DNA of 64,000 nucleotides from an uncultured bacterium (GTDB taxonomy: Bacteria; Verrucomicrobiota; Lentisphaeria; Victivallales; UBA1829). Every line of letters begins with the position of its first letter. Positions within the stretch are counted from its first letter, which is position 1. The position numbers and the translations under genes are program-made. The notes below the pieces were generated by a model. The model ran no database searches, was not told the DNA's origin, and was given only the letters and a program-made list of their open reading frames with translations. Positions 1 to 64,000 of the stretch are shown here, in pieces. The DNA is taken from the NCBI GenBank assembly GCA_902778895.1, contig CACYZF010000010.1, positions 71,785-135,784 of the forward strand. The letters run 5' to 3'.

Positions 1-1193
1 TCCCCGGGCATCCGGATCTGCTCGACCCGCCGCTGCCGCCCCTGCCCTCCGTTCACTGCCCCGCCGACCGGTCCATGTTCGACTGCATCCGCGACGGTGG
101 CCCGTTCTTCCTGCACGTTCCGTACGAATCGTTCGACCCGGTGATCCGGCTGCTCTCCCAGGCGGCCGACGACCCGGACGTGATCGCGATCAAGCAGACG
201 CTGTACCGCGTCGGGCAGAACCCGCCGGTCGTCCACGCTCTGATCCGCGCGGCGCAGGCGGGCAAACAGGTCACGGTCTTCTTCGAGATCATGGCGCGGT
301 TCGACGAGGAGAACAACATCCGGCTTTCGCGCAAACTGGCCGACGCAGGCGCGCACGTCGTGTACGGCGTGCCGAAGATCAAGGTTCACGCGAAGATGCT
401 TCTGATCGTCCGCCGCGAGGGAAACGAGGTGCGCCGCTATCTGCATCTGCCGACCGGGAACTACAACTGCTCCACCGTGAAGCAGTACACCGACATCGGG
501 CTCTTCACCTGCGATGACGCGCTCGCGGACGACGTTTCCGCGCTCTTCCACGCCATCACCGGACTCTCCGCGCCCGCCGCATGGAACAAGCTCATCGCCG
601 CGCCTTACAACATGCGCGAACGCATCCTCGCCCTGATCGACCGCGAGGCCGCGCTCTCCGCCCCGGAACACCCCGGCGGGATCACGCTGAAGCTTAACGC
701 GCTTCAGGACCCGGAGGTTATCGAACACCTATACGAGGCCGCGCGGCGCGGCGTCCGCATCGACATGGTCGTCCGCGGCATCTGCGCCCTGAATCCCGCC
801 TCACTCCCGCCGGAAGCCGCCGCGAACATCCGCGTGGTCAGCATCGTGGACCGTTTTCTGGAACATTCCCGCATCTACCGTTTCGCGAACGGCGGCGCGC
901 CGGAGTATTTCATCGGCAGCGCCGACCTCATGCCGCGCAACCTCTCCCGCCGCGTGGAGATCCTGATTCCGGTCGAATCCCCCGCGTTGCGCGACGAACT
1001 GGACATGATCCTGTTCACCTCGCTCCACGATCGCAGGAAGGGACGCCGCCTGACCGGAGAAAACCGCTATTCGCACACCTTAGGCGCGATTCGGCACGAA
1101 TCCGAACGCGCCCAGGTCTCGCTTTACAACTACTACAAAAAACGCCTGGAACGCCCCGCGTTTCCGCAGGACGCCCCGGCCACGGAGTATTAA
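1..1193 (+). CDS. ppk1: polyphosphate kinase 1, C-terminal part (5' end lies outside the window)
   Basis: Frame is open from the window edge upstream of the first Met. PPK1-typical motifs FFLHVPYESFDPV, DPDVIAIKQTLYRVG, and two PLD-like C-terminal domains (KVHAKMLLI, FLEHSRIYRF). Confidence 0.9.
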   Translation, partial: PGHPDLLDPPLPPLPSVHCPADRSMFDCIRDGGPFFLHVPYESFDPVIRLLSQAADDPDVIAIKQTLYRVGQNPPVVHALIRAAQAGKQVTVFFEIMARFDEENNIRLSRKLADAGAHVVYGVPKIKVHAKMLLIVRREGNEVRRYLHLPTGNYNCSTVKQYTDIGLFTCDDALADDVSALFHAITGLSAPAAWNKLIAAPYNMRERILALIDREAALSAPEHPGGITLKLNALQDPEVIEHLYEAARRGVRIDMVVRGICALNPASLPPEAAANIRVVSIVDRFLEHSRIYRFANGGAPEYFIGSADLMPRNLSRRVEILIPVESPALRDELDMILFTSLHDRRKGRRLTGENRYSHTLGAIRHESERAQVSLYNYYKKRLERPAFPQDAPATEY

Positions 1194-1199
1194 GTCAAT

Positions 1200-1985
1200 A
1201 TGAACATGTCCGAACTCGAACGCCTCGTGAACGTCATGCGCCGTCTGCGCGCGCCCGACGGATGCCCCTGGGACCGCGAACAGACCCACGAATCCCTCAA
1301 GAAATGCCTCGTCGGCGAGGCCGCCGAATACCTCGACGCCGTCGACCACAAGTCCGACGCCGAAATGTGCGAGGAGCTGGGCGACCTCCTGATGCAGGTC
1401 GTCATGAACAGCGTCATGGCCGAGGAACGCGGCGCGTTCACGCTTGAGGACGTCGCGCGCGGCATCTCCGACAAGATGATCCGCCGACATCCGCACGTCT
1501 TCGGCGACGTGCATGTGGACAACTCCGCGCAGGTGCTCGTGAACTGGGAGAAGATCAAGAAGACCGAGCACAACGACTACCGCAAGTCCGCGCTCGACGG
1601 CGTGCCGCGCAACCTCCCTGCCGTACTCCGCGCCGAAAAGCTCCAGAAGAAGGCCGCCAAGCACGGATTCGACTGGACGAACGACGCCGACATCCTCGCA
1701 AAGGTCCGCGAGGAAATGGCCGAGCTGGAGGAGGCGTACAGATCGGGCAACCGCGACAGGATCAACGACGAGGCCGCCGACCTCGTGTTCGCCGTCGTCA
1801 ATTTCCTCCGGTTCCGCGGCGAAAACTGCGAGGAAGTCGTGAACCGCGCCTCGGACAAGTTCGACCGACGTTACCGCGCCGTGGAATCCAAGCTCGCCGC
1901 CGAGGAAAAGACCGTCGACGACACCCCCATGGACCGCCTCGACGAACTCTGGAACGAAGCCAAGGCGGAAGAGAAGAAACAATAA
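1200..1985 (+). CDS. mazG: MazG nucleoside triphosphate pyrophosphohydrolase (tandem MazG domains)
   Basis: LRAPDGCPWDREQTHESL, EAAEYLDA and EELGDLLMQV in the first domain; a second EExxE/D domain (EEMAELEEAY...DEAADLVF). Confidence 0.9.
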   Translation: MNMSELERLVNVMRRLRAPDGCPWDREQTHESLKKCLVGEAAEYLDAVDHKSDAEMCEELGDLLMQVVMNSVMAEERGAFTLEDVARGISDKMIRRHPHVFGDVHVDNSAQVLVNWEKIKKTEHNDYRKSALDGVPRNLPAVLRAEKLQKKAAKHGFDWTNDADILAKVREEMAELEEAYRSGNRDRINDEAADLVFAVVNFLRFRGENCEEVVNRASDKFDRRYRAVESKLAAEEKTVDDTPMDRLDELWNEAKAEEKKQ

Positions 1986-2013
1986 CCGTTTTTTCGCAGT
2001 TCAATCCAGCGCG

Positions 2014-2057
2014 AAAAAAGTCCGGCAGCCATTCATTACGGCTCCGGACTTTTTTTG
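2014..2057. terminator. bidirectional rho-independent terminator between convergent mazG and the hemolysin-III gene
   Basis: 11-bp GC-rich stem (2019-2030 / 2040-2050, one bulge) flanked by A6 (2014-2019) and T7 (2050-2056). Confidence 0.7.
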
Positions 2058-2078
2058 TGAGCGGGAAACGAGGCTGTT

Positions 2079-2714
2079 TTACGAATACAGCAGCTTGATC
2101 GAGAGGTACTGGAGGATCACGCCGGCCAGCACGAAGATATGGAACACGGTATGCACGAAGGGCTTCTTGATGAGGTACAGCAGCGCACCGATGGAAAACG
2201 CCACGCCGCCGCCGATCAGCAGATACGTGATCTTCGGTTCGGCCATGGTCCACAGATCCTTCAGCAGCAGGAGCGACGCCCAGCCCATGACCAGATAGAT
2301 GATCGTGGTAACGTATTTATGTTTGAGCGTGATGAAGGAGAAAATGCCGCCCGCCACGGCGCACACGCCGAGCACGCAGTACCAGATCAGGCCCTCGCGC
2401 GGCGACGCGATGGCGTTCAGGATCGGCACATAGGTGCCCGCGATCGTGAAATAGATCACGGCGTGGTCGGCCTTACGGACAAAGGCCTTCACATCCTGGT
2501 CGCGAATGGCGTGGTACACGGAGGAGACCAGGAACATGGAAAACACGGAAACGCCGTAGAGCAGAGCGCAGATGACAAAGGCCGGCATGGTCGAGATGTC
2601 GACCAGGCTGTATGTGCCGTATATCGTGAGAATGGCGCCGATGACATGGGTAACGGAGTTGCAGATATCCTCCGCCTGAGAGTACTGGTATTGAGGGGTG
2701 GCAGATTCTGTCAT
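2079..2714 (-). CDS. hemolysin III / PAQR family membrane protein
   Basis: ~7 TM helices. N-terminal NSVTHVIGA motif, later SSVYH and HxxVxxG motifs typical of the Hly-III (YplQ/TrhA) family. Confidence 0.85.
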   Translation of the reverse strand: MTESATPQYQYSQAEDICNSVTHVIGAILTIYGTYSLVDISTMPAFVICALLYGVSVFSMFLVSSVYHAIRDQDVKAFVRKADHAVIYFTIAGTYVPILNAIASPREGLIWYCVLGVCAVAGGIFSFITLKHKYVTTIIYLVMGWASLLLLKDLWTMAEPKITYLLIGGGVAFSIGALLYLIKKPFVHTVFHIFVLAGVILQYLSIKLLYS

Positions 2715-2742
2715 AAGTTCATTTCCGGTTGAAAAAATGGTT

Positions 2743-3747
2743 CTATTTCGAGGCGGGCGCGGTAACGGGTTCCAGCGTCACGGTGGCCTGGGCGGGGATC
2801 ACCTCGACCACCTTGATGCGGTCGTTGTCCGACCAGCATTTGATATCGACGGTATAGACGCCCGGACGCGTCACGTCCGAGAGGTCGAGGAACGGATGGA
2901 TCTGCGTCTGGGAGATGTCGGGCACGCTGTCGACCAGGACGGTCACGGATTCGGGCTGGATTTTCGAAATGATGAGGTTGTTCGCGCCGGTCCTGCCGAA
3001 GAGGACCTGAACGGGAATGCCGTCGAAGGCGCGCGGCTTGTTCTTCTCGACCTTCACTTCGACCTTCACCTTGCCGGACAGGATCTCAATGTTCCTGCCG
3101 TACGGCGAGACCGGGTCGACCTGGCGCGAGAAGCTTTTCGTGACATTCGCCAGCGGGATCTTCTCCGTTTCGAGATACTCGATGGTGTCGAGGAGCTTTT
3201 TCGGGCCGCGGATCGTAACCGGTCTTTCCGGCTGGATCAGCGATGCCTGATAACCCTCCATCACCTCGGCGGAATCACTGACGGGGTGGACCGGGACGTC
3301 CTTCGTATCCATGATGTCGATGTTCAGCGGGATCATGTCGGGATTGACGGCCAGCACGTGCAGTTCGTCGAACACGATGTTCGACCGCACCATGTCCAGA
3401 CGGAGCTCGACGGGCATATCCGTCTCGACCTGATATTTCGTCACGGGGCATTCGAGGTAGAAATCCGTGTTTTTCAGCGTCTTCTGTTCCTTGGGAACCT
3501 CCAGCGTGATGTCGGCGGACACGTCGCGCGGGATGAGCGTGACGCCTTCCTCAAGAGGCACGAAGCGGATCGGCACGTTCCGGATGTTGACCCGAACCAG
3601 CTCCATCCGCGATTTCACGTTCTGGTACGCGTACCAGGTCAGCAGACAGGCGAAGATCAGCGCAAAGACTTTACGCCAGAAATCGTGCCGGATGACATAC
3701 GGAATGTGCGGCAGGACTTTCTTCCAGAAATCGCGGACCGAGCTCAT
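2743..3747 (-). CDS. cdaR: YbbR-domain protein, probable CdaA regulator (CdaR)
   Basis: N-terminal TM anchor followed by repeated beta-rich YbbR-like modules. Start overlaps the cdaA stop by 4 nt (3744-3747), the canonical cdaA-cdaR arrangement. Confidence 0.7.
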   Translation of the reverse strand: MSSVRDFWKKVLPHIPYVIRHDFWRKVFALIFACLLTWYAYQNVKSRMELVRVNIRNVPIRFVPLEEGVTLIPRDVSADITLEVPKEQKTLKNTDFYLECPVTKYQVETDMPVELRLDMVRSNIVFDELHVLAVNPDMIPLNIDIMDTKDVPVHPVSDSAEVMEGYQASLIQPERPVTIRGPKKLLDTIEYLETEKIPLANVTKSFSRQVDPVSPYGRNIEILSGKVKVEVKVEKNKPRAFDGIPVQVLFGRTGANNLIISKIQPESVTVLVDSVPDISQTQIHPFLDLSDVTRPGVYTVDIKCWSDNDRIKVVEVIPAQATVTLEPVTAPASK

Positions 3748-4598
3748 GCTTCACCGTCCTTTCCGGCCTCGGCCGCCTCGTCCGTCTTCAGTTCCAGCTC
3801 GGATGCCTTGCCGAGACGTTTCCACGGCGCTTTCTTCCGTTCCAGCAGGATCGTACTGAGCTGGAACCGGAGTTCCTCCGTGTTCAGACCGCGAACCAGA
3901 CGGCCTTTTTTCGCCAGGCTGATCAGTCCGGTCTCCTCGGAAACGACCACCGCAACGGCGTCGGTCTCCTGCGAGATGCCGACCGCGGCGCGATGACGCG
4001 TGCCGAGGCGTTTTCCGTTCACGAAATAATCTTCTTCCGCCAGCGGCAGCACGGCATGGGCGGCCACGATGCGGTTGTTCTTCCCGATGACCACGGCGCA
4101 GTCGTGAAGCGGCGAGTTCGGGTAGAAAAGAGACTGGAGCAGCAGGGAATCCACGCGGGCGTCCAGCGAAACCGCCGACCGCGTGGTGTCCGTGAGACCG
4201 ATATTGCGTTCGAACACGATGATCGCGCCGGTCCGCGTAATGGAAAGCTGCGCGGCGGCTTCGGTCACCTGGTCGATCGTTTCCTGTCCGGTCCGGTTCG
4301 ATACGAACAGACTGCCCGCCTGCGCGAACGCACGCCGGAATTCCGGCTGGAAGATCACGAGGATGGCGATGCCGAGGGACGGGATCAGGCATTCGATGAG
4401 CAGGAACCGCAGCACGGTCAGACGTTCCACGTAGTCGACCGCGATCGTGGCGGTCAGCAGGACCGCGATCACGCCGAAAAGCACGTTGGCGCTGCGGGTG
4501 CCGCGCAGGAAATACAGGACCCAGTAGATCATCGCCCAGATGATCACGAAGTCGACGGAATAGAAAAGATATTTGACGATGACGTCCTGATTCGGCAT
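3744..4598 (-). CDS. cdaA: diadenylate cyclase CdaA (c-di-AMP synthase)
   Basis: Three N-terminal TM helices plus a DAC domain: GAIIVFERN, LHDCAVVI, GTRHRAAVGISQETDAVAVVVSEETG. Confidence 0.9.
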   Translation of the reverse strand: MPNQDVIVKYLFYSVDFVIIWAMIYWVLYFLRGTRSANVLFGVIAVLLTATIAVDYVERLTVLRFLLIECLIPSLGIAILVIFQPEFRRAFAQAGSLFVSNRTGQETIDQVTEAAAQLSITRTGAIIVFERNIGLTDTTRSAVSLDARVDSLLLQSLFYPNSPLHDCAVVIGKNNRIVAAHAVLPLAEEDYFVNGKRLGTRHRAAVGISQETDAVAVVVSEETGLISLAKKGRLVRGLNTEELRFQLSTILLERKKAPWKRLGKASELELKTDEAAEAGKDGEA

Positions 4599-4787
4599 GA
4601 TGCTGGTGTCTCCGCGGGTTTCAAATCATAAAAAGATACCTCAAAAAAACGAAAAAACAAGTATCTTTTCTTAAAAAATCGAGAAATCGCGCGATTTTGT
4701 TGCGAGCATGCGCGCAGGAGGACAGATCCTCCACTTCCCCGTGCCCGAGCGGCACTACTACAGAACCGTTTGCAGTGTGTGCGAGCG

Positions 4788-7532
4788 TCAGCCGCGCACT
4801 GTATCAGCACCGCTTGCGGTGGCCAGCTCGCGCAGTTTCTTCAGGTCTTTTTTTCCGTTGCCGAGGAACGGGATCTTTTCCAACGGGAAGAAGCAGTCGG
4901 GACGCGGCACCCAGAGGTTCGGCAGACCGGATTCGCGAAGACGGTTCCCGGCGTCGACGGGATCGAGTCCGCAGTCGACGGCATAGAATACGATGAGCTG
5001 TTCGCCCTTCCTCGAATCGGGACGCGCCGTGACCGCCACCTTGCCTTCGAGTCCGTAGAATTCCTCCAGACGGTTTTCGATCAGCTCATGCGGGACCATC
5101 TCGCCGCCGATCTTGCTGAACCGGGAAAGACGCCCCGTGATGCGGATGTAGCCGTCGCGGTCCATGGATGCGACGTCGTTGGTGTTGTACCAGCCGTCCG
5201 GTGTCATGGCTGCCGCCGTAGCCTCGGGATCGTCCAGATAGCCGAGCATCACGGACGCCGATTTCAGCTGAAGCAGACCTTCCTTGCCGGGGCCAAGCAG
5301 CTCGCCCGTATCCACATCCGCGATGCGCGCCGCGATACCCGGCATGGCGACGCCGATGCTCCCCTCCGGCCCCGCCTCGCGTCCGACCGCCAGGAAATCC
5401 TTCGGCAGGTTCAGCGACACGATCGGCGACATCTCTGTGCAGCCGTAGCCCTCGATGATATGCAGCCCGGCCAGTTCGAAGAACGCGTCCGCGAGACGTT
5501 TCTGAAGTTTCTCCGCCCCGGTCACCATCATGCGGAGCGAATCGAAATCGCCCGGCTTGCAGTTCCGCATGTAAGTCTGCAAAAACGTCGGAGTGGAGAT
5601 CAGCATCGTGACCTTGTCGTCGCGCACCGCCTTGCATACGCCCGCGCCGTCCAGCGGATTCGCCACCAGCGTGACCTTCGTCCCCGTGACGCCGGGGAAA
5701 CACAGTCCGACCATCAGGCCGAACGCGTGGAAGAGAGGCAGGTTGCCGAGGATGCGCTCCGTGCCGTACAGCCAGTTCAGCTGCCGCCAGAAACTCCAAA
5801 TATTCGCCGTGATGTTGTGGTGGGACAGAAGGATGCCTTTCGGCATGCCCGTGGACCCGCTGGAGAACAGGAGAGCGGCCGGGTGCATGAGGTCGGTGCC
5901 ATAGCGCGGCGAGACCAGACGGATGAGGAGCTGATGCGGCAGGAGAATGATCTGCGCCGCAGTCAGGAGTTTATCAGCCTTCGTGACGAGCTTCGGCAGG
6001 TCCTCCAGGAAAAACATCTCGTCGCGCATCGACTTCTTCAGCTTGCTCAGGAAAAGACGGCTCGTGATGACCGTCTTCAGTTTCGCGCGGTCGTACATGG
6101 ACTGCATCACCGCATCGCCCGCCGTGTAGTTCAGGATCGCGGGCGTCCGGTCGGCGAACATCACGCCGAGGAGCACCGCCACGGAGACCGCCTTGTTCGG
6201 CAGCAGCACGCCCACGAACTGTCCGTCGTCGCCGCGCTCCTCCAGAATCCGTCTCAGCTTCCGGCTGATGATGATCGACTGCGCCAGCATGGCGAAATTC
6301 GACAGGCCCTTCGGAGCGTCGGCGTCCTTGAACGTGCTTTCGAACGGATGCTGCAGCGACCGGCGCAGGTAACGGTAATGGACCGTCTTCTCCCCGCGCA
6401 CTGGCTTCATCTCCGCCTCCGCGCCAAGCTCCTGGATCCGCTGCCAGATGCGGAATCCGTTCCAGTCCGGCGGGATCGGCTCACCGACAATGATCGTGCC
6501 CGGGATCGGCAGCAGACGCGGCTTGATGAACCTCAGTTTCCCGTTGTAGATCGTCAGCAGGCTCCCCCAGTGAAGCCCCAGACGCACCGGGACCACCGGA
6601 ATGTCCGGCGACGGCATCAGCCGGTACAGGCCCGACCGGAACGCGTGCGTGATGCCGTTCGGGGAGATTGCGCCCTCCGGGAATACACAGACCGCGCCGC
6701 CGCGGTTCAGGACCGCGTGCGATTGTTCGATCAGGTGCCGCATTTTCTCCCGGTTCATCCCGCGCGGCACTTCCAGCGCGCCGCTCCACCTGAAAAACAG
6801 ATGCAGGCCGGGGAACCGGTAGAACGCCTCGTCCACCATGAACGTCACGCGGCGCGGTTTCAGGCACAAGATAAAGATGAAATCAAGGAACGAAATATGG
6901 TTCGCGACAAGCAGGACCGGCCCGGAGTCCGGATAGTTTTCGATGCGGTCGACGCGGATCCGGTACAACGAATGCGACAGGATCAGACCGAGCGTCCGCA
7001 ACGTCAGCGACGGCCGCCAGATCAGCAGGGCAGCCAGCCAGACCGCCAGCGCGATTTCAAGCGCATGGACGCCCTGCGCGCCGCGCCATGCCACGACATG
7101 CGCCAGAACCTTCGACAGGATCAGCAGAACAGCCGCGCTTGCGAACACCGATTTACCCGGCCCCATTCCGAGACGCGACCGGACCGCCGCGGCGAGCATC
7201 TGCGATCCGATCCACAGAAACACCCAGAATCCGCCGCACGCCATCGCGAGGGCGAGACTGCGTTTCACGTCTCCGCCCGTCAGGGACCAGTGCAGGCCCA
7301 GGATTGCGAACAGCAGTCCCGGCACCACCGCGCCGACCAGCACACCGTAATTCCGTGCGCACAGCATCGACGCGAATCCAGCCGCGATCGAGAGTCCGGC
7401 GAGCCAGACGCCCCACGCGGGAAGCGAGGAATACGAAACAAGGTTCAAAACGAGCTGGCAGGCAGCGAGCAGCAGGATGCCGGACACACCGGCGATGGCG
7501 GAAGTGATCGTGAGTTCAAGATTGTTCTTCAT
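4788..7532 (-). CDS. Aas-like fusion: polytopic membrane domain + PlsC-type acyltransferase + acyl-CoA/acyl-ACP synthetase (AMP-binding)
   Basis: ~190 aa of TM helices; acyltransferase HX4D-type block (LLVANHISFLDFIF, VFPEGAIS); adenylation motifs (LLFSSGSTGMPKGILLSHHN, GYGCTE, TGDV-like NTNDVASMDRDGY). Start moved from 7595 to the Met at 7532 because a promoter (7581-7609) lies inside the longer ORF. Confidence 0.8.
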   Translation of the reverse strand: MKNNLELTITSAIAGVSGILLLAACQLVLNLVSYSSLPAWGVWLAGLSIAAGFASMLCARNYGVLVGAVVPGLLFAILGLHWSLTGGDVKRSLALAMACGGFWVFLWIGSQMLAAAVRSRLGMGPGKSVFASAAVLLILSKVLAHVVAWRGAQGVHALEIALAVWLAALLIWRPSLTLRTLGLILSHSLYRIRVDRIENYPDSGPVLLVANHISFLDFIFILCLKPRRVTFMVDEAFYRFPGLHLFFRWSGALEVPRGMNREKMRHLIEQSHAVLNRGGAVCVFPEGAISPNGITHAFRSGLYRLMPSPDIPVVPVRLGLHWGSLLTIYNGKLRFIKPRLLPIPGTIIVGEPIPPDWNGFRIWQRIQELGAEAEMKPVRGEKTVHYRYLRRSLQHPFESTFKDADAPKGLSNFAMLAQSIIISRKLRRILEERGDDGQFVGVLLPNKAVSVAVLLGVMFADRTPAILNYTAGDAVMQSMYDRAKLKTVITSRLFLSKLKKSMRDEMFFLEDLPKLVTKADKLLTAAQIILLPHQLLIRLVSPRYGTDLMHPAALLFSSGSTGMPKGILLSHHNITANIWSFWRQLNWLYGTERILGNLPLFHAFGLMVGLCFPGVTGTKVTLVANPLDGAGVCKAVRDDKVTMLISTPTFLQTYMRNCKPGDFDSLRMMVTGAEKLQKRLADAFFELAGLHIIEGYGCTEMSPIVSLNLPKDFLAVGREAGPEGSIGVAMPGIAARIADVDTGELLGPGKEGLLQLKSASVMLGYLDDPEATAAAMTPDGWYNTNDVASMDRDGYIRITGRLSRFSKIGGEMVPHELIENRLEEFYGLEGKVAVTARPDSRKGEQLIVFYAVDCGLDPVDAGNRLRESGLPNLWVPRPDCFFPLEKIPFLGNGKKDLKKLRELATASGADTVRG

Positions 7533-7580
7533 GGCATCGGAAACAGCGCAAAAAATGATTCTGGTGTTGATTCTGACGAT

Positions 7581-7609
7581 AATATATCCCGGCACGCCAT
7601 CTTTTACAA
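7581..7609 (-). promoter_or_regulatory. sigma70-type promoter for the aas-like gene
   Basis: Minus strand reads TTGTAA-N17-TATATT. Confidence 0.5.
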
Positions 7610-7713
7610 GTCCTTTTTTAGCTTGTTCCGGTGTTTTGTTTCAGACATTTCCTTCCGGCGAAACGGAATTCTCTTTTCCATCTGAAAAAACACATTTTTC
7701 TCCGCAGAACCAT

Positions 7714-7741
7714 TTGAATATTTCGAGGAACGATGTATATT
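7714..7741 (+). promoter_or_regulatory. sigma70-type promoter for the TolC-like gene
   Basis: TTGAAT-N16-TATATT, ~60 nt upstream of the ATG at 7800. Confidence 0.45.
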
Positions 7742-7799
7742 TAGAGGTAGTAATTCGTTTACAAAAACTTTTTACCCCATCGAAAGGCGACTGGACCAA

Positions 7800-9221
7800 A
7801 TGAAAATTCAAGTTTTGAGCGCTACCGCCGTTTCCGCGATCCTCCTCGCGGCCCTCACCGCGTGCAACGTCGCGAAACCGCCTGCGGCTATTTCCAAGGA
7901 CAAATATACCGAGATCACCGAAGAAGAACACCAGCAGCTTCCGAAGGGACTCAAGCTCCTCACGCTCGACGAGGCGCAGTCCATCGCCATCCAGAACAAC
8001 CCGAGCTTCAAGTCCCGCTATTTCGCCGTCTCTCAGGCGCGCGCCCAGTACTACAGCCGGTTCGCGTCCTACATGCCTACCGTCACGGCTTCCTACGCGA
8101 TGAACTCCTACCACAGCCACGGCTACACGGAAGACGCCGGCGCCAGCTACAAGACCTATACGTCCAACCCGTCCATGAGCGCCTCGCTGCTCGTCTTCGA
8201 CAGCTTCCAGCGCGAAATGAACCTGCTGGCCGCCCGCCACAACTGGAAGAGCTCCGAACAGGTCGAGCAGGACGCCCGCCGTCTGCTCCTCCAGAACGTT
8301 GCATACGCCTACAACAATGTGATGCTGGCGAAGGCCAGACGCAACATCGCGATTGAGGACATGCGCTACAACCGCCAGCTCCTCAAGGAAACCGAGCTCA
8401 AGTACGGCGTCGGCGCATCCACGCTTTCCGACGTCCTCAACTTCAAAGTCAACTACAACAACGCCGAGAGCAGCCTCTATAACGCGAACTACTCCCTCGC
8501 CTCCTCGAAGTATGCGCTCGCCGCGCTCATGGGCCTCACCGAAGGCACCATCCCGGACGAAGTCGAATTCCCGGAAGAACTCTCGATCGACGGCGAAATG
8601 CTCGCCGATGAAAACGTCTACCTCGACGCCGCCCTCGCCAACCGTCCCGACCTGAAGGCCCTCCGCGAATCCCTCGAAGCCTCCAAGTTCAGCTACTATT
8701 CCAGCATCGCCGCGTTCGGTCCGACCGTCTCCGCCCAGATTGGCGTAGGCTACAACAACACCGCCACGCATTACAGCCCGTTCAATTCCGACGCCGGCTA
8801 CACCCAGCGCCAGGGCATCCGCAGAAACCGCTACAGCACGTTCTCCAGCAGCATCGGCGTCTCCTGGGAGCTCTTCTCCGGCGGCAGGACCTTCTTCAAC
8901 ATGCGCGCCTCCCAGGCCGCGATGGAACAGGCCGAGTACACGCTCGCGGACAAGTGGATCACCGTCATCAACGACGTCCGCACCGCCTACGAAAACTACA
9001 TCGTCAGCCTCAAGACCGTCAAGCTCTACCAGAAGAACCTCGAAGCCGTCCGCAAGATGCGCGATCTGGTCGACGACGAATACGAGGCCGGCAACTGCGC
9101 CATCACCCGTGTGAACGAAGTTCAGCGCGAATTCGTCAACGCCGAGACCTATCTCGCCCAGGCCGTCGTCAGCATGCACAACGCCAAGGCGCAGATCCTC
9201 GCCGCGACCAACGCCAACTGA
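7800..9221 (+). CDS. TolC/NodT-family outer membrane efflux lipoprotein
   Basis: Lipobox LTAC at residues 19-22. Two OEP-type repeats with long coiled alpha-helical segments (YYSRFASYMPTV, LLQNVAYAYNNVMLAK, AQAVVSMHNAKAQILAAT). Confidence 0.8.
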   Translation: MKIQVLSATAVSAILLAALTACNVAKPPAAISKDKYTEITEEEHQQLPKGLKLLTLDEAQSIAIQNNPSFKSRYFAVSQARAQYYSRFASYMPTVTASYAMNSYHSHGYTEDAGASYKTYTSNPSMSASLLVFDSFQREMNLLAARHNWKSSEQVEQDARRLLLQNVAYAYNNVMLAKARRNIAIEDMRYNRQLLKETELKYGVGASTLSDVLNFKVNYNNAESSLYNANYSLASSKYALAALMGLTEGTIPDEVEFPEELSIDGEMLADENVYLDAALANRPDLKALRESLEASKFSYYSSIAAFGPTVSAQIGVGYNNTATHYSPFNSDAGYTQRQGIRRNRYSTFSSSIGVSWELFSGGRTFFNMRASQAAMEQAEYTLADKWITVINDVRTAYENYIVSLKTVKLYQKNLEAVRKMRDLVDDEYEAGNCAITRVNEVQREFVNAETYLAQAVVSMHNAKAQILAATNAN

Positions 9222-9257
9222 TCTGATCTTTTTCAACCGCAATCCTGAACACAATCC

Positions 9258-9285
9258 GCGGGCCGTCACAGGCCCGCATCTTTTC
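9258..9285 (+). terminator. terminator-like hairpin directly abutting the gltX start codon
   Basis: GCGGGCC-gtcaca-GGCCCGC followed by atcTTTTccc; ends 6 nt before the ATG at 9291. Confidence 0.45.
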
Positions 9286-9290
9286 CCATC

Positions 9291-10877
9291 ATGCAGCACA
9301 GACTCAGATTCGCTCCCTCCCCGACCGGGCAGGTCCACATCGGAAACATCCGCACCGCGATCTTCAACTGGCTTGCCGCCCGCCACATGGGCGGCAAGTT
9401 CATTCTGAGAATTGAGGACACCGACCTCGAACGTTCCACGAAAGAAGCGATCGACACGCTCCTTGAATGCATGGAGTGGCTAGGCCTCGACTACGACGAG
9501 GACGTCCTCTACCAGACCACGCAGGCGCAGCATCACCTCGACGCCGCGAAGAAGCTCATGGACGGCGGAAACGCCTATCCGCTCGGACCCGTCACGGAGC
9601 ATTCACCGATCCTTTTCCGCATCCCCGTCTTCTGCGACGAATTTCCGTTCGTGCGCACGGTCGGCCCGGCCTCTTATACGCTCGCGCCGGACACCGCGGT
9701 CGAGATCAACGGCGGTGGACTGAAATTCACCACGCTCTCTCCGAAGGGCAAGCCCGTCGAGAACCAGGCGTGCCTCGCCGGATTCAAGGACCTCGCGATC
9801 CTCGACGCCGCCGGGCAGACGCTCTTCACGCTCACGGATGACAAGCTCAACGAGATACTGAACTACGGTAAGTCCGAGACCGTCGAACACGCCGCCTCCA
9901 TGACGTTCACCCGCCGCGAAGTCTTCTACGACGATATGGTCAAGGGACACCTTTCCAAGCCGCTCGACAGCATGCGCGACTTCATCATCGTCCGCAGCGA
10001 CGGCAGCCCGGTCTTCCACCTCGCGAATGTCTGCGACGACATCACGCAGGACATCACGCTCATCGTGCGCGGCGACGACCACGTGGAAAATACCTACCGC
10101 CATCTCTTCATGTTCCAGACGCTCGGCGCGAAGGTCCCGTCCTACGCCCACCTGCCGATGATCGTGAATGCCCAGGGCAAGCCCTACAGCAAGCGCGACG
10201 GCGACGCGTTCGTCGGAGATTTCCGCGACAAAGGCGTGCTCCCCGAGGCGCTGTTCAACTACCTGACGCTCCTCGGCTGGTCCTCCGGCGACAACCGCGA
10301 AAAGATGTCCCGCGAAGAGCTCGTCGAGGCGTTCGACCTCGCCCGCGCCCAGCATTCGCCCGCCCAGTTCGACGCCGTGAAGATGGCGAACCTGAACGGC
10401 CAGTACATCGCCGCGCTCGATCCGGCGGTCTTCCGCGAACGCGCCTGGGATTTCGCAGCCGCCTACCCGTGGCGGGAATCCGTCGACCGCGCGAAATTCT
10501 ACGCCGTGGCCGACCTCATGCAGACCCGCACCAAGCTCATGACCGACCTGGCGACATGGACGTATTTCTTTGCCGTCCCGGTCGACTACGATCCGAAGGG
10601 CGTGAAGAAATTCCTCACGCCGGAACCCATGCGCGCCGCCCTCGAAAAAGCCGCCGGTGCGTTCGATTCTCTCCCCGAAAACGATCCGAAGACCGTCGAA
10701 GACGCGCTCCGCGCCATCGAGACCGCCGACGGACTTTCCCAGTTCGCCCTCAATCAGCCCGTCCGCGTCGCCGTCTGCGGCATCACCGTCGGCGCCAGCA
10801 TCTACGAAACGGTCGTCTGCATTGGCGTGAAGGAATGCGCCCGCCGCATCCGCGCCGCCCTCGCCGCGACCGCATAA
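9291..10877 (+). CDS. gltX: glutamate--tRNA ligase
   Basis: RFAPSPTGQVHIGNIRTA (HIGH), ILRIEDTDLERS, IVRGDDHVENT, KPYSKRDG (KMSKS-like). Confidence 0.95.
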   Translation: MQHRLRFAPSPTGQVHIGNIRTAIFNWLAARHMGGKFILRIEDTDLERSTKEAIDTLLECMEWLGLDYDEDVLYQTTQAQHHLDAAKKLMDGGNAYPLGPVTEHSPILFRIPVFCDEFPFVRTVGPASYTLAPDTAVEINGGGLKFTTLSPKGKPVENQACLAGFKDLAILDAAGQTLFTLTDDKLNEILNYGKSETVEHAASMTFTRREVFYDDMVKGHLSKPLDSMRDFIIVRSDGSPVFHLANVCDDITQDITLIVRGDDHVENTYRHLFMFQTLGAKVPSYAHLPMIVNAQGKPYSKRDGDAFVGDFRDKGVLPEALFNYLTLLGWSSGDNREKMSREELVEAFDLARAQHSPAQFDAVKMANLNGQYIAALDPAVFRERAWDFAAAYPWRESVDRAKFYAVADLMQTRTKLMTDLATWTYFFAVPVDYDPKGVKKFLTPEPMRAALEKAAGAFDSLPENDPKTVEDALRAIETADGLSQFALNQPVRVAVCGITVGASIYETVVCIGVKECARRIRAALAATA

Positions 10878-10895
10878 CCGCTTTCTGGAGGACGC

Positions 10896-11504
10896 ATGAA
10901 CAACATCCCCGTCGAAAAACTGAGGCTCCGGCTGCTCGGCGATCCGATCCTGGCGGCGAAGGCGCGCCCGGTCGAACAGATCACCGAGGAGACGCAGCGC
11001 ATTTCCGAGGCCATGCTCGACATCATGTACAAATCGCACGGGATCGGCCTCGCCGGAAACCAGGTCGGGCTGCTCCAGCGCATCGTGACCATCGACATCG
11101 ATCCGCCGACCGACGAGGACGGAAACGAGCTTCCGGTCCATACCGAGGGAGAAAAGAAGCTTCTCCCGAAGATGCCGATCACGCTGATCAACCCGGAGAT
11201 CGTTTCGTACTCCGGCAATCTCTGCCCGTTCGACGAAGGCTGCCTGAGCGTGCCGGAGGTCTACGCCCGCGTCATGCGCAGCGACGCCGTCGTGCTCAAA
11301 TCCATGCTTCTCGACGGCTCCGAGTTCGTCCTCGAATGCGGCGGACTCCTCGCGCGCGTCGTCCAGCACGAGCTCGACCATCTCGACGGCATCGTGTTCG
11401 TCCAGAAGGTCGATCCGGAAGTCTATCCCGGCATTTCCAAACGCGTCGAAAAGATCATCAAGCGCAACGGCCCCCGCGGCTTCAAAGTCAGGAGGCTCGT
11501 CTGA
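10896..11504 (+). CDS. def: peptide deformylase
   Basis: GIGLAGNQVG, EGCLSVP and HELDHLDG, the three PDF motifs. Confidence 0.95.
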   Translation: MNNIPVEKLRLRLLGDPILAAKARPVEQITEETQRISEAMLDIMYKSHGIGLAGNQVGLLQRIVTIDIDPPTDEDGNELPVHTEGEKKLLPKMPITLINPEIVSYSGNLCPFDEGCLSVPEVYARVMRSDAVVLKSMLLDGSEFVLECGGLLARVVQHELDHLDGIVFVQKVDPEVYPGISKRVEKIIKRNGPRGFKVRRLV

Positions 11505-11506
11505 CC

Positions 11507-12532
11507 ATGCCTCAACCCGGGACAAACACCGGGTCCACGCCCGGCTTCCTCGCCACGACGGCGCGCCTGTGCGCCGGCACGAAAATCATGACCGAGATCT
11601 ATGAATCTTCGCCCGCGCGCGCCATATGGCGGTTCTTCCTGCTGACCATACTCTGTTCCATCATGGCGGCGGTCGTCGGGACGCTTGTGCAGAAAGGCGT
11701 GTTCGAGCGCGCCGGACGCAATCTCGACGAGGAGATCGGGGCATTCGAGGTCACGCCGGAAACGATCTCGTTCCGGAAAGAACCGGATACGCCGCGCCGC
11801 TTCAAGCTGCCTTATATCACGCTGGAATACTACCCCGGGGACACGTTCACGAGCGAGGATTTCAACGCCGACCGCACTTCCGACCACGGCGTCGTGATCC
11901 TCCCCGGCGGCCTGGCCTCCTGGGCCTCGGTCAACTGGAACGGCGAAGATGTTTTTTATGCAAGTTTCCTGCCCGCGTCCATGCTCTACGCCTCGCTTTC
12001 CGGGGGAAAGAATACCGATCTCAACAGCATCGGCGCACGCTGGGAGATGTTCTCCGGCCCCGGCTTTGCCGAAACGCTGAAAAAAGAGTTCGCCGCGCCA
12101 AAATCGAAAAAGGCGGACAAAGCATCTCAGGCGGAAAACGCCGACCCGGTCCTGACGACCGGTTCGCAGGCCGCCAGTTTCGCTCTCTCTCTGCTGACCG
12201 CGATCATCCTGCTGTCCACGTTCGCCCGGAATTTCCTGGAGATCGGCCTGATCGTGTTGCTGGTGTCGCTGGTCCAGTATCTGCGCGCCTCCACCCTCCC
12301 GAAGGGGATCATCTACAAAAACGTGCTCACGATCATGATCTATTCCACCTTCCCCGCCCAGATCGCCGCCACGCTGTTCGACGCCGCGGGCGGCGACAGA
12401 TTCATCTCGTTTCAGATTCTTTTCGTCGGAATCTTTTTCGTCTACCAGCTCTTCGCATTCCGGGCCGTCATCAGGAAAGTCTGCCCGCAGATCGACCGGA
12501 AAGACGACGATTTCGACGATTCCGATTTTTAA
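11507..12532 (+). CDS. polytopic membrane protein of unknown function (possibly DUF1189-like)
   Basis: The ORF-track ORF 10469-12532 overlaps gltX/def in another frame, so only the part after the def stop is credible. Candidate starts are ATG 11507 (2 nt after def) or ATG 11588. One N-terminal TM, a soluble loop, then ~4 C-terminal TM helices and an acidic tail. No family-defining motif recognised. Confidence 0.55.
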   Translation: MPQPGTNTGSTPGFLATTARLCAGTKIMTEIYESSPARAIWRFFLLTILCSIMAAVVGTLVQKGVFERAGRNLDEEIGAFEVTPETISFRKEPDTPRRFKLPYITLEYYPGDTFTSEDFNADRTSDHGVVILPGGLASWASVNWNGEDVFYASFLPASMLYASLSGGKNTDLNSIGARWEMFSGPGFAETLKKEFAAPKSKKADKASQAENADPVLTTGSQAASFALSLLTAIILLSTFARNFLEIGLIVLLVSLVQYLRASTLPKGIIYKNVLTIMIYSTFPAQIAATLFDAAGGDRFISFQILFVGIFFVYQLFAFRAVIRKVCPQIDRKDDDFDDSDF

Positions 12533-12558
12533 CCGCCTGTCAAAAGGAGACAGACCCT

Positions 12559-13278
12559 ATGAACAAAACTCTTGAACACTGCCGAATCCAGAACTGGTAT
12601 CCGCGTCTCTCCGTATATTCCCTGCCCACCAACTTCGTGTTCCTGATGGATATTGAGATCAAGGCGCTTCAGGAAGGCGATGCGGAATCCGGCATCGCGA
12701 AAAACGTGATCGACCGGCTCGAAAGCGCCATGAGCAAGTTCCCGTTCACGCGCTTCGTGGGGACCGACCTCGTCGCTCCGACCGACACGGTCCGCTTCGA
12801 GGAGAAACGCGGCGCGGTCCGTTCCGCCACCAGCGCATGGTATTTCCTGACGCAGAGCGCGAAGGTGCGGAACGCCGCCCAGAAAGGCATGGTCTCCGCC
12901 CTCTGCGTCCGTCCGTTCCGCCGCATGGATTCCGCCCGTGAGTTCCGTCTGTTCGTGAAAAACGGCAAGCTCCGCGCGATGAGCCAGTACTGGATGACGC
13001 GCAACTATCCGCGCCTGGAGAAATCCCGCGAAAAATACTGGACGCTCGCCGTCGACTTCATCGACAAGAACTTCTGGGTGCTTCCGGAACCGGATATCGT
13101 GCTCGACATCTACTTCACCTCCAAGGACGAGATCCTCGTGATCGACCTGAATCCGTTCGGTCCGCCCACCGATCCGAAGATGCTCAACACATGGGATCAG
13201 GACTGGCTGAACTCCATGGGGATGAAGCTTATCCCGCCGCCGACCGCGATTTCCGGCGACATCAACGTCTCTTTCTGA
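12559..13278 (+). CDS. Cdc123/D123-family ATP-grasp protein (bacterial homolog)
   Basis: Internal start with SD aaGGAGA 8 nt upstream. Blocks match eukaryotic CDC123 as I recall it: LEHCRIQNWYP (human LHCQFSAWYP), EFRLFVKNGKLRAMSQY (EFRCFV..ISQR), VLDIYFTS..ILVIDLNPFGPPTDPKMLNTW (VFDIY..LIDFNPFGEVTDSLLFTW). Confidence 0.8.
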   Translation: MNKTLEHCRIQNWYPRLSVYSLPTNFVFLMDIEIKALQEGDAESGIAKNVIDRLESAMSKFPFTRFVGTDLVAPTDTVRFEEKRGAVRSATSAWYFLTQSAKVRNAAQKGMVSALCVRPFRRMDSAREFRLFVKNGKLRAMSQYWMTRNYPRLEKSREKYWTLAVDFIDKNFWVLPEPDIVLDIYFTSKDEILVIDLNPFGPPTDPKMLNTWDQDWLNSMGMKLIPPPTAISGDINVSF

Positions 13279-13339
13279 CGCACACTTTTATCCTCATCCC
13301 GTCACGGAAAAAAACCGCACGTTTTTTCCGCACGGACAG

Positions 13340-13367
13340 TTGATTCCGTCATACGGTGTGCTATATT
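13340..13367 (+). promoter_or_regulatory. sigma70-type promoter (extended -10) for the GH2 gene
   Basis: TTGATT-N16-TATATT with TGc immediately upstream of the -10. Confidence 0.5.
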
Positions 13368-13452
13368 ATTAGATAAAATCATTTTTCGTTTTTTCAGCTC
13401 CAGTCTGCTCGCGCCGGACAGTACGCGACACACCAAGAAAGGACAGCATACT

Positions 13453-16326
13453 ATGAATATGAAATCATATAAAACCGTCGCCGAGATCGTCTGCCTGTTC
13501 CTCTTCCTGCTGCTTCTCGCCGGGACCGCAAGCGCATCCGAAATCTACGACTTCAATCCCGGCTGGATGTTCCTGCATTCGGATCATCAGATCGCATCGA
13601 AGGAATATAAAGAGCACAAGAGCATCTGGGCCGGAGCGAAGGCCGCCACGTCGGACGTCGTCTGGCCGTTCACAGGGTTCGATTTCGATGAAGAGGAATT
13701 CCGCCCCGTCAATCTGCCCCATGACTGGGCCGTCGAGGACGGCTTCTATCCGGAAGAGGACGGAGAACAGGGCTACCGCAGACGCGGCTGGGGATATTAC
13801 CGCAAACGCTTCTTCGTGCCGTCCACATGGAAAGGCAAACGCGTGGAACTTCAGTTCGGCGGCGTCGCCACGCACTCGACCTTCTGGATCAACCAGGCCC
13901 TTTTCCATCACAATTACAGCGGATACAACACCTTTACCATGGACATCACTCCGGTTCTGATGTACGGACGTGACAACGTGATCGCAGTCGAAGTCAATGC
14001 CGCGGTTTTCGAGGGCTGGTGGTACGAGGGCGCCGGTATCTATCGCGACGTCAAGCTCATCGTCAGCGATCCGCTCCATATCGCCACGAATGACGGCATA
14101 TTGGTCAATGCCGAGGTCAAACTCGATGGCTGGAATGTCAGCGGATATGTGAATCTCATCAATGATTCGGCCAAGGAGGAATCTCCGATGTTGGATATCG
14201 ACATCCTTGACCCCTCCGGGAAAACGGTTGAGACCAAACGGTTCCTTCCGACTCTTCCGGCGAACCAGACGCTTCAGGTCCCGTACTCCGTCCGCATCGG
14301 ATCGCCGAAGACCTGGTCGCCCGACACGCCTCAGCTTTATCAGATTAAAGTCACGCTCAAGGACGGAGTCCGCGTTTACGACGAGAAGAAAGTCAACTTC
14401 GGATTCCGCACCTACAAATTCGATTTCACCAACGGATTCTCCCTGAACGGCAAGCCGATGAAGATCAAAGGCGTCTGCAACCATCAGGATCATGCCGGCG
14501 TCGGAGCGGCCGTCCCCGCCGCCATAGAGGAATTCCGCATCAAAAAACTCAAGGAAATGGGCGCGAACGCTTACCGCTGCGCCCACAATCCGCCGAGCGA
14601 AAACATCCTCAACCTCTGCGACAAGTACGGGCTTCTCGTCATCGACGAAAACCGCGCGTTCAATGCGTCTCAGGAAAATCTGAACTACCTCCGCGAACAT
14701 ATCCGCCGCGACCGCAACCATCCCTCCGTCATTCTCTGGAGCATCTTCAACGAAGAACCGCTGCAGAGTGAGTTCCTCGGACAGGAAATCGCCCGCGCAC
14801 TGGTCAATGTGGTCAAAAAGGAAGACCCGACGCGTCCTGTTCTCGCCGCCATGAACGGCGGGTTCTTCTCGAAAGACAGCGCACGCAACGTCCTTGACAT
14901 CGTCGGTTTCAACTACCAGTACGGCAACATCGACAGATTCCATGCCGAATACCCGAACATCCCGATCCTGCTCACCGAAGGCGCCAGCGCGTTCGAGACG
15001 CGCGGCGAATTCAAGACGGACAAAGAAAAAAACATCGCTTCCTCTTATGACATTTTTGCCGCCGACTGGGGCACCACCCACCGCAAGGACTGGGAAACCG
15101 TCCTGAACCGCCGCTTCCTTGCCGGCACGTTCGTCTGGACCGGATTCGACTACCACGGAGAACCCACGCCCTACAACAACAAGTTCCCGGCGAACAGCAG
15201 CTATTTCGGATGCATGGACCTCTGCGGCTTCCCGAAGACAGCCTTCTACATCCGTCAGGCGCAGTGGCTCGACAAACCTGTTCTGCATGTCGCTCCGCAC
15301 TGGAATCTTGATGTCAAAAACGAAGAGGAAGTCGACGTTTTCTGCGCGACGAACATGGAAGAAGTCACGTTCATTCTGAACGGCAAGGACATCGGCACGT
15401 TCAAGGTCGATCCTGTCGAAATGCTGACGCAGAAAGTCAAATATGAACCCGGCACGCTGCTCCTCATCGGCAGAAAAGGCGGTCAGGAAATCGTCCGTAC
15501 GCAGGTCGAGACCACCGGCAAACCTGTCGGGCTTGTAATCACACCAGACCGCAATGAGATCAAGGGCGACGGTTATGACGCCGTTCCCGTCACGGTCAGC
15601 GCCGTCGACGCGTCCGGACGCCTCGTCCCGACCGCCAACGTCCCCGTCGAATTTGAGATTTCCGGCCCCGGACGAAACATCGGCGTCGGCAACGGCGACC
15701 CCACCTGCACGCTCAGCGAGAAGGCGAATTCCCGTCCGCTTTTCAACGGCTACGCCCAGCTTATCGTCCAGTCCGACCGCGTGCAAAAGGGCACGATCGA
15801 GATCACGGCAAAAAGCGAGGGGCTCAAATCCGCTTCCTGCTCCCTCAAAATCGCTTCCTCGACCGGACTTCCCTTCATCGAAGGTTTCACGAACAATGAG
15901 ATCGCAATCTCCGGTTGGCGCGCCTCCAGCCCGTCCATGGAAAAACCGATTCTTCTCTCGGAAGACTCCGGCGAAGAGCTGAAAAAACAGCTTGCGCCCG
16001 CCGAGCTCGGCAGTGTACTCTCCCTCAAACCCAGGACATGGGTCAATTACTATGCCGAGTTCAAGATCCCCTCTGTCATCACGGAAAAAGGCGGCTCCCT
16101 GTGCTTCAAAAACATGACGGGGAAAGCCATGATCTACATCAACGGGGAATTGCTCCATGAAAAGAAGACCGTAGCAGCCAGCGACATCATCATTCCGCTG
16201 AAGAAAAAGATTGAAAAGATTGAGCTCAACGTCTTCATGCAGCCGGACGGCAAGGGACATGTCCTTCTCGGCGACCTTGTCTACGTTTCGCCGGAAAAGC
16301 TCAAGAAGACTTCCGACAAAAAATAA
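13453..16326 (+). CDS. secreted glycoside hydrolase family 2 (beta-galactosidase/beta-glucuronidase-like)
   Basis: Signal peptide (LLLLAGTASA). GH2 blocks: NLPHDWAVE, GAGIYRDVKL, GVCNHQDHAGVG, NAYRCAHNPPS, DRNHPSVILWSIFNEE, WTGFDYHGEP; C-terminal Ig-like/accessory domains. Confidence 0.85.
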   Translation: MNMKSYKTVAEIVCLFLFLLLLAGTASASEIYDFNPGWMFLHSDHQIASKEYKEHKSIWAGAKAATSDVVWPFTGFDFDEEEFRPVNLPHDWAVEDGFYPEEDGEQGYRRRGWGYYRKRFFVPSTWKGKRVELQFGGVATHSTFWINQALFHHNYSGYNTFTMDITPVLMYGRDNVIAVEVNAAVFEGWWYEGAGIYRDVKLIVSDPLHIATNDGILVNAEVKLDGWNVSGYVNLINDSAKEESPMLDIDILDPSGKTVETKRFLPTLPANQTLQVPYSVRIGSPKTWSPDTPQLYQIKVTLKDGVRVYDEKKVNFGFRTYKFDFTNGFSLNGKPMKIKGVCNHQDHAGVGAAVPAAIEEFRIKKLKEMGANAYRCAHNPPSENILNLCDKYGLLVIDENRAFNASQENLNYLREHIRRDRNHPSVILWSIFNEEPLQSEFLGQEIARALVNVVKKEDPTRPVLAAMNGGFFSKDSARNVLDIVGFNYQYGNIDRFHAEYPNIPILLTEGASAFETRGEFKTDKEKNIASSYDIFAADWGTTHRKDWETVLNRRFLAGTFVWTGFDYHGEPTPYNNKFPANSSYFGCMDLCGFPKTAFYIRQAQWLDKPVLHVAPHWNLDVKNEEEVDVFCATNMEEVTFILNGKDIGTFKVDPVEMLTQKVKYEPGTLLLIGRKGGQEIVRTQVETTGKPVGLVITPDRNEIKGDGYDAVPVTVSAVDASGRLVPTANVPVEFEISGPGRNIGVGNGDPTCTLSEKANSRPLFNGYAQLIVQSDRVQKGTIEITAKSEGLKSASCSLKIASSTGLPFIEGFTNNEIAISGWRASSPSMEKPILLSEDSGEELKKQLAPAELGSVLSLKPRTWVNYYAEFKIPSVITEKGGSLCFKNMTGKAMIYINGELLHEKKTVAASDIIIPLKKKIEKIELNVFMQPDGKGHVLLGDLVYVSPEKLKKTSDKK

Positions 16327-16356
16327 AACATACGCCACAGGCACCACGGCACCAGT

Positions 16357-17604
16357 ATGATCCAGAACACGCCCAAGGGGCTCCGCCTCCAGATCGGTTT
16401 CTTCGGCAGACGCAACGCCGGGAAATCCTCGTTGCTCAACGCACTCGCCGGACAGGACGTCGTCATCGTTTCCGATGTCCCCGGCACGACGACCGACCCC
16501 GTCGAAAAGCCCATGGAACTGCCCCCGCTCGGCCCCGTGCTCTTCATCGACACCGCCGGACTCGACGAAGACCCGACTGCGCTCGGCGGAATGCGCGTCG
16601 AGAAAAGCCGCCGCATCTTCGACCGGACCGATCTCGCGCTGATCGTAACCGACGGCGGCTGGAGCCGGACGGAAGAAGACGTGCTTTCGCTTTTCCGCGA
16701 ACGCACTACGCCGCTGATCGTGGTCTTCACCAAGGCCGATGTCTCCGCGCCCGATCCGGCTCTTGTCTCCCGCCTCGACACGGAAAAGATCCCCCACGTC
16801 GAAGTCTCCGCGCAGACAGGCTCCGGGCTCGCCGCGCTCCGCGCCGCGCTCGTCAACACCGCGCCGGAAGGATTTCTCGGCGGACGTCCCATGCTCGGCG
16901 ACCTCATCGCGCCGGGCGACTCGGTTCTGCTCATCACGCCCATCGACAAGGAAGCGCCGAAAGGGCGCATGATCCTGCCGGAAGTGCAGGCCATCCGCGA
17001 CATCCTCGACCACGACGCGCTCTGTCTGTGCGTGACAGAACACCACATAACGGACATGCTCGCGCAACTGGAAACGCAGCCCGCGCTCGCCGTGACCGAT
17101 TCCCAGGCGTTCGGCATCGCATCGCGTTCCGTGCCGCCCGAAATCCCGCTCACCTCGTTCTCCATCCTGCTCGCGCGCATGAAAGGCGACCTGGCCGCGT
17201 GCGCCGCCGGAGCCGCCGCGATCGACCGTCTGCACGACGGTTCCCGCGTGCTTGTGGCGGAGGCGTGTACACACCATCCCATCGGCGACGACATCGGACG
17301 CATGAAACTCCCGCGCTGGATCCGCGAATACCGCCACGCCGACGGCATCGAATTCACCACGGCCGCCGGAGCCGATTTCCCCGACGACCTCACGCAATAC
17401 GACCTGGTGCTCCACTGCGGCGCCTGCACGTTCAACCGCCGCGCCGTCCTGTCCCGCATCCTGCACTGCCGCGAACAGGGCGTACCGTTCACCAACTACG
17501 GCGTCGCCATCGCGCACATCCACGGCATCCTCGAACGCGCCCTCTCCCCCTTCCCCGACGCGTACGAGGCGTTCAAAGCCGCCGCGTGCGGAGGCCGCGC
17601 CTGA
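16357..17604 (+). CDS. hydF: [FeFe]-hydrogenase maturation GTPase HydF
   Basis: GRRNAGKSSLLNAL (P-loop), VSDVPGTTTDPV, FIDTAGLDE, FTKAD; C-terminal FeS-ligand pattern EACTHHP...LHCGACTFN (CxH...HCxxC). Confidence 0.8.
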   Translation: MIQNTPKGLRLQIGFFGRRNAGKSSLLNALAGQDVVIVSDVPGTTTDPVEKPMELPPLGPVLFIDTAGLDEDPTALGGMRVEKSRRIFDRTDLALIVTDGGWSRTEEDVLSLFRERTTPLIVVFTKADVSAPDPALVSRLDTEKIPHVEVSAQTGSGLAALRAALVNTAPEGFLGGRPMLGDLIAPGDSVLLITPIDKEAPKGRMILPEVQAIRDILDHDALCLCVTEHHITDMLAQLETQPALAVTDSQAFGIASRSVPPEIPLTSFSILLARMKGDLAACAAGAAAIDRLHDGSRVLVAEACTHHPIGDDIGRMKLPRWIREYRHADGIEFTTAAGADFPDDLTQYDLVLHCGACTFNRRAVLSRILHCREQGVPFTNYGVAIAHIHGILERALSPFPDAYEAFKAAACGGRA

Positions 17605-17622
17605 TCCGCGCGGACGGCGACC

Positions 17623-18900
17623 ATGCCGCAACTCCAAAGACAATCGGCGGACGCCCCCGCGTCCGTCAGGCTCTCAGGCGGAAACACCCCCGATTTCACA
17701 AAGACCTGGAAAAGCCAGCTCTGCGTGATCTGGAGCGCGCAGTTCCTGTCCGCCATCGGCTTCTCCTTCGGACTGCCGTTCATTTCCTACCTTATGCAGG
17801 AGGACATGGGCGTCACGGACAAGGCCGAGCTCGCCTACTGGGTCGCCGCGTTCAGCGCCGCCTGCCCGCTCACCATGATGTTCTTCTCGCCCGTCTGGGG
17901 CGCGCTCGGCGACCGTTACGGACGCCGCAAGATGCTTCTGCGCTCCTACGTCGGCGGAGCGGTGGCGGTCGGACTCATCAGCGTGGCGCAGACTCCCATG
18001 CAGCTGGTCCTGCTCCGCGTCATCCAGGGCGCGTTCTGCGGCACCATGTCCGCCTCGCAGGCGCTCATCTCCACGCAGACCCCGCGCGAACACACCGGAT
18101 TCGCGCTCGGCGCGCTGAACAGCGCCATGTTCTCCGGCACCATCGCCGGGGCGTTCGCGGGCGGCTACGTGGCCGAACTTGCCGGATACCGTCTGGCCTT
18201 TGCGATCTCCGCCCTCTGCTTTGTCCTGTCGTTCATCGCCGTCTTCTTCTGCTCCCGCGAATACTACACGCCGCCGCCCGGAAAAGCCTCCGGGATGCGC
18301 GGCATGCTTCACGCAATCCGCCCCGAAACCGCCCAGCTCGCGCTCAATCTTCCCATCCTGCTCATCATGGGACTGGTCATGTTCTCCCGTTCGTTCGACG
18401 CGTCATTCGTCCCGCTCTTCGTACAGGACCTGCACGGCGGCATCGAGGGCGCGTCGAAGATCACGGGCGCGCTTTCGGGCATCTGCGGCCTCGCGGGCGT
18501 CGTGTCCGGGTTCCTGCTCGGGTATCTGGCCGACCACTATCCGCCGGGCCGTCTGGCGGTCATCTCGTCCGTCCTGACCGCCGCCTTCATGTTCTCCATT
18601 TCGTTCGTCTGGGGCCTTGCCGCGCTCTTCGTCCTGCGGTTCGCCATGATCTTCATGGGCAGCGGCATCGAGCCCGCCATGCAGATATGGCTGGCGAAAA
18701 AAACCGACGAACGTTCCCGCGGGCAGATGTTCGGCTGGGCCTCCGCCATGCGCTGCCTCGGCCTCGGGCTCGCCCCTCTAGCAGGCGGCCCGATCGCGGC
18801 CAACCTCGGCATCCGCGCCGTCTTCGCAGGCGGCTCGGTTTTCTTCCTCCTGACCGCGGCCTTCATCTATCTGGCCATGCGGCACTACAGAGAAATCTGA
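17623..18900 (+). CDS. MFS transporter (12 TM, drug/H+ antiporter-like)
   Basis: 12 predicted TM helices; MFS signature-like GALGDRYGRRKMLL between TM2 and TM3. Confidence 0.85.
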   Translation: MPQLQRQSADAPASVRLSGGNTPDFTKTWKSQLCVIWSAQFLSAIGFSFGLPFISYLMQEDMGVTDKAELAYWVAAFSAACPLTMMFFSPVWGALGDRYGRRKMLLRSYVGGAVAVGLISVAQTPMQLVLLRVIQGAFCGTMSASQALISTQTPREHTGFALGALNSAMFSGTIAGAFAGGYVAELAGYRLAFAISALCFVLSFIAVFFCSREYYTPPPGKASGMRGMLHAIRPETAQLALNLPILLIMGLVMFSRSFDASFVPLFVQDLHGGIEGASKITGALSGICGLAGVVSGFLLGYLADHYPPGRLAVISSVLTAAFMFSISFVWGLAALFVLRFAMIFMGSGIEPAMQIWLAKKTDERSRGQMFGWASAMRCLGLGLAPLAGGPIAANLGIRAVFAGGSVFFLLTAAFIYLAMRHYREI

Positions 18901-18923
18901 CCCCCTCCCCTTTTTCTTTTCTC

Positions 18924-21626
18924 TTACAGCACGATCTCGAACTCGGAGACGGCCGGGCCGGGTTTCGCCGCGTCGCTCGGAGCGAACGTGACGCGGTAGA
19001 AAAGCCCCTCGAACTTGCCGTCCATGGGGATGACTTTCTCCTTGAAGGTCCCCTTGAACTCGCCGACCGGAGTCCAGGATTCCTGGTCCAGCGAGCAGTC
19101 CACCTTGAACGCGTATTCCGCTTCGGAGTTGAAGACGATGCGGATGCTCTTCGGCTTGATGATGCGCTCGGCGGAGACCGTCAGGAAGCACTTGTCGCCG
19201 GACGCGGCCTGATAGAACGTCTCGGGGCGGCCGTCGACGGCGCAGATGGCGGAGTGTCCGGGGACGGATTCCGAGGCGAGCGTGGGCTTGTCCAGCGCCA
19301 TGTTCAGCGGCTTGTCGATCGGTTTCGTGCCGATGAGTTCGCCCGTGAATTTGACGTACGGACGGCTCTCGATGACCGGGGTTTTGCCGGGGATGAATCC
19401 GAGACCGCGCGTGGAGGTGATCTCGACGCGGGAGGATTCGAGGCCGGGCGACGTCGCCTCGATGACGGTGGTCCCGCTGTAGTAGGAACGGAAGTCGATG
19501 GAGCACTTGCCGTCGCGGATGGCTATGTCGGAGTCGTTTCTGAACGTGATGGAGCGTCCTGTGGGGAATTCGCCGGGGCCGGAGACCACGCGGAGCGTCA
19601 CCTCCGGAGAATTGCTGAGTTCCTTCCCCTCGGCATTGACGATCGTGGCGATCAGCTGAACGTCGTCGGTGCCGTCGGCAAACATGGAGTTCTTGTCGGA
19701 GGTCAGGACGACCTTCGCCGGGGTCCCCTCGACCGGCCATTCCGGGTGTTTCACACCGCCGAACACCTCGCGGTAGTAGTACCAGCGGCGTTTGGGCAGG
19801 CGGAAATAGTCCATGACGCCCATCCAGCCGAATCGGCCGCCCATGCTGCCGTGGTCGATGCCGCACCAGATGACCTCGCCGCTGCGCCAGTCGTATTCCT
19901 TTTTTCCGGTGATGTGGCTGACGGATTCGTAGCCGGCGTCGAACTTGCCGGGCCGGACCTCCATGGCGGAGCCGACCGCGCCGTATTCGCTGACCACGTT
20001 CGGCAGGCCGGGGTTCTGGTATTCGCGGATATACTCGCCGTCGCCGTTGTACCCGGCGATGTCGCTGCAATGGTCCACCTGCCCGCGCTGCGCGCCGCCG
20101 ACCGCCGCCAGACGGGTCGGGTCTGCCTCATGCGCGATCTTCGTGAGACGGCGCAGGAAATCGCGCACTTTCGGCATCACGCGCCCGTCGGAGAAGAAAA
20201 CCTCGTTGCAGAGGCTCCAGCACACGATGGACGGGTGGTTGCGGTTGATGCGGATCATGTCGCGCAGGCTGCGGATCACGGATTCCTCGAACGGGATCTG
20301 GTCGGCCTCCTCCACGGGATACGCGCTCGCGCCGCCCCAGATCGTCGGGCCGCCCATGCCGGTCGTGCCCCAGAAGCAGTTTTCGCTCCAGAACATCATG
20401 CCGATGCGGTCGCAGGCGTCCGCGAATGCCGGATGGTGCGGATAGTGGCAGCCGCGGATGAAATCGAATCCGGCCTCCTTCATGTAGCGCACATCGCGCT
20501 CGAATCCGGCGTGGCTGACGGCGTCGCCCCAGCCTGCGCGGTCCTGATGCACGTTCGCACCGTGGAAATACCGGTTCTTTCCGTTGAGGAAGAAACCCTT
20601 GTCGGCAGTCCATTTGACCGTGCGGAATCCGAAGTTATCGGAGTAACGGTCGTAGAAGAGCGAGGTCTTCGCGTCGACCACGGTGGTCTCGGCGCGGTAC
20701 AGGTTCGGCGTCTCGGGCGACCACCATTTGGCGTCCTTCACCTGCGGCGTGACGATCTCGACCTCCATGAGGGCATTCGGTGTCAGCGCAATGCCGTTTT
20801 TCGACGCCTGCGCCACGAGGTTGCCCTCCGGGTCATAGATGCTGGTCGCCACGTTGATCGTGCGCGCCTCGCCGGACTGGTTGCGGATTTCGCTGACCAC
20901 ACAGACGGACGTGTCGCCCTCTTCGAGTTTCGGCGTGGTAATCGCCATGCCATACCACGCCACATGGACGTCCCGCTTCACGACGAGCGAGACGTCTCGG
21001 TAGATGCCGCCGGAGAACGTGTGTTCGCCCGCGCGCGGAGCCAGGCGCGGATTCCAGTTGTTGTTCACGCGCACGGCGATGATGTTATCGCCGTTGACCA
21101 TCTGATCGGTAAAGTCGACCTCGAATCCGGTATAGCCGCCCTCGTGATGCCCGGCGAGCTTGCCGTTCACATACACGTCCGCGACCTGAAAGACGCCTTT
21201 GAAGTCCAGATAATACCGGTATTTCTTGTCCTCCTCGGCAACGACCTGTCCGTCTTTGATGACGAAATCCACGTTCGAGATATGGATTTTCTTCCGATAC
21301 CAGCCGTCGCCGGTATAGAAACGGTCAGAGAGAAAATACGGCAGACTGAACGAGTGCGGGATATGGGCGAGCTCCCACTTGCTGTCGTCGAGGTCGACCG
21401 CCTGTCCGTTCTCGACTGAGCCGAGCTTGAATTTCCATTCCGCGTTGAGGTTGGAAACCACCCGGCCGGAAAGCGGCGGCTTCTTGCCGGCCGCAACAAA
21501 AGGCAGATCCGCACCGACGGCCTGCGCGTTCGCCTGAGCGGCGCCGAGGATCATGATTCCGGCGCAGAGGACCGCACCGATGCAATGACGATGAAACAGT
21601 TTCATTTGATAAATCCTTTTCAGCAT
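18924..21626 (-). CDS. secreted glycoside hydrolase family 2 with C-terminal discoidin-like (F5/8 type C) domain
   Basis: Signal peptide (ILGAAQANA). WKFKLG...DDSKWELAHIPHSF, GGIYRDVSL, GANVHQDRAGWG, NFIRGCHYPHHP, NRNHPSIVCWSLCNE; the last ~140 aa look like a galactose-binding-like domain. Confidence 0.85.
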   Translation of the reverse strand: MLKRIYQMKLFHRHCIGAVLCAGIMILGAAQANAQAVGADLPFVAAGKKPPLSGRVVSNLNAEWKFKLGSVENGQAVDLDDSKWELAHIPHSFSLPYFLSDRFYTGDGWYRKKIHISNVDFVIKDGQVVAEEDKKYRYYLDFKGVFQVADVYVNGKLAGHHEGGYTGFEVDFTDQMVNGDNIIAVRVNNNWNPRLAPRAGEHTFSGGIYRDVSLVVKRDVHVAWYGMAITTPKLEEGDTSVCVVSEIRNQSGEARTINVATSIYDPEGNLVAQASKNGIALTPNALMEVEIVTPQVKDAKWWSPETPNLYRAETTVVDAKTSLFYDRYSDNFGFRTVKWTADKGFFLNGKNRYFHGANVHQDRAGWGDAVSHAGFERDVRYMKEAGFDFIRGCHYPHHPAFADACDRIGMMFWSENCFWGTTGMGGPTIWGGASAYPVEEADQIPFEESVIRSLRDMIRINRNHPSIVCWSLCNEVFFSDGRVMPKVRDFLRRLTKIAHEADPTRLAAVGGAQRGQVDHCSDIAGYNGDGEYIREYQNPGLPNVVSEYGAVGSAMEVRPGKFDAGYESVSHITGKKEYDWRSGEVIWCGIDHGSMGGRFGWMGVMDYFRLPKRRWYYYREVFGGVKHPEWPVEGTPAKVVLTSDKNSMFADGTDDVQLIATIVNAEGKELSNSPEVTLRVVSGPGEFPTGRSITFRNDSDIAIRDGKCSIDFRSYYSGTTVIEATSPGLESSRVEITSTRGLGFIPGKTPVIESRPYVKFTGELIGTKPIDKPLNMALDKPTLASESVPGHSAICAVDGRPETFYQAASGDKCFLTVSAERIIKPKSIRIVFNSEAEYAFKVDCSLDQESWTPVGEFKGTFKEKVIPMDGKFEGLFYRVTFAPSDAAKPGPAVSEFEIVL

Positions 21627-21683
21627 TCTCCGGTCGGCCTCAAGCGCCTCCCGGAACCGTTATTGTTCATGTGTTCGCATGAT

Positions 21684-21712
21684 ACAATACTTGACCGACA
21701 GCAGAAAAGCAA
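21684..21712 (-). promoter_or_regulatory. sigma70-type promoter for the GH2 gene at 18924-21626
   Basis: Minus strand reads TTGCTT-N17-TATTGT, ~55 nt upstream of the ATG at 21626. Confidence 0.45.
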
Positions 21713-21795
21713 ATATCTTTCCCTCGCTTTTCAGGTAAAAACGGCCAATTTCACGCCCTTTTTCACATCCAGGACGTTAATCATAACGTTTGCGG

Positions 21796-22021
21796 AAATA
21801 AAAAAAGGCATAAGCGGAACGGTCCCGTGCCATGCATTCCCCCCTTTACCCGCCATCACCGGAGAACCGTTTCCCCCCGAAAACGGTCATCCGGCCCCCT
21901 TGACGGCGGATTTCAACGCATGGCAAAGCGCGGATCGTTCATCCTGTCCCGGGATTCCCCCGATTCCGTGATTCCCGGGCCAGGACCGCTTATGCCGGAG
22001 AAGAGGATCGCTCCCCCTCAC
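21796..22021 (-). ncRNA. candidate structured small RNA, family not recognised
   Basis: Predicted promoter at 22028-22056. 11-bp closing helix (21986-21996 with 21807-21817) followed by UUUUUUUAUUU. A 96-nt irregular hairpin (21829-21924) with 7+11+5+7 bp. Further hairpins at ~21943-21974 and ~21997-22017. Several G.U pairs exist only in the minus-strand reading. No credible ORF. Confidence 0.45.
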
Positions 22022-22027
22022 GGTGTT

Positions 22028-22056
22028 ACTATACCATGCATCCCGGCGCGAAGCAA
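22028..22056 (-). promoter_or_regulatory. sigma70-type promoter (extended -10) for the candidate sRNA
   Basis: Minus strand reads TTGCTT-N17-TATAGT with TGg immediately upstream of the -10. Confidence 0.5.
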
Positions 22057-22077
22057 ACACGAAAACACCGCCGGATG

Positions 22078-22113
22078 AAAGAAAAAAGGTCCCCCGGCAT
22101 ACTTTTTCCGGGG
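22078..22113 (-). terminator. second (weaker) terminator downstream of the repeat-protein gene
   Basis: CCCCGG-10 nt-CCGGGG, a 4-nt spacer, then UUUUUUCUUU on the minus strand. Confidence 0.4.
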
Positions 22114-22161
22114 TGGTCAAGTTTGGTGTACAAGTTTCACCGCCGCCGGCGCATCCGCGGC

Positions 22162-22202
22162 AAAAAAGAAAAACCGCACCCGGAAACGGTCTCCGGATGC
22201 GG
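22162..22202 (-). terminator. rho-independent terminator of the repeat-protein gene
   Basis: Minus strand reads CCGCAUCCGGA-gaccguu-UCCGGGUGCGG (11 bp including one G.U), followed by UUUUUCUUUUUU. Confidence 0.8.
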
Positions 22203-22248
22203 CATGGTTCGTTTTTGAGTTCGCCCGGTCGGTTCGGGCGGGATCCGC

Positions 22249-23289
22249 TCATTTCGGCATGAGGAATCCCGGAACCGGGATCTGCTGGCCCTGATACATG
22301 TTCATGTACTGTGCGAAGAGCAGATAGGCGATGAAGCAGACGCAGATGAGCGTGAGGATGGAAAGCGTGAGGAAGAACCAGTTCGGTTCGTCGGCGGACG
22401 TGACCGGATCCTTCTGCTTTTTCACCTTCGGCAGTTTGCCTTTTTTCTTCTTGTCCTCGGGCACGGCTTCCGGCACGGGGGTCGGGGTCTCGACCGGAGC
22501 GGCGACCGGGGGCTGTTCCACCAGCGTCGCCTCGACATCCTTCTTCTCTTCCGGCTTCTGCGCCTGAGGCGGCATGTTCGGGATTTTCAGGCCGGGGATG
22601 ATGTTCTTCGGGAGTTCCTTCGGCTGGGACGGCTGGTTTTTCAGCTTCAGCGTGAGCTTGCGTTCCGGCGGAATCGGAGACTCGCCGACCTTCTTGATGG
22701 TCGGGGCGGAGGCGGGGGAAGCTTCCTGTTCGGGCTTCTTCAGCTGGACGGTCGGGGTCGAAGATTCCGGCTTCTTCAGCTGGATCGTCGAAGTCGAGGA
22801 TTCCGGCTTCTTCAGCTGGATCGTCGAACCGGACGAGGATTCCGGTTTCTTCAGCTGGACGGTCGGGGTCGAGGATTCCGGCTTCTTCAGCTGGATCGTG
22901 GCAGGGGAAGCGGCCGGAGCGGATTCCACCGGATTTGCGGTCGGAATGCCGGTCGGGGTTTCCGCGGCTTTCGGCACGATCTTGATCGCCGGTTTCACTT
23001 CGGTCGCCGGACCGGATTCGACCGTCGAGGGTGTCGGCGGACGGAGACGGATGGTCTGCTTGACGCCGGGGACGACCGAGGCGGGCGACGGTGTGATATG
23101 GATCGCGGGTTCCGCCTGTGCGGCGGCATCGGCCGTGGCATCAGCGGCGGCTCCGGCAGGCGCGGCGGCATCGGCCGCAGGCGTGGGCGGAGTCATCGGT
23201 TTGAGTTTGATCGTAGCGCGCGGACGAACGTCCTCGGGGGTGTTCATCGGGGTATCGGAAGTCGGATCTGCCATGGCTGTTTCCTTCAA
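22249..23289 (-). CDS. tail-anchored, Pro/Ser/Thr/Ala-rich disordered repeat protein (unknown function)
   Basis: No signal peptide. ~300 aa of low complexity with ~10 degenerate xIxLKxP motifs, including 5 tandem QLKKPESSxxTx units. A polybasic stretch KKKKGKLPKVKKQK, then a single C-terminal TM (WFFLTLSILTLICVCFIAYLLF). Own promoter and terminator. Confidence 0.7.
   Translation of the reverse strand: MKETAMADPTSDTPMNTPEDVRPRATIKLKPMTPPTPAADAAAPAGAAADATADAAAQAEPAIHITPSPASVVPGVKQTIRLRPPTPSTVESGPATEVKPAIKIVPKAAETPTGIPTANPVESAPAASPATIQLKKPESSTPTVQLKKPESSSGSTIQLKKPESSTSTIQLKKPESSTPTVQLKKPEQEASPASAPTIKKVGESPIPPERKLTLKLKNQPSQPKELPKNIIPGLKIPNMPPQAQKPEEKKDVEATLVEQPPVAAPVETPTPVPEAVPEDKKKKGKLPKVKKQKDPVTSADEPNWFFLTLSILTLICVCFIAYLLFAQYMNMYQGQQIPVPGFLMPK
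22735..22900 (-). repeat. in-frame 36/39-nt tandem repeat (~4.6 copies) encoding QLKKPESS(T/S)xT(V/I)
   Basis: cttcttcagctgg recurs at 22735, 22771, 22807, 22846 (one mismatch) and 22882, giving periods of 36, 36, 39 and 36 nt. Confidence 0.9.
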
Positions 23290-23321
23290 AGGTGGTTCAA
23301 AACTACATACTCATAGAGGGA

Positions 23322-23349
23322 AATATATCACGCTATCGCGGAAAGACAA
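23322..23349 (-). promoter_or_regulatory. sigma70-type promoter for the repeat-protein gene
   Basis: Minus strand reads TTGTCT-N16-TATATT; SD gaAGGAAac lies before the ATG at 23289. Confidence 0.45.
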
Positions 23350-23428
23350 GTTTTTTTTCTCATTTTTACCGAAAAAAACCGTAAAAATCTAAAACGACGG
23401 CAATCTTCCACCCGAACGGCACGGATCG

Positions 23429-24841
23429 TCAGACCGCGTCGGGCGCGGCGTGTCCGGCTCCGTCAGGGGCCGCTTTGGGCTTTTCGATGCGGACACGGGT
23501 GATGCGGCGGCCTTCCAGCGCCTGCACCGTAAAACGCAGCCCGCCAATCTCCGCGACGTCGCCCGCTTTCGGGATGTCGTCCAGCTCCGCCATCAGCAGT
23601 CCGCCCACAGTGTCCGGGCGTTCGTCCTCCGGCAGTTTGCAGGCCAGATCGCGTTCGACCTCGGCGAGGCGGACGAGCCCGCCGGATTCCCAGATGGTTT
23701 CGGACACGCGGATCAGCGATTCCTCCGGTTTCCGGGGATGAAGCGAACCGACGAGTTCCTCCAGCAAGTCATCGCGCGTGACCACGCCCGCCGTGCCGCC
23801 GAATTCGTCCAGCACGACCGCGATCTCGAACTGTTCCCGCTGCATGTCGTGCAGCACCTGCTGGACGCTCGCGCCCTCCGGCACGAAATGAGGCTTCCGC
23901 ATGACGGCGACCGGCAGCGGCGGCTGTCCGTTTTTGAGCTTGCTCCGGTAGTAATCCATCGCATAAAGGACGCCGATGACCCGGTCGATATTGCCCCGGT
24001 AGACTGGAAACGCGGAGAACTCCTTTTCCGTCAGCAGGCGTTCGATTTCCTCCGTCTGCGCGCCGGCCTCGATGGCGCAGACCGCGCCGCGGCGCGTCAT
24101 GATCTCGCCGCAGGTGATGTCGTCCAGCTCGAAAACGTTCTGGATGATGCGGCGTTCGTCGGCGTCGATGAGCCCGTCCTTCTCGCCCATGTTGATGAGC
24201 GAACGGATCTCCTCCTCCGTGACCTTGTCGGTGTTTTCCGCGGACCCGAACGGCATCATGACGAGCTTGACCGAGTTATTCAGCAGCCACACCAGCGGCG
24301 AAGTGGCCCGCGCAAGCCAGTGGATCGGGATCGCCGAGTTCAGCGCGACAAACGACGTATAGCGCAATGCGATCTGCTTCGGCACGAGCTCGCCGAAGAC
24401 CAGCGAGAAAAATGCCAGGATCATCGTGATGATCACCACGGATATATGGTCGATCGTCATCTCGGACAATCCGGTGAAGCCGACGTCGTGATACACCCAG
24501 TGCGCCAGCAGGTCGGAAAACGTGTCGGCGGCGAATGCGCTGGCGAGAAATCCGGCAAGCGTCACACCGACCTGGACCGTCGCCAGAAAACGTCCCGTAT
24601 CGGCGGCAAGAGAACTGAGAATCAGGCCGCGTTTCCCCTCTTTCGAAAGCTGTTCCAGCGTGACGGGTTTCAGTGTGATCAAAGCGGCCTCGGCGGCCGA
24701 GAAAAAAGCGTTGCAGAGGATCAGGGCAACAAGAAAAATGAGGTGCAGTATCAAAGCGGGATCCGGGGTTTCCGTTTTCAGTTCAGGGGGCGTCCCGTAT
24801 GGGACAGAATAATAAAATACAGGAAAATGGCGGAAAGTCAA
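23429..24841 (-). CDS. CNNM/CorC-TlyC family transporter (DUF21 + CBS pair + CorC_HlyC)
   Basis: DUF21 TM region (NAFFSAAEAAL), a CBS pair, and a C-terminal CorC/HlyC domain (GGLLMAELDDIPKAGD...RITRVRI). The ORF-track start (TTG at 24841) coincides with a TTGACT -35 box, so the true start is probably the in-frame TTG at 24754 (MILHLIFLV...). The 5' end is therefore uncertain. Confidence 0.8.
   Translation of the reverse strand: MTFRHFPVFYYSVPYGTPPELKTETPDPALILHLIFLVALILCNAFFSAAEAALITLKPVTLEQLSKEGKRGLILSSLAADTGRFLATVQVGVTLAGFLASAFAADTFSDLLAHWVYHDVGFTGLSEMTIDHISVVIITMILAFFSLVFGELVPKQIALRYTSFVALNSAIPIHWLARATSPLVWLLNNSVKLVMMPFGSAENTDKVTEEEIRSLINMGEKDGLIDADERRIIQNVFELDDITCGEIMTRRGAVCAIEAGAQTEEIERLLTEKEFSAFPVYRGNIDRVIGVLYAMDYYRSKLKNGQPPLPVAVMRKPHFVPEGASVQQVLHDMQREQFEIAVVLDEFGGTAGVVTRDDLLEELVGSLHPRKPEESLIRVSETIWESGGLVRLAEVERDLACKLPEDERPDTVGGLLMAELDDIPKAGDVAEIGGLRFTVQALEGRRITRVRIEKPKAAPDGAGHAAPDAV
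24814..24841 (-). promoter_or_regulatory. sigma70-type promoter for the CNNM/CorC gene
   Basis: Minus strand reads TTGACT-N16-TATTTT, back to back with the divergent promoter at 24851. Confidence 0.4.
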
Positions 24842-24850
24842 GTTTTTTTC

Positions 24851-24878
24851 TTGACTTTTCGGAAAAATGGCTTATTGT
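24851..24878 (+). promoter_or_regulatory. sigma70-type promoter for the secreted-protein/ABC importer cluster
   Basis: TTGACT-N16-TATTGT. Confidence 0.4.
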
Positions 24879-24981
24879 TCTATGATTTTATTTGCGGCTT
24901 CACAAACTTCAAAGAGCAAAATGAAGTTCCGCCCCGCCTTTTCAGCACATTCAACAGACATTTGCAATAAAGGAAACGCCC

Positions 24982-25560
24982 ATGAAACACACGAAACACC
25001 GTCTGGCCGCGATTCTGCTCGGCATCGGCATGCTTTTCAGCGCCTCGGCGTCCGTTCACGCGCAGTCGCAGTGGATGGACAAGGTCACGCTCTATTTCCC
25101 GAACCGCGTCCTGGACCTCCTCGATGCGTTCTCCCTTAACATCGGCGTCGGCCTCACTGCGCACGCCAGTCTCCGCGCCACGCACGCGGCCGAGATCGGC
25201 GGCGGCTTCTCCGCCACGGCGCAGATGATCAAGGACTACAACCGCCAGTACGGATTCGCCCGCAGAAACGGCGTCTACAGCGGCATCGGACCGATCGTCG
25301 CCACGAACATGGAGCGCCGCCCGGCGTTCCTCCTCGCGAAGGAATACTGGTGGGACCAGGACGGGCTCGTGACGCCCTCCGATGACATCTTCCTGCCGAA
25401 TGAAGGCGCGGTCGACTTCTGGGAAATCGGCGGCTCGCTCGGACTCGCCGTGATCGAGGCTGACGTGTCGATCCACCCGGTCGAAATTCTGGACGCCGTG
25501 CTCGGCTTCTTCTTCATCGACATCACCGACGACGACCTCACGTTCGAAAACTTCCGCTAA
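24982..25560 (+). CDS. secreted protein of unknown function
   Basis: Clear signal peptide (LLGIGMLFSASASVHA/QS). No recognisable family motif. Sits 13 nt upstream of the ABC ATPase gene. Confidence 0.6.
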   Translation: MKHTKHRLAAILLGIGMLFSASASVHAQSQWMDKVTLYFPNRVLDLLDAFSLNIGVGLTAHASLRATHAAEIGGGFSATAQMIKDYNRQYGFARRNGVYSGIGPIVATNMERRPAFLLAKEYWWDQDGLVTPSDDIFLPNEGAVDFWEIGGSLGLAVIEADVSIHPVEILDAVLGFFFIDITDDDLTFENFR

Positions 25561-25573
25561 GCCGGGCACGATC

Positions 25574-26674
25574 ATGGCAATGCTTGAAATCCGCGGCGTC
25601 TCCAAGGCCTACGGCAGGACGCCCGTCCTACGCGGCGTCGACCTCTCCGTCGAACCCGGCGAGCTCATGTTCCTGCTCGGCCCTTCCGGCTGCGGCAAAT
25701 CCACGCTCCTGCGCATCGTCGCGGGGCTGATCCGGCAGGACGCCGGTTCCGTCGTCCTCGGCGGACGCGACATCTCCGCCCTGCCCCCGGAATCCCGCAA
25801 CACCCCGATGGTGTTCCAGAACTACGCGCTCTGGCCGCACCTGAACGTCGCCGAAAACATCGAATTCGGACTTAAAATCAAAAAACTCCCGCGCGAGGAG
25901 ATCAGGAAGACCGTCGACGAGATGCTCGGCGTCGTCGGAATGACGGAATTCAAGAAACGCAAGGTCAACGAACTTTCCGGCGGCCAGCAGCAGCGCGTCG
26001 CGCTCGCACGCGCCCTCGCCCTCAACGGCGACATTCTCCTGCTCGACGAGCCGCTTTCCAACCTCGACGCCCGTCTCCGCGACCTCATGCGAACCGAGAT
26101 CCGGCGCATCTGCAAGGAACGCAATCTCACCGCGCTCTACGTCACGCACGACCGTCGCGAAGCCCTCAGCGTGGGCGACCGCATCGCCGTCATGAAGGAC
26201 GGCGTGGTCCTCCAGCTTGATTCTCCGCGCGCACTCTACTCGCGCCCGGCAAACAAGTTCACAGCGGCGTTCCTCGGCGACGCCGACTTCCCGGAGGCGA
26301 AGTGCCTGCGCATCGAAAACGGCGTCGCCGTCTTCGGCACACAGCTGGGCGAACTCCGCGTCCGCCTGGATGGGCAGCCTGTCCGCCCCGCGCAAAACGA
26401 CATCTGCACGCTCATGATCCGTCCCGAAGCGGTCCGCACCGATGTCGATCCCGCGTCCGTCAACTCGTTCCCGTGCGTCGTCCGCGACAGCGTCTTCCTC
26501 GGCGAAACGACCGGGCTCACGATGGACGCTTCCGGCTTCACGCTCCACGCGAGCGAATCCGCCGCGCCCGAACGCCGTCCCGGAGACACGATCACGTGCT
26601 CCGTCCCGCCGGACGCGGTCGCCATTCTCCCGCCTGACCTCCACGATGTCAACGTGGAGCAAACCGCCCGCTGA
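25574..26674 (+). CDS. ABC importer ATP-binding protein (FbpC/PotA-like, with C-terminal TOBE-like domain)
   Basis: Walker A GPSGCGKST, Q-loop, LSGGQQQRVALARAL, Walker B ILLLDEP, H-loop YVTHD. Confidence 0.9.
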   Translation: MAMLEIRGVSKAYGRTPVLRGVDLSVEPGELMFLLGPSGCGKSTLLRIVAGLIRQDAGSVVLGGRDISALPPESRNTPMVFQNYALWPHLNVAENIEFGLKIKKLPREEIRKTVDEMLGVVGMTEFKKRKVNELSGGQQQRVALARALALNGDILLLDEPLSNLDARLRDLMRTEIRRICKERNLTALYVTHDRREALSVGDRIAVMKDGVVLQLDSPRALYSRPANKFTAAFLGDADFPEAKCLRIENGVAVFGTQLGELRVRLDGQPVRPAQNDICTLMIRPEAVRTDVDPASVNSFPCVVRDSVFLGETTGLTMDASGFTLHASESAAPERRPGDTITCSVPPDAVAILPPDLHDVNVEQTAR

Positions 26675-26691
26675 CGCCGGAGCAAACCGCC

Positions 26692-28242
26692 ATGAAACGT
26701 CTTGCACTCGCGCTGGCAGTCCCTGTTCTGCTGATCATCCTCCCGCTCGTGCTCAGGCCATCCGCCGACTGGAGCCCGGACGCGCCGGAAAGCCTCGTGA
26801 TCATCACGCCGAACTCGGAACAGATCAAGTACGAGTTCGAGCGTGCGTTCCGCAAATGGTACAGGGAGCACCACGGACGCGACATCAGGATCGACTGGCG
26901 CAGTCCCGGCGGCACCAGCGACATCGTGCGCTACATCAACGACCGGTTCGAAGCGGAATTCCGTCTGTACGCGCTCGAAAAAGGACTGGAATGGGACCGT
27001 GACACGGCGGCGGCTTTCAAGAATTCCAAGCTCACGGCCGACGACCATCCGGCGCGGAAGCTCCTGCTCGAATCCGACATCGGCATCGGCATCGACCTCT
27101 TCTTCGGCGGCGGCACGTACGACCAGGCGAAATTCGCCTCGATCGGCTACGCGGTCGACGCGGGCGTGAAGGACCGCCACCCGGACTGGTTCACCGACGA
27201 TGTCATCCCTATGAACTTCGCGGGCGAGCAGATCTACGACCCGGAAGGGCGCTACTACGGATATTGCCTCTCCTCGTTCGGCATCGCGTACAATTTCCGG
27301 CGCATCCGCGAACTCGGCATCGAACCGCCGCAGAACTGGACCGACCTCGCGGATCCGACGTATTTCGGCACGCTCGTGCTCGCCGATCCGACCAAATCCG
27401 GCTCCATCACCAAGTGCTACGAAATGATTATCCAGCAGGCCATGGCCGAACTCGGCCCGGAACAGGGCTGGCTGGAGGGATTCCGCCGCGTGAAGCTCCT
27501 CACGGCCAACGCGCGTTCCATCGCCGATGCCGCGGGCAAAGTTGTCCGCGACGTCTCCTCCGGCGAGGCCGCGGCGGGCGTCTGCATCGACTTCTACGGC
27601 TTCAGCGAGGCCGAATGGTCCCGCCAGAGGACCGGCGAACCGTCCATGACCTATGTCATGCCGCGCGGCGGCACCGCCGTCACGGCCGACCCCGTTCAGC
27701 TCCTGCGCGGCGCGCCGAATCCCGGCGCGGCAAAGGATTTCATCGATTTCCTGCTCTCGAAGGAAGGCGCGGCGATCTGGCTCCTGAAACCCGGCGTGCC
27801 AGGCGGCCCGGAAAAATACGTCCAGCTCCGCCCGACCGTCCGGAAGGATTCCCCGCTTGAGTTACCGAAAGACCGGCTCGCCCTGCCCGATTACCGTCCC
27901 TACGACCTCGGCGGCACGTTCGAATACAATTCCGCTTGGACGGGGCGCTACTTCAGCCTCATCCGCGTGCTCATCAAGTGCGCGGCGCTCGACCCAGAGG
28001 ACGACCTGCGCACCGCCTGGAAAGCCATCCTGGACAACGGCGGCCCGGAGGCCAATCCCGAGGCCATGGCCGAACTTCTCACGCTCCCCGTGCCGTATGA
28101 ATCCGCCGCGGACGAGTCGAAAGCCCTGAGCGGCACGCCCGCCGAAGCGGCAGCCGCACGCACCCGCTGGACAGAAGTCGCGCGCACGACCTATCTTCGC
28201 GCCGCCGAACTCGCCCGGAAGAAAGGAAGCGCGTCGAAATGA
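26692..28242 (+). CDS. ABC transporter periplasmic substrate-binding protein (Fe3+/thiamine-type SBP family 1-like)
   Basis: N-terminal signal/anchor. Size and position between the ATPase and the permease. Substrate not assignable from sequence by eye. Confidence 0.7.
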   Translation: MKRLALALAVPVLLIILPLVLRPSADWSPDAPESLVIITPNSEQIKYEFERAFRKWYREHHGRDIRIDWRSPGGTSDIVRYINDRFEAEFRLYALEKGLEWDRDTAAAFKNSKLTADDHPARKLLLESDIGIGIDLFFGGGTYDQAKFASIGYAVDAGVKDRHPDWFTDDVIPMNFAGEQIYDPEGRYYGYCLSSFGIAYNFRRIRELGIEPPQNWTDLADPTYFGTLVLADPTKSGSITKCYEMIIQQAMAELGPEQGWLEGFRRVKLLTANARSIADAAGKVVRDVSSGEAAAGVCIDFYGFSEAEWSRQRTGEPSMTYVMPRGGTAVTADPVQLLRGAPNPGAAKDFIDFLLSKEGAAIWLLKPGVPGGPEKYVQLRPTVRKDSPLELPKDRLALPDYRPYDLGGTFEYNSAWTGRYFSLIRVLIKCAALDPEDDLRTAWKAILDNGGPEANPEAMAELLTLPVPYESAADESKALSGTPAEAAAARTRWTEVARTTYLRAAELARKKGSASK

Positions 28243-29906
28243 AACGATTCCTCTCCATCTTTCTGGCGCTCGCGGTCCTGACCTTCTTCGCGCTGTTTCT
28301 CTTCCTGCCGCTCTTCACGGTCGTGGCGGTGGGGTGCGACCCGGCGGTCATGCGCGAAGTCTTCCGCAGCCGCCTGTACCTTCATGGCATGCTGAACTCG
28401 CTCGCCGTCGCGGCCGTCACCACGGCCCTCGTCTTCCTGATCTCCATTCCGCTCGCCGCGATCTACGACAAATACGATTTCCCCGGCAAAAACGCGTGTT
28501 CCGTGATGATGATGGCTCCGATGATCCTGCCGCCGTTCGTCGGCGCGCTCGGATTCCAGCAGCTCCTCGGCCACTACGGCCTCCTGAACAGCATCCTCGG
28601 CGCGGCCGGGCTGCCCACGGTCGACTGGCTCGGTGGAAACGGCAGGTTCTGGAGCGTCTGCGTGATCCAGGCCCTGCATCTGTACCCGATTGCCTACCTC
28701 AACCTCGTCACGGCGTTCGGGAACATCGACCCGTCCCTGCTCGAATCCGCCCGCAACGCCGGCGCGGGGCCGTGGCAGAGGTTCCGCAGCATCACGCTGC
28801 CCATGCTCAAACCAGGCCTCCTCGCGGGCGGCAGCATCGTCCTCATCTGGGCGTTCACCGAACTCGGAACCCCGCTCATGTTCGGATACAACACCGTTAC
28901 TCCGGTCCAGATCTTCAACGGCGTGACCGAGCTCGGCACCAATCCCGCCGCGTATTCCCTCGTGATCGTCACGCTCGCCGTATCCTGCCTGCTCTACCTC
29001 GGCGCAAAGCTTCTGCTCGGACACGGCACGGCAGCCTCGGCCGCGAAAGGCACGCCGGGCGCTTCCGCCAGAAAACTGACCGGCCCCGACCGCTGGATCC
29101 CGCTCGCGGTCTTCCTCGGCTTCACGTTCATCGCTTCGCTGCCGCACATCTGCCTCGTGCTGATCGCATCCTCCGCGAGCTGGAGCGGTACGATCCTGCC
29201 GGAACACTTTTCGCTGATGCACTACCGCAATGCACTCGGCGACCATCTGGTCGTACCGAGCATCGTGAACAGCCTGAAATATGCGCTTCTCGCCACGGCG
29301 CTGGCGCTGGCCGCGGGCGTACTGACGGCGTTCCTGACCAGGCGCGGCAGTCTCAAATTCGGCTGGCTGCTCGATCTCGTCGCCATGACCCCGCTCATGA
29401 TCCCCGGCGTCGTGATGGCAGTCGGATTTCTCGGCATGTCCATCCGCTACCGGTGGGCGCATATGCTGTTCGACCCCGTCGCGAATCCTGTCTTCCTGCT
29501 CGCGATCGCCTATGCCGTCCGGCGCGTGCCGTATGTGTTGCGGTCCGTCGCGGGCGGGCTCGACCAGACGCCGGAGGAACTCGAACGCGCCTCGCGGAAC
29601 GCCGGAGCGGGCTACGGCCGCACGATCCTCAAGGTCACGCTCCCGCTGGTGGCGGCGAACCTGGTCGTGGGCGCGCTGTTCGCGTTCAGCTTCTCCATGA
29701 TGGAAGTCTCCGATTCCCTGATCCTCGCGCAGAAGGCCGAATTCTACCCGATCACGAAGGCCATCTACGAGCTGTCGCAGTATCTCGGCGCGGGTCCGTA
29801 CACCGCCGCGGCGTTCGGCGTATGGTCGATGTGTTTCCTGGCGTCCATCCTCGCCGCCGCGTCCGTCCTGCTCGGCAGGAAGATCGGTTCTCTCTTCAGC
29901 ATCTGA
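28239..29906 (+). CDS. ABC transporter permease, duplicated (two BPD_transp_1 domains; FbpB/ThiP-like)
   Basis: ~12 TM. Two EAA-like loops (LLESARNAGAGPWQRFRSITLP and ELERASRNAGAGYGRTILKVTLP). 4-nt overlap with the SBP gene. Confidence 0.85.
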   Translation: MKRFLSIFLALAVLTFFALFLFLPLFTVVAVGCDPAVMREVFRSRLYLHGMLNSLAVAAVTTALVFLISIPLAAIYDKYDFPGKNACSVMMMAPMILPPFVGALGFQQLLGHYGLLNSILGAAGLPTVDWLGGNGRFWSVCVIQALHLYPIAYLNLVTAFGNIDPSLLESARNAGAGPWQRFRSITLPMLKPGLLAGGSIVLIWAFTELGTPLMFGYNTVTPVQIFNGVTELGTNPAAYSLVIVTLAVSCLLYLGAKLLLGHGTAASAAKGTPGASARKLTGPDRWIPLAVFLGFTFIASLPHICLVLIASSASWSGTILPEHFSLMHYRNALGDHLVVPSIVNSLKYALLATALALAAGVLTAFLTRRGSLKFGWLLDLVAMTPLMIPGVVMAVGFLGMSIRYRWAHMLFDPVANPVFLLAIAYAVRRVPYVLRSVAGGLDQTPEELERASRNAGAGYGRTILKVTLPLVAANLVVGALFAFSFSMMEVSDSLILAQKAEFYPITKAIYELSQYLGAGPYTAAAFGVWSMCFLASILAAASVLLGRKIGSLFSI

Positions 29907-29947
29907 CGCCGTCCCGATAAAAAAACGGAATAGTTCGTCCCTCCTGT

Positions 29948-29976
29948 TTGTATTGCGGATGAAACCATGCTATATT
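29948..29976 (+). promoter_or_regulatory. sigma70-type promoter (extended -10) for metK
   Basis: TTGTAT-N17-TATATT with TGc before the -10. Confidence 0.5.
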
Positions 29977-30056
29977 ATATAGTTAGCCGTCTTTGACCGT
30001 CCGCCGGACGGAATCCGTCATCATTCATCTCTTTACCCATAACGAATCCAAACACC

Positions 30057-31241
30057 ATGAGCAATCTCAAAAAAGACTATCTGTTCACCTCCGAATCCGT
30101 TTCCGAAGGTCATCCCGACAAAGTCGCGGACCAGATCTCCGATGCAATTCTCGACGCCTGTCTGGAGCAGGATAAAGACAGCCACGTGGCGATCGAAACG
30201 CTCTGCACCACGGACTTCATCGTGCTCGCGGGCGAAATCAGAACGAACGCAAACGTCGACTGGGAAAAGACCGCCCGCGAAGTCGTGCGCGACATCGGCT
30301 ACACCGATCCGGAAATCGGATTCGCCGCCGACACGGCGGAAGTCCTGCTGAGAATCCACAAACAGTCCGCCGACATCGCGCAGGGCGTGGACGCCGGCGA
30401 GAACAAAGCGCAGGGCGCGGGCGACCAGGGCATGATGTTCGGATTCGCCTGCACCGAGACCGACGCGCTGATGCCCGCCCCGATCTACTACGCGCACCGC
30501 ATCGTGGCCGAACTCGCGCGTCTGCGCAAGACCGAGCCGCAGAAATACGCGTTCCTCCGTCCTGACGCAAAGAGCCAGGTCTCTTTCCGTTACGTGAATG
30601 GCAAGCCCGTCTCCATCGAAACGGTCGTCGTCTCCACGCAGCACACGAAGGACGCCACCCGCGCCCAGCTCGAAGCCCTCGTGAAGAAGGTCGTCGCGGA
30701 CGTGATCCCCGCTCAATACCTGACGGAAAAGACCGTTTATTTCGTGAACCCGACCGGCAACTTCGTGATCGGCGGCCCCGCGGGCGATACCGGCCTGACC
30801 GGACGCAAGATCATCGTCGACACCTACGGCGGACGCGGCCTGCACGGCGGCGGCGCATTCTCCGGCAAAGACCCGTCCAAAGTGGACCGTTCCGCAGCCT
30901 ACATGTGCCGTTATATCGCCAAGAACATCGTGAAGGCCGGACTTGCCGACCAGTGCCAGATCCAGGTGGCCTACGCCATCGGCGTGACCGAGCCGGTCTC
31001 CATCTTCGTTGACACCTTCGGCACCGGCAAGCTGAGCGACGCCGCGCTGGAAAAAGCTGTCCGCGAAGTCTTCGACATGACCCCGGCGGGCATCACCTCC
31101 ACGCTCGGGCTGAAAGAACGCAAAGGCTGGACCTACCGCCAGACCGCGGCCTACGGGCACTTCGGACGCAACGGTTTCCCGTGGGAAGCCACCGACAAAG
31201 TCGACGCACTCCTCGCGGCGGCGAAGAAATACGCGGATTGA
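30057..31241 (+). CDS. metK: S-adenosylmethionine synthase
   Basis: [56 protein letters not shown]. Confidence 0.97.
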
Positions 31242-31263
31242 CCTCGCAACGGGGCGTTCCGGG

Positions 31264-32277
31264 ATGAACAACAGCCAGTCCGCCGCAGTCCTCGGCGCGG
31301 GAACCGCGATCGTCGATCTGCTGGTTCGCGTCGACGACGAGTTTCTGGCGCGGGAACTCCCCGACGGACGCGGCAACACCACCTGGGTCGAAGCCGCACG
31401 TCTGGACGAACTGATCCGGCTGCTCCGGGAACGCGGATTCCAGCCGGAAAAAGCGCCCGGCGGCTCGACCGGAAATCTCCTCTGCGGACTCGCCGAACTC
31501 GGCTGTGAAACGCGTTTCCTCGGCTGGCTCGGCCTTGACGACGACGGCGTGTACTACCGCGACACTTTTGCGGAATCCGGCGGCAACATCCGTTCATTCA
31601 AATACCATCCGGCGAAACACACCGGACGCTGCCTGAGCCTGGTCTCGCCCGACGCCGACCGCTCCATGGTGACCGACCTCGGCGCATCCGCGGAAATGCG
31701 TGCGGACGGGATCCGGGAATCCGACCTCGAAGGCGTTTCCCTCCTGCATACCGAGGGCTATCTTTGCGGACTGAAGGACCGGACATTTCTGCAGCGTCTC
31801 TTTGAGCAGGCGAAAAACGCCGGAATCCCCGTGAGCTTCGACCTGGCATCCTACGGGATCGTCCGGGAATACCGCGACGATATCCGCGAGTATCTCGGCA
31901 AATACGTCGACGTCGTGTTCGCGAACGAACTGGAAGCGGCGGAATTCGCCGGGACCGGTGATCCCGACGCCATGCTCAACGCCCTCGCGGAACTCTGCCC
32001 CGTCGCCGCCGTCAAGCTCGGCGCGCTCGGTTCGCTCGTCCGCATGGACAGCCGCACGGTCAGAATCGCGCCGGAACACGCAAACGCGGTCGACGCGACG
32101 GGCGCAGGCGACCTCTGGCAGGCCGGATTCCTGTTCGGATGGCTTCATCATGCCGCACCGGAGGTGTGCGGACGTATCGGCTCCATCCTCGGCGCCGCCG
32201 CCGTATCGAATTTCGGGGCACGCCTGCCGGAAGACCGTTGGCACGAACTGCGGGAACGCATCCGCTCCATGATCTGA
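31264..32277 (+). CDS. PfkB-family carbohydrate/nucleoside kinase, probably adenosine kinase
   Basis: PfkB signature DATGAGDLWQAGFLFG and N-terminal GxGxAxVD. Its position between metK and ahcY suggests adenosine salvage in the methyl cycle. Confidence 0.7.
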   Translation: MNNSQSAAVLGAGTAIVDLLVRVDDEFLARELPDGRGNTTWVEAARLDELIRLLRERGFQPEKAPGGSTGNLLCGLAELGCETRFLGWLGLDDDGVYYRDTFAESGGNIRSFKYHPAKHTGRCLSLVSPDADRSMVTDLGASAEMRADGIRESDLEGVSLLHTEGYLCGLKDRTFLQRLFEQAKNAGIPVSFDLASYGIVREYRDDIREYLGKYVDVVFANELEAAEFAGTGDPDAMLNALAELCPVAAVKLGALGSLVRMDSRTVRIAPEHANAVDATGAGDLWQAGFLFGWLHHAAPEVCGRIGSILGAAAVSNFGARLPEDRWHELRERIRSMI

Positions 32278-32328
32278 ACACAATCTTCATTCATAACATA
32301 TCACAACACAAACGGAAAGGACCTCACA

Positions 32329-33762
32329 ATGGCAACGAAAACATCCAGGAAGACCAAAGGCGAATATCTGATCCGGGACATCGGACTGGCCGACTTCGGA
32401 CGTAAGGAAATCGAGATCGCCGAGTATGAAATGCCCGGCCTCATGGCGATTCGCGAAAAATACAGCAAATCCAAACCGCTCGCCGGAATCCGCATCATGG
32501 GCTGCCTGCACATGACCATCCAGACTGCGGTCCTCATCGAAACCCTCGCCGAACTCGGCGCCGATCTCCGCTGGTGCTCCTGCAACATCTTCTCCACGCA
32601 GGACCACGCCGCGGCCGCCATCGCGAAACGCGGCATCCCGGTCTTCGCCTACAAAGGCGAAAGCATCCCGGAATACTGGCAGTTCGTCATGAAGGCGATG
32701 ATCTGGCCGGACGGCAAGGGCCCGGACCAGATCGTGGACGACGGCGGCGACGCCACCGGACTGATCCACATGGGCGTGAAGGGCGAGCTTGATCCGTCTT
32801 TCCTGAAAACCGCGCCGAAATCCGCCGACGAAAAGGCTGTTTTCGCGATTCTGAACGACGTCCGGAAGAAAGACCGCAAGTTCTGGCAGAAGATCGCGGC
32901 GAACATGAAGGGCGTCTCCGAGGAGACCACCACCGGCATCCACCGCCTCATCCAGCTCGCGAAGTCCGGCGAACTCCTCTTCCCCGCCATCAACGTGAAC
33001 GACTCCGTCACGAAATCCAAATTCGACAACGTCTACGGCTGCCGCCACTCCCTGCCCGACGGGATCAAGCGCGCGCTCGACGTGCTGCTCTCCGGCAAAC
33101 AGGTCGTGGTCTGCGGCTACGGCGACGTCGGCAAGGGATGCGCCGAGGCCATGAAGAACGAACGCGCACGTGTCGTCGTGACCGAAGTCGATCCGATCTG
33201 CGCGCTTCAGGCATGCATGGCTGGATTCCAGGTCGCCCGCATCGAGGACGCGCTGAAGACCGCCGACGTCTATGTGACCTGCACCGGCAACTGCCATATC
33301 ATCACGGCCAAGCACATGGCTGCCATGAAGGACCAGGCGATCGTCTGCAACATCGGGCACTTCGACGACGAGATCGACGTGGCCGGACTGAAGGCGGTCA
33401 AGGGCATCAAAGTCACCGAGATCAAGGGCTGCGAATGCCCCGTCCACAAGTACACCTTCCCCGACGGGCACAGCATCTACCTGCTTGCCGAAGGCCGTCT
33501 GGTCAACCTCGGCTGCGCCACAGGCCACCCGAACTTCGTCATGAGCTGCTCCTTCTCGAACCAGGTCCTCGCCCAGATCGAGATCGCCGGGAAGAAGCTA
33601 GAAAAGAAAGTCTACCTGATCCCGAAGAAGCTCGACGAGGAAGTCGCGCGTCTCCACCTCGCCAAGTGCGGCGCGAAACTCTCCAGGCTCACGCAGGAAC
33701 AGGCCGACTACATCGGCGTGAAGGTCTCCGGCCCCTTCAAGCCGGACGATTACCGCTACTGA
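32329..33762 (+). CDS. ahcY: adenosylhomocysteinase
   Basis: [72 protein letters not shown]. Confidence 0.97.
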
Positions 33763-33842
33763 TCTGCAAGTTCAGGCAAAAACAGTCCGCCGCCCGCGTC
33801 TTTTTCAACGGGAGCGGCGGATTGATTTGAACCGGAAATGAT

Positions 33843-33872
33843 GCGCGGGATTCCGATTCCCGCGCCTTTTTT
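33843..33872 (+). terminator. rho-independent terminator after ahcY
   Basis: GCGCGGGA-ttccgat-TCCCGCGC followed by cTTTTTT. A second hairpin (33791-33826) lies just upstream. Confidence 0.8.
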
Positions 33873-34021
33873 ATTCCTCTGCGGGTTCAACACCCCGCTG
33901 CTTGCGGCGAATCCGCATAGAAAATGTTTTTGCGTCCGGCTCGTTCAGAGCCGTGAACGGTCGGGTCGGGCGTAATACCGTGAGGCTTGCCTCGCGGATA
34001 GCCTGACCGGAAGCAAAAACT

Positions 34022-37000
34022 TTATTTTCCGCTGCCGCCTTTTTCCTCCGGTTGTTTCACATCCGGGAGAAGAAGGCCGAAGGCGGCCATGGTCTCGGCC
34101 TGATGGATCACGGTACCTTCATTCATTTCAATGGCAAAGATCGTGTCGACGAAACAGTAAAGGGGCGGAGTTTTATCCCGTGCCGGGAAAAGTGTAGCGG
34201 TATAATTGTATTCCCTGCCTCTGTTGTCCGGGCCCTGTGCCTGCATTCCCCGGACAGAGAATCCGGTGGGATTGAACCGGCTGTTGTGAAGCGGGGCATG
34301 GATGCTGTTGGAGCCAAGCCCGACGATCCAGCAGAGATTCAGAGGGTTGCATCCGAGCGTATTATCCGCGGTCTTGATCATGGCTTCGCGGTATGCTTTG
34401 ACCTTGAGTTTATTGTCCGTAAATGCCCAGGCGTGCCAGACGACGGTGAGGAAGTGTTCGTAAGCGCCTGTACCCCAGTTGATCGGCGCATAGGGATGCC
34501 GGACGAACTTGTAGGGGGCTTTGTTTGATTCACTGATATACATGTCGGCTTCATCGCAGATGGTGCGGAGCACATCGGAATGAATCGTGGGATCTGACTT
34601 AGGCGGCAGAACTGCGGCATAGGCATAAGCCGCCAGCGTAAGATCGTAATTATCGTCCACCATCTTTGCCTTCGGATTCTTTTTCCACGGCGTATTGTCA
34701 AAAAAAGCCTGGTGATAAGCTTCTTCCCCCGTAGTATGGAAAAGCTGGGCTGCCGCATAGGCAAGCGGCGCGGTATAGAATGAGGCGAATGTTTTCGCGT
34801 TATTAGTCTGCGGCTTGTTCTTCAAGGCCCAGTCATAGGCACGTCGGGCACGGGCAAGGTAATCGGCGGCCATATCCTTCTTTCCAATGTTTTTGAGAAG
34901 GCGGGAGGCTTGCGCCATGGCTCCCGCAAAAAGGAATGACCCGCAACTATCCTTGGCAAAGACGAAATCGCCTTTCGGATCAAGTTCGACCGACTGGAAG
35001 AAGTTCGGGTCGCCGTCGGATTCCGTGCCGTTGTAAACGCCGCCATCCTCGTCCTGAAGCCCGATCCAGAGCTTCAGCGCCCAGAGCGCCTCGTCAAGAA
35101 TGTCCGGGATGCCGTTGCCTTTTTCCGGAATATTAAGCTGTCCATCGTAGAATTTCTTTGGCGCCACCTCATATGCGTCCATCAGGATCTGTGCGACATC
35201 GATATGCGAACGCGGGTTGTAGTCGCCTGCATCGTGGTGTCCGCCGGACGCCGTAAGAATCTTCGGCACGACGGCCTCAATCCGTTCGGAGAGTTTCGCG
35301 ATTTCCTCGACAGAGAGAACACGGTTATAAATACGGAATTCATCGAAATAGCATCCCTCCGCACCGATGTTCGTGACAGCACCGATCGTGATTTCATCCC
35401 CCGGAGAAAACTTGTCGGAAGTGGATGCTGCCTTCAGGAGTTTGCCGTCGCGATATACACGGCACATCCACTGGCCGGAAGCGGAGTCCGGGCCGATCGA
35501 GACGGTGTAACTGTGCCAAAGATCATCGCCGAACCGCCCGCCCGAATAGATTGTCGTGCCGTTGAATTGATAATACGGTACGCCCCAGCCACAATAGAAC
35601 CGGAAGGAATTGGATTTCCCTGACCGGAGGGCCAGCACATCGCCATCGAACTGGTTTCCCTTCGGCGCATCGGTACGCTGCAACCAGAAGTGGAACGTGA
35701 TTCCCTTCGACTTGTCATAGTCTATTTTTCCCGTCCAGCCGTTGTCCCGGCCGGATTTCGTCTCGAACACACGATTGGATTCCCCATCCCAGATCAGATT
35801 CGGCAACTTTTTGAAGGATTGAGCTGTCCCGTTCGACGGAGAAAGCGTCATGCCGCCCGGAACAGTATTCGCGGCGGAACCGTTGAACGGGAAATGCGCA
35901 ATAAGCCCGGGACCGGCATAAACAGAAGGAAGGTTGTTTACATCAAGGGAAGAATTCTTCTCGAAAATGGCTTTTTTCGCGTTAATATGAGCGTCGTCCC
36001 CGTCAATCCGCCGCTGCGTGGTCAGTTGAATCCCGTGATTGTGACAGGCGATACGGCGCCAATCCGAATACGGCGGCTCCAGCGCGATCCCGCACCGCTG
36101 GGCGAAAATACCGTATGCGGCGGTCTGAAACGCCTCGCCGTAAATATCGGACGCGATGGAAAATTCGAAGCTGCGTCCGGTGCCGGGGACCACGATATAA
36201 TAACGGCCCGGTGTCTTGAACGACGTAAAGTCAATCTCGTAGACGTTCTCTCCGGAATACTGGCTCCGCCCCTCCGAACGGTTTCCCGGATTGGAAAGGA
36301 CACTCTGTCCGGAAAAAACGACCTCATCCGTACGGGCATCCCGGATCTCGAACGACGGCGGAGTATCGTATTTGAGCGCGCGTTTCGAAAAATCATGCGC
36401 CGCGGCGGATACGATTCCCGATCTGACCGATTCCGCCTTGTCCGTTTTGGCCGGATCGGCTTTATCCCGGGAGGAATCCTTGTCCTTATCGTCTTTATCG
36501 TCCTTTTCGTCTTTATCGTCCTTTTCACCTTTGGCCCCTCCGAAGAATATCTCATCCGTGGAAATGTCGCGGAAATGCTCCTTTTCCGTGGATGTCGCCA
36601 GAATCGCGGCCTCGTCCGGGAAGGAACCGAGCCAGCGCCCGATTTCCGCCGTCTTGACCGCGGTAGTGATGTAGCCGACCTGATTGACCTTGATCGCGCT
36701 GGAATACGACTGTTTGCCGGAAAACACGATCTCAGCCGAATTTGCACCGGAAACAATGGCAGGATCGACCTCGACACGGAGCCGGTCCCCCTCCTTGAGC
36801 ACACGGTCCATCTGCAGGAAGACCTCATGCTGCAGGATGACGGAATACGGCCAGCCGGTCGGACGGTACAGATCGATCTGACTGCGGCGGCCCATGGCCT
36901 TGATCGCGGCGGATTCGCCATTCACCGTGACATGATAATGCTTGAGCAGATATCCCTCCTGACAGAAAAAGGTCGGACCGAATTCCAGACGGATGATGCC

Positions 37001-37615
37001 GTTGCCTACGCTGTCCAGTCCGCGGAGCCCCAGTACCGTCAGGGTCCTGAGCTCAGGCTGTCTCCTGATATCCGGAGCATTCGCGATATCGGCAGGATCG
37101 AACCGGAACTCGTAGGCGGCACGTCCGGCGGATACCACTTCGGTACCGCTTCCGTGCGTGACGACCGCATAGGTTTTGCCGGGCTGCATCGGCGCATGCA
37201 ACTTCAGATCGACCATTTCCCGCCTGAATTCGGAAATATTGGCCGCCTGGGATGCGGCTTTGAATCCATCCGGCACGGAGACCTCCACAACGCTGTGATT
37301 CTTCGGGAAAGACACGTCGGAGGGAAGAACAAACTTTTCATAGGCGTATTCCGGATCATCCTCACTGACGATACGGTATGCGCCAAGCTCCAGGAACGGG
37401 CTGGAGTTAGACGCCATGCCGATTTCGACCCGAATGACGTCGGCAGCGACGGGATATGCCTTTCGCACCCCCATCACCGTCATCACGAACGGTTTCTTGT
37501 CCGGTGCGGCAATCAGAACAGGATCGGCATCCAGTGCATATGCCGATGCCCCCCCGGCAAAAAACATACACACAAGGGCAAAGGCGGGAAGAACAGGATG
37601 AAATCTTCCAGTCAT
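34022..37615 (-). CDS. secreted glycoside hydrolase family 9 with N-terminal accessory region, Ig-like (CelD_N) module and a LamG-like domain inserted in the catalytic domain
   Basis: Start set at Met 37615 (SD AGGAG; signal peptide LVCMFFAGGASAYA) because a consensus promoter lies at 37709-37737 inside the longer ORF. IKVNQVGY (CelD_N); GH9 blocks FAQRCG...ACHN, GGHHDAGDYNPRS, GNGIPDILDEALWALK. LamG_3-like segment FPFNGSA...FHFWL...WHSYTVS...RVYRDGKL...FDEFRIYNRVLS lies between them. Confidence 0.8.
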   Translation of the reverse strand: MTGRFHPVLPAFALVCMFFAGGASAYALDADPVLIAAPDKKPFVMTVMGVRKAYPVAADVIRVEIGMASNSSPFLELGAYRIVSEDDPEYAYEKFVLPSDVSFPKNHSVVEVSVPDGFKAASQAANISEFRREMVDLKLHAPMQPGKTYAVVTHGSGTEVVSAGRAAYEFRFDPADIANAPDIRRQPELRTLTVLGLRGLDSVGNGIIRLEFGPTFFCQEGYLLKHYHVTVNGESAAIKAMGRRSQIDLYRPTGWPYSVILQHEVFLQMDRVLKEGDRLRVEVDPAIVSGANSAEIVFSGKQSYSSAIKVNQVGYITTAVKTAEIGRWLGSFPDEAAILATSTEKEHFRDISTDEIFFGGAKGEKDDKDEKDDKDDKDKDSSRDKADPAKTDKAESVRSGIVSAAAHDFSKRALKYDTPPSFEIRDARTDEVVFSGQSVLSNPGNRSEGRSQYSGENVYEIDFTSFKTPGRYYIVVPGTGRSFEFSIASDIYGEAFQTAAYGIFAQRCGIALEPPYSDWRRIACHNHGIQLTTQRRIDGDDAHINAKKAIFEKNSSLDVNNLPSVYAGPGLIAHFPFNGSAANTVPGGMTLSPSNGTAQSFKKLPNLIWDGESNRVFETKSGRDNGWTGKIDYDKSKGITFHFWLQRTDAPKGNQFDGDVLALRSGKSNSFRFYCGWGVPYYQFNGTTIYSGGRFGDDLWHSYTVSIGPDSASGQWMCRVYRDGKLLKAASTSDKFSPGDEITIGAVTNIGAEGCYFDEFRIYNRVLSVEEIAKLSERIEAVVPKILTASGGHHDAGDYNPRSHIDVAQILMDAYEVAPKKFYDGQLNIPEKGNGIPDILDEALWALKLWIGLQDEDGGVYNGTESDGDPNFFQSVELDPKGDFVFAKDSCGSFLFAGAMAQASRLLKNIGKKDMAADYLARARRAYDWALKNKPQTNNAKTFASFYTAPLAYAAAQLFHTTGEEAYHQAFFDNTPWKKNPKAKMVDDNYDLTLAAYAYAAVLPPKSDPTIHSDVLRTICDEADMYISESNKAPYKFVRHPYAPINWGTGAYEHFLTVVWHAWAFTDNKLKVKAYREAMIKTADNTLGCNPLNLCWIVGLGSNSIHAPLHNSRFNPTGFSVRGMQAQGPDNRGREYNYTATLFPARDKTPPLYCFVDTIFAIEMNEGTVIHQAETMAAFGLLLPDVKQPEEKGGSGK

Positions 37616-37708
37616 AACACGTCTCCTAAATAATGTATTTTGCGTTTCCGCCGACCTGCATAAGGACAGACAACGGAAGCGATTCGCATGTTTTTGAATT
37701 ACGACAAT

Positions 37709-45555: not shown

Positions 45556-46723
45556 TTTCGTAGCGCCGCATATCGCCGTCCTGCCGAAGAGCGGCATCCG
45601 CTATTTCTTCGACCTCGTGAACACCATGTCCGGCGTGATCTCGCTGGGCATCGGCGAGCCCGATTTCGTGTCTCCTTGGTCCGTCTGCGAGGGCACCGTG
45701 TATTCGCTCGAACGCGGCCGCACCCACTACACGTCCAACCTCGGGCTCCTCTCCCTCCGCAAGGCCATCTGCGATTACGTCGCCGAAGAGTTCGGCGTGC
45801 GCTACGCCCCGGAGAACGAATGCCTCGTGACCGTCGGCGTCAGCGAAGCCTTCGACCTCGCCATCCGCGCCATCACCTCGCCCGGCGACGAGATCATCTA
45901 CCACGAACCGTGCTACGTCTCCTACGCCACGGAAATCCGCATGTCCCACGGCGTGCCCGTCCCCGTCTGCACCTACGAGAAGAACCTCTTCGCGCTCGAC
46001 CCTGCCGACCTCGAAAAAGCCGTCACGCCGCGCACCCGCGCCATCATCCTGAACTTCCCGTGCAACCCGACCGGCGCTGTCCTCACGGACGAACAGATGC
46101 GCGACATCGCAAAGATCGCCGTCAAGTACGACCTCGCCGTGATCGCCGACCACATCTATTCCGAGCTGCACTACGACGACCGCCCCATGCACACCGTCGC
46201 CGCCCTCCCCGGCATGCGCGAACGCACCATCTTCCTGCACGGGTTCTCCAAGGCGTTCGCCATGACCGGATTCCGAATCGGCTACGCATGCGGCCCGAAC
46301 AGCATCGTCGACGCCATGATGAAGATCCACCAGTACGCCATGCTCTGCGCCCCCACGACCGCGCAGTACGGCGCCGAAGAGGCGTTGAAGAGCGCCCGCC
46401 CGGACATGCAGCGCATGGTCGCCGAGTACAAGGGGCGCCGCAACGTGATCGTCTCCCGCTTCAACGAAATGGGGCTTTCCTGCTTCAATCCGCAGGGCGC
46501 GTTCTACGTCTTTCCGAACGTCACGTCCACCGGGCTCAGCTCGCAGGATTTCGCCGTGAAGCTGCTCCAGTCGAAGCGCGTCGCAGTCGTCCCCGGCAAC
46601 GCCTTCGGCGCGTGTGGCGAGGGCTACGTACGCTGTTCCTACGCGACCTCGCTGGAGGACATCCGCACCGCCATGGACCGCATCGCGGAATTCCTCGACG
46701 AGCTCAAGACCGAAAAAGCCTGA
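45530..46723 (+). CDS. class I/II pyridoxal-phosphate-dependent aminotransferase (aspartate/alanine aminotransferase-like)
   Basis: ISLGIGEPDF, NFPCNPTG, FSKAFAMTGFRIGY (PLP-lysine motif SKxxxxxGxR). Start overlaps the lrp 3' end. Confidence 0.85.
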   Translation: MSDSRSCRDFVAPHIAVLPKSGIRYFFDLVNTMSGVISLGIGEPDFVSPWSVCEGTVYSLERGRTHYTSNLGLLSLRKAICDYVAEEFGVRYAPENECLVTVGVSEAFDLAIRAITSPGDEIIYHEPCYVSYATEIRMSHGVPVPVCTYEKNLFALDPADLEKAVTPRTRAIILNFPCNPTGAVLTDEQMRDIAKIAVKYDLAVIADHIYSELHYDDRPMHTVAALPGMRERTIFLHGFSKAFAMTGFRIGYACGPNSIVDAMMKIHQYAMLCAPTTAQYGAEEALKSARPDMQRMVAEYKGRRNVIVSRFNEMGLSCFNPQGAFYVFPNVTSTGLSSQDFAVKLLQSKRVAVVPGNAFGACGEGYVRCSYATSLEDIRTAMDRIAEFLDELKTEKA

Positions 46724-46750
46724 TTCCACCTGAACACGATCAAAAATATC

Positions 46751-46786
46751 GCCCGTTCAAGTCTCAAGATCTGAACGGGCTTTTTT
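46751..46786 (+). terminator. rho-independent terminator between convergent aminotransferase and amidohydrolase genes
   Basis: 9-bp stem GCCCGTTCA / TGAACGGGC followed by TTTTTT. Confidence 0.8.
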
Positions 46787-46802
46787 CGACTGAATCAGGA
46801 AA

Positions 46803-48323
46803 TCAGACAAGGGCGCGGCCGGCGCGTTTGCCTCCGTCGGTCGGTTCGCCGTTCACGTACACGCGGACGATCCCCTCGGCGGGGGTATGCGGATGGGCGA
46901 AATCCGCCTTGCAGTCCAGTTTCGCGGGATCGAACACGGTCAGGTCGGCGAAACAGCCGGGCTTGATGATGCCGCGGTCCTTCAGGCGGAACAGCGAGGC
47001 GGGGAACGAGGTCACGCGGCGGATGGTCTCCGGCAGGCCGCACAGCTCCGAGGTCATCTTCAGGAAGAGCGGGAACGACCCGAACGAACGCGGATGGCCG
47101 CGCCCGAGCGATTCGTCAAGCGGACGCGCGTTCTCGTCCGTGCCGCAGCACACCCACGGCTCCGCCAGGATTCTTTTCAGATTCTTCGGCGACATCCCCC
47201 CGAACGCCGCCATCGCCCGCGCGCCGTCGTCCCGCAGGACTTGAACGGCAAAGGACGCGGCGGAGGATATTCCGGCGCGGACGGCGCAATCCTCGAGCGT
47301 GAGGCCGCAGTACGGCAGGAATTCCGGTTTGGACACCGCCGTCAGGATCGCGCGCTTCACGCGATGGGAATCCGCCAGCTCATCGATCAGACGTTCGCAT
47401 TCGGCAGGATCGCCGCTCAGTTTCTCCTGGATTTCGCGGTCGCGCATGGAATCGTAGCGCGGCGGCAGGATCACGCTCAAGCTCGTCTGGGAGTACGTAT
47501 ACGGATAACGGTCAGCGGTAATGCGCAGACCATTCACACGGGCTTTCTCCAACAGCTCCAGCGCGGCGTCGAGCTTGCCCCAGTTCGCCTCGCCCGCCGT
47601 CTTGAAGTGGCTCACGTGGAGACGTCCGCTGCCAGCCGAAGCGAACGCGACGGCCTCCTCCAGCGATTCGAGCAGGCGCGCGCCCTCGCTCCTGAGGTGC
47701 GTCGTATAGATCGCGTCTGTTGGCTTCAGGACGGCAGCCAGACGCAGCAAGTCGCTTGGCGGCACGGTGCGTCCCGGCGCGTACAGAAGCCCGCTGGAAA
47801 GCCCGGGGCATCCCGCCGCCAGCATCTTATCGAGCGCAGCACACTGGTCTTCGATTTGAGGATACGCCGCACACAGGGCATTGTGTCCGCACAGCACGGC
47901 GAAATTCACCGCCGGGCAAACGCGTTCGACCGCTTCGCAGTAATCCCGCCAGTTGCTCCACGACGGCTTCACGCCGACCGCGGCGCAGTCCGACACAATC
48001 TGGTCGGCGTTGTGTTCAGTTATGGGAAACAGCGAATGTCCGCAGTTGCCCATAATCTCTGTGGTAATCCCCTGCGTGCGCTTGCTGAAGGCGTCGGGCG
48101 CGGCGAGCAGCGTGGCGTCTGAGTGCGAATGCGCGTCGATGAATCCGGGCGAGACAACGCATCCCTGCGCGTCGAAGACTTCGGCGTCATTCACGCCGGA
48201 AATCTCCCCGTCCGGGACGACCTCGGCGATCCGGTCGCCGTCGATGCGGATGGCCCCGGGGTAAACGTCGCCCCCAGTCCCGTCGCAGATCAGCACATTC
48301 CGGATGATCCGCACGGCGTTCAC
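46803..48323 (-). CDS. N-acyl-D-amino-acid deacylase (D-aminoacylase) family amidohydrolase
   Basis: VSPGFIDAHSHSD metal-binding motif, YTTHLRSEG, HVSHFK, DRYPY; length is typical for the family. Confidence 0.75.
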   Translation of the reverse strand: MNAVRIIRNVLICDGTGGDVYPGAIRIDGDRIAEVVPDGEISGVNDAEVFDAQGCVVSPGFIDAHSHSDATLLAAPDAFSKRTQGITTEIMGNCGHSLFPITEHNADQIVSDCAAVGVKPSWSNWRDYCEAVERVCPAVNFAVLCGHNALCAAYPQIEDQCAALDKMLAAGCPGLSSGLLYAPGRTVPPSDLLRLAAVLKPTDAIYTTHLRSEGARLLESLEEAVAFASAGSGRLHVSHFKTAGEANWGKLDAALELLEKARVNGLRITADRYPYTYSQTSLSVILPPRYDSMRDREIQEKLSGDPAECERLIDELADSHRVKRAILTAVSKPEFLPYCGLTLEDCAVRAGISSAASFAVQVLRDDGARAMAAFGGMSPKNLKRILAEPWVCCGTDENARPLDESLGRGHPRSFGSFPLFLKMTSELCGLPETIRRVTSFPASLFRLKDRGIIKPGCFADLTVFDPAKLDCKADFAHPHTPAEGIVRVYVNGEPTDGGKRAGRALV

Positions 48324-49003
48324 CTGGCGATCACACCGTCTTTCAGCACGATCGCGCGGTCGGCGATATCGGCGACGCCCCGGTCGTGCGTGACCATCAC
48401 GATGGTCGTGCCGTGCCCTTCCACGAGCTTGCGGAAGAGGGTGAGGATGCCTTTCCCCGTCTTGGAGTCGAGGTTGCCGGTCGGCTCGTCCGCCAGCAGG
48501 AGGCGCGGTTCGTTCATCATGGCGCGCGCGATAGCGGCGCGCTGCTGTTCGCCGCCGGACATTTCATTGGCGCGGTGCCCGATGCGGTCCTTCAGACCGA
48601 CGCGCTCCAGCAGGTCGAGGGCGCGCGCCTTGCATTCGCGCGGCGGCTTGCCGTCGAGCAGCGAGGGCAGCATCACGTTTTCGAGGATATTGAGCTCGGG
48701 CAGGATATGGTAGGACTGGAACACGAATCCGATGTTCTTGCGGCGGAACGCGACCAGTTTCGAGGCGGACAGCTCGGCGGGGTTCACGCCGTCGATCATG
48801 ATGGAGCCTTCGTCCGGGCGCGAGATCGTGCCGATGATGTCGAGCAGGGTCGTCTTGCCGCTCCCCGACGCCCCGAGCAGCACGGTCCACTCGCCGCGCC
48901 CCGCATCGAACGACACGCCGCGCAGGACCTTGATCACGGACGACCCGATCTTGAACTGTTTGGAAACGGACCGGACGGACAGGAAATCGCTGGTATCACT
49001 CAT
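48320..49003 (-). CDS. lolD: lipoprotein-releasing system ATP-binding protein LolD-like ABC ATPase
   Basis: GASGSGKTTLL, LSGGEQQRAAIARA, LLLADEPTGNLD, VTHD. Overlaps the LolC/E-type permease gene by 8 nt. Confidence 0.75.
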   Translation of the reverse strand: MSDTSDFLSVRSVSKQFKIGSSVIKVLRGVSFDAGRGEWTVLLGASGSGKTTLLDIIGTISRPDEGSIMIDGVNPAELSASKLVAFRRKNIGFVFQSYHILPELNILENVMLPSLLDGKPPRECKARALDLLERVGLKDRIGHRANEMSGGEQQRAAIARAMMNEPRLLLADEPTGNLDSKTGKGILTLFRKLVEGHGTTIVMVTHDRGVADIADRAIVLKDGVIAR

Positions 49004-50312
49004 AGCGCAGGGCCTTTGCTGGATCGAGGTTGGCGGCGCGGATCGCGGGAACCAGCGCGCCGCAGGTGCAGAGCAGGATCGAGATCACGGAGATCAGCGC
49101 CACGTCGCCCCACACGATGTGCGCGGGCAGTTCGCTGAAGAGGTAAAGCTCCTTCGGGAATATCTCCTGGCCCGTGATCGCGCGCATTGCGTACAGGATA
49201 TTCATGCGGAACACCACGACCAGCCAGCCGAGGAACACCCCGCCTGCCGTGCCGATCACGCCCACGAAGAACCCCTGCATGATGAAGACGCGCATGATCG
49301 AGAACGAACCCGCGCCCATGCTTTTCAGCAGTCCGACCTCCTTCGTCTTCTGGATCACGGTCGTGATGAGCGTATTCGCGATGCTGAACGCCGCCACGAG
49401 CACGATGAAGACCAGCAGGAAGAACATCATGTTCTTCTCCACCGCCAGCACGCTCAGGAGCTGGCCGTTCAGCTGCTTCCAGGAGTACACCATCACGTCC
49501 GGGTGGCTCTTCGACAGCTGATCGCGCAGCGGCGCCAGGAAGCCGTCGATGTGGAACGGATCGTCCACCCACACATAAACGTGCGTGGCGCAGCCCCAGT
49601 CCAGCCCGAACAGCTGGTCGGCGTCGTCAAGCGAGAGGAACATGATGTCGCGGTCGTAGTCGTACTTATCGAAGCTGAAGATGAACGACACGGTGTACTC
49701 GCCCGGCAGATAGTATTCGGATTTGTCGGATATTTTGTACTTGCCCGATTCGTCGCGTTCGATGAGCTTGGCGAGGCGCGACGGCGAGTGCAGGAGCACC
49801 TTGCTGCCGACCGAAAGCCCGAACTCGTTCGCGATGACCTGGCTGACCGCGATCTCGCCGCGTCCGAGGGAGTATTCGCCCTGCTTCACCACGCTTTTCA
49901 GGTCAAGTCCGGCAGTGTCCATGTCGGGATCGAACGCCGCTAGCACCTTCGGATTGAACGCCTCCTTCACCTGGAGCAGCACGGGCGAAACCAGCAGAGG
50001 CAGCGCCTTGCCGCCGTTCTGCTTCACGATGTTGACCACGTCCTCCGCCTCTTCGGAGAAGAACACCCCGGCGTTGCCGCGGGGATTGGTCGAATAATGC
50101 CGCGTGGGCTTGCGGATCTGGGCGTGCGACCCGGTCTCCAGCAGTTTGATCTTCGTCTGGTCGGTGAAACCGGTCATGACGGCAAGCACTACGATCAGCA
50201 CCGCCACGCCCAGGATCACACCGATCACGGAGATCAGCGTGATCACGCTGACCGCACTGCGTTTCGGCTTGAAGTACCGCCACGCCAGAAAACATTCCGT
50301 CCGAACACTCAT
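48996..50312 (-). CDS. LolC/LolE-family lipoprotein-releasing system permease (MacB_PCD + FtsX)
   Basis: FLAWRYFKPKRSAVSVITLISVIGVILGV N-terminus; C-terminal FtsX domain (LKSMGAGSFSIMRVFIMQG). Start moved to Met 50312 because a promoter at 50413-50441 lies inside the longer ORF. Confidence 0.8.
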   Translation of the reverse strand: MSVRTECFLAWRYFKPKRSAVSVITLISVIGVILGVAVLIVVLAVMTGFTDQTKIKLLETGSHAQIRKPTRHYSTNPRGNAGVFFSEEAEDVVNIVKQNGGKALPLLVSPVLLQVKEAFNPKVLAAFDPDMDTAGLDLKSVVKQGEYSLGRGEIAVSQVIANEFGLSVGSKVLLHSPSRLAKLIERDESGKYKISDKSEYYLPGEYTVSFIFSFDKYDYDRDIMFLSLDDADQLFGLDWGCATHVYVWVDDPFHIDGFLAPLRDQLSKSHPDVMVYSWKQLNGQLLSVLAVEKNMMFFLLVFIVLVAAFSIANTLITTVIQKTKEVGLLKSMGAGSFSIMRVFIMQGFFVGVIGTAGGVFLGWLVVVFRMNILYAMRAITGQEIFPKELYLFSELPAHIVWGDVALISVISILLCTCGALVPAIRAANLDPAKALRYE

Positions 50313-50412
50313 TCCGTGTGAATTCCAAATTGTTTCGCGGGACGGACGCGCCACCCCGGCAGGTTGCAAAAACTGGGGGCATCCGGAAGACGCCCGAATA
50401 ATATAGAAATAA

Positions 50413-50441
50413 AATATACCTTGAATTCGCGCTTTTTTCAA
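50413..50441 (-). promoter_or_regulatory. sigma70-type promoter for the lolE-lolD operon
   Basis: Minus strand reads TTGAAA-N17-TATATT. Confidence 0.45.
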
Positions 50442-50450
50442 GCCGTCCTG

Positions 50451-50479
50451 TTGCCTTTTTCCGGTTCCCGCGCTATATT
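50451..50479 (+). promoter_or_regulatory. sigma70-type promoter for the U32 peptidase-family gene
   Basis: TTGCCT-N17-TATATT; the -10 ends only 9 nt before the ATG at 50489. Confidence 0.45.
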
Positions 50480-50488
50480 ATTTTCATT

Positions 50489-52714
50489 ATGCAGAACTTC
50501 ATGCCGCACAAACCTGAACTCCTCGCGCCCGCCGGAAACGCCGCCTGCGCCCTCGCCGCCTACGACGCGGGGGCCGACGCCGTGTACGCCGGGCTCAAGC
50601 GATTCAACGCCCGCGAACGCACCGGCAACTTCACGCCGGACGAAATGGCGCGGGTGATCCGCTACGCCCACAAAAACGGCCGGAAGTTCTACGTGACGCT
50701 GAACACGCTCATCAAGGAAAGCGAGGTCCCGGAGGCTGCGGAAATGCTCGCCGTGCTCGACCGCATGCACCCGGACGCCGTGATCGTGCAGGATTTGGGC
50801 GTGGTCGCCATGCTCCGCGATTATTTCCCGCGCCTGACCATCCACGCCTCCACGCAAACCGGCATCCACAATACCGCCGGGCTGGAGCTCGCGCATGAAC
50901 TCGGCGTAAAACGCGTGATCCTCGAACGCCAGACGTCGCTGTCTGAACTGGAAGCCATCGCCGCCTCAAAACCGCCCGTCGAGCTCGAAGTCTTCATCCA
51001 CGGCGCGCTCTGCTGCTGCATCTCCGGTTCCTGCCTGCTCTCCAGCTGGCTCGGCGGCTGGAGCGGCAACCGCGGCAAGTGCAAACAGCCCTGCCGCCGC
51101 CGCTACCATACGGACAAGGGCAACGGGTTCTACCTCTCCGTGCAGGACCTCTGCACGATGGAGCTGCTGCCGCGCATCGCCGCGACCGGCGTCGCGTCCG
51201 TCAAGATCGAGGGACGCCTGCGCCGTTCCGACTATGTGGAACACGCCGTGTCCGCCTACCGGATGCTGCTCGACGCGACGAGCGAGGAGGAGTTCAAGTC
51301 CCTGCTGCCGGCAGCCCGCGACCGCATGGCGCACACGTTCGGGCGCAAATGGTCGGAAGGCTTCTACACGGCGGCCTCGGCGAAGACGCTCGTCAAGCAC
51401 GATTCGCTCGGCGCGTCCGGCCAGCTCTGCGGCACGGTCGTCTCCGCGAAGGACGGGCTCGCCGTCATCGACGTGACGAAGCGCATCCACCTCGGCGACG
51501 TGCTCCGCATCCAGCCGCGTTCCGGCGACGAAGGCCCCGCGGTCTCGGTCACTTCGCTTATGGTCAACGGCGTCCGCGTGAACCGCGCGCTTCAGGGCGA
51601 ACGCTGCACGATACGGCTGGCGGCGGATACGACGGCCGCGCCGGGTTCGATCGTCTACAAGACCGGCGAATCCACCTCGGATTATTCGCGACGCGTGGCG
51701 TCGCTCCCCGCGCCCCGTCCCGAGATTCCTCTCAAATTGTCCCTCGACGCCTCCGGTCTGACCGCCGGCCTCTGCGGACGCACGTTCCGCAAACCGCTCG
51801 AGCTCGCGCCCGCCACGGCACATCCTGTCACCCCGGACACACTCGCGGCGGCGTTCGAGGGCGAAGGCTCCCCGGATTTTGTTTTCTCGCCCGTTCATGC
51901 CGAAGTCGACGGCGGGTTCTTCCTGCCCGCAAGCGTGCTGAAATCCGTCCGGCGCGAACTTACGGCGTTCGCCGAGGACATCCCCGTTGCCGAACGCCCC
52001 GATCCAGCCGCGGATTCCCTGAAACGTCTCCTCGCCGACTACAAAACGTTCCGCAGTCAGGCCGGTTCCGCTTCAACGGTTGAAAACATCATCCTGCCGC
52101 GCGGCGTCCGGCCGCCCTCCCCCTGCATGACCGTCGTCCGCGAACTCGCCGACGATCCGTCGCCGCACGAGGAACTCCTCCTGCCGTTCTACATCCCGCA
52201 GAAATCCCTGCCGAACGTCGCCACCGCGCTCGACCGATTCGTCAGGAAAGGCGGAAAGAGCGTCCGCGCGACCTCGATCCAGCATTTCACGCTCTTGAAA
52301 AAATACCCTGATTTAACCATCCGTACCGGATTCCCCCTGCCCTGCTGCAATTCCTTCGCGGCGCGCGAACTCGGTCGCCTCGGCGCATCCTCGGTGCAGG
52401 CGTGGGTCGAACTCGAACGCGCCGAACTCGAGGCGTTCGCCCGCAAGTCGCCCGTCCCCGCCGAACAGTTCATCTTCGGCCGTCCGGTCCTGCTTTCCAC
52501 ACGTGCCGCGATCCAGGTCGACGGCGACATGCAGGACGCCCGCGGCAACGTCTTCCGCGTCTCGCGTCACGGCGTGCTCACGCAGATCACGGCGGACAAG
52601 GTGATGGGGCTTCCGCACGTCAGCGGATTCGCCGCGTATCTGACCGACCTGCGGGACGCCCGCGCCGACGAGCCCGGCGAAGCGCTCTTCAATTTCGACT
52701 ACGAACTGAAGTGA
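50489..52714 (+). CDS. peptidase U32 family protein (long form, 741 aa)
   Basis: KPELLAPAGN, AGADAVY, RFNARE, YVTLNT and a Cys cluster (HGALCCCISGSCLLSS...GNRGKCKQPCR), all typical of U32 (YhbU/YegQ-type). The C-terminal half is not recognised. Confidence 0.8.
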   Translation: MQNFMPHKPELLAPAGNAACALAAYDAGADAVYAGLKRFNARERTGNFTPDEMARVIRYAHKNGRKFYVTLNTLIKESEVPEAAEMLAVLDRMHPDAVIVQDLGVVAMLRDYFPRLTIHASTQTGIHNTAGLELAHELGVKRVILERQTSLSELEAIAASKPPVELEVFIHGALCCCISGSCLLSSWLGGWSGNRGKCKQPCRRRYHTDKGNGFYLSVQDLCTMELLPRIAATGVASVKIEGRLRRSDYVEHAVSAYRMLLDATSEEEFKSLLPAARDRMAHTFGRKWSEGFYTAASAKTLVKHDSLGASGQLCGTVVSAKDGLAVIDVTKRIHLGDVLRIQPRSGDEGPAVSVTSLMVNGVRVNRALQGERCTIRLAADTTAAPGSIVYKTGESTSDYSRRVASLPAPRPEIPLKLSLDASGLTAGLCGRTFRKPLELAPATAHPVTPDTLAAAFEGEGSPDFVFSPVHAEVDGGFFLPASVLKSVRRELTAFAEDIPVAERPDPAADSLKRLLADYKTFRSQAGSASTVENIILPRGVRPPSPCMTVVRELADDPSPHEELLLPFYIPQKSLPNVATALDRFVRKGGKSVRATSIQHFTLLKKYPDLTIRTGFPLPCCNSFAARELGRLGASSVQAWVELERAELEAFARKSPVPAEQFIFGRPVLLSTRAAIQVDGDMQDARGNVFRVSRHGVLTQITADKVMGLPHVSGFAAYLTDLRDARADEPGEALFNFDYELK

Positions 52715-52745
52715 TACTTTTTTTTCAAAAAAACATGGTCCGCTA

Positions 52746-52773
52746 TTGATTTACCGCGAGTTTGTGATATATT
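52746..52773 (+). promoter_or_regulatory. sigma70-type promoter for the lipoprotein gene
   Basis: TTGATT-N16-TATATT. Confidence 0.4.
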
Positions 52774-52819
52774 GCTGTTTGACTTCTTTTTTCGCAACCT
52801 TCCGGAAAGGCTTTCTCTC

Positions 52820-53686
52820 ATGACAAGATTCCTCTCTTCCGTTTTTCTTCTCGTATGCTGCGCCATACTCTCCGCGTGCCAGCTCTCCGACGCCGAGATC
52901 GAGGTGATGCTCGGGCTGAACGATCCCGGCGAACCCGCCGACCTCACTGTGGAACAGCTCATCAAGCACATGGAGGCCGCGACCGACCCCGAGGGGAACT
53001 TCAAAAACTCCAAGTCCTACATCCTCCGCCAGGTCATCGTGGAGGAATCCCAGAAGGATGTCGACGACAACCCGTTCACCCAGCGCACCCGGACATCCGT
53101 CGACCAGTACGAGACCGAAATCAAGTTCCGCAAACCAGATTTCCAGCGTCAGATCTCCTACCGCAACGGCGAACCGTTCGCCTCGCTGCTGTACAAGGGT
53201 GGCCGCGCCTGGACCATTGACCCGAAGAAGGGCAAGGCCACCGAGATCACCGGCCATCAGCTCCGTCTGTTCCACATCTTCAACTCGTTCTCCCATCCGA
53301 ACAACAATCTTGAGGATGTTTTCAGCACCATCGAAATCTCCACCGTCTACCTCAACGCCGCGCGCCATTACCGCGTTGTCTGCCGCGCCGACGACGTCGA
53401 GATCGCGCCGTATGTGATGTACGTCAACGCGAATACGTTCATCACCACAAAAATGGAGACCATCCTGTACACGGACGGCGGAGAGGAATTCCTTTACGTC
53501 GCCCAGCCCGACCGCTTCGAAAAACGCAGCGGCGTCGTGATGCCGACCATCACGAAGACGACCATCGGCGAGGATCGCCACGAAGTCATCCTGCTTCGCG
53601 AATTCGAACTGAACGTCACGTTCAGCGACGATGTCTTCCAGGTGCCGGAGAACAAGATCAAGATCGGCCGCAAGAAAGAGGAATGA
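52820..53686 (+). CDS. lipoprotein of unknown function
   Basis: Internal Met followed by lipobox LSAC (MTRFLSSVFLLVCCAILSAC). Beta-rich mature part; no family motif recognised. Confidence 0.6.
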   Translation: MTRFLSSVFLLVCCAILSACQLSDAEIEVMLGLNDPGEPADLTVEQLIKHMEAATDPEGNFKNSKSYILRQVIVEESQKDVDDNPFTQRTRTSVDQYETEIKFRKPDFQRQISYRNGEPFASLLYKGGRAWTIDPKKGKATEITGHQLRLFHIFNSFSHPNNNLEDVFSTIEISTVYLNAARHYRVVCRADDVEIAPYVMYVNANTFITTKMETILYTDGGEEFLYVAQPDRFEKRSGVVMPTITKTTIGEDRHEVILLREFELNVTFSDDVFQVPENKIKIGRKKEE

Positions 53687-53816
53687 AATACTCGGTCGGA
53701 AGAATGACCGTTCTGTAAGATGCAATCGCCGGAATCGTTGTCCAGACGGGTCCGGCGGTTCTGTTTTAAGCGGAATCGAAAAGACCGATGTCTGATGCGG
53801 CAGGGGAAGCGCCTGC

Positions 53817-55367
53817 TCACTTGCGCCAGAAGGACGGCAGGAAGAGCACGAGGATCGTGAAGAGCTCAAGACGTCCGATCAGCATTTCGAACGCGGACAG
53901 GAGTTTCGCAGCCGGACTGAGCCAGTCGAAATCGCATGCCGGGCCGACCTGCGCCGCGCCGGGTCCGACGTTGCTGAGGCTGGTGATGGAGATCGACACC
54001 GCGGATTCCCAGGTGCATTCCGGGCAGACGGCGGGGATCAGCAGCGCAAACAGCAGGATGACGCCCATGTAGGCGGCGAAGAAAGCGACGGTTTTCTGGA
54101 CGGCGGGCGCCTTCAGGCGGATGTTGTTCAGGTACACGCCCGTGACGAGCTGCGGGAAGATATTGTGTTTGACCTCGGTCAGGCTCTGCCGCCACACCAG
54201 CAGCGCGCGGACGCATTTGAGGCCGCCCGAAGTCGAGCCGCCGCAGCCGCCGATCACGGAAATACCGAGAAGCAGCGCAACCGCAATGGACGGCCATAGG
54301 CAATAGTCCCCGATCGCAAACCCGGTTGAGGTCATGAGGGAAACCGACTGGAACGCCGCGTCGCGGAACGCCCGTCCGACGACGGCCATGGACGACAGGA
54401 AGCCCTGCTCCGCGGTAACGTTATATGCATCCCCCTGAAGCAGCAGGGCGACCGCGATGATGCAGCTGACGCCCGCGAGGATCGACGTGTACACACGGAA
54501 TTCCTCGTCGCGGAAATACGACAGCGTCTTGCCGGACAGAAGCCGCACGTGCAGGTAGAAATTGACGCCGGAAATGAACATGAAGAACATGACGATCAAC
54601 GTAATGGGCGTGCTGTGGAACGCCGCGATGCTGTCCTGACGCGTGCAGAACCCGCCGGTCGAGATCGTCGTGAAGGAGTTGCAGACCGCCTCATACAGAT
54701 CCATTCCGGCGAAACGCAGCAGGACGACCTCGCAGGCGGTAAGCCCGACGTAGATCAGCCACAGGATCTTCGCAGAGGACGTGATGCGCGGGGCGATCTG
54801 CGTGTCGGAGGACTTCAGACCGGGCGTCTCCGCGTTGTACAGCATCTGGCCGCCGCGGTTGAACATCGGCAGGACGGCCAGCGCGAGCACCACGATCCCC
54901 ATGCCGCCCAGCCACGATTCCAGCGCGCGCCAGAAGACCACGCCGCGCGACAGGCTCTCCACGCCGTCCGTCAGCACGGACCCGTTCGTCAGATGGTATC
55001 CGCGGTGGATCAGCGCCGCGCCGGTCGTCGTGAACCCGGAGACGGACTCGAAAAAGGCGTCGTACCACGGCATTCCCGCCACGAAAAGGAACGGCAGGCC
55101 GCCCAGAATCGAGGCGGCGAGCCATCCGAACGCCGCGACCGCGTAGCCTTCGCGCAATCCGGCCTTGCGGTGCTGTTCCGTACGGGGCCGGAACGCGATG
55201 CATCCGGCCGCGCCGGCGACAAGCGTGACGGCGGCGCAGATCAGAAGCGCGCGGACGTCGCCCGTCGAATCGTGACGGAAGAAACCGACGATGCCGGACA
55301 CGGTTTCCATGAGGCCGACCGCGGCGGAAATCACGCAGATGAAGAAAAGTATGAGCCTGTGGTTCAT
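53817..55367 (-). CDS. trkH: TrkH-family potassium uptake protein
   Basis: ~10-12 TM with repeated M1-P-M2 units and selectivity-filter-like GFTTTGA / TGGF / STGF / VGPG segments. Adjacent to trkA. Confidence 0.9.
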   Translation of the reverse strand: MNHRLILFFICVISAAVGLMETVSGIVGFFRHDSTGDVRALLICAAVTLVAGAAGCIAFRPRTEQHRKAGLREGYAVAAFGWLAASILGGLPFLFVAGMPWYDAFFESVSGFTTTGAALIHRGYHLTNGSVLTDGVESLSRGVVFWRALESWLGGMGIVVLALAVLPMFNRGGQMLYNAETPGLKSSDTQIAPRITSSAKILWLIYVGLTACEVVLLRFAGMDLYEAVCNSFTTISTGGFCTRQDSIAAFHSTPITLIVMFFMFISGVNFYLHVRLLSGKTLSYFRDEEFRVYTSILAGVSCIIAVALLLQGDAYNVTAEQGFLSSMAVVGRAFRDAAFQSVSLMTSTGFAIGDYCLWPSIAVALLLGISVIGGCGGSTSGGLKCVRALLVWRQSLTEVKHNIFPQLVTGVYLNNIRLKAPAVQKTVAFFAAYMGVILLFALLIPAVCPECTWESAVSISITSLSNVGPGAAQVGPACDFDWLSPAAKLLSAFEMLIGRLELFTILVLFLPSFWRK

Positions 55368-55379
55368 AAGCCAGACGCG

Positions 55380-64000: not shown

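Follow-up and report, generated by a model that had tools for sequence, protein, structure and literature searches.

A lysine-less Cdc123/D123-type ATP-grasp protein encoded behind def and a DUF1189-like membrane protein gene in Lentisphaerota

Eukaryotic Cdc123 is an essential protein that binds domain III of eIF2-gamma and promotes the assembly of eIF2, and its ATPase activity was reportedly first described in 2025. Bacteria, to our knowledge, have no eIF2, so the client of a bacterial D123 protein must differ, and the question arises of what a gene of this type does at the end of a gene cluster containing gltX and def in the 64,000-nt stretch of Lentisphaerota DNA analysed here (the window). 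The eukaryotic protein is regarded as an ATP-binding assembly factor and ATPase for which ligase activity is not known (PMC8844851, PMC12860950). Bacterial CDC123 proteins were placed by the 2015 survey of Burroughs, Zhang & Aravind in T6SS polymorphic-toxin loci and among Legionella effectors; no function other than one in conflict has been proposed for them in print, and the published view is that eukaryotes recruited their Cdc123 from such a bacterial system (PMC4431377). A literature search found no paper joining Cdc123 with deformylase, and Cdc123 and Lentisphaerae occurred together only in the 2015 paper (PMC4431377).

The gene (12559-13278, plus strand) encodes a 239-aa protein that matches Pfam D123 (PF07065) over aa 102-213 with a score of 63.1 bits (E=3.1e-17), where the gathering score is 24; its Pfam matches to PF18299 (R2K_2) and PF14243 (R2K_3) are sub-threshold, and no NCBIfam model was found for it. 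Homology to Cdc123 had been claimed in the first-pass annotation from three sequence blocks, and all of these exist and align in register with the human protein, namely the N-terminal HCxxxxWYP, E128-F-R130 with S142-Q143, and I-D196-L-N198-P-F with T204-D and W212. With a profile of the subfamily to which the protein belongs, human Cdc123 (8phd) is recovered at E=7e-15 and its S. pombe counterpart at 6e-9. When the AF2 model of the protein (pLDDT 93.1, pTM 0.87) was compared with the PDB by Foldseek, the best ten matches were all Cdc123 (E 1e-16 to 4e-15, TMq 0.77-0.81), and the predicted structure superposes on Cdc123 with a TM of ~0.8 and carries the putative Asp and Asp-x-Asn ligands of Mg-ATP. 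Other ATP-grasp folds reach a TM of at most 0.48, the next matches being 5i47, 1uc9 and 3q1k, which are of the RimK/LysX/Ddl type (E ~1e-5 to 1e-6, TM 0.40-0.48). The window ORF is thus a genuine Cdc123/D123-type ATP-grasp protein and represents a distinct, chromosomally inherited bacterial subfamily. Bacterial D123 homologs had also been called rare, which was an overstatement, since they were described in 2015 with Lentisphaerae already among the phyla that have them (PMC4431377) and the D123 profile returns 2049 cluster representatives at E<=1e-3, eukaryotes counted in.

Eukaryotic Cdc123 (human 8PHD/8PHV; S. pombe 4ZGN-4ZGQ) belongs to the same Pfam family and has in common with the window protein the two-domain ATP-grasp fold, the WYP block, an A-P-x-D loop, the ExR and SQ motifs, the Asp and Asp-x-Asn ligands and the TD...W end, and both are tied to the apparatus of translation and protein biogenesis, the window protein by its gene context. 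The latter differs from the eukaryotic proteins in having neither their disordered inserts nor their C-terminal extension, in its pairing with a membrane protein, and in charge, with a pI of 9.0 and a subfamily median of 7.8 (near-neutral to basic), whereas most other D123 proteins are acidic. The canonical bacterial and viral CDC123 proteins (R2K.1; T6SS loci, Legionella, giant viruses) are of the same family, with the same core motifs and a similarly compact length of 240-290 aa, but they retain the motif F-x-K-[LM]-x-x-R-S-P-K-D, both basic residues of which are missing from the window subfamily.

This subfamily is set apart by a gap in score, its members scoring at least 166 bits and all other D123 proteins at most 100 bits, and its members are only 29-90% identical. 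Column counts were taken over 128 subfamily proteins and 103 other D123 proteins. In-register alignments identify a rewired phosphate-binding segment at 12754-12810 (plus strand), F66-V-G68-T-D70-L-V-A-P74-T75-D76-T-V-R79-F-E-E-K83-R84, the human counterpart of which is F102-P-K104-L-N-W-S-A109-P-R111-D112, with the register fixed by F66=F102, A73=A109, P74=P110 and D76=D112. The first basic residue of the R2K clade, human K104, is replaced by G68 in the window protein and in the subfamily by S (60 proteins), F (37), G (18), T (3) or Y (3), while K or R stands there in 102 of the 103 others; the second, human R111, is T75 in the window and T in 115/128 subfamily members, against K or R in 93/103 others. 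The subfamily also has residues of its own: only in it do D70, R79 and K83 show complete or almost complete conservation, and R121 and R127 are likewise invariant and subfamily-specific.

Loss of the two basic residues, the second of which contacts ATP in human CDC123 (PMC12860950), would fit a non-catalytic pseudoenzyme that neither binds nor hydrolyses ATP and acts as a scaffold or adaptor for the neighbouring membrane protein. The remainder of the site argues otherwise. The ExR motif (E128-F-R130; 12940-12948, plus strand), as defined in PMC4431377, lies on the first strand of the kinase-like domain, and its glutamate is kept in 127/128 subfamily members and 101/103 others, its arginine in 127/128 and 102/103. 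The Mg-ATP ligand segment from D183 to D196-L-N198 (13105-13152, plus strand), aligned to 8phd with the chain numbering shifted by +20, corresponds to D233 and D246xN248, the human Mg-ATP residues given in PMC4431377; D183 is kept in 127/128 members, D196 in 126/128 and N198 in 127/128, and Q143 in at least 126/128. Such near-invariance across proteins as little as 29% identical is unexpected for a dead site, and R79, K83, R121 and R127, which flank the site in sequence, could replace the lost residues, so that a pseudoenzyme is judged decidedly improbable. Because both of the ATP-contacting signature residues are missing, we infer ATP binding by the lysine-less subfamily from this conservation only.

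At the level of the gene cluster, the D123 gene had been described as the last of four same-strand genes, but the plus-strand cluster actually comprises five. The first is a tolC-like outer-membrane efflux gene (7800-9221; Pfam OEP E=4.4e-53), which is transcribed away from a minus-strand Aas-like gene. It is followed by gltX (9291-10877), coding for a glutamate--tRNA ligase of 528 aa that contains an insertion of ~55 aa (TIGR00464 391 bits, cut-off 290), by def (10896-11504), whose peptide deformylase product (Pfam Pep_deformylase E=1.4e-42; TIGR00079 138.6 bits) has the catalytic motifs GIGLAGNQ, EGCLS and HELDH in its translation, and by a gene for a 341-aa DUF1189-like (Yip1-clan) membrane protein (11507-12532). 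The gaps of 18, 2 and 26 nt that had been given between the genes from gltX to D123 are exact, and the Shine-Dalgarno-like AAGGAGA noted before D123 lies at 12544-12550 on the plus strand, 9 nt ahead of the ATG. In agreement with the earlier view that the unit holds no internal promoter or terminator, a consensus scan of the plus strand gave no promoter-like or terminator-like site in the interior of gltX to D123, and gltX, def, the membrane protein gene and D123 are probably co-transcribed. Between the tolC-like gene and gltX, the same kind of scan picked out a GC-rich hairpin with seven G-C pairs (9258-9277, plus strand); the T-run behind its stem is weak (ATCTTTTCCC), and to judge from its sequence the hairpin may be a partial terminator or attenuator. 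An Rfam scan of 7400-13700 revealed no RNA family. A promoter-like site (13340-13369; consensus scan) precedes the gene next downstream of D123, which encodes a GH2 protein. The latter gave one PADLOC match, to the beta-galactosidase part of a model.

The order of these genes was compared in 73 Lentisphaerota species genomes, 71 loci of which were informative; the genome search pattern was subfamily-specific, and the fact that 73/73 of its genome matches were Lentisphaerota says nothing on other phyla. A def gene, a multi-TM ORF of 290-430 aa and D123 follow one another in 69/71 informative loci, and two extra metagenome loci with this order were recovered in a scan with the P0248 query, which returned no ffh-linked loci (see below); a metagenome scan with the P0253 query gave no match. 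The order def, DUF1189-like membrane protein gene, D123, with D123 last, is therefore conserved in Lentisphaerota, and it is kept at D123 identities of 43-90% and at membrane-protein identities down to ~20%. Linkage of D123 to gltX as well as to def and the membrane protein gene had been put forward for such a survey; the latter two held, and gltX did not, being found upstream of def in 48/73 loci and absent between tolC and def in eight, so that it is outside the conserved core. A tolC homolog is located upstream in 51/73 loci. The median gap between def and the membrane protein gene is 2 nt, with overlap in 32/69 loci, and that between the membrane protein gene and D123 is 24 nt, with 10 overlaps. 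In a clade of ten species D123 is followed by mcsA-mcsB, which fits a theme of protein maturation.

Since every core-type locus belongs to a single phylum, shared descent and not selection may account for part of the synteny, and the arrangement could in principle reflect mere chance or an ancestral gene order that has stayed frozen although the genes are not functionally coupled. Two loci (L021 and L028), in which D123 stands without def or the membrane protein gene, lend something to this explanation, as D123 shows no visible damage there despite the lost linkage. Chance adjacency was rejected by a control on the downstream side, where the commonest gene family is present in only 10/52 loci. 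Frozen synteny, for its part, is opposed by the immediate decay of gene order at that boundary and by its partial decay upstream, where gltX or tolC has been lost in many loci, while the core of def, membrane protein gene and D123 persists at ~20-50% protein identity and stop/start overlaps are frequent. An uncoupled neighbourhood is consequently very unlikely.

The same comparison bears on whether D123 is a component of a conflict system, whether as a secondary toxin, an effector or an immunity regulator. Besides being the sole published proposal for bacterial CDC123 (PMC4431377), such a role could draw on the phage-like gene arrays around two sampled D123 genes of the lysine-bearing bacterial type. 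In the window, D123 shares its cluster with tolC, gltX, def and the DUF1189-like gene and has GH2 downstream, and the ORFs examined around D123 include no T6SS, toxin or immunity gene; the locus thus shows none of the conflict-type hallmarks (VgrG, Hcp, PAAR, SUKH or mobile-element linkage). The products of D123, def, the membrane protein gene and the tolC-like gene are not matched by any PADLOC model, and a phage tblastn search gave no match. Canonical bacterial CDC123 genes occur sporadically and in association with conflict or mobile elements, whereas the window subfamily is found in housekeeping contexts on the chromosome, with one operon in the sampled Lentisphaerota, and the same operon in a fixed position in 69 species is the opposite of a sporadic pattern produced by horizontal transfer. 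The subfamily appears to be vertically inherited, and the score gap described above separates it from all other D123 proteins. The conflict or defence interpretation was rejected on the absence of PADLOC matches to D123 and its cluster neighbours, of phage matches, and of T6SS genes among the ORFs examined, and is graded as exceedingly unlikely. The comparative data accordingly favour the housekeeping role, possibly exercised together with the membrane protein, that the first-pass annotation had preferred to a conflict role. Of the three outcomes which that annotation had named as refuting it, namely a missing D123 profile match, a fold other than ATP-grasp and a neighbourhood that relatives do not keep, none was obtained.

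An ORF equivalent to the membrane protein gene of the window lies between def and D123 in 69/69 loci that have def. Its product has a cytoplasmic FxxxxxxxCxGT motif at the N-terminus, after which come TM1, a loop domain of ~140 aa that is rich in beta structure, three C-terminal TM helices and an acidic tail (...KDDDFDDSDF), and an AF2 model made with closer homologs in the alignment (pLDDT 76.6) predicts helices at 36-77, 219-259, 270-293 and 302-325. The likeness to DUF1189 (PF06691, Yip1 clan CL0112) lies in the C-terminal helical bundle, aa 227-317 matching positions 154-243 of the 244 in the profile, and at 23.3 bits it falls below the gathering score of 28 for the window protein; among 31 orthologs, 25 match DUF1189 at E<0.01 (best 1.4e-8) and six also match Yip1. 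The partner differs from DUF1189 by its large beta-rich loop domain and evolves fast, to ~20% identity within the phylum. A PDB fold search with its model gave nothing significant (best MacB, E=0.17, TM 0.24), and a further protein search with the membrane-protein alignment added almost no proteins.

The acidic tail recalls the ATP-grasp peptide ligases RimK and LysX, which modify acidic C-termini of partner proteins. With the RimK/LysX/Ddl-type enzymes D123 has in common an ExR-type kinase-like domain, but it has neither the ssxGbGl loop nor the pre-ATP-grasp linker lysine nor the strand-2 lysine. The membrane partner is often acidic-tailed, yet only in about half of the orthologs, and on that ground the idea that the tail (...DDDF) is a RimK/LysW-like substrate of D123 was set aside and retained as no more than a lead.

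Divergent members of the subfamily provide a second type of gene context. In two divergent lineages the start codon of D123 overlaps the stop codon of ffh (SRP54), as ATGA in one and TAATG in the other, and of these loci one has map directly upstream and the other rseP directly downstream; both contigs have ~32% G+C and are perhaps not fully independent. Other divergent members adjoin DAHP synthase (three lineages, with or without an AMP-binding/acyl-CoA-ligase-like gene), UDP-glucose dehydrogenase, polyprenyl synthase/murJ or a U32 peptidase. The link to nascent-chain factors thus recurs without being general. These other members have no membrane partner, and the divergent members have no DUF1189-like neighbour.

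From such neighbours it could be argued that the membrane protein and D123 alone form a unit that has nothing to do with translation, D123 being an ATP-grasp ligase for a small molecule or envelope component whose product is handled or exported by the Yip1-clan protein, perhaps with TolC, and def and gltX being merely co-transcribed. Most ATP-grasp enzymes of the ExR type act as ligases, making the peptide-like bonds of metabolites and cell-wall components (PMC4431377), Yip1-clan members resemble transporters (PMC6682643), tolC is upstream in the 51 loci counted above, and divergent members adjoin DAHP synthase, UDP-glucose dehydrogenase and polyprenyl synthase/murJ. The junction of def with the membrane protein gene is, however, tighter than that of the membrane protein gene with D123, the divergent members have no DUF1189-like neighbour, and the start/stop overlap with ffh was seen twice. 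Furthermore, no Cdc123 is known to act as a ligase (PMC8844851), and the missing equivalents of K104 and R111 argue against a standard acyl-phosphate ligase cycle. A small-molecule ligase is for these reasons considered doubtful, with several observations on its side.

The explanation preferred here is that the subfamily supplies a housekeeping, ATP-dependent assembly or modification factor that acts at the membrane in protein maturation, to which a probability of about 0.45, somewhat short of even, is assigned. It is proposed that soluble D123 would bind Mg-ATP by means of the ExR, Asp and Asp-x-Asn residues that it has kept, with the subfamily-specific R79, K83, R121 and R127 taking over the phosphate contacts, and would work with the membrane protein on the cytoplasmic side of the inner membrane. 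Its role there would be the ATP-dependent assembly or modification of newly made proteins, a housekeeping maturation step that would go with those of Def, MAP and SRP54, which are factors of the ribosome exit site. A parallel might be drawn with eukaryotic Cdc123, which uses ATP to assemble eIF2, and in this best explanation D123 would be neither a toxin nor an effector nor a defence component.

A more far-reaching proposal is that the lysine-less subfamily, in Lentisphaerota with its Yip1-clan partner, is an unrecognised bacterial protein-biogenesis factor working beside Def, methionine aminopeptidase and SRP54 at the membrane. In this strong form the proposal is unlikely; if true, the link of Cdc123-type ATP-grasp proteins to the translation apparatus would predate eukaryotes, which would offer an alternative to the published recruitment of eukaryotic Cdc123 from a bacterial conflict system. 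The bacterial subfamily defined here does behave unlike conflict-type Cdc123, given its apparent vertical inheritance, fixed operon, translational coupling to ffh through start/stop overlap in relatives, and remodelled phosphate site. Should the preferred explanation hold, the subfamily would offer a small and soluble bacterial protein, with genetic partners already defined, on which the function of Cdc123-type ATP-grasp proteins could be studied. It would also supply a candidate factor for the co-translational maturation of bacterial proteins or the biogenesis of membrane proteins, and would bear on the origin of eukaryotic Cdc123. The operon is carried by the cultured Lentisphaerota Victivallis vadensis and strain zth2, and the role of D123 is thereby open to testing.

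The window D123 protein is a Cdc123-type ATP-grasp protein. Its gene (12559-13278, + strand) is a genuine ORF with a 239-aa product that matches the Pfam D123 family at 63.1 bits (cut-off 24), bearing out the Cdc123/D123 homology proposed in the first-pass annotation. A subfamily profile (A1) built from 31 homologs detects the Cdc123 proteins of both human (8phd; E=7e-15) and S. pombe (4zgn; E=6e-9). The ten best PDB matches of the AlphaFold model (pLDDT 93.1) are all Cdc123 chains (E 1e-16 to 4e-15, TMq 0.77-0.81), whereas the next structural matches, ATP-grasp enzymes of the RimK, Ddl and LysX types, reach TM values of only 0.40-0.48. In the 8phd alignment (chain numbering +20), D183, D196 and N198 of the window protein correspond to human D233, D246 and N248, which are listed as ATP-grasp ligands by Burroughs et al. 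(PMC4431377), and E128-x-R130 corresponds to the ExR motif of the same authors. The fold and family are already known. A 2015 survey had described CDC123 homologs in bacteria, one of them from Lentisphaera araneosa, and read them only as T6SS-linked or effector proteins (PMC4431377). The NCBI label for the protein cluster of the window D123 is 'hypothetical protein [Lentisphaeria bacterium]'. In the literature searched, no paper connected Cdc123 with deformylase, and only the 2015 paper mentioned Cdc123 alongside Lentisphaerae or, in this sense, the R2K clade; three features set out below, namely a D123 subfamily lacking the lysine, the housekeeping operon in which it is fixed and its association with def and ffh, appear to be undescribed.

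The window protein belongs to a separate subfamily with a remodelled set of basic residues. When 1.84 billion cluster representatives were searched exhaustively with a profile, a score gap appeared between full-length members of its group (at least 166 bits) and all other D123 proteins (at most 100 bits). The R2K clade was defined by an 'absolutely conserved' strand-2 lysine (human K104) and a second Lys/Arg in the loop after strand 2 (PMC4431377), where human R111 contacts ATP (PMC12860950). Human F102-P-K104-L-N-W-S-A109-P-R111-D112 aligns in register with window F66-V-G68-T-D70-L-V-A73-P-T75-D76. In an alignment of 128 proteins of the subfamily and 103 D123 proteins outside it to one HMM, the K104 equivalent was S (60), F (37), G (18), T (3) or Y (3) in the subfamily and K/R in 102/103 of the others; the R111 equivalent was T in 115/128 and K/R in 93/103, respectively. 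D70, R79, K83, R121 and R127 show the opposite pattern, being invariant or almost invariant in the subfamily only, and the alignment indicates an exchange of phosphate-contacting basic residues in which the new ones may reach the ATP site. The subfamily differs in charge as well: with a median pI of 7.8 (9.0 for the window protein), its members are less acidic than D123 proteins outside it. Loss of the two R2K basic residues could mark the subfamily as pseudoenzymes, a less likely reading given that D183, D196 and N198, together with E128, R130 and Q143, are nearly invariant in it and that R79, K83, R121 and R127 might stand in for the lost residues. W13, P74, D76, R118, E128, R130, Q143, D183, D/E196 and N198 are kept in both groups; the conservation of the ligand positions among them indicates that the Mg-nucleotide core is under selection, and the window protein probably binds ATP.

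In the window, D123 follows gltX (9291-10877; TIGR00464, 391 bits), def (10896-11504; TIGR00079, 138.6 bits) and a gene for a 341-aa membrane protein (11507-12532), all on the + strand, with intergenic gaps of exactly 18, 2 and 26 nt and the sequence AAGGAGA, as first noted, at 12544-12550 ahead of D123. The same-strand run described in the first-pass annotation stands, although its count of four genes must be extended, since a tolC-like gene (7800-9221, + strand; Pfam OEP), divergent from a minus-strand Aas-like gene, is a fifth member. A consensus scan of the + strand found no promoter-like or terminator-like site within gltX to D123, again in agreement with the earlier reading, and placed a GC hairpin between tolC and gltX (9258-9277) and a promoter-like site (13340-13369) before the GH2 glycosidase gene downstream of D123. 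A terminator-like hairpin with a T-run just 3' of D123 (13315-13335) is present on the minus strand only; the + strand stem carries two C-A mismatches and lacks the T-run, so that a canonical intrinsic terminator after D123 is absent.

Scanning one genome per GTDB species yielded 73 loci, all from Lentisphaerota, including Victivallales, Victivallaceae, Victivallis vadensis and the complete genome of strain zth2. Searches by tblastn with the window's neighbours located def upstream of D123 in 69/73; two of the other four are cut by contig ends and two (L021 and L028) are true exceptions. All 69 def-bearing loci carry an ORF of at least 200 codons between def and D123, typically encoding 290-430 aa, in which one hydrophobic segment lies towards the N-terminus and three to four towards the C-terminus. 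With start codons chosen heuristically, the median distance is 2 nt between def and the membrane gene (overlap in 32/69) and 24 nt between the membrane gene and D123 (10 overlaps). The presence of gltX (48 loci) and tolC (51) is variable, gltX being missing between tolC and def in eight loci and neither gene lying within 6 kb in several others, which leaves def-membrane protein-D123 as the conserved core. This phylum-wide, tightly packed operon, of which two additional examples were found in metagenomes, is likely to be co-transcribed, and is kept at identities of 43-90% for D123, 38-93% for Def and down to ~20% for the membrane protein. Chance adjacency is less likely, the two exceptions notwithstanding: as a downstream control, among 52 loci with at least 2.5 kb beyond D123 the commonest gene family recurs in 10, and the window's GH2 gene is found again in L001 only. 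The exceptional loci, both from Lentisphaerota MAGs, contain an intact D123 (L021, 5935-6717; L028, 4611-5339) without def or the membrane gene, preceded, on reading of the translations, by metallophosphoesterase-like and FAD oxidoreductase-like ORFs in L021 and an LptD-like ORF in L028. In a ten-species clade of the core group (L013 (6737-8354), L018, L019, L020, L022, L032, L051, L060, L068 and L069), the gene after D123, at most ~26 nt away, is mcsA-like (UVR motif), and mcsB (protein arginine kinase) comes next; both are protein quality-control genes.

The membrane protein falls just under the DUF1189 threshold (23.3 bits; threshold 28), but of 31 orthologs 25 hit that family at E<0.01 and six hit Yip1; both families belong to Pfam clan CL0112 (PMC6682643). 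Its AF2 model (pLDDT 76.6), with which a PDB fold search returned nothing significant, begins with a short N-terminal helix bearing the conserved FxxxxxxxCxGT motif, continues with a long TM helix and ~140 aa of beta-rich domain, and closes with three more TM helices and a disordered C-tail. The helix count of four and the location of positive charges (N-terminal segment, 260-269 loop and C-tail) suggest a topology with cytoplasmic termini and a periplasmic beta domain. The C-terminus (12473-12529) ends in an acidic tail, KDDDFDDSDF, and about half of 70 orthologs in the Lentisphaerota set (L001-L073) terminate in ...DDDF, DDEDIF or DYDDF. Such tails resemble the acidic C-termini recognised or modified by other ATP-grasp ligases, although they are not universal.

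Divergent lysine-less members (29-44% identical) lack the DUF1189-like neighbour and are found in chromosomal, housekeeping contexts throughout. Two, both from low-GC lineages, are linked to ffh (SRP54): in L074 (P0253; 4526-8221; ffh-D123-rseP) the D123 start overlaps the ffh stop (ATGA) and an rseP-like M50/PDZ protease gene overlaps the D123 stop by 11 nt, and in L078 (P0248; 2781-5720; map-ffh-D123-pdxJ) the start again overlaps the ffh stop (TAATG), with map directly upstream of ffh. In three other lineages (L075, 6001-9615; L080, 5001-8595; and L085/L086, 5001-6799 and 1149-2947) D123 precedes DAHP synthase, in two of them with an intervening AMP-binding (acyl-CoA-ligase-like) gene; ffh lies 3.5 kb away in L085. 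The remaining arrangements are exbD-D123-U32 peptidase (L077), UDP-glucose dehydrogenase-D123-rubrerythrin (L081) and D123-polyprenyl synthase-PTPS-murJ (L082). Two canonical lysine-bearing (SPKD-type) bacterial genes (L083, 4139-4981; L084, 3477-4301) are situated in phage-like arrays of small overlapping ORFs with DUF1643, DUF6197, DUF5131, DUF4326, RyR and phage lysozyme, consistent with the association with conflict systems and mobile elements described by Burroughs et al. (PMC4431377). A conflict-system role for the window D123 is less likely, as none of the PADLOC models hits D123, the membrane protein, Def or the tolC-like product and no phage match was obtained; comparison across species favours a housekeeping role, as the first-pass annotation had proposed.

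Def, MAP and SRP54 each work on nascent chains as these leave the ribosome, and their recurrence as the tightest neighbours suggests that D123 may help newly made proteins to mature or assemble, perhaps in physical cooperation with the membrane protein in the core group. The eukaryotic precedent also favours this role, as Cdc123 there uses ATP in assembly and is not known to have ligase activity (PMC8844851, PMC12860950). The case is weakened by the two loci with broken linkage and by the metabolic and envelope surroundings of the remaining divergent members. The main alternative, which those surroundings would favour, is that D123 is a ligase partnered by the membrane protein, with a small molecule or envelope component as substrate.

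Several features of the window accompany the cluster. GluRS, the gltX product (528 aa), matches its models over two segments (aa 6-97 to model positions 4-95 and aa 207-522 to 150-465), indicating an insertion of ~55 aa in the catalytic domain. Upstream, the minus strand (2743-7595) encodes YbbR (2743-3747), a c-di-AMP cyclase-like DAC protein (3744-4598) and the Aas-like fusion of acyltransferase and AMP-binding domains (4788-7595). Downstream, the GH2 glycosidase (13453-16326, 957 aa) scores 50 bits against the beta-galactosidase part of PADLOC model PDLC01990, a match most likely due to an enzyme domain in common and not to a role in defence.

Follow-up and report, generated by a model that had tools for sequence, protein, structure and literature searches.

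A candidate lineage-specific small RNA gene with conserved G-tracts beside a GH2 gene in rumen Lentisphaeria

What does the interval 21796-22056, directly upstream of a GH2 gene on the minus strand, encode, and does it serve that gene or act elsewhere? A sequence-only reading of the window (the whole 64-kb stretch of DNA that was analysed) had proposed that it gives rise to a self-contained, strand-specific and highly structured RNA of about 225 nt outside the common known families, and this proposal is supported by Rfam searches, folding energies, conservation and compensatory changes. With moderate confidence, we interpret the interval as an independently transcribed small non-coding RNA gene that is specific to its lineage, belongs to a new family and may act in trans through its G-tracts. 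The predicted transcript is about 222 nt long and would run on the minus strand from about 22021, a start estimated from promoter spacing, to about 21800, an end that is likewise inferred. The features discussed below are collected in Table 1.

Table 1. Features predicted within and around the RNA gene, in window coordinates.
Feature	Position	Strand	Description
Tandem direct repeat AAACTTGTACACC-AAACTTGACCACC	22112..22137	-	Precedes the RNA promoter; candidate site for an activator or transcription factor
Promoter-upstream spacer	22057..22111	-	A5, T5-6 and T4 tracts spaced about 20 nt apart
Sigma-70-type promoter	22028..22056	-	-35 box TTGCTT at 22056-22051; 17-nt spacer between -35 box and -10 hexamer; extended -10 TGG-TATAGT at 22036-22028
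P1, 5' hairpin GAGGGGGA / UCCUCUUC	22000..22019	-	GNRA tetraloop GCGA at 22011-22008; contains G-tract 1
G-tract 1	22017-22013	-	5' strand of the P1 stem
P2, 5' strand GGCAUAAGCGG	21986..21996	-	Closing helix of the three-way junction; partner 21807-21817
P3 hairpin	21941..21986	-	Outer stem GUCCUG/CAGGAU; inner stem CCCGG/CCGGG; loop of about 21 nt, GAAUCACGGAAUCGGGGGAAU, with G-tract 2
G-tract 2	21961-21957	-	P3 hairpin loop
P4, irregular rod (P4a-e)	21819..21940	-	About 50 bp; 5' bulge AAGGGGG; terminal loop within UUUUCGGGGGGAAAC; 3' bulge AAGGGGGG
G-tract 3	21899-21895	-	P4 5' bulge AAGGGGG
G-tract 4	21878-21873	-	P4 terminal loop; last two of the six Gs paired
G-tract 5	21844-21839	-	P4 3' bulge AAGGGGGG
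P2, 3' strand CCGCUUAUGCC + U7-A-U3	21796..21817	-	Helix strand 21817-21807, then U-run 21806-21796; intrinsic-terminator-like 3' end
ACGTTA-N4-TAACGT palindrome	21774..21789	-	One of several ACGT boxes, the first after the RNA terminator and ahead of the GH2 promoter; candidate GH2 operator, outside the RNA
GH2 promoter TTGCTT-N17-TATTGT	21684..21712	-	Outside the RNA; -35 TTGC and -10 TAT.GT conserved in all loci, also in L010

A search with Rfam 15 at gathering thresholds yielded no match in the whole window, and at E<=10 the region 21600-22300 gave chance-level hits only (sroE, 16 bits against a threshold of 51; Methylosinus-1, 10 bits against 145), in agreement with the earlier failure to match the RNA to a known family. 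A scan of four homologous loci likewise returned nothing that overlaps the RNA, and no tRNA or tmRNA was found. Our literature search on small RNAs of Lentisphaerae, on small RNAs with G-rich loops and on CsrA in Lentisphaerae found nothing relevant beyond the Acido-Lenti-1 motif (RF01687), a candidate structured non-coding RNA of unknown function from Lentisphaerae (Weinberg et al. 2010, PMC2864571). RF01687 matched neither the window at E<=10 nor the homologues at E<=1, and Acido-Lenti-1 is therefore a different RNA.

Sixteen distinct homologues were identified, with Infernal scores of 184-281 bits and 74-90% identity to the window, and they come only from rumen Lentisphaeria/Victivallales MAGs or rumen-type metagenome contigs. 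A metagenome scan with the pattern TCACGGAATCNGGGGA, which is too short, returned mostly chance matches, with at least one new homologue (L122) among the matches listed. Across the 16 homologues, conservation forms an island that extends exactly from the -35 box to the T-run, while the flanks have diverged or carry indels; the intergenic region is thus conserved in relatives within sharp bounds.

To examine folding, the minimum free energy of the minus strand (236 nt) was compared with that of dinucleotide-shuffled controls, a check that the sequence-only reading had named. The value of -120.4 kcal/mol stands against -94.4 +/- 4.7 kcal/mol for the shuffles (z = -5.5; none of 200 shuffles folded as well). 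The plus strand is also well folded (z = -5.2), so folding energy alone cannot choose the strand. Over the homologues, 149 pair cells are G.U and 39 are A.C, from which it follows that the RNA strand is the minus strand, as had been argued earlier from the G.U pairs of the single sequence; 92.8% of the cells are paired if the minus strand is the RNA and 84.6% if the opposite strand is. The orientation of promoter and terminator agrees with this assignment.

That the plus strand folds far better than shuffles, and that the element behaves as a clean presence/absence unit relative to the RNA-less locus L010, would also fit the absence of any RNA gene, the interval being a DNA-level palindromic element such as a mobile-element relic or a recombination site; in the same vein, ORFs of 135-150 aa that gene callers laid across the element in two metagenome records would fit a mis-annotated small coding region. 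We consider these readings extremely improbable. The strand asymmetry of G.U over A.C speaks against a DNA element, as do the conserved promoter and terminator that bracket the element exactly, and no terminal inverted repeats or target-site duplications were seen beyond the P2 helix itself. A repeat, MITE or other multi-copy element was rejected on copy number: each locus carries one copy, neither the 64-kb window nor any of the other loci retrieved contains a second one, and a search of the viral contig collection for the G-tract pair pattern gave no match. Retron, bridge-RNA and omega-RNA readings were rejected too, since at none of the loci does the element have a reverse transcriptase, recombinase or nuclease gene as its neighbour. 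A protein-coding reading was rejected as well: the homologue indels, which occur throughout the region, are almost all of 1-2 nt and break the frame, so the region is non-coding, and the homologues do not retain the short ORF that begins with AUG on this strand of the RNA.

Each of the 16 homologues folds on its own into a common architecture, a 5' hairpin (P1) followed by a three-way junction of P2, P3 and P4, and about 92-93% of the pair cells are still paired over the homologues, compared with 40-55% when the 3' partners are slid. P1 is predicted in every homologue; its loop, GCGA in 14 of the sequences, reads GUGA in L031 and GAGA in L035 and thus never leaves the GNRA class, and its stem register can slip because a purine strand pairs with a pyrimidine strand. 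In P2, GGCAUAAGCG(G) at 21996-21986 pairs with (C)CGCUUAUGCC at 21817-21807 over 10-11 bp, which places the 11-bp closing helix, with U7-A-U3 directly after it, where it had been drawn before. Both this helix and a stretch of five or more Ts are invariant throughout the homologues. Covariation is uninformative for P2 because nine of the ten pairs counted on the alignments never vary and the remaining one shows a single change, from G-C to G.U; the invariance of P2 and of the loops says nothing on pairing.

Compensatory changes are found in the other helices of the junction. P3 contains the 7-bp hairpin CCCGGGA/UCCCGGG of the sequence-only reading, but as its inner part only, since the helix goes on with an outer stem. 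In P3, L122 carries the changes U-A to A-U and C-G to A-U, and L007, L166 and L175 carry C-G to G-C changes or paired indels; the P3 loop is invariant save for one G to A change in L006. Similarly, the 96-nt irregular hairpin that had been described at 21829-21924 is present as part of the longer P4, whose helices are predicted independently in all 16 sequences. Pairs changed on both sides number 15 of 50 in P4 in alignment A5 (helices 4-7) and 10 of 47 in the MAFFT alignment A7 (helices 5-8). Over the whole structure, the covariance-model alignment holds 20 pairs with double changes against 10.7 +/- 2.0 after shuffling (0 of 500 shuffles as high), and the MAFFT alignment 12 against 7.7 +/- 1.8 (11 of 500 as high). 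Covariation thus supports the helices with 12-20 pairs, and it is modest and alignment-dependent because the homologues all belong to one narrow clade and resemble the window so closely. Two GGAUGA motifs that had attracted attention are present, but they are located in stems and are not conserved among the homologues, and they were dropped as functional elements.

The promoter that had been proposed for this RNA, TTGCTT-N17-TGgTATAGT, was found as placed. TTGCTT and TGGTATAGT are near-invariant over a variable spacer in the 16 homologues, as expected for a promoter of the RNA's own, and within the 64-kb window this is the sole match to TTGC combined with an extended -10 element. Upstream of it lies a tandem repeat that is unique within the window, is present in all 16 homologues, including loci with another upstream gene, and keeps a fixed distance of 82-84 nt from the -35 box. 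The sequence-only reading had placed two terminators upstream of the promoter. The first (22203-22173, followed by a T-run) was confirmed. The second, at 22078-22113, was rejected: its hairpin, CCCCGG/CCGGGG, occurs in the window sequence only, whereas the A5/T5/T4 tracts and the 82-84-nt spacing are conserved. Among the homologues, the tracts of the spacer 22057..22111 and their distances are kept while the intervening sequence varies; no conserved hairpin is predicted there across the homologues, and the terminator scan made no call either. The segment 22078-22113 is therefore better read as promoter-upstream architecture than as a terminator.

We next consider the relation of the RNA to the GH2 gene, whose true start is the ATG at 21605 rather than the position 21626 given earlier. 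In all 16 homologues, and in three upstream contexts, the RNA lies directly upstream of and co-oriented with one GH2 orthologue, and in L006 and L040 the upstream gene differs while the RNA-GH2 pair is intact. This constant linkage would also suit a role in cis and counts against an independent gene. The corresponding alternative is a cis-acting GH2 leader, riboswitch-like or a protein-controlled attenuator, in which P2 and the U-run would form a conditional terminator and read-through, set by a sugar or a bound antiterminator, would determine GH2 expression. The invariant, aptamer-like junction and loop nucleotides would be in keeping with such a leader, as would the GNRA loop, which suggests a compact tertiary fold.

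We nevertheless regard the leader as unlikely. The separate GH2 promoter at 21684-21712 that had been noted earlier is indeed present, and with its operator-like ACGT boxes it lies past the terminator, whereas a riboswitch or leader would be coupled to its gene with no promoter in between. GH2 orthologues in L010, L168 and L173 have no RNA upstream. L010 keeps the GH2 promoter and ACGT region, including the palindrome, which is conserved across loci, and cleanly lacks the whole module from the tandem repeat to the terminator. The RNA was found only beside GH2 orthologues of at least 81% identity; it is missing at that site in the nearest relatives, and the examined site upstream of GH2 orthologues of 73-79% identity carries no RNA. 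The stretch from the terminator to the regulatory sequences of GH2 is variable, with up to about 200 nt inserted even between close relatives, manual inspection revealed no antiterminator pairing for either P2 strand, and the U-run of the terminator is long and invariant. The linkage itself could be due to chance (about 1 in 4), given that only two rearrangements are seen. Because GH2 keeps its own conserved promoter and an RNA-less relative lacks the whole module cleanly, an independent small RNA gene is favoured over a leader. P2 with its U7-8 run, invariant in the homologues and followed by the conserved GH2 promoter, has the arrangement of a terminator that separates two transcription units, but its stem is atypical: a terminator stem formed by a long-range helix that encloses about 190 nt is unusual and counts against the independent gene.

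An independent gene could also encode a housekeeping RNA. The 6S family is known for its size, strong promoter, paired ends and long irregular rod, and superficially the RNA described here, with about 220 nt, a constitutive-looking strong promoter, sequences near both ends joined in a closing helix and a long imperfect rod, resembles it. A highly diverged, lineage-specific RNA of a housekeeping RNP, for example a 6S-like RNA that binds RNA polymerase and lies beyond the reach of the Rfam models, would also be compatible with the finding that no 6S, SRP or RNase P RNA was seen in the 64-kb window; those RNAs are therefore located elsewhere in the genome or escaped detection. SRP RNA was considered because ffh is encoded at 58646-60106, and neither RF00169 nor RF01854 matched in the window at gathering thresholds or in the region at E<=10. 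We judge a housekeeping RNA to be very unlikely. Even with permissive filters, no match to 6S (RF00013), SRP, RNase P, tmRNA or another family was obtained at E<=10, and all homologues share a three-way junction with an extra 5' GNRA hairpin in place of a rod with a large, open-promoter-like central bubble. Moreover, the RNA is narrowly distributed and bound to one locus, being absent there in the nearest relatives, which would be odd for a housekeeping gene.

Returning to an independent small RNA gene of a new family, we asked which of its parts might be functional. The RNA contains five runs of at least five Gs in 232 nt, where the rest of the window would predict 0.076 (Poisson P ~2e-8). 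Four runs, all unpaired, had been reported before; we count five, of which four are exposed on loops or bulges, with the last two Gs of the terminal-loop run paired, and the fifth (22017-22013) belongs to the P1 stem. The three G-tracts of P4 are retained in all 16 sequences, the terminal-loop tract being invariant and the bulge tracts varying by about one G, and the G-tracts as a whole are essentially invariant while the neighbouring stems vary. Their invariance and statistical excess strengthen the earlier suggestion that the exposed tracts may be functional unpaired sites. Our best guess is that the G-tract loops would be the multivalent binding sites of a trans-acting RNA.

The same invariance would also suit a stand-alone structured RNA with a conserved core for catalysis or for binding an ion or small molecule, whose main role is neither that of a sponge nor regulation by base pairing: the junction (P2 and the base of P3), the 21-nt P3 loop and the G-tract loops do not vary while the stems do, and the GNRA tetraloop is kept as a class. 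In a variant of this reading, at least four G-tracts of at least five nt would form an inter-loop G-quadruplex, but the covariation-supported P4 rod leaves about 17 bp between the terminal-loop tract and the bulge closest to it, a distance that is difficult to fit to a four-tract quadruplex. Nothing points to a ligand, and the narrow distribution is unusual for ribozymes or riboswitch-type sensors, so that we hold this explanation to be quite unlikely.

For a small RNA that acts in trans, the following mechanism can be envisaged. The RNA of about 222 nt would be transcribed from the strong sigma-70 promoter with its extended -10 element, controlled by a transcription factor that may bind the tandem repeat about 83 nt upstream, with phased A/T tracts between the two, and P2 with the U-run would end transcription to give a discrete, stable small RNA. 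The five conserved G5-6(A) tracts of this RNA might then allow it to act in trans: a rigid scaffold would present four of them, one in a hairpin loop, two in bulges and one in the terminal loop, and the tracts would titrate a single partner by offering it several docking sites. Either an RNA-binding protein, following the logic of Csr/Rsm sponges, or pyrimidine-rich (UCCCCC-like) RNA segments could be this partner.

Csr/Rsm sponges (CsrB, CsrC, RsmX/Y/Z) offer one parallel in design. As is predicted for the candidate described here, they are multi-helix small RNAs that have a promoter of their own, are preceded by an upstream activating sequence and end in an intrinsic terminator, and they repeat a short purine-rich motif in exposed loops; in the candidate, GGA ends four of the five G-tracts, and a CANGGA-like sequence, UCACGGAAU, is present in the P3 loop. 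The shared logic would be multivalent titration. In contrast to the A(N)GGA motifs in hexaloops of Csr/Rsm RNAs, the sites are G5-6 and number only four or five, the upstream element is a direct repeat (AAACTTG...) instead of a palindromic GacA box, and no Rfam Csr/Rsm model matches the RNA. The G-tracts fit the CsrA A(N)GGA consensus only loosely, the conserved part being the G5-6 tracts themselves, and by manual count the roughly 222 nt hold about 10 GGA triplets, only mildly above the expectation from G-rich composition. No CsrA is encoded in the 64 kb, nor was an RNA-binding protein partner detected nearby when about 45 window ORFs were scanned against Pfam.

A base-pairing regulator would have its parallel in RoxS/RsaE and the actinobacterial 6C RNA, whose C-rich loops pair with G-rich Shine-Dalgarno regions. 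They share homopolymer-like seeds in the hairpin loops of a conserved scaffold as well as an own promoter and terminator, but the RNA described here is their mirror image, with G-runs in place of C-runs, and its targets would therefore have to be C/U-rich. It also differs in length (about 222 nt against about 100 nt) and shows no sequence or Rfam similarity to them. Around the 41 gene starts of the window, C5 runs show no enrichment (1 observed against about 1.9 expected); the lone instance, UCUCCCCCUU, falls in the hydF coding sequence, 77 nt upstream of an MFS gene, and is no more than chance would give. Targets by complementarity were thus rejected for the window, and within the RNA itself no C-run complementary to the G-tracts exists other than the P1 3' strand.

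A bolder proposal, which we regard as rather doubtful, is a new class of multivalent 'G-tract decoy' riboregulator, controlled by the AAACTTG-repeat factor, in which a GNRA-braced rigid scaffold would present four or five invariant G5-6A tracts that catch a pyrimidine-specific partner not yet known to be subject to such control, or in which the tracts would switch to an inter-loop G-quadruplex. The partner might be a novel RNA-binding protein, C-rich small RNAs or, on 30S subunits, the CCUCC anti-Shine-Dalgarno tail. Lentisphaerota would thereby gain their first described riboregulator.

Lentisphaerota are abundant and almost uncultured polysaccharide degraders of the rumen and gut, for which we found no description of a regulatory RNA apart from the candidate Acido-Lenti-1. 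The locus offers a cleanly bounded and well conserved small RNA gene with a candidate upstream regulator site and an unusual predicted design, in which G5-6 tracts on exposed loops are combined with a hairpin that has a GNRA cap and with a closing helix that would also serve as terminator stem. It amounts to a solid new RNA family, not yet to a new mechanism. If the G-tracts are docking sites, the RNA would lead to a regulator, protein or RNA, that works post-transcriptionally and is new to the PVC group, and the covariance model and the motif would provide a handle for finding it. If the RNA instead gates GH2 transcription, it would be a candidate carbohydrate-linked riboregulator, a rare kind.

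The neighbourhood of the RNA recalls the small RNAs of Bacteroides glycan loci such as GibS, where a small RNA gene lies beside a glycoside hydrolase gene in a gut polysaccharide degrader. Here, too, a small RNA gene adjoins a glycoside hydrolase gene in a gut or rumen polysaccharide degrader, but the phylum is another one, sequence and structure are unrelated, and the surroundings of the gene in the window are a mix of housekeeping genes rather than a polysaccharide utilisation locus.

The gap between the repeat-protein gene and the GH2 gene contains a highly self-complementary stretch on the minus strand, bordered by a promoter and a T-run, and the features of the locus and of the predicted RNA are collected in the table. 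The coordinates of the sequence-only reading were all correct when checked on the sequence, and the repeat-gene terminator that it placed upstream was identified. Its GH2 start at 21626 was revised, as public assemblies record the version of the protein that begins at ATG 21605. The RNA promoter is the sole match to TTGC-N-TGnTAwwnT in the 64 kb window. The upstream gene encodes a Pro/Thr/Lys-rich protein that contains about five (T/S)(I/V)QLKKPES repeats, has a transmembrane helix at its C-terminus and no Pfam match, and is 70-83% conserved in relatives.

Features of the RNA locus, predicted helices of the RNA (P1-P4) and other elements mentioned in the text
Feature	Position (window, unless a contig handle is given)	Strand	Description
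Repeat-protein gene	22249-23274 (stop 22249)	-	low-complexity, membrane-anchored; upstream border of gap
Terminator of repeat gene	22203-22173 plus T-run	-	terminator scan
Tandem direct repeat	22137-22112	-	AAACTTGTACACC-AAACTTGACCACC (AAACTTG-N6-AAACTTGACCACC)
A/T-tract spacer	22111-22057	-	between tandem repeat and RNA promoter
RNA promoter	TTGCTT 22056-22051; TGG-TATAGT 22036-28	-	17-nt spacer to -10 hexamer
RNA stretch	3' of RNA promoter	-	~222 nt, highly self-complementary
P1, 5' hairpin		-	purine strand GAGGGGGA with pyrimidine strand, GCGA cap
P2, closing helix	21996-86 with 21817-07	-	GGCAUAAGCGG/CCGCUUAUGCC
P3, hairpin		-	6 + 5 bp around 1x1 mismatch; ~21-nt loop GAAUCACGGAAUCGGGGGAAU
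P4, rod		-	~50 bp, five segments; unpaired: 5' bulge CAAGGGGG, 3' bulge UACGGGGGG, terminal loop inside UUUUC-GGGG-GGAAAC
U7AUUU	21806-21796	-	directly 3' of closing helix
ACGTTA-N4-TAACGT palindrome	21774-21789	-	in ACGT-box region
Second promoter	21712-21684	-	after ACGT-box region; then GH2 start
cdaA (DAC domain)-ybbR pair	2743-4598	-
GH9/CelD_N/Laminin_G_3 gene	34022-37927	-	1301 aa
Ffh (SRP54) gene	58646-60106	+
By-catch element	L012:4430-4590, L014, L041; L018, L034; L027		one Elusimicrobia MAG; other Elusimicrobia; Aminicenantes

At least 16 distinct homologues of the RNA were obtained by contig look-ups of GH2 orthologues and by pattern scans of GTDB species genomes and metagenomes, and 16 were used in the comparisons; they score 184-281 bits against a covariance model trained on the initial twelve. 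The GH2 protein of the window is encoded on a 259-kb scaffold from a rumen-type metagenome, and its orthologues show graded identity from 97% to 73% before a fall to 56%. Every named source record is a Lentisphaeria/Victivallales MAG or a RUG MAG from the rumen of cattle, goat, sheep or yak. The remaining pattern matches (Elusimicrobia, Caulobacter, Streptomyces and others) were unrelated to the RNA, and the G-tract pair pattern gave no match in the viral contig collection. Each locus carries one copy, and the window has no second one.

When the flanks are aligned as well, identity jumps at the -35 box and collapses past the T-run; the promoter hexamers are kept while their spacer varies, and the intergenic DNA on either side can hardly be aligned between loci. 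The RNA homologues are 74-90% identical to the window copy, compared with 66-81% at four-fold degenerate sites of the adjoining GH2 gene; in this genome, codon bias (GC3 about 0.84) constrains third positions too. Indels within the RNA are nearly all of 1 or 2 nt and occur throughout it, which excludes a conserved reading frame. On metagenome contig L176 (61-288) the RNA is identical to that of locus L175 except that the P1 5' strand is replaced by unrelated sequence (UAAAAGG for AGAGGGG), with the end of the contig about 60 nt away; this is either a natural P1-less variant or an artefact of assembly.

Folded singly, all 16 sequences yield one shared architecture, P1-P4. The P1 loop changes from GCGA to GUGA in L031 and to GAGA in L035, so that the GNRA class is retained. 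Standard pairs fill 92.4% of the 1415 pair cells in the model-based alignment, compared with 40-51% once the 3' partners are slid by 1-3 columns, and both sides change in 20 pairs, compared with 10.7 +/- 2.0 after shuffling (0/500) and 5-10 in the slid controls. The structure-blind MAFFT alignment gives a weaker signal (12 pairs versus 7.7 +/- 1.8, 11/500; covariation score 0.125 versus 0.111, 1/500), partly because it misplaces the paired indels within P3's palindromic CCCGGG core. Direct reading reveals U-A to A-U and C-G to A-U changes in P3 of L122, C-G to G-C in P3 of L007, L166 and L175, the P4a variants CGAUCC/GGAUCG, CGGUCC/GGACCG and CGAACC/GGUUCG, and GCC/GGC to GUC/GAC in P4b. Practically no variation is seen in P2, the loops, the outer P3 stem and the P4e hairpin, which is uninformative on pairing but does point to constraint at the level of sequence. 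Support for the fold is good. As to the covariation check proposed earlier, the helices are kept with compensatory changes, but the signal, drawn from a single narrow clade, is real but modest and depends on the alignment.

For 236 nt of the minus strand, folded as RNA, the MFE of -120.4 kcal/mol lies well below the -94.4 +/- 4.7 of dinucleotide-shuffled sequences (z = -5.5). The plus strand is likewise far beyond its own shuffles (z = -5.2), so stability alone cannot assign the strand. A non-RNA element is one of the alternatives considered. Over all pair cells, 149 G.U stand against 39 A.C, and pairing reaches 92.8% if the RNA is read from the minus strand and 84.6% if it is read from the plus strand; combined with the direction of promoter and terminator, this places the RNA on the minus strand, in agreement with the strand-specificity first noticed by eye. 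The structured element is confirmed by sequence, fold stability and homologues, and the conserved promoter-to-T-run unit with its shared fold supports the reading of a self-contained structured RNA gene with predicted expression and termination.

A diverged housekeeping RNA is another alternative. Rfam 15 cmscan over the full window gave no match at gathering thresholds, only chance-level matches far under thresholds at 21600-22300 with permissive filters (E about 1-8), and none over the RNA in four homologous loci; ARAGORN found no tRNA or tmRNA. The only Lentisphaerae-associated Rfam motif found in the literature is Acido-Lenti-1 (RF01687; PMC2864571), whose model does not match the region. 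Within the searches made, the RNA is a new family confined to a group of rumen Lentisphaeria. The window encodes Ffh, and no SRP RNA match was found in its 64 kb.

At all 16 loci a GH2 orthologue (at least 81% identity) lies directly downstream in the same orientation, under three upstream contexts: CNNM plus repeat protein, a CelD_N gene (L006) and HydF-MFS (L040). This association raises the alternative of a GH2 attenuator acting in cis. However, conserved ACGT boxes, the palindrome among them, and GH2's own conserved promoter (TTGC-N17-TAT.GT; TTGCTT-N17-TATTGT in the window) sit between the RNA terminator and GH2, in a regulatory region at 21684-21795. The RNA is absent upstream of orthologues at 79%, 75% and 73% identity (L010, L168, L173), and L010 retains the ACGT boxes and promoter while wholly lacking the module from tandem repeat to terminator. 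Close relatives also differ just past the terminator, where some carry about 200 nt of inserted, locus-specific sequence (L045:2792-2985, L003, L028; partly L039, L022, L040), which is absent from the window and has no other copy in the fetched loci. The module therefore behaves as an independent gene, though so far one travelling with GH2. Downstream of the GH2 orthologue are a RelB-family gene in L007 and a RelB/YafQ toxin-antitoxin pair in L010.

The tandem repeat occurs once in the window and is kept at all 16 loci, including L006, L040 and L174 with their differing upstream genes. It lies 82-84 nt from the -35 box throughout, and the variable sequence between them carries A5, T5 and T4 tracts at constant steps of about 20 nt. 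A second upstream terminator had been proposed here, and no hairpin is predicted consistently across homologues between repeat and promoter; the segment is instead read as part of a regulated promoter-upstream region, probably bent, with a candidate transcription-factor site.

Any function has to explain the unvarying G5-6 tracts that a stiff scaffold displays in its loops and bulges, the lack of a C-rich partner inside the RNA except the P1 3' strand, the invariant junction and the strong, apparently regulated promoter. Runs of at least five G are uncommon in the genome, and the RNA contains five of them, against 0.076 expected from the remaining window (P about 2e-8). We favour a trans-acting RNA whose G-tracts would be repeated docking sites for one partner, either in the manner of Csr/Rsm sponges or as a mirror image of the sRNAs that carry C-rich loops. 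A scan of about 45 ORFs of the window revealed no gene for an RNA-binding protein, start codons in the window show no enrichment of C5 runs nearby, and the G-tracts match the CsrA consensus only loosely. An RNA that binds a ligand or forms a quadruplex is a further alternative.

Elsewhere in the window, the GH9/CelD_N/Laminin_G_3 gene has a GC3 of 0.63, compared with about 0.83 in the rest, and may have been acquired horizontally. The genome pattern scan also yielded a conserved multi-copy element unrelated to the RNA (...GGCCGGGCATGGGGTTGCYCTG.AGCCGCTTTG.GGAAGGGGGCCCCGCTTCGGGGGGAACC...), for which no Rfam match reached the gathering threshold; it may represent a repeat or an RNA that has not been described.
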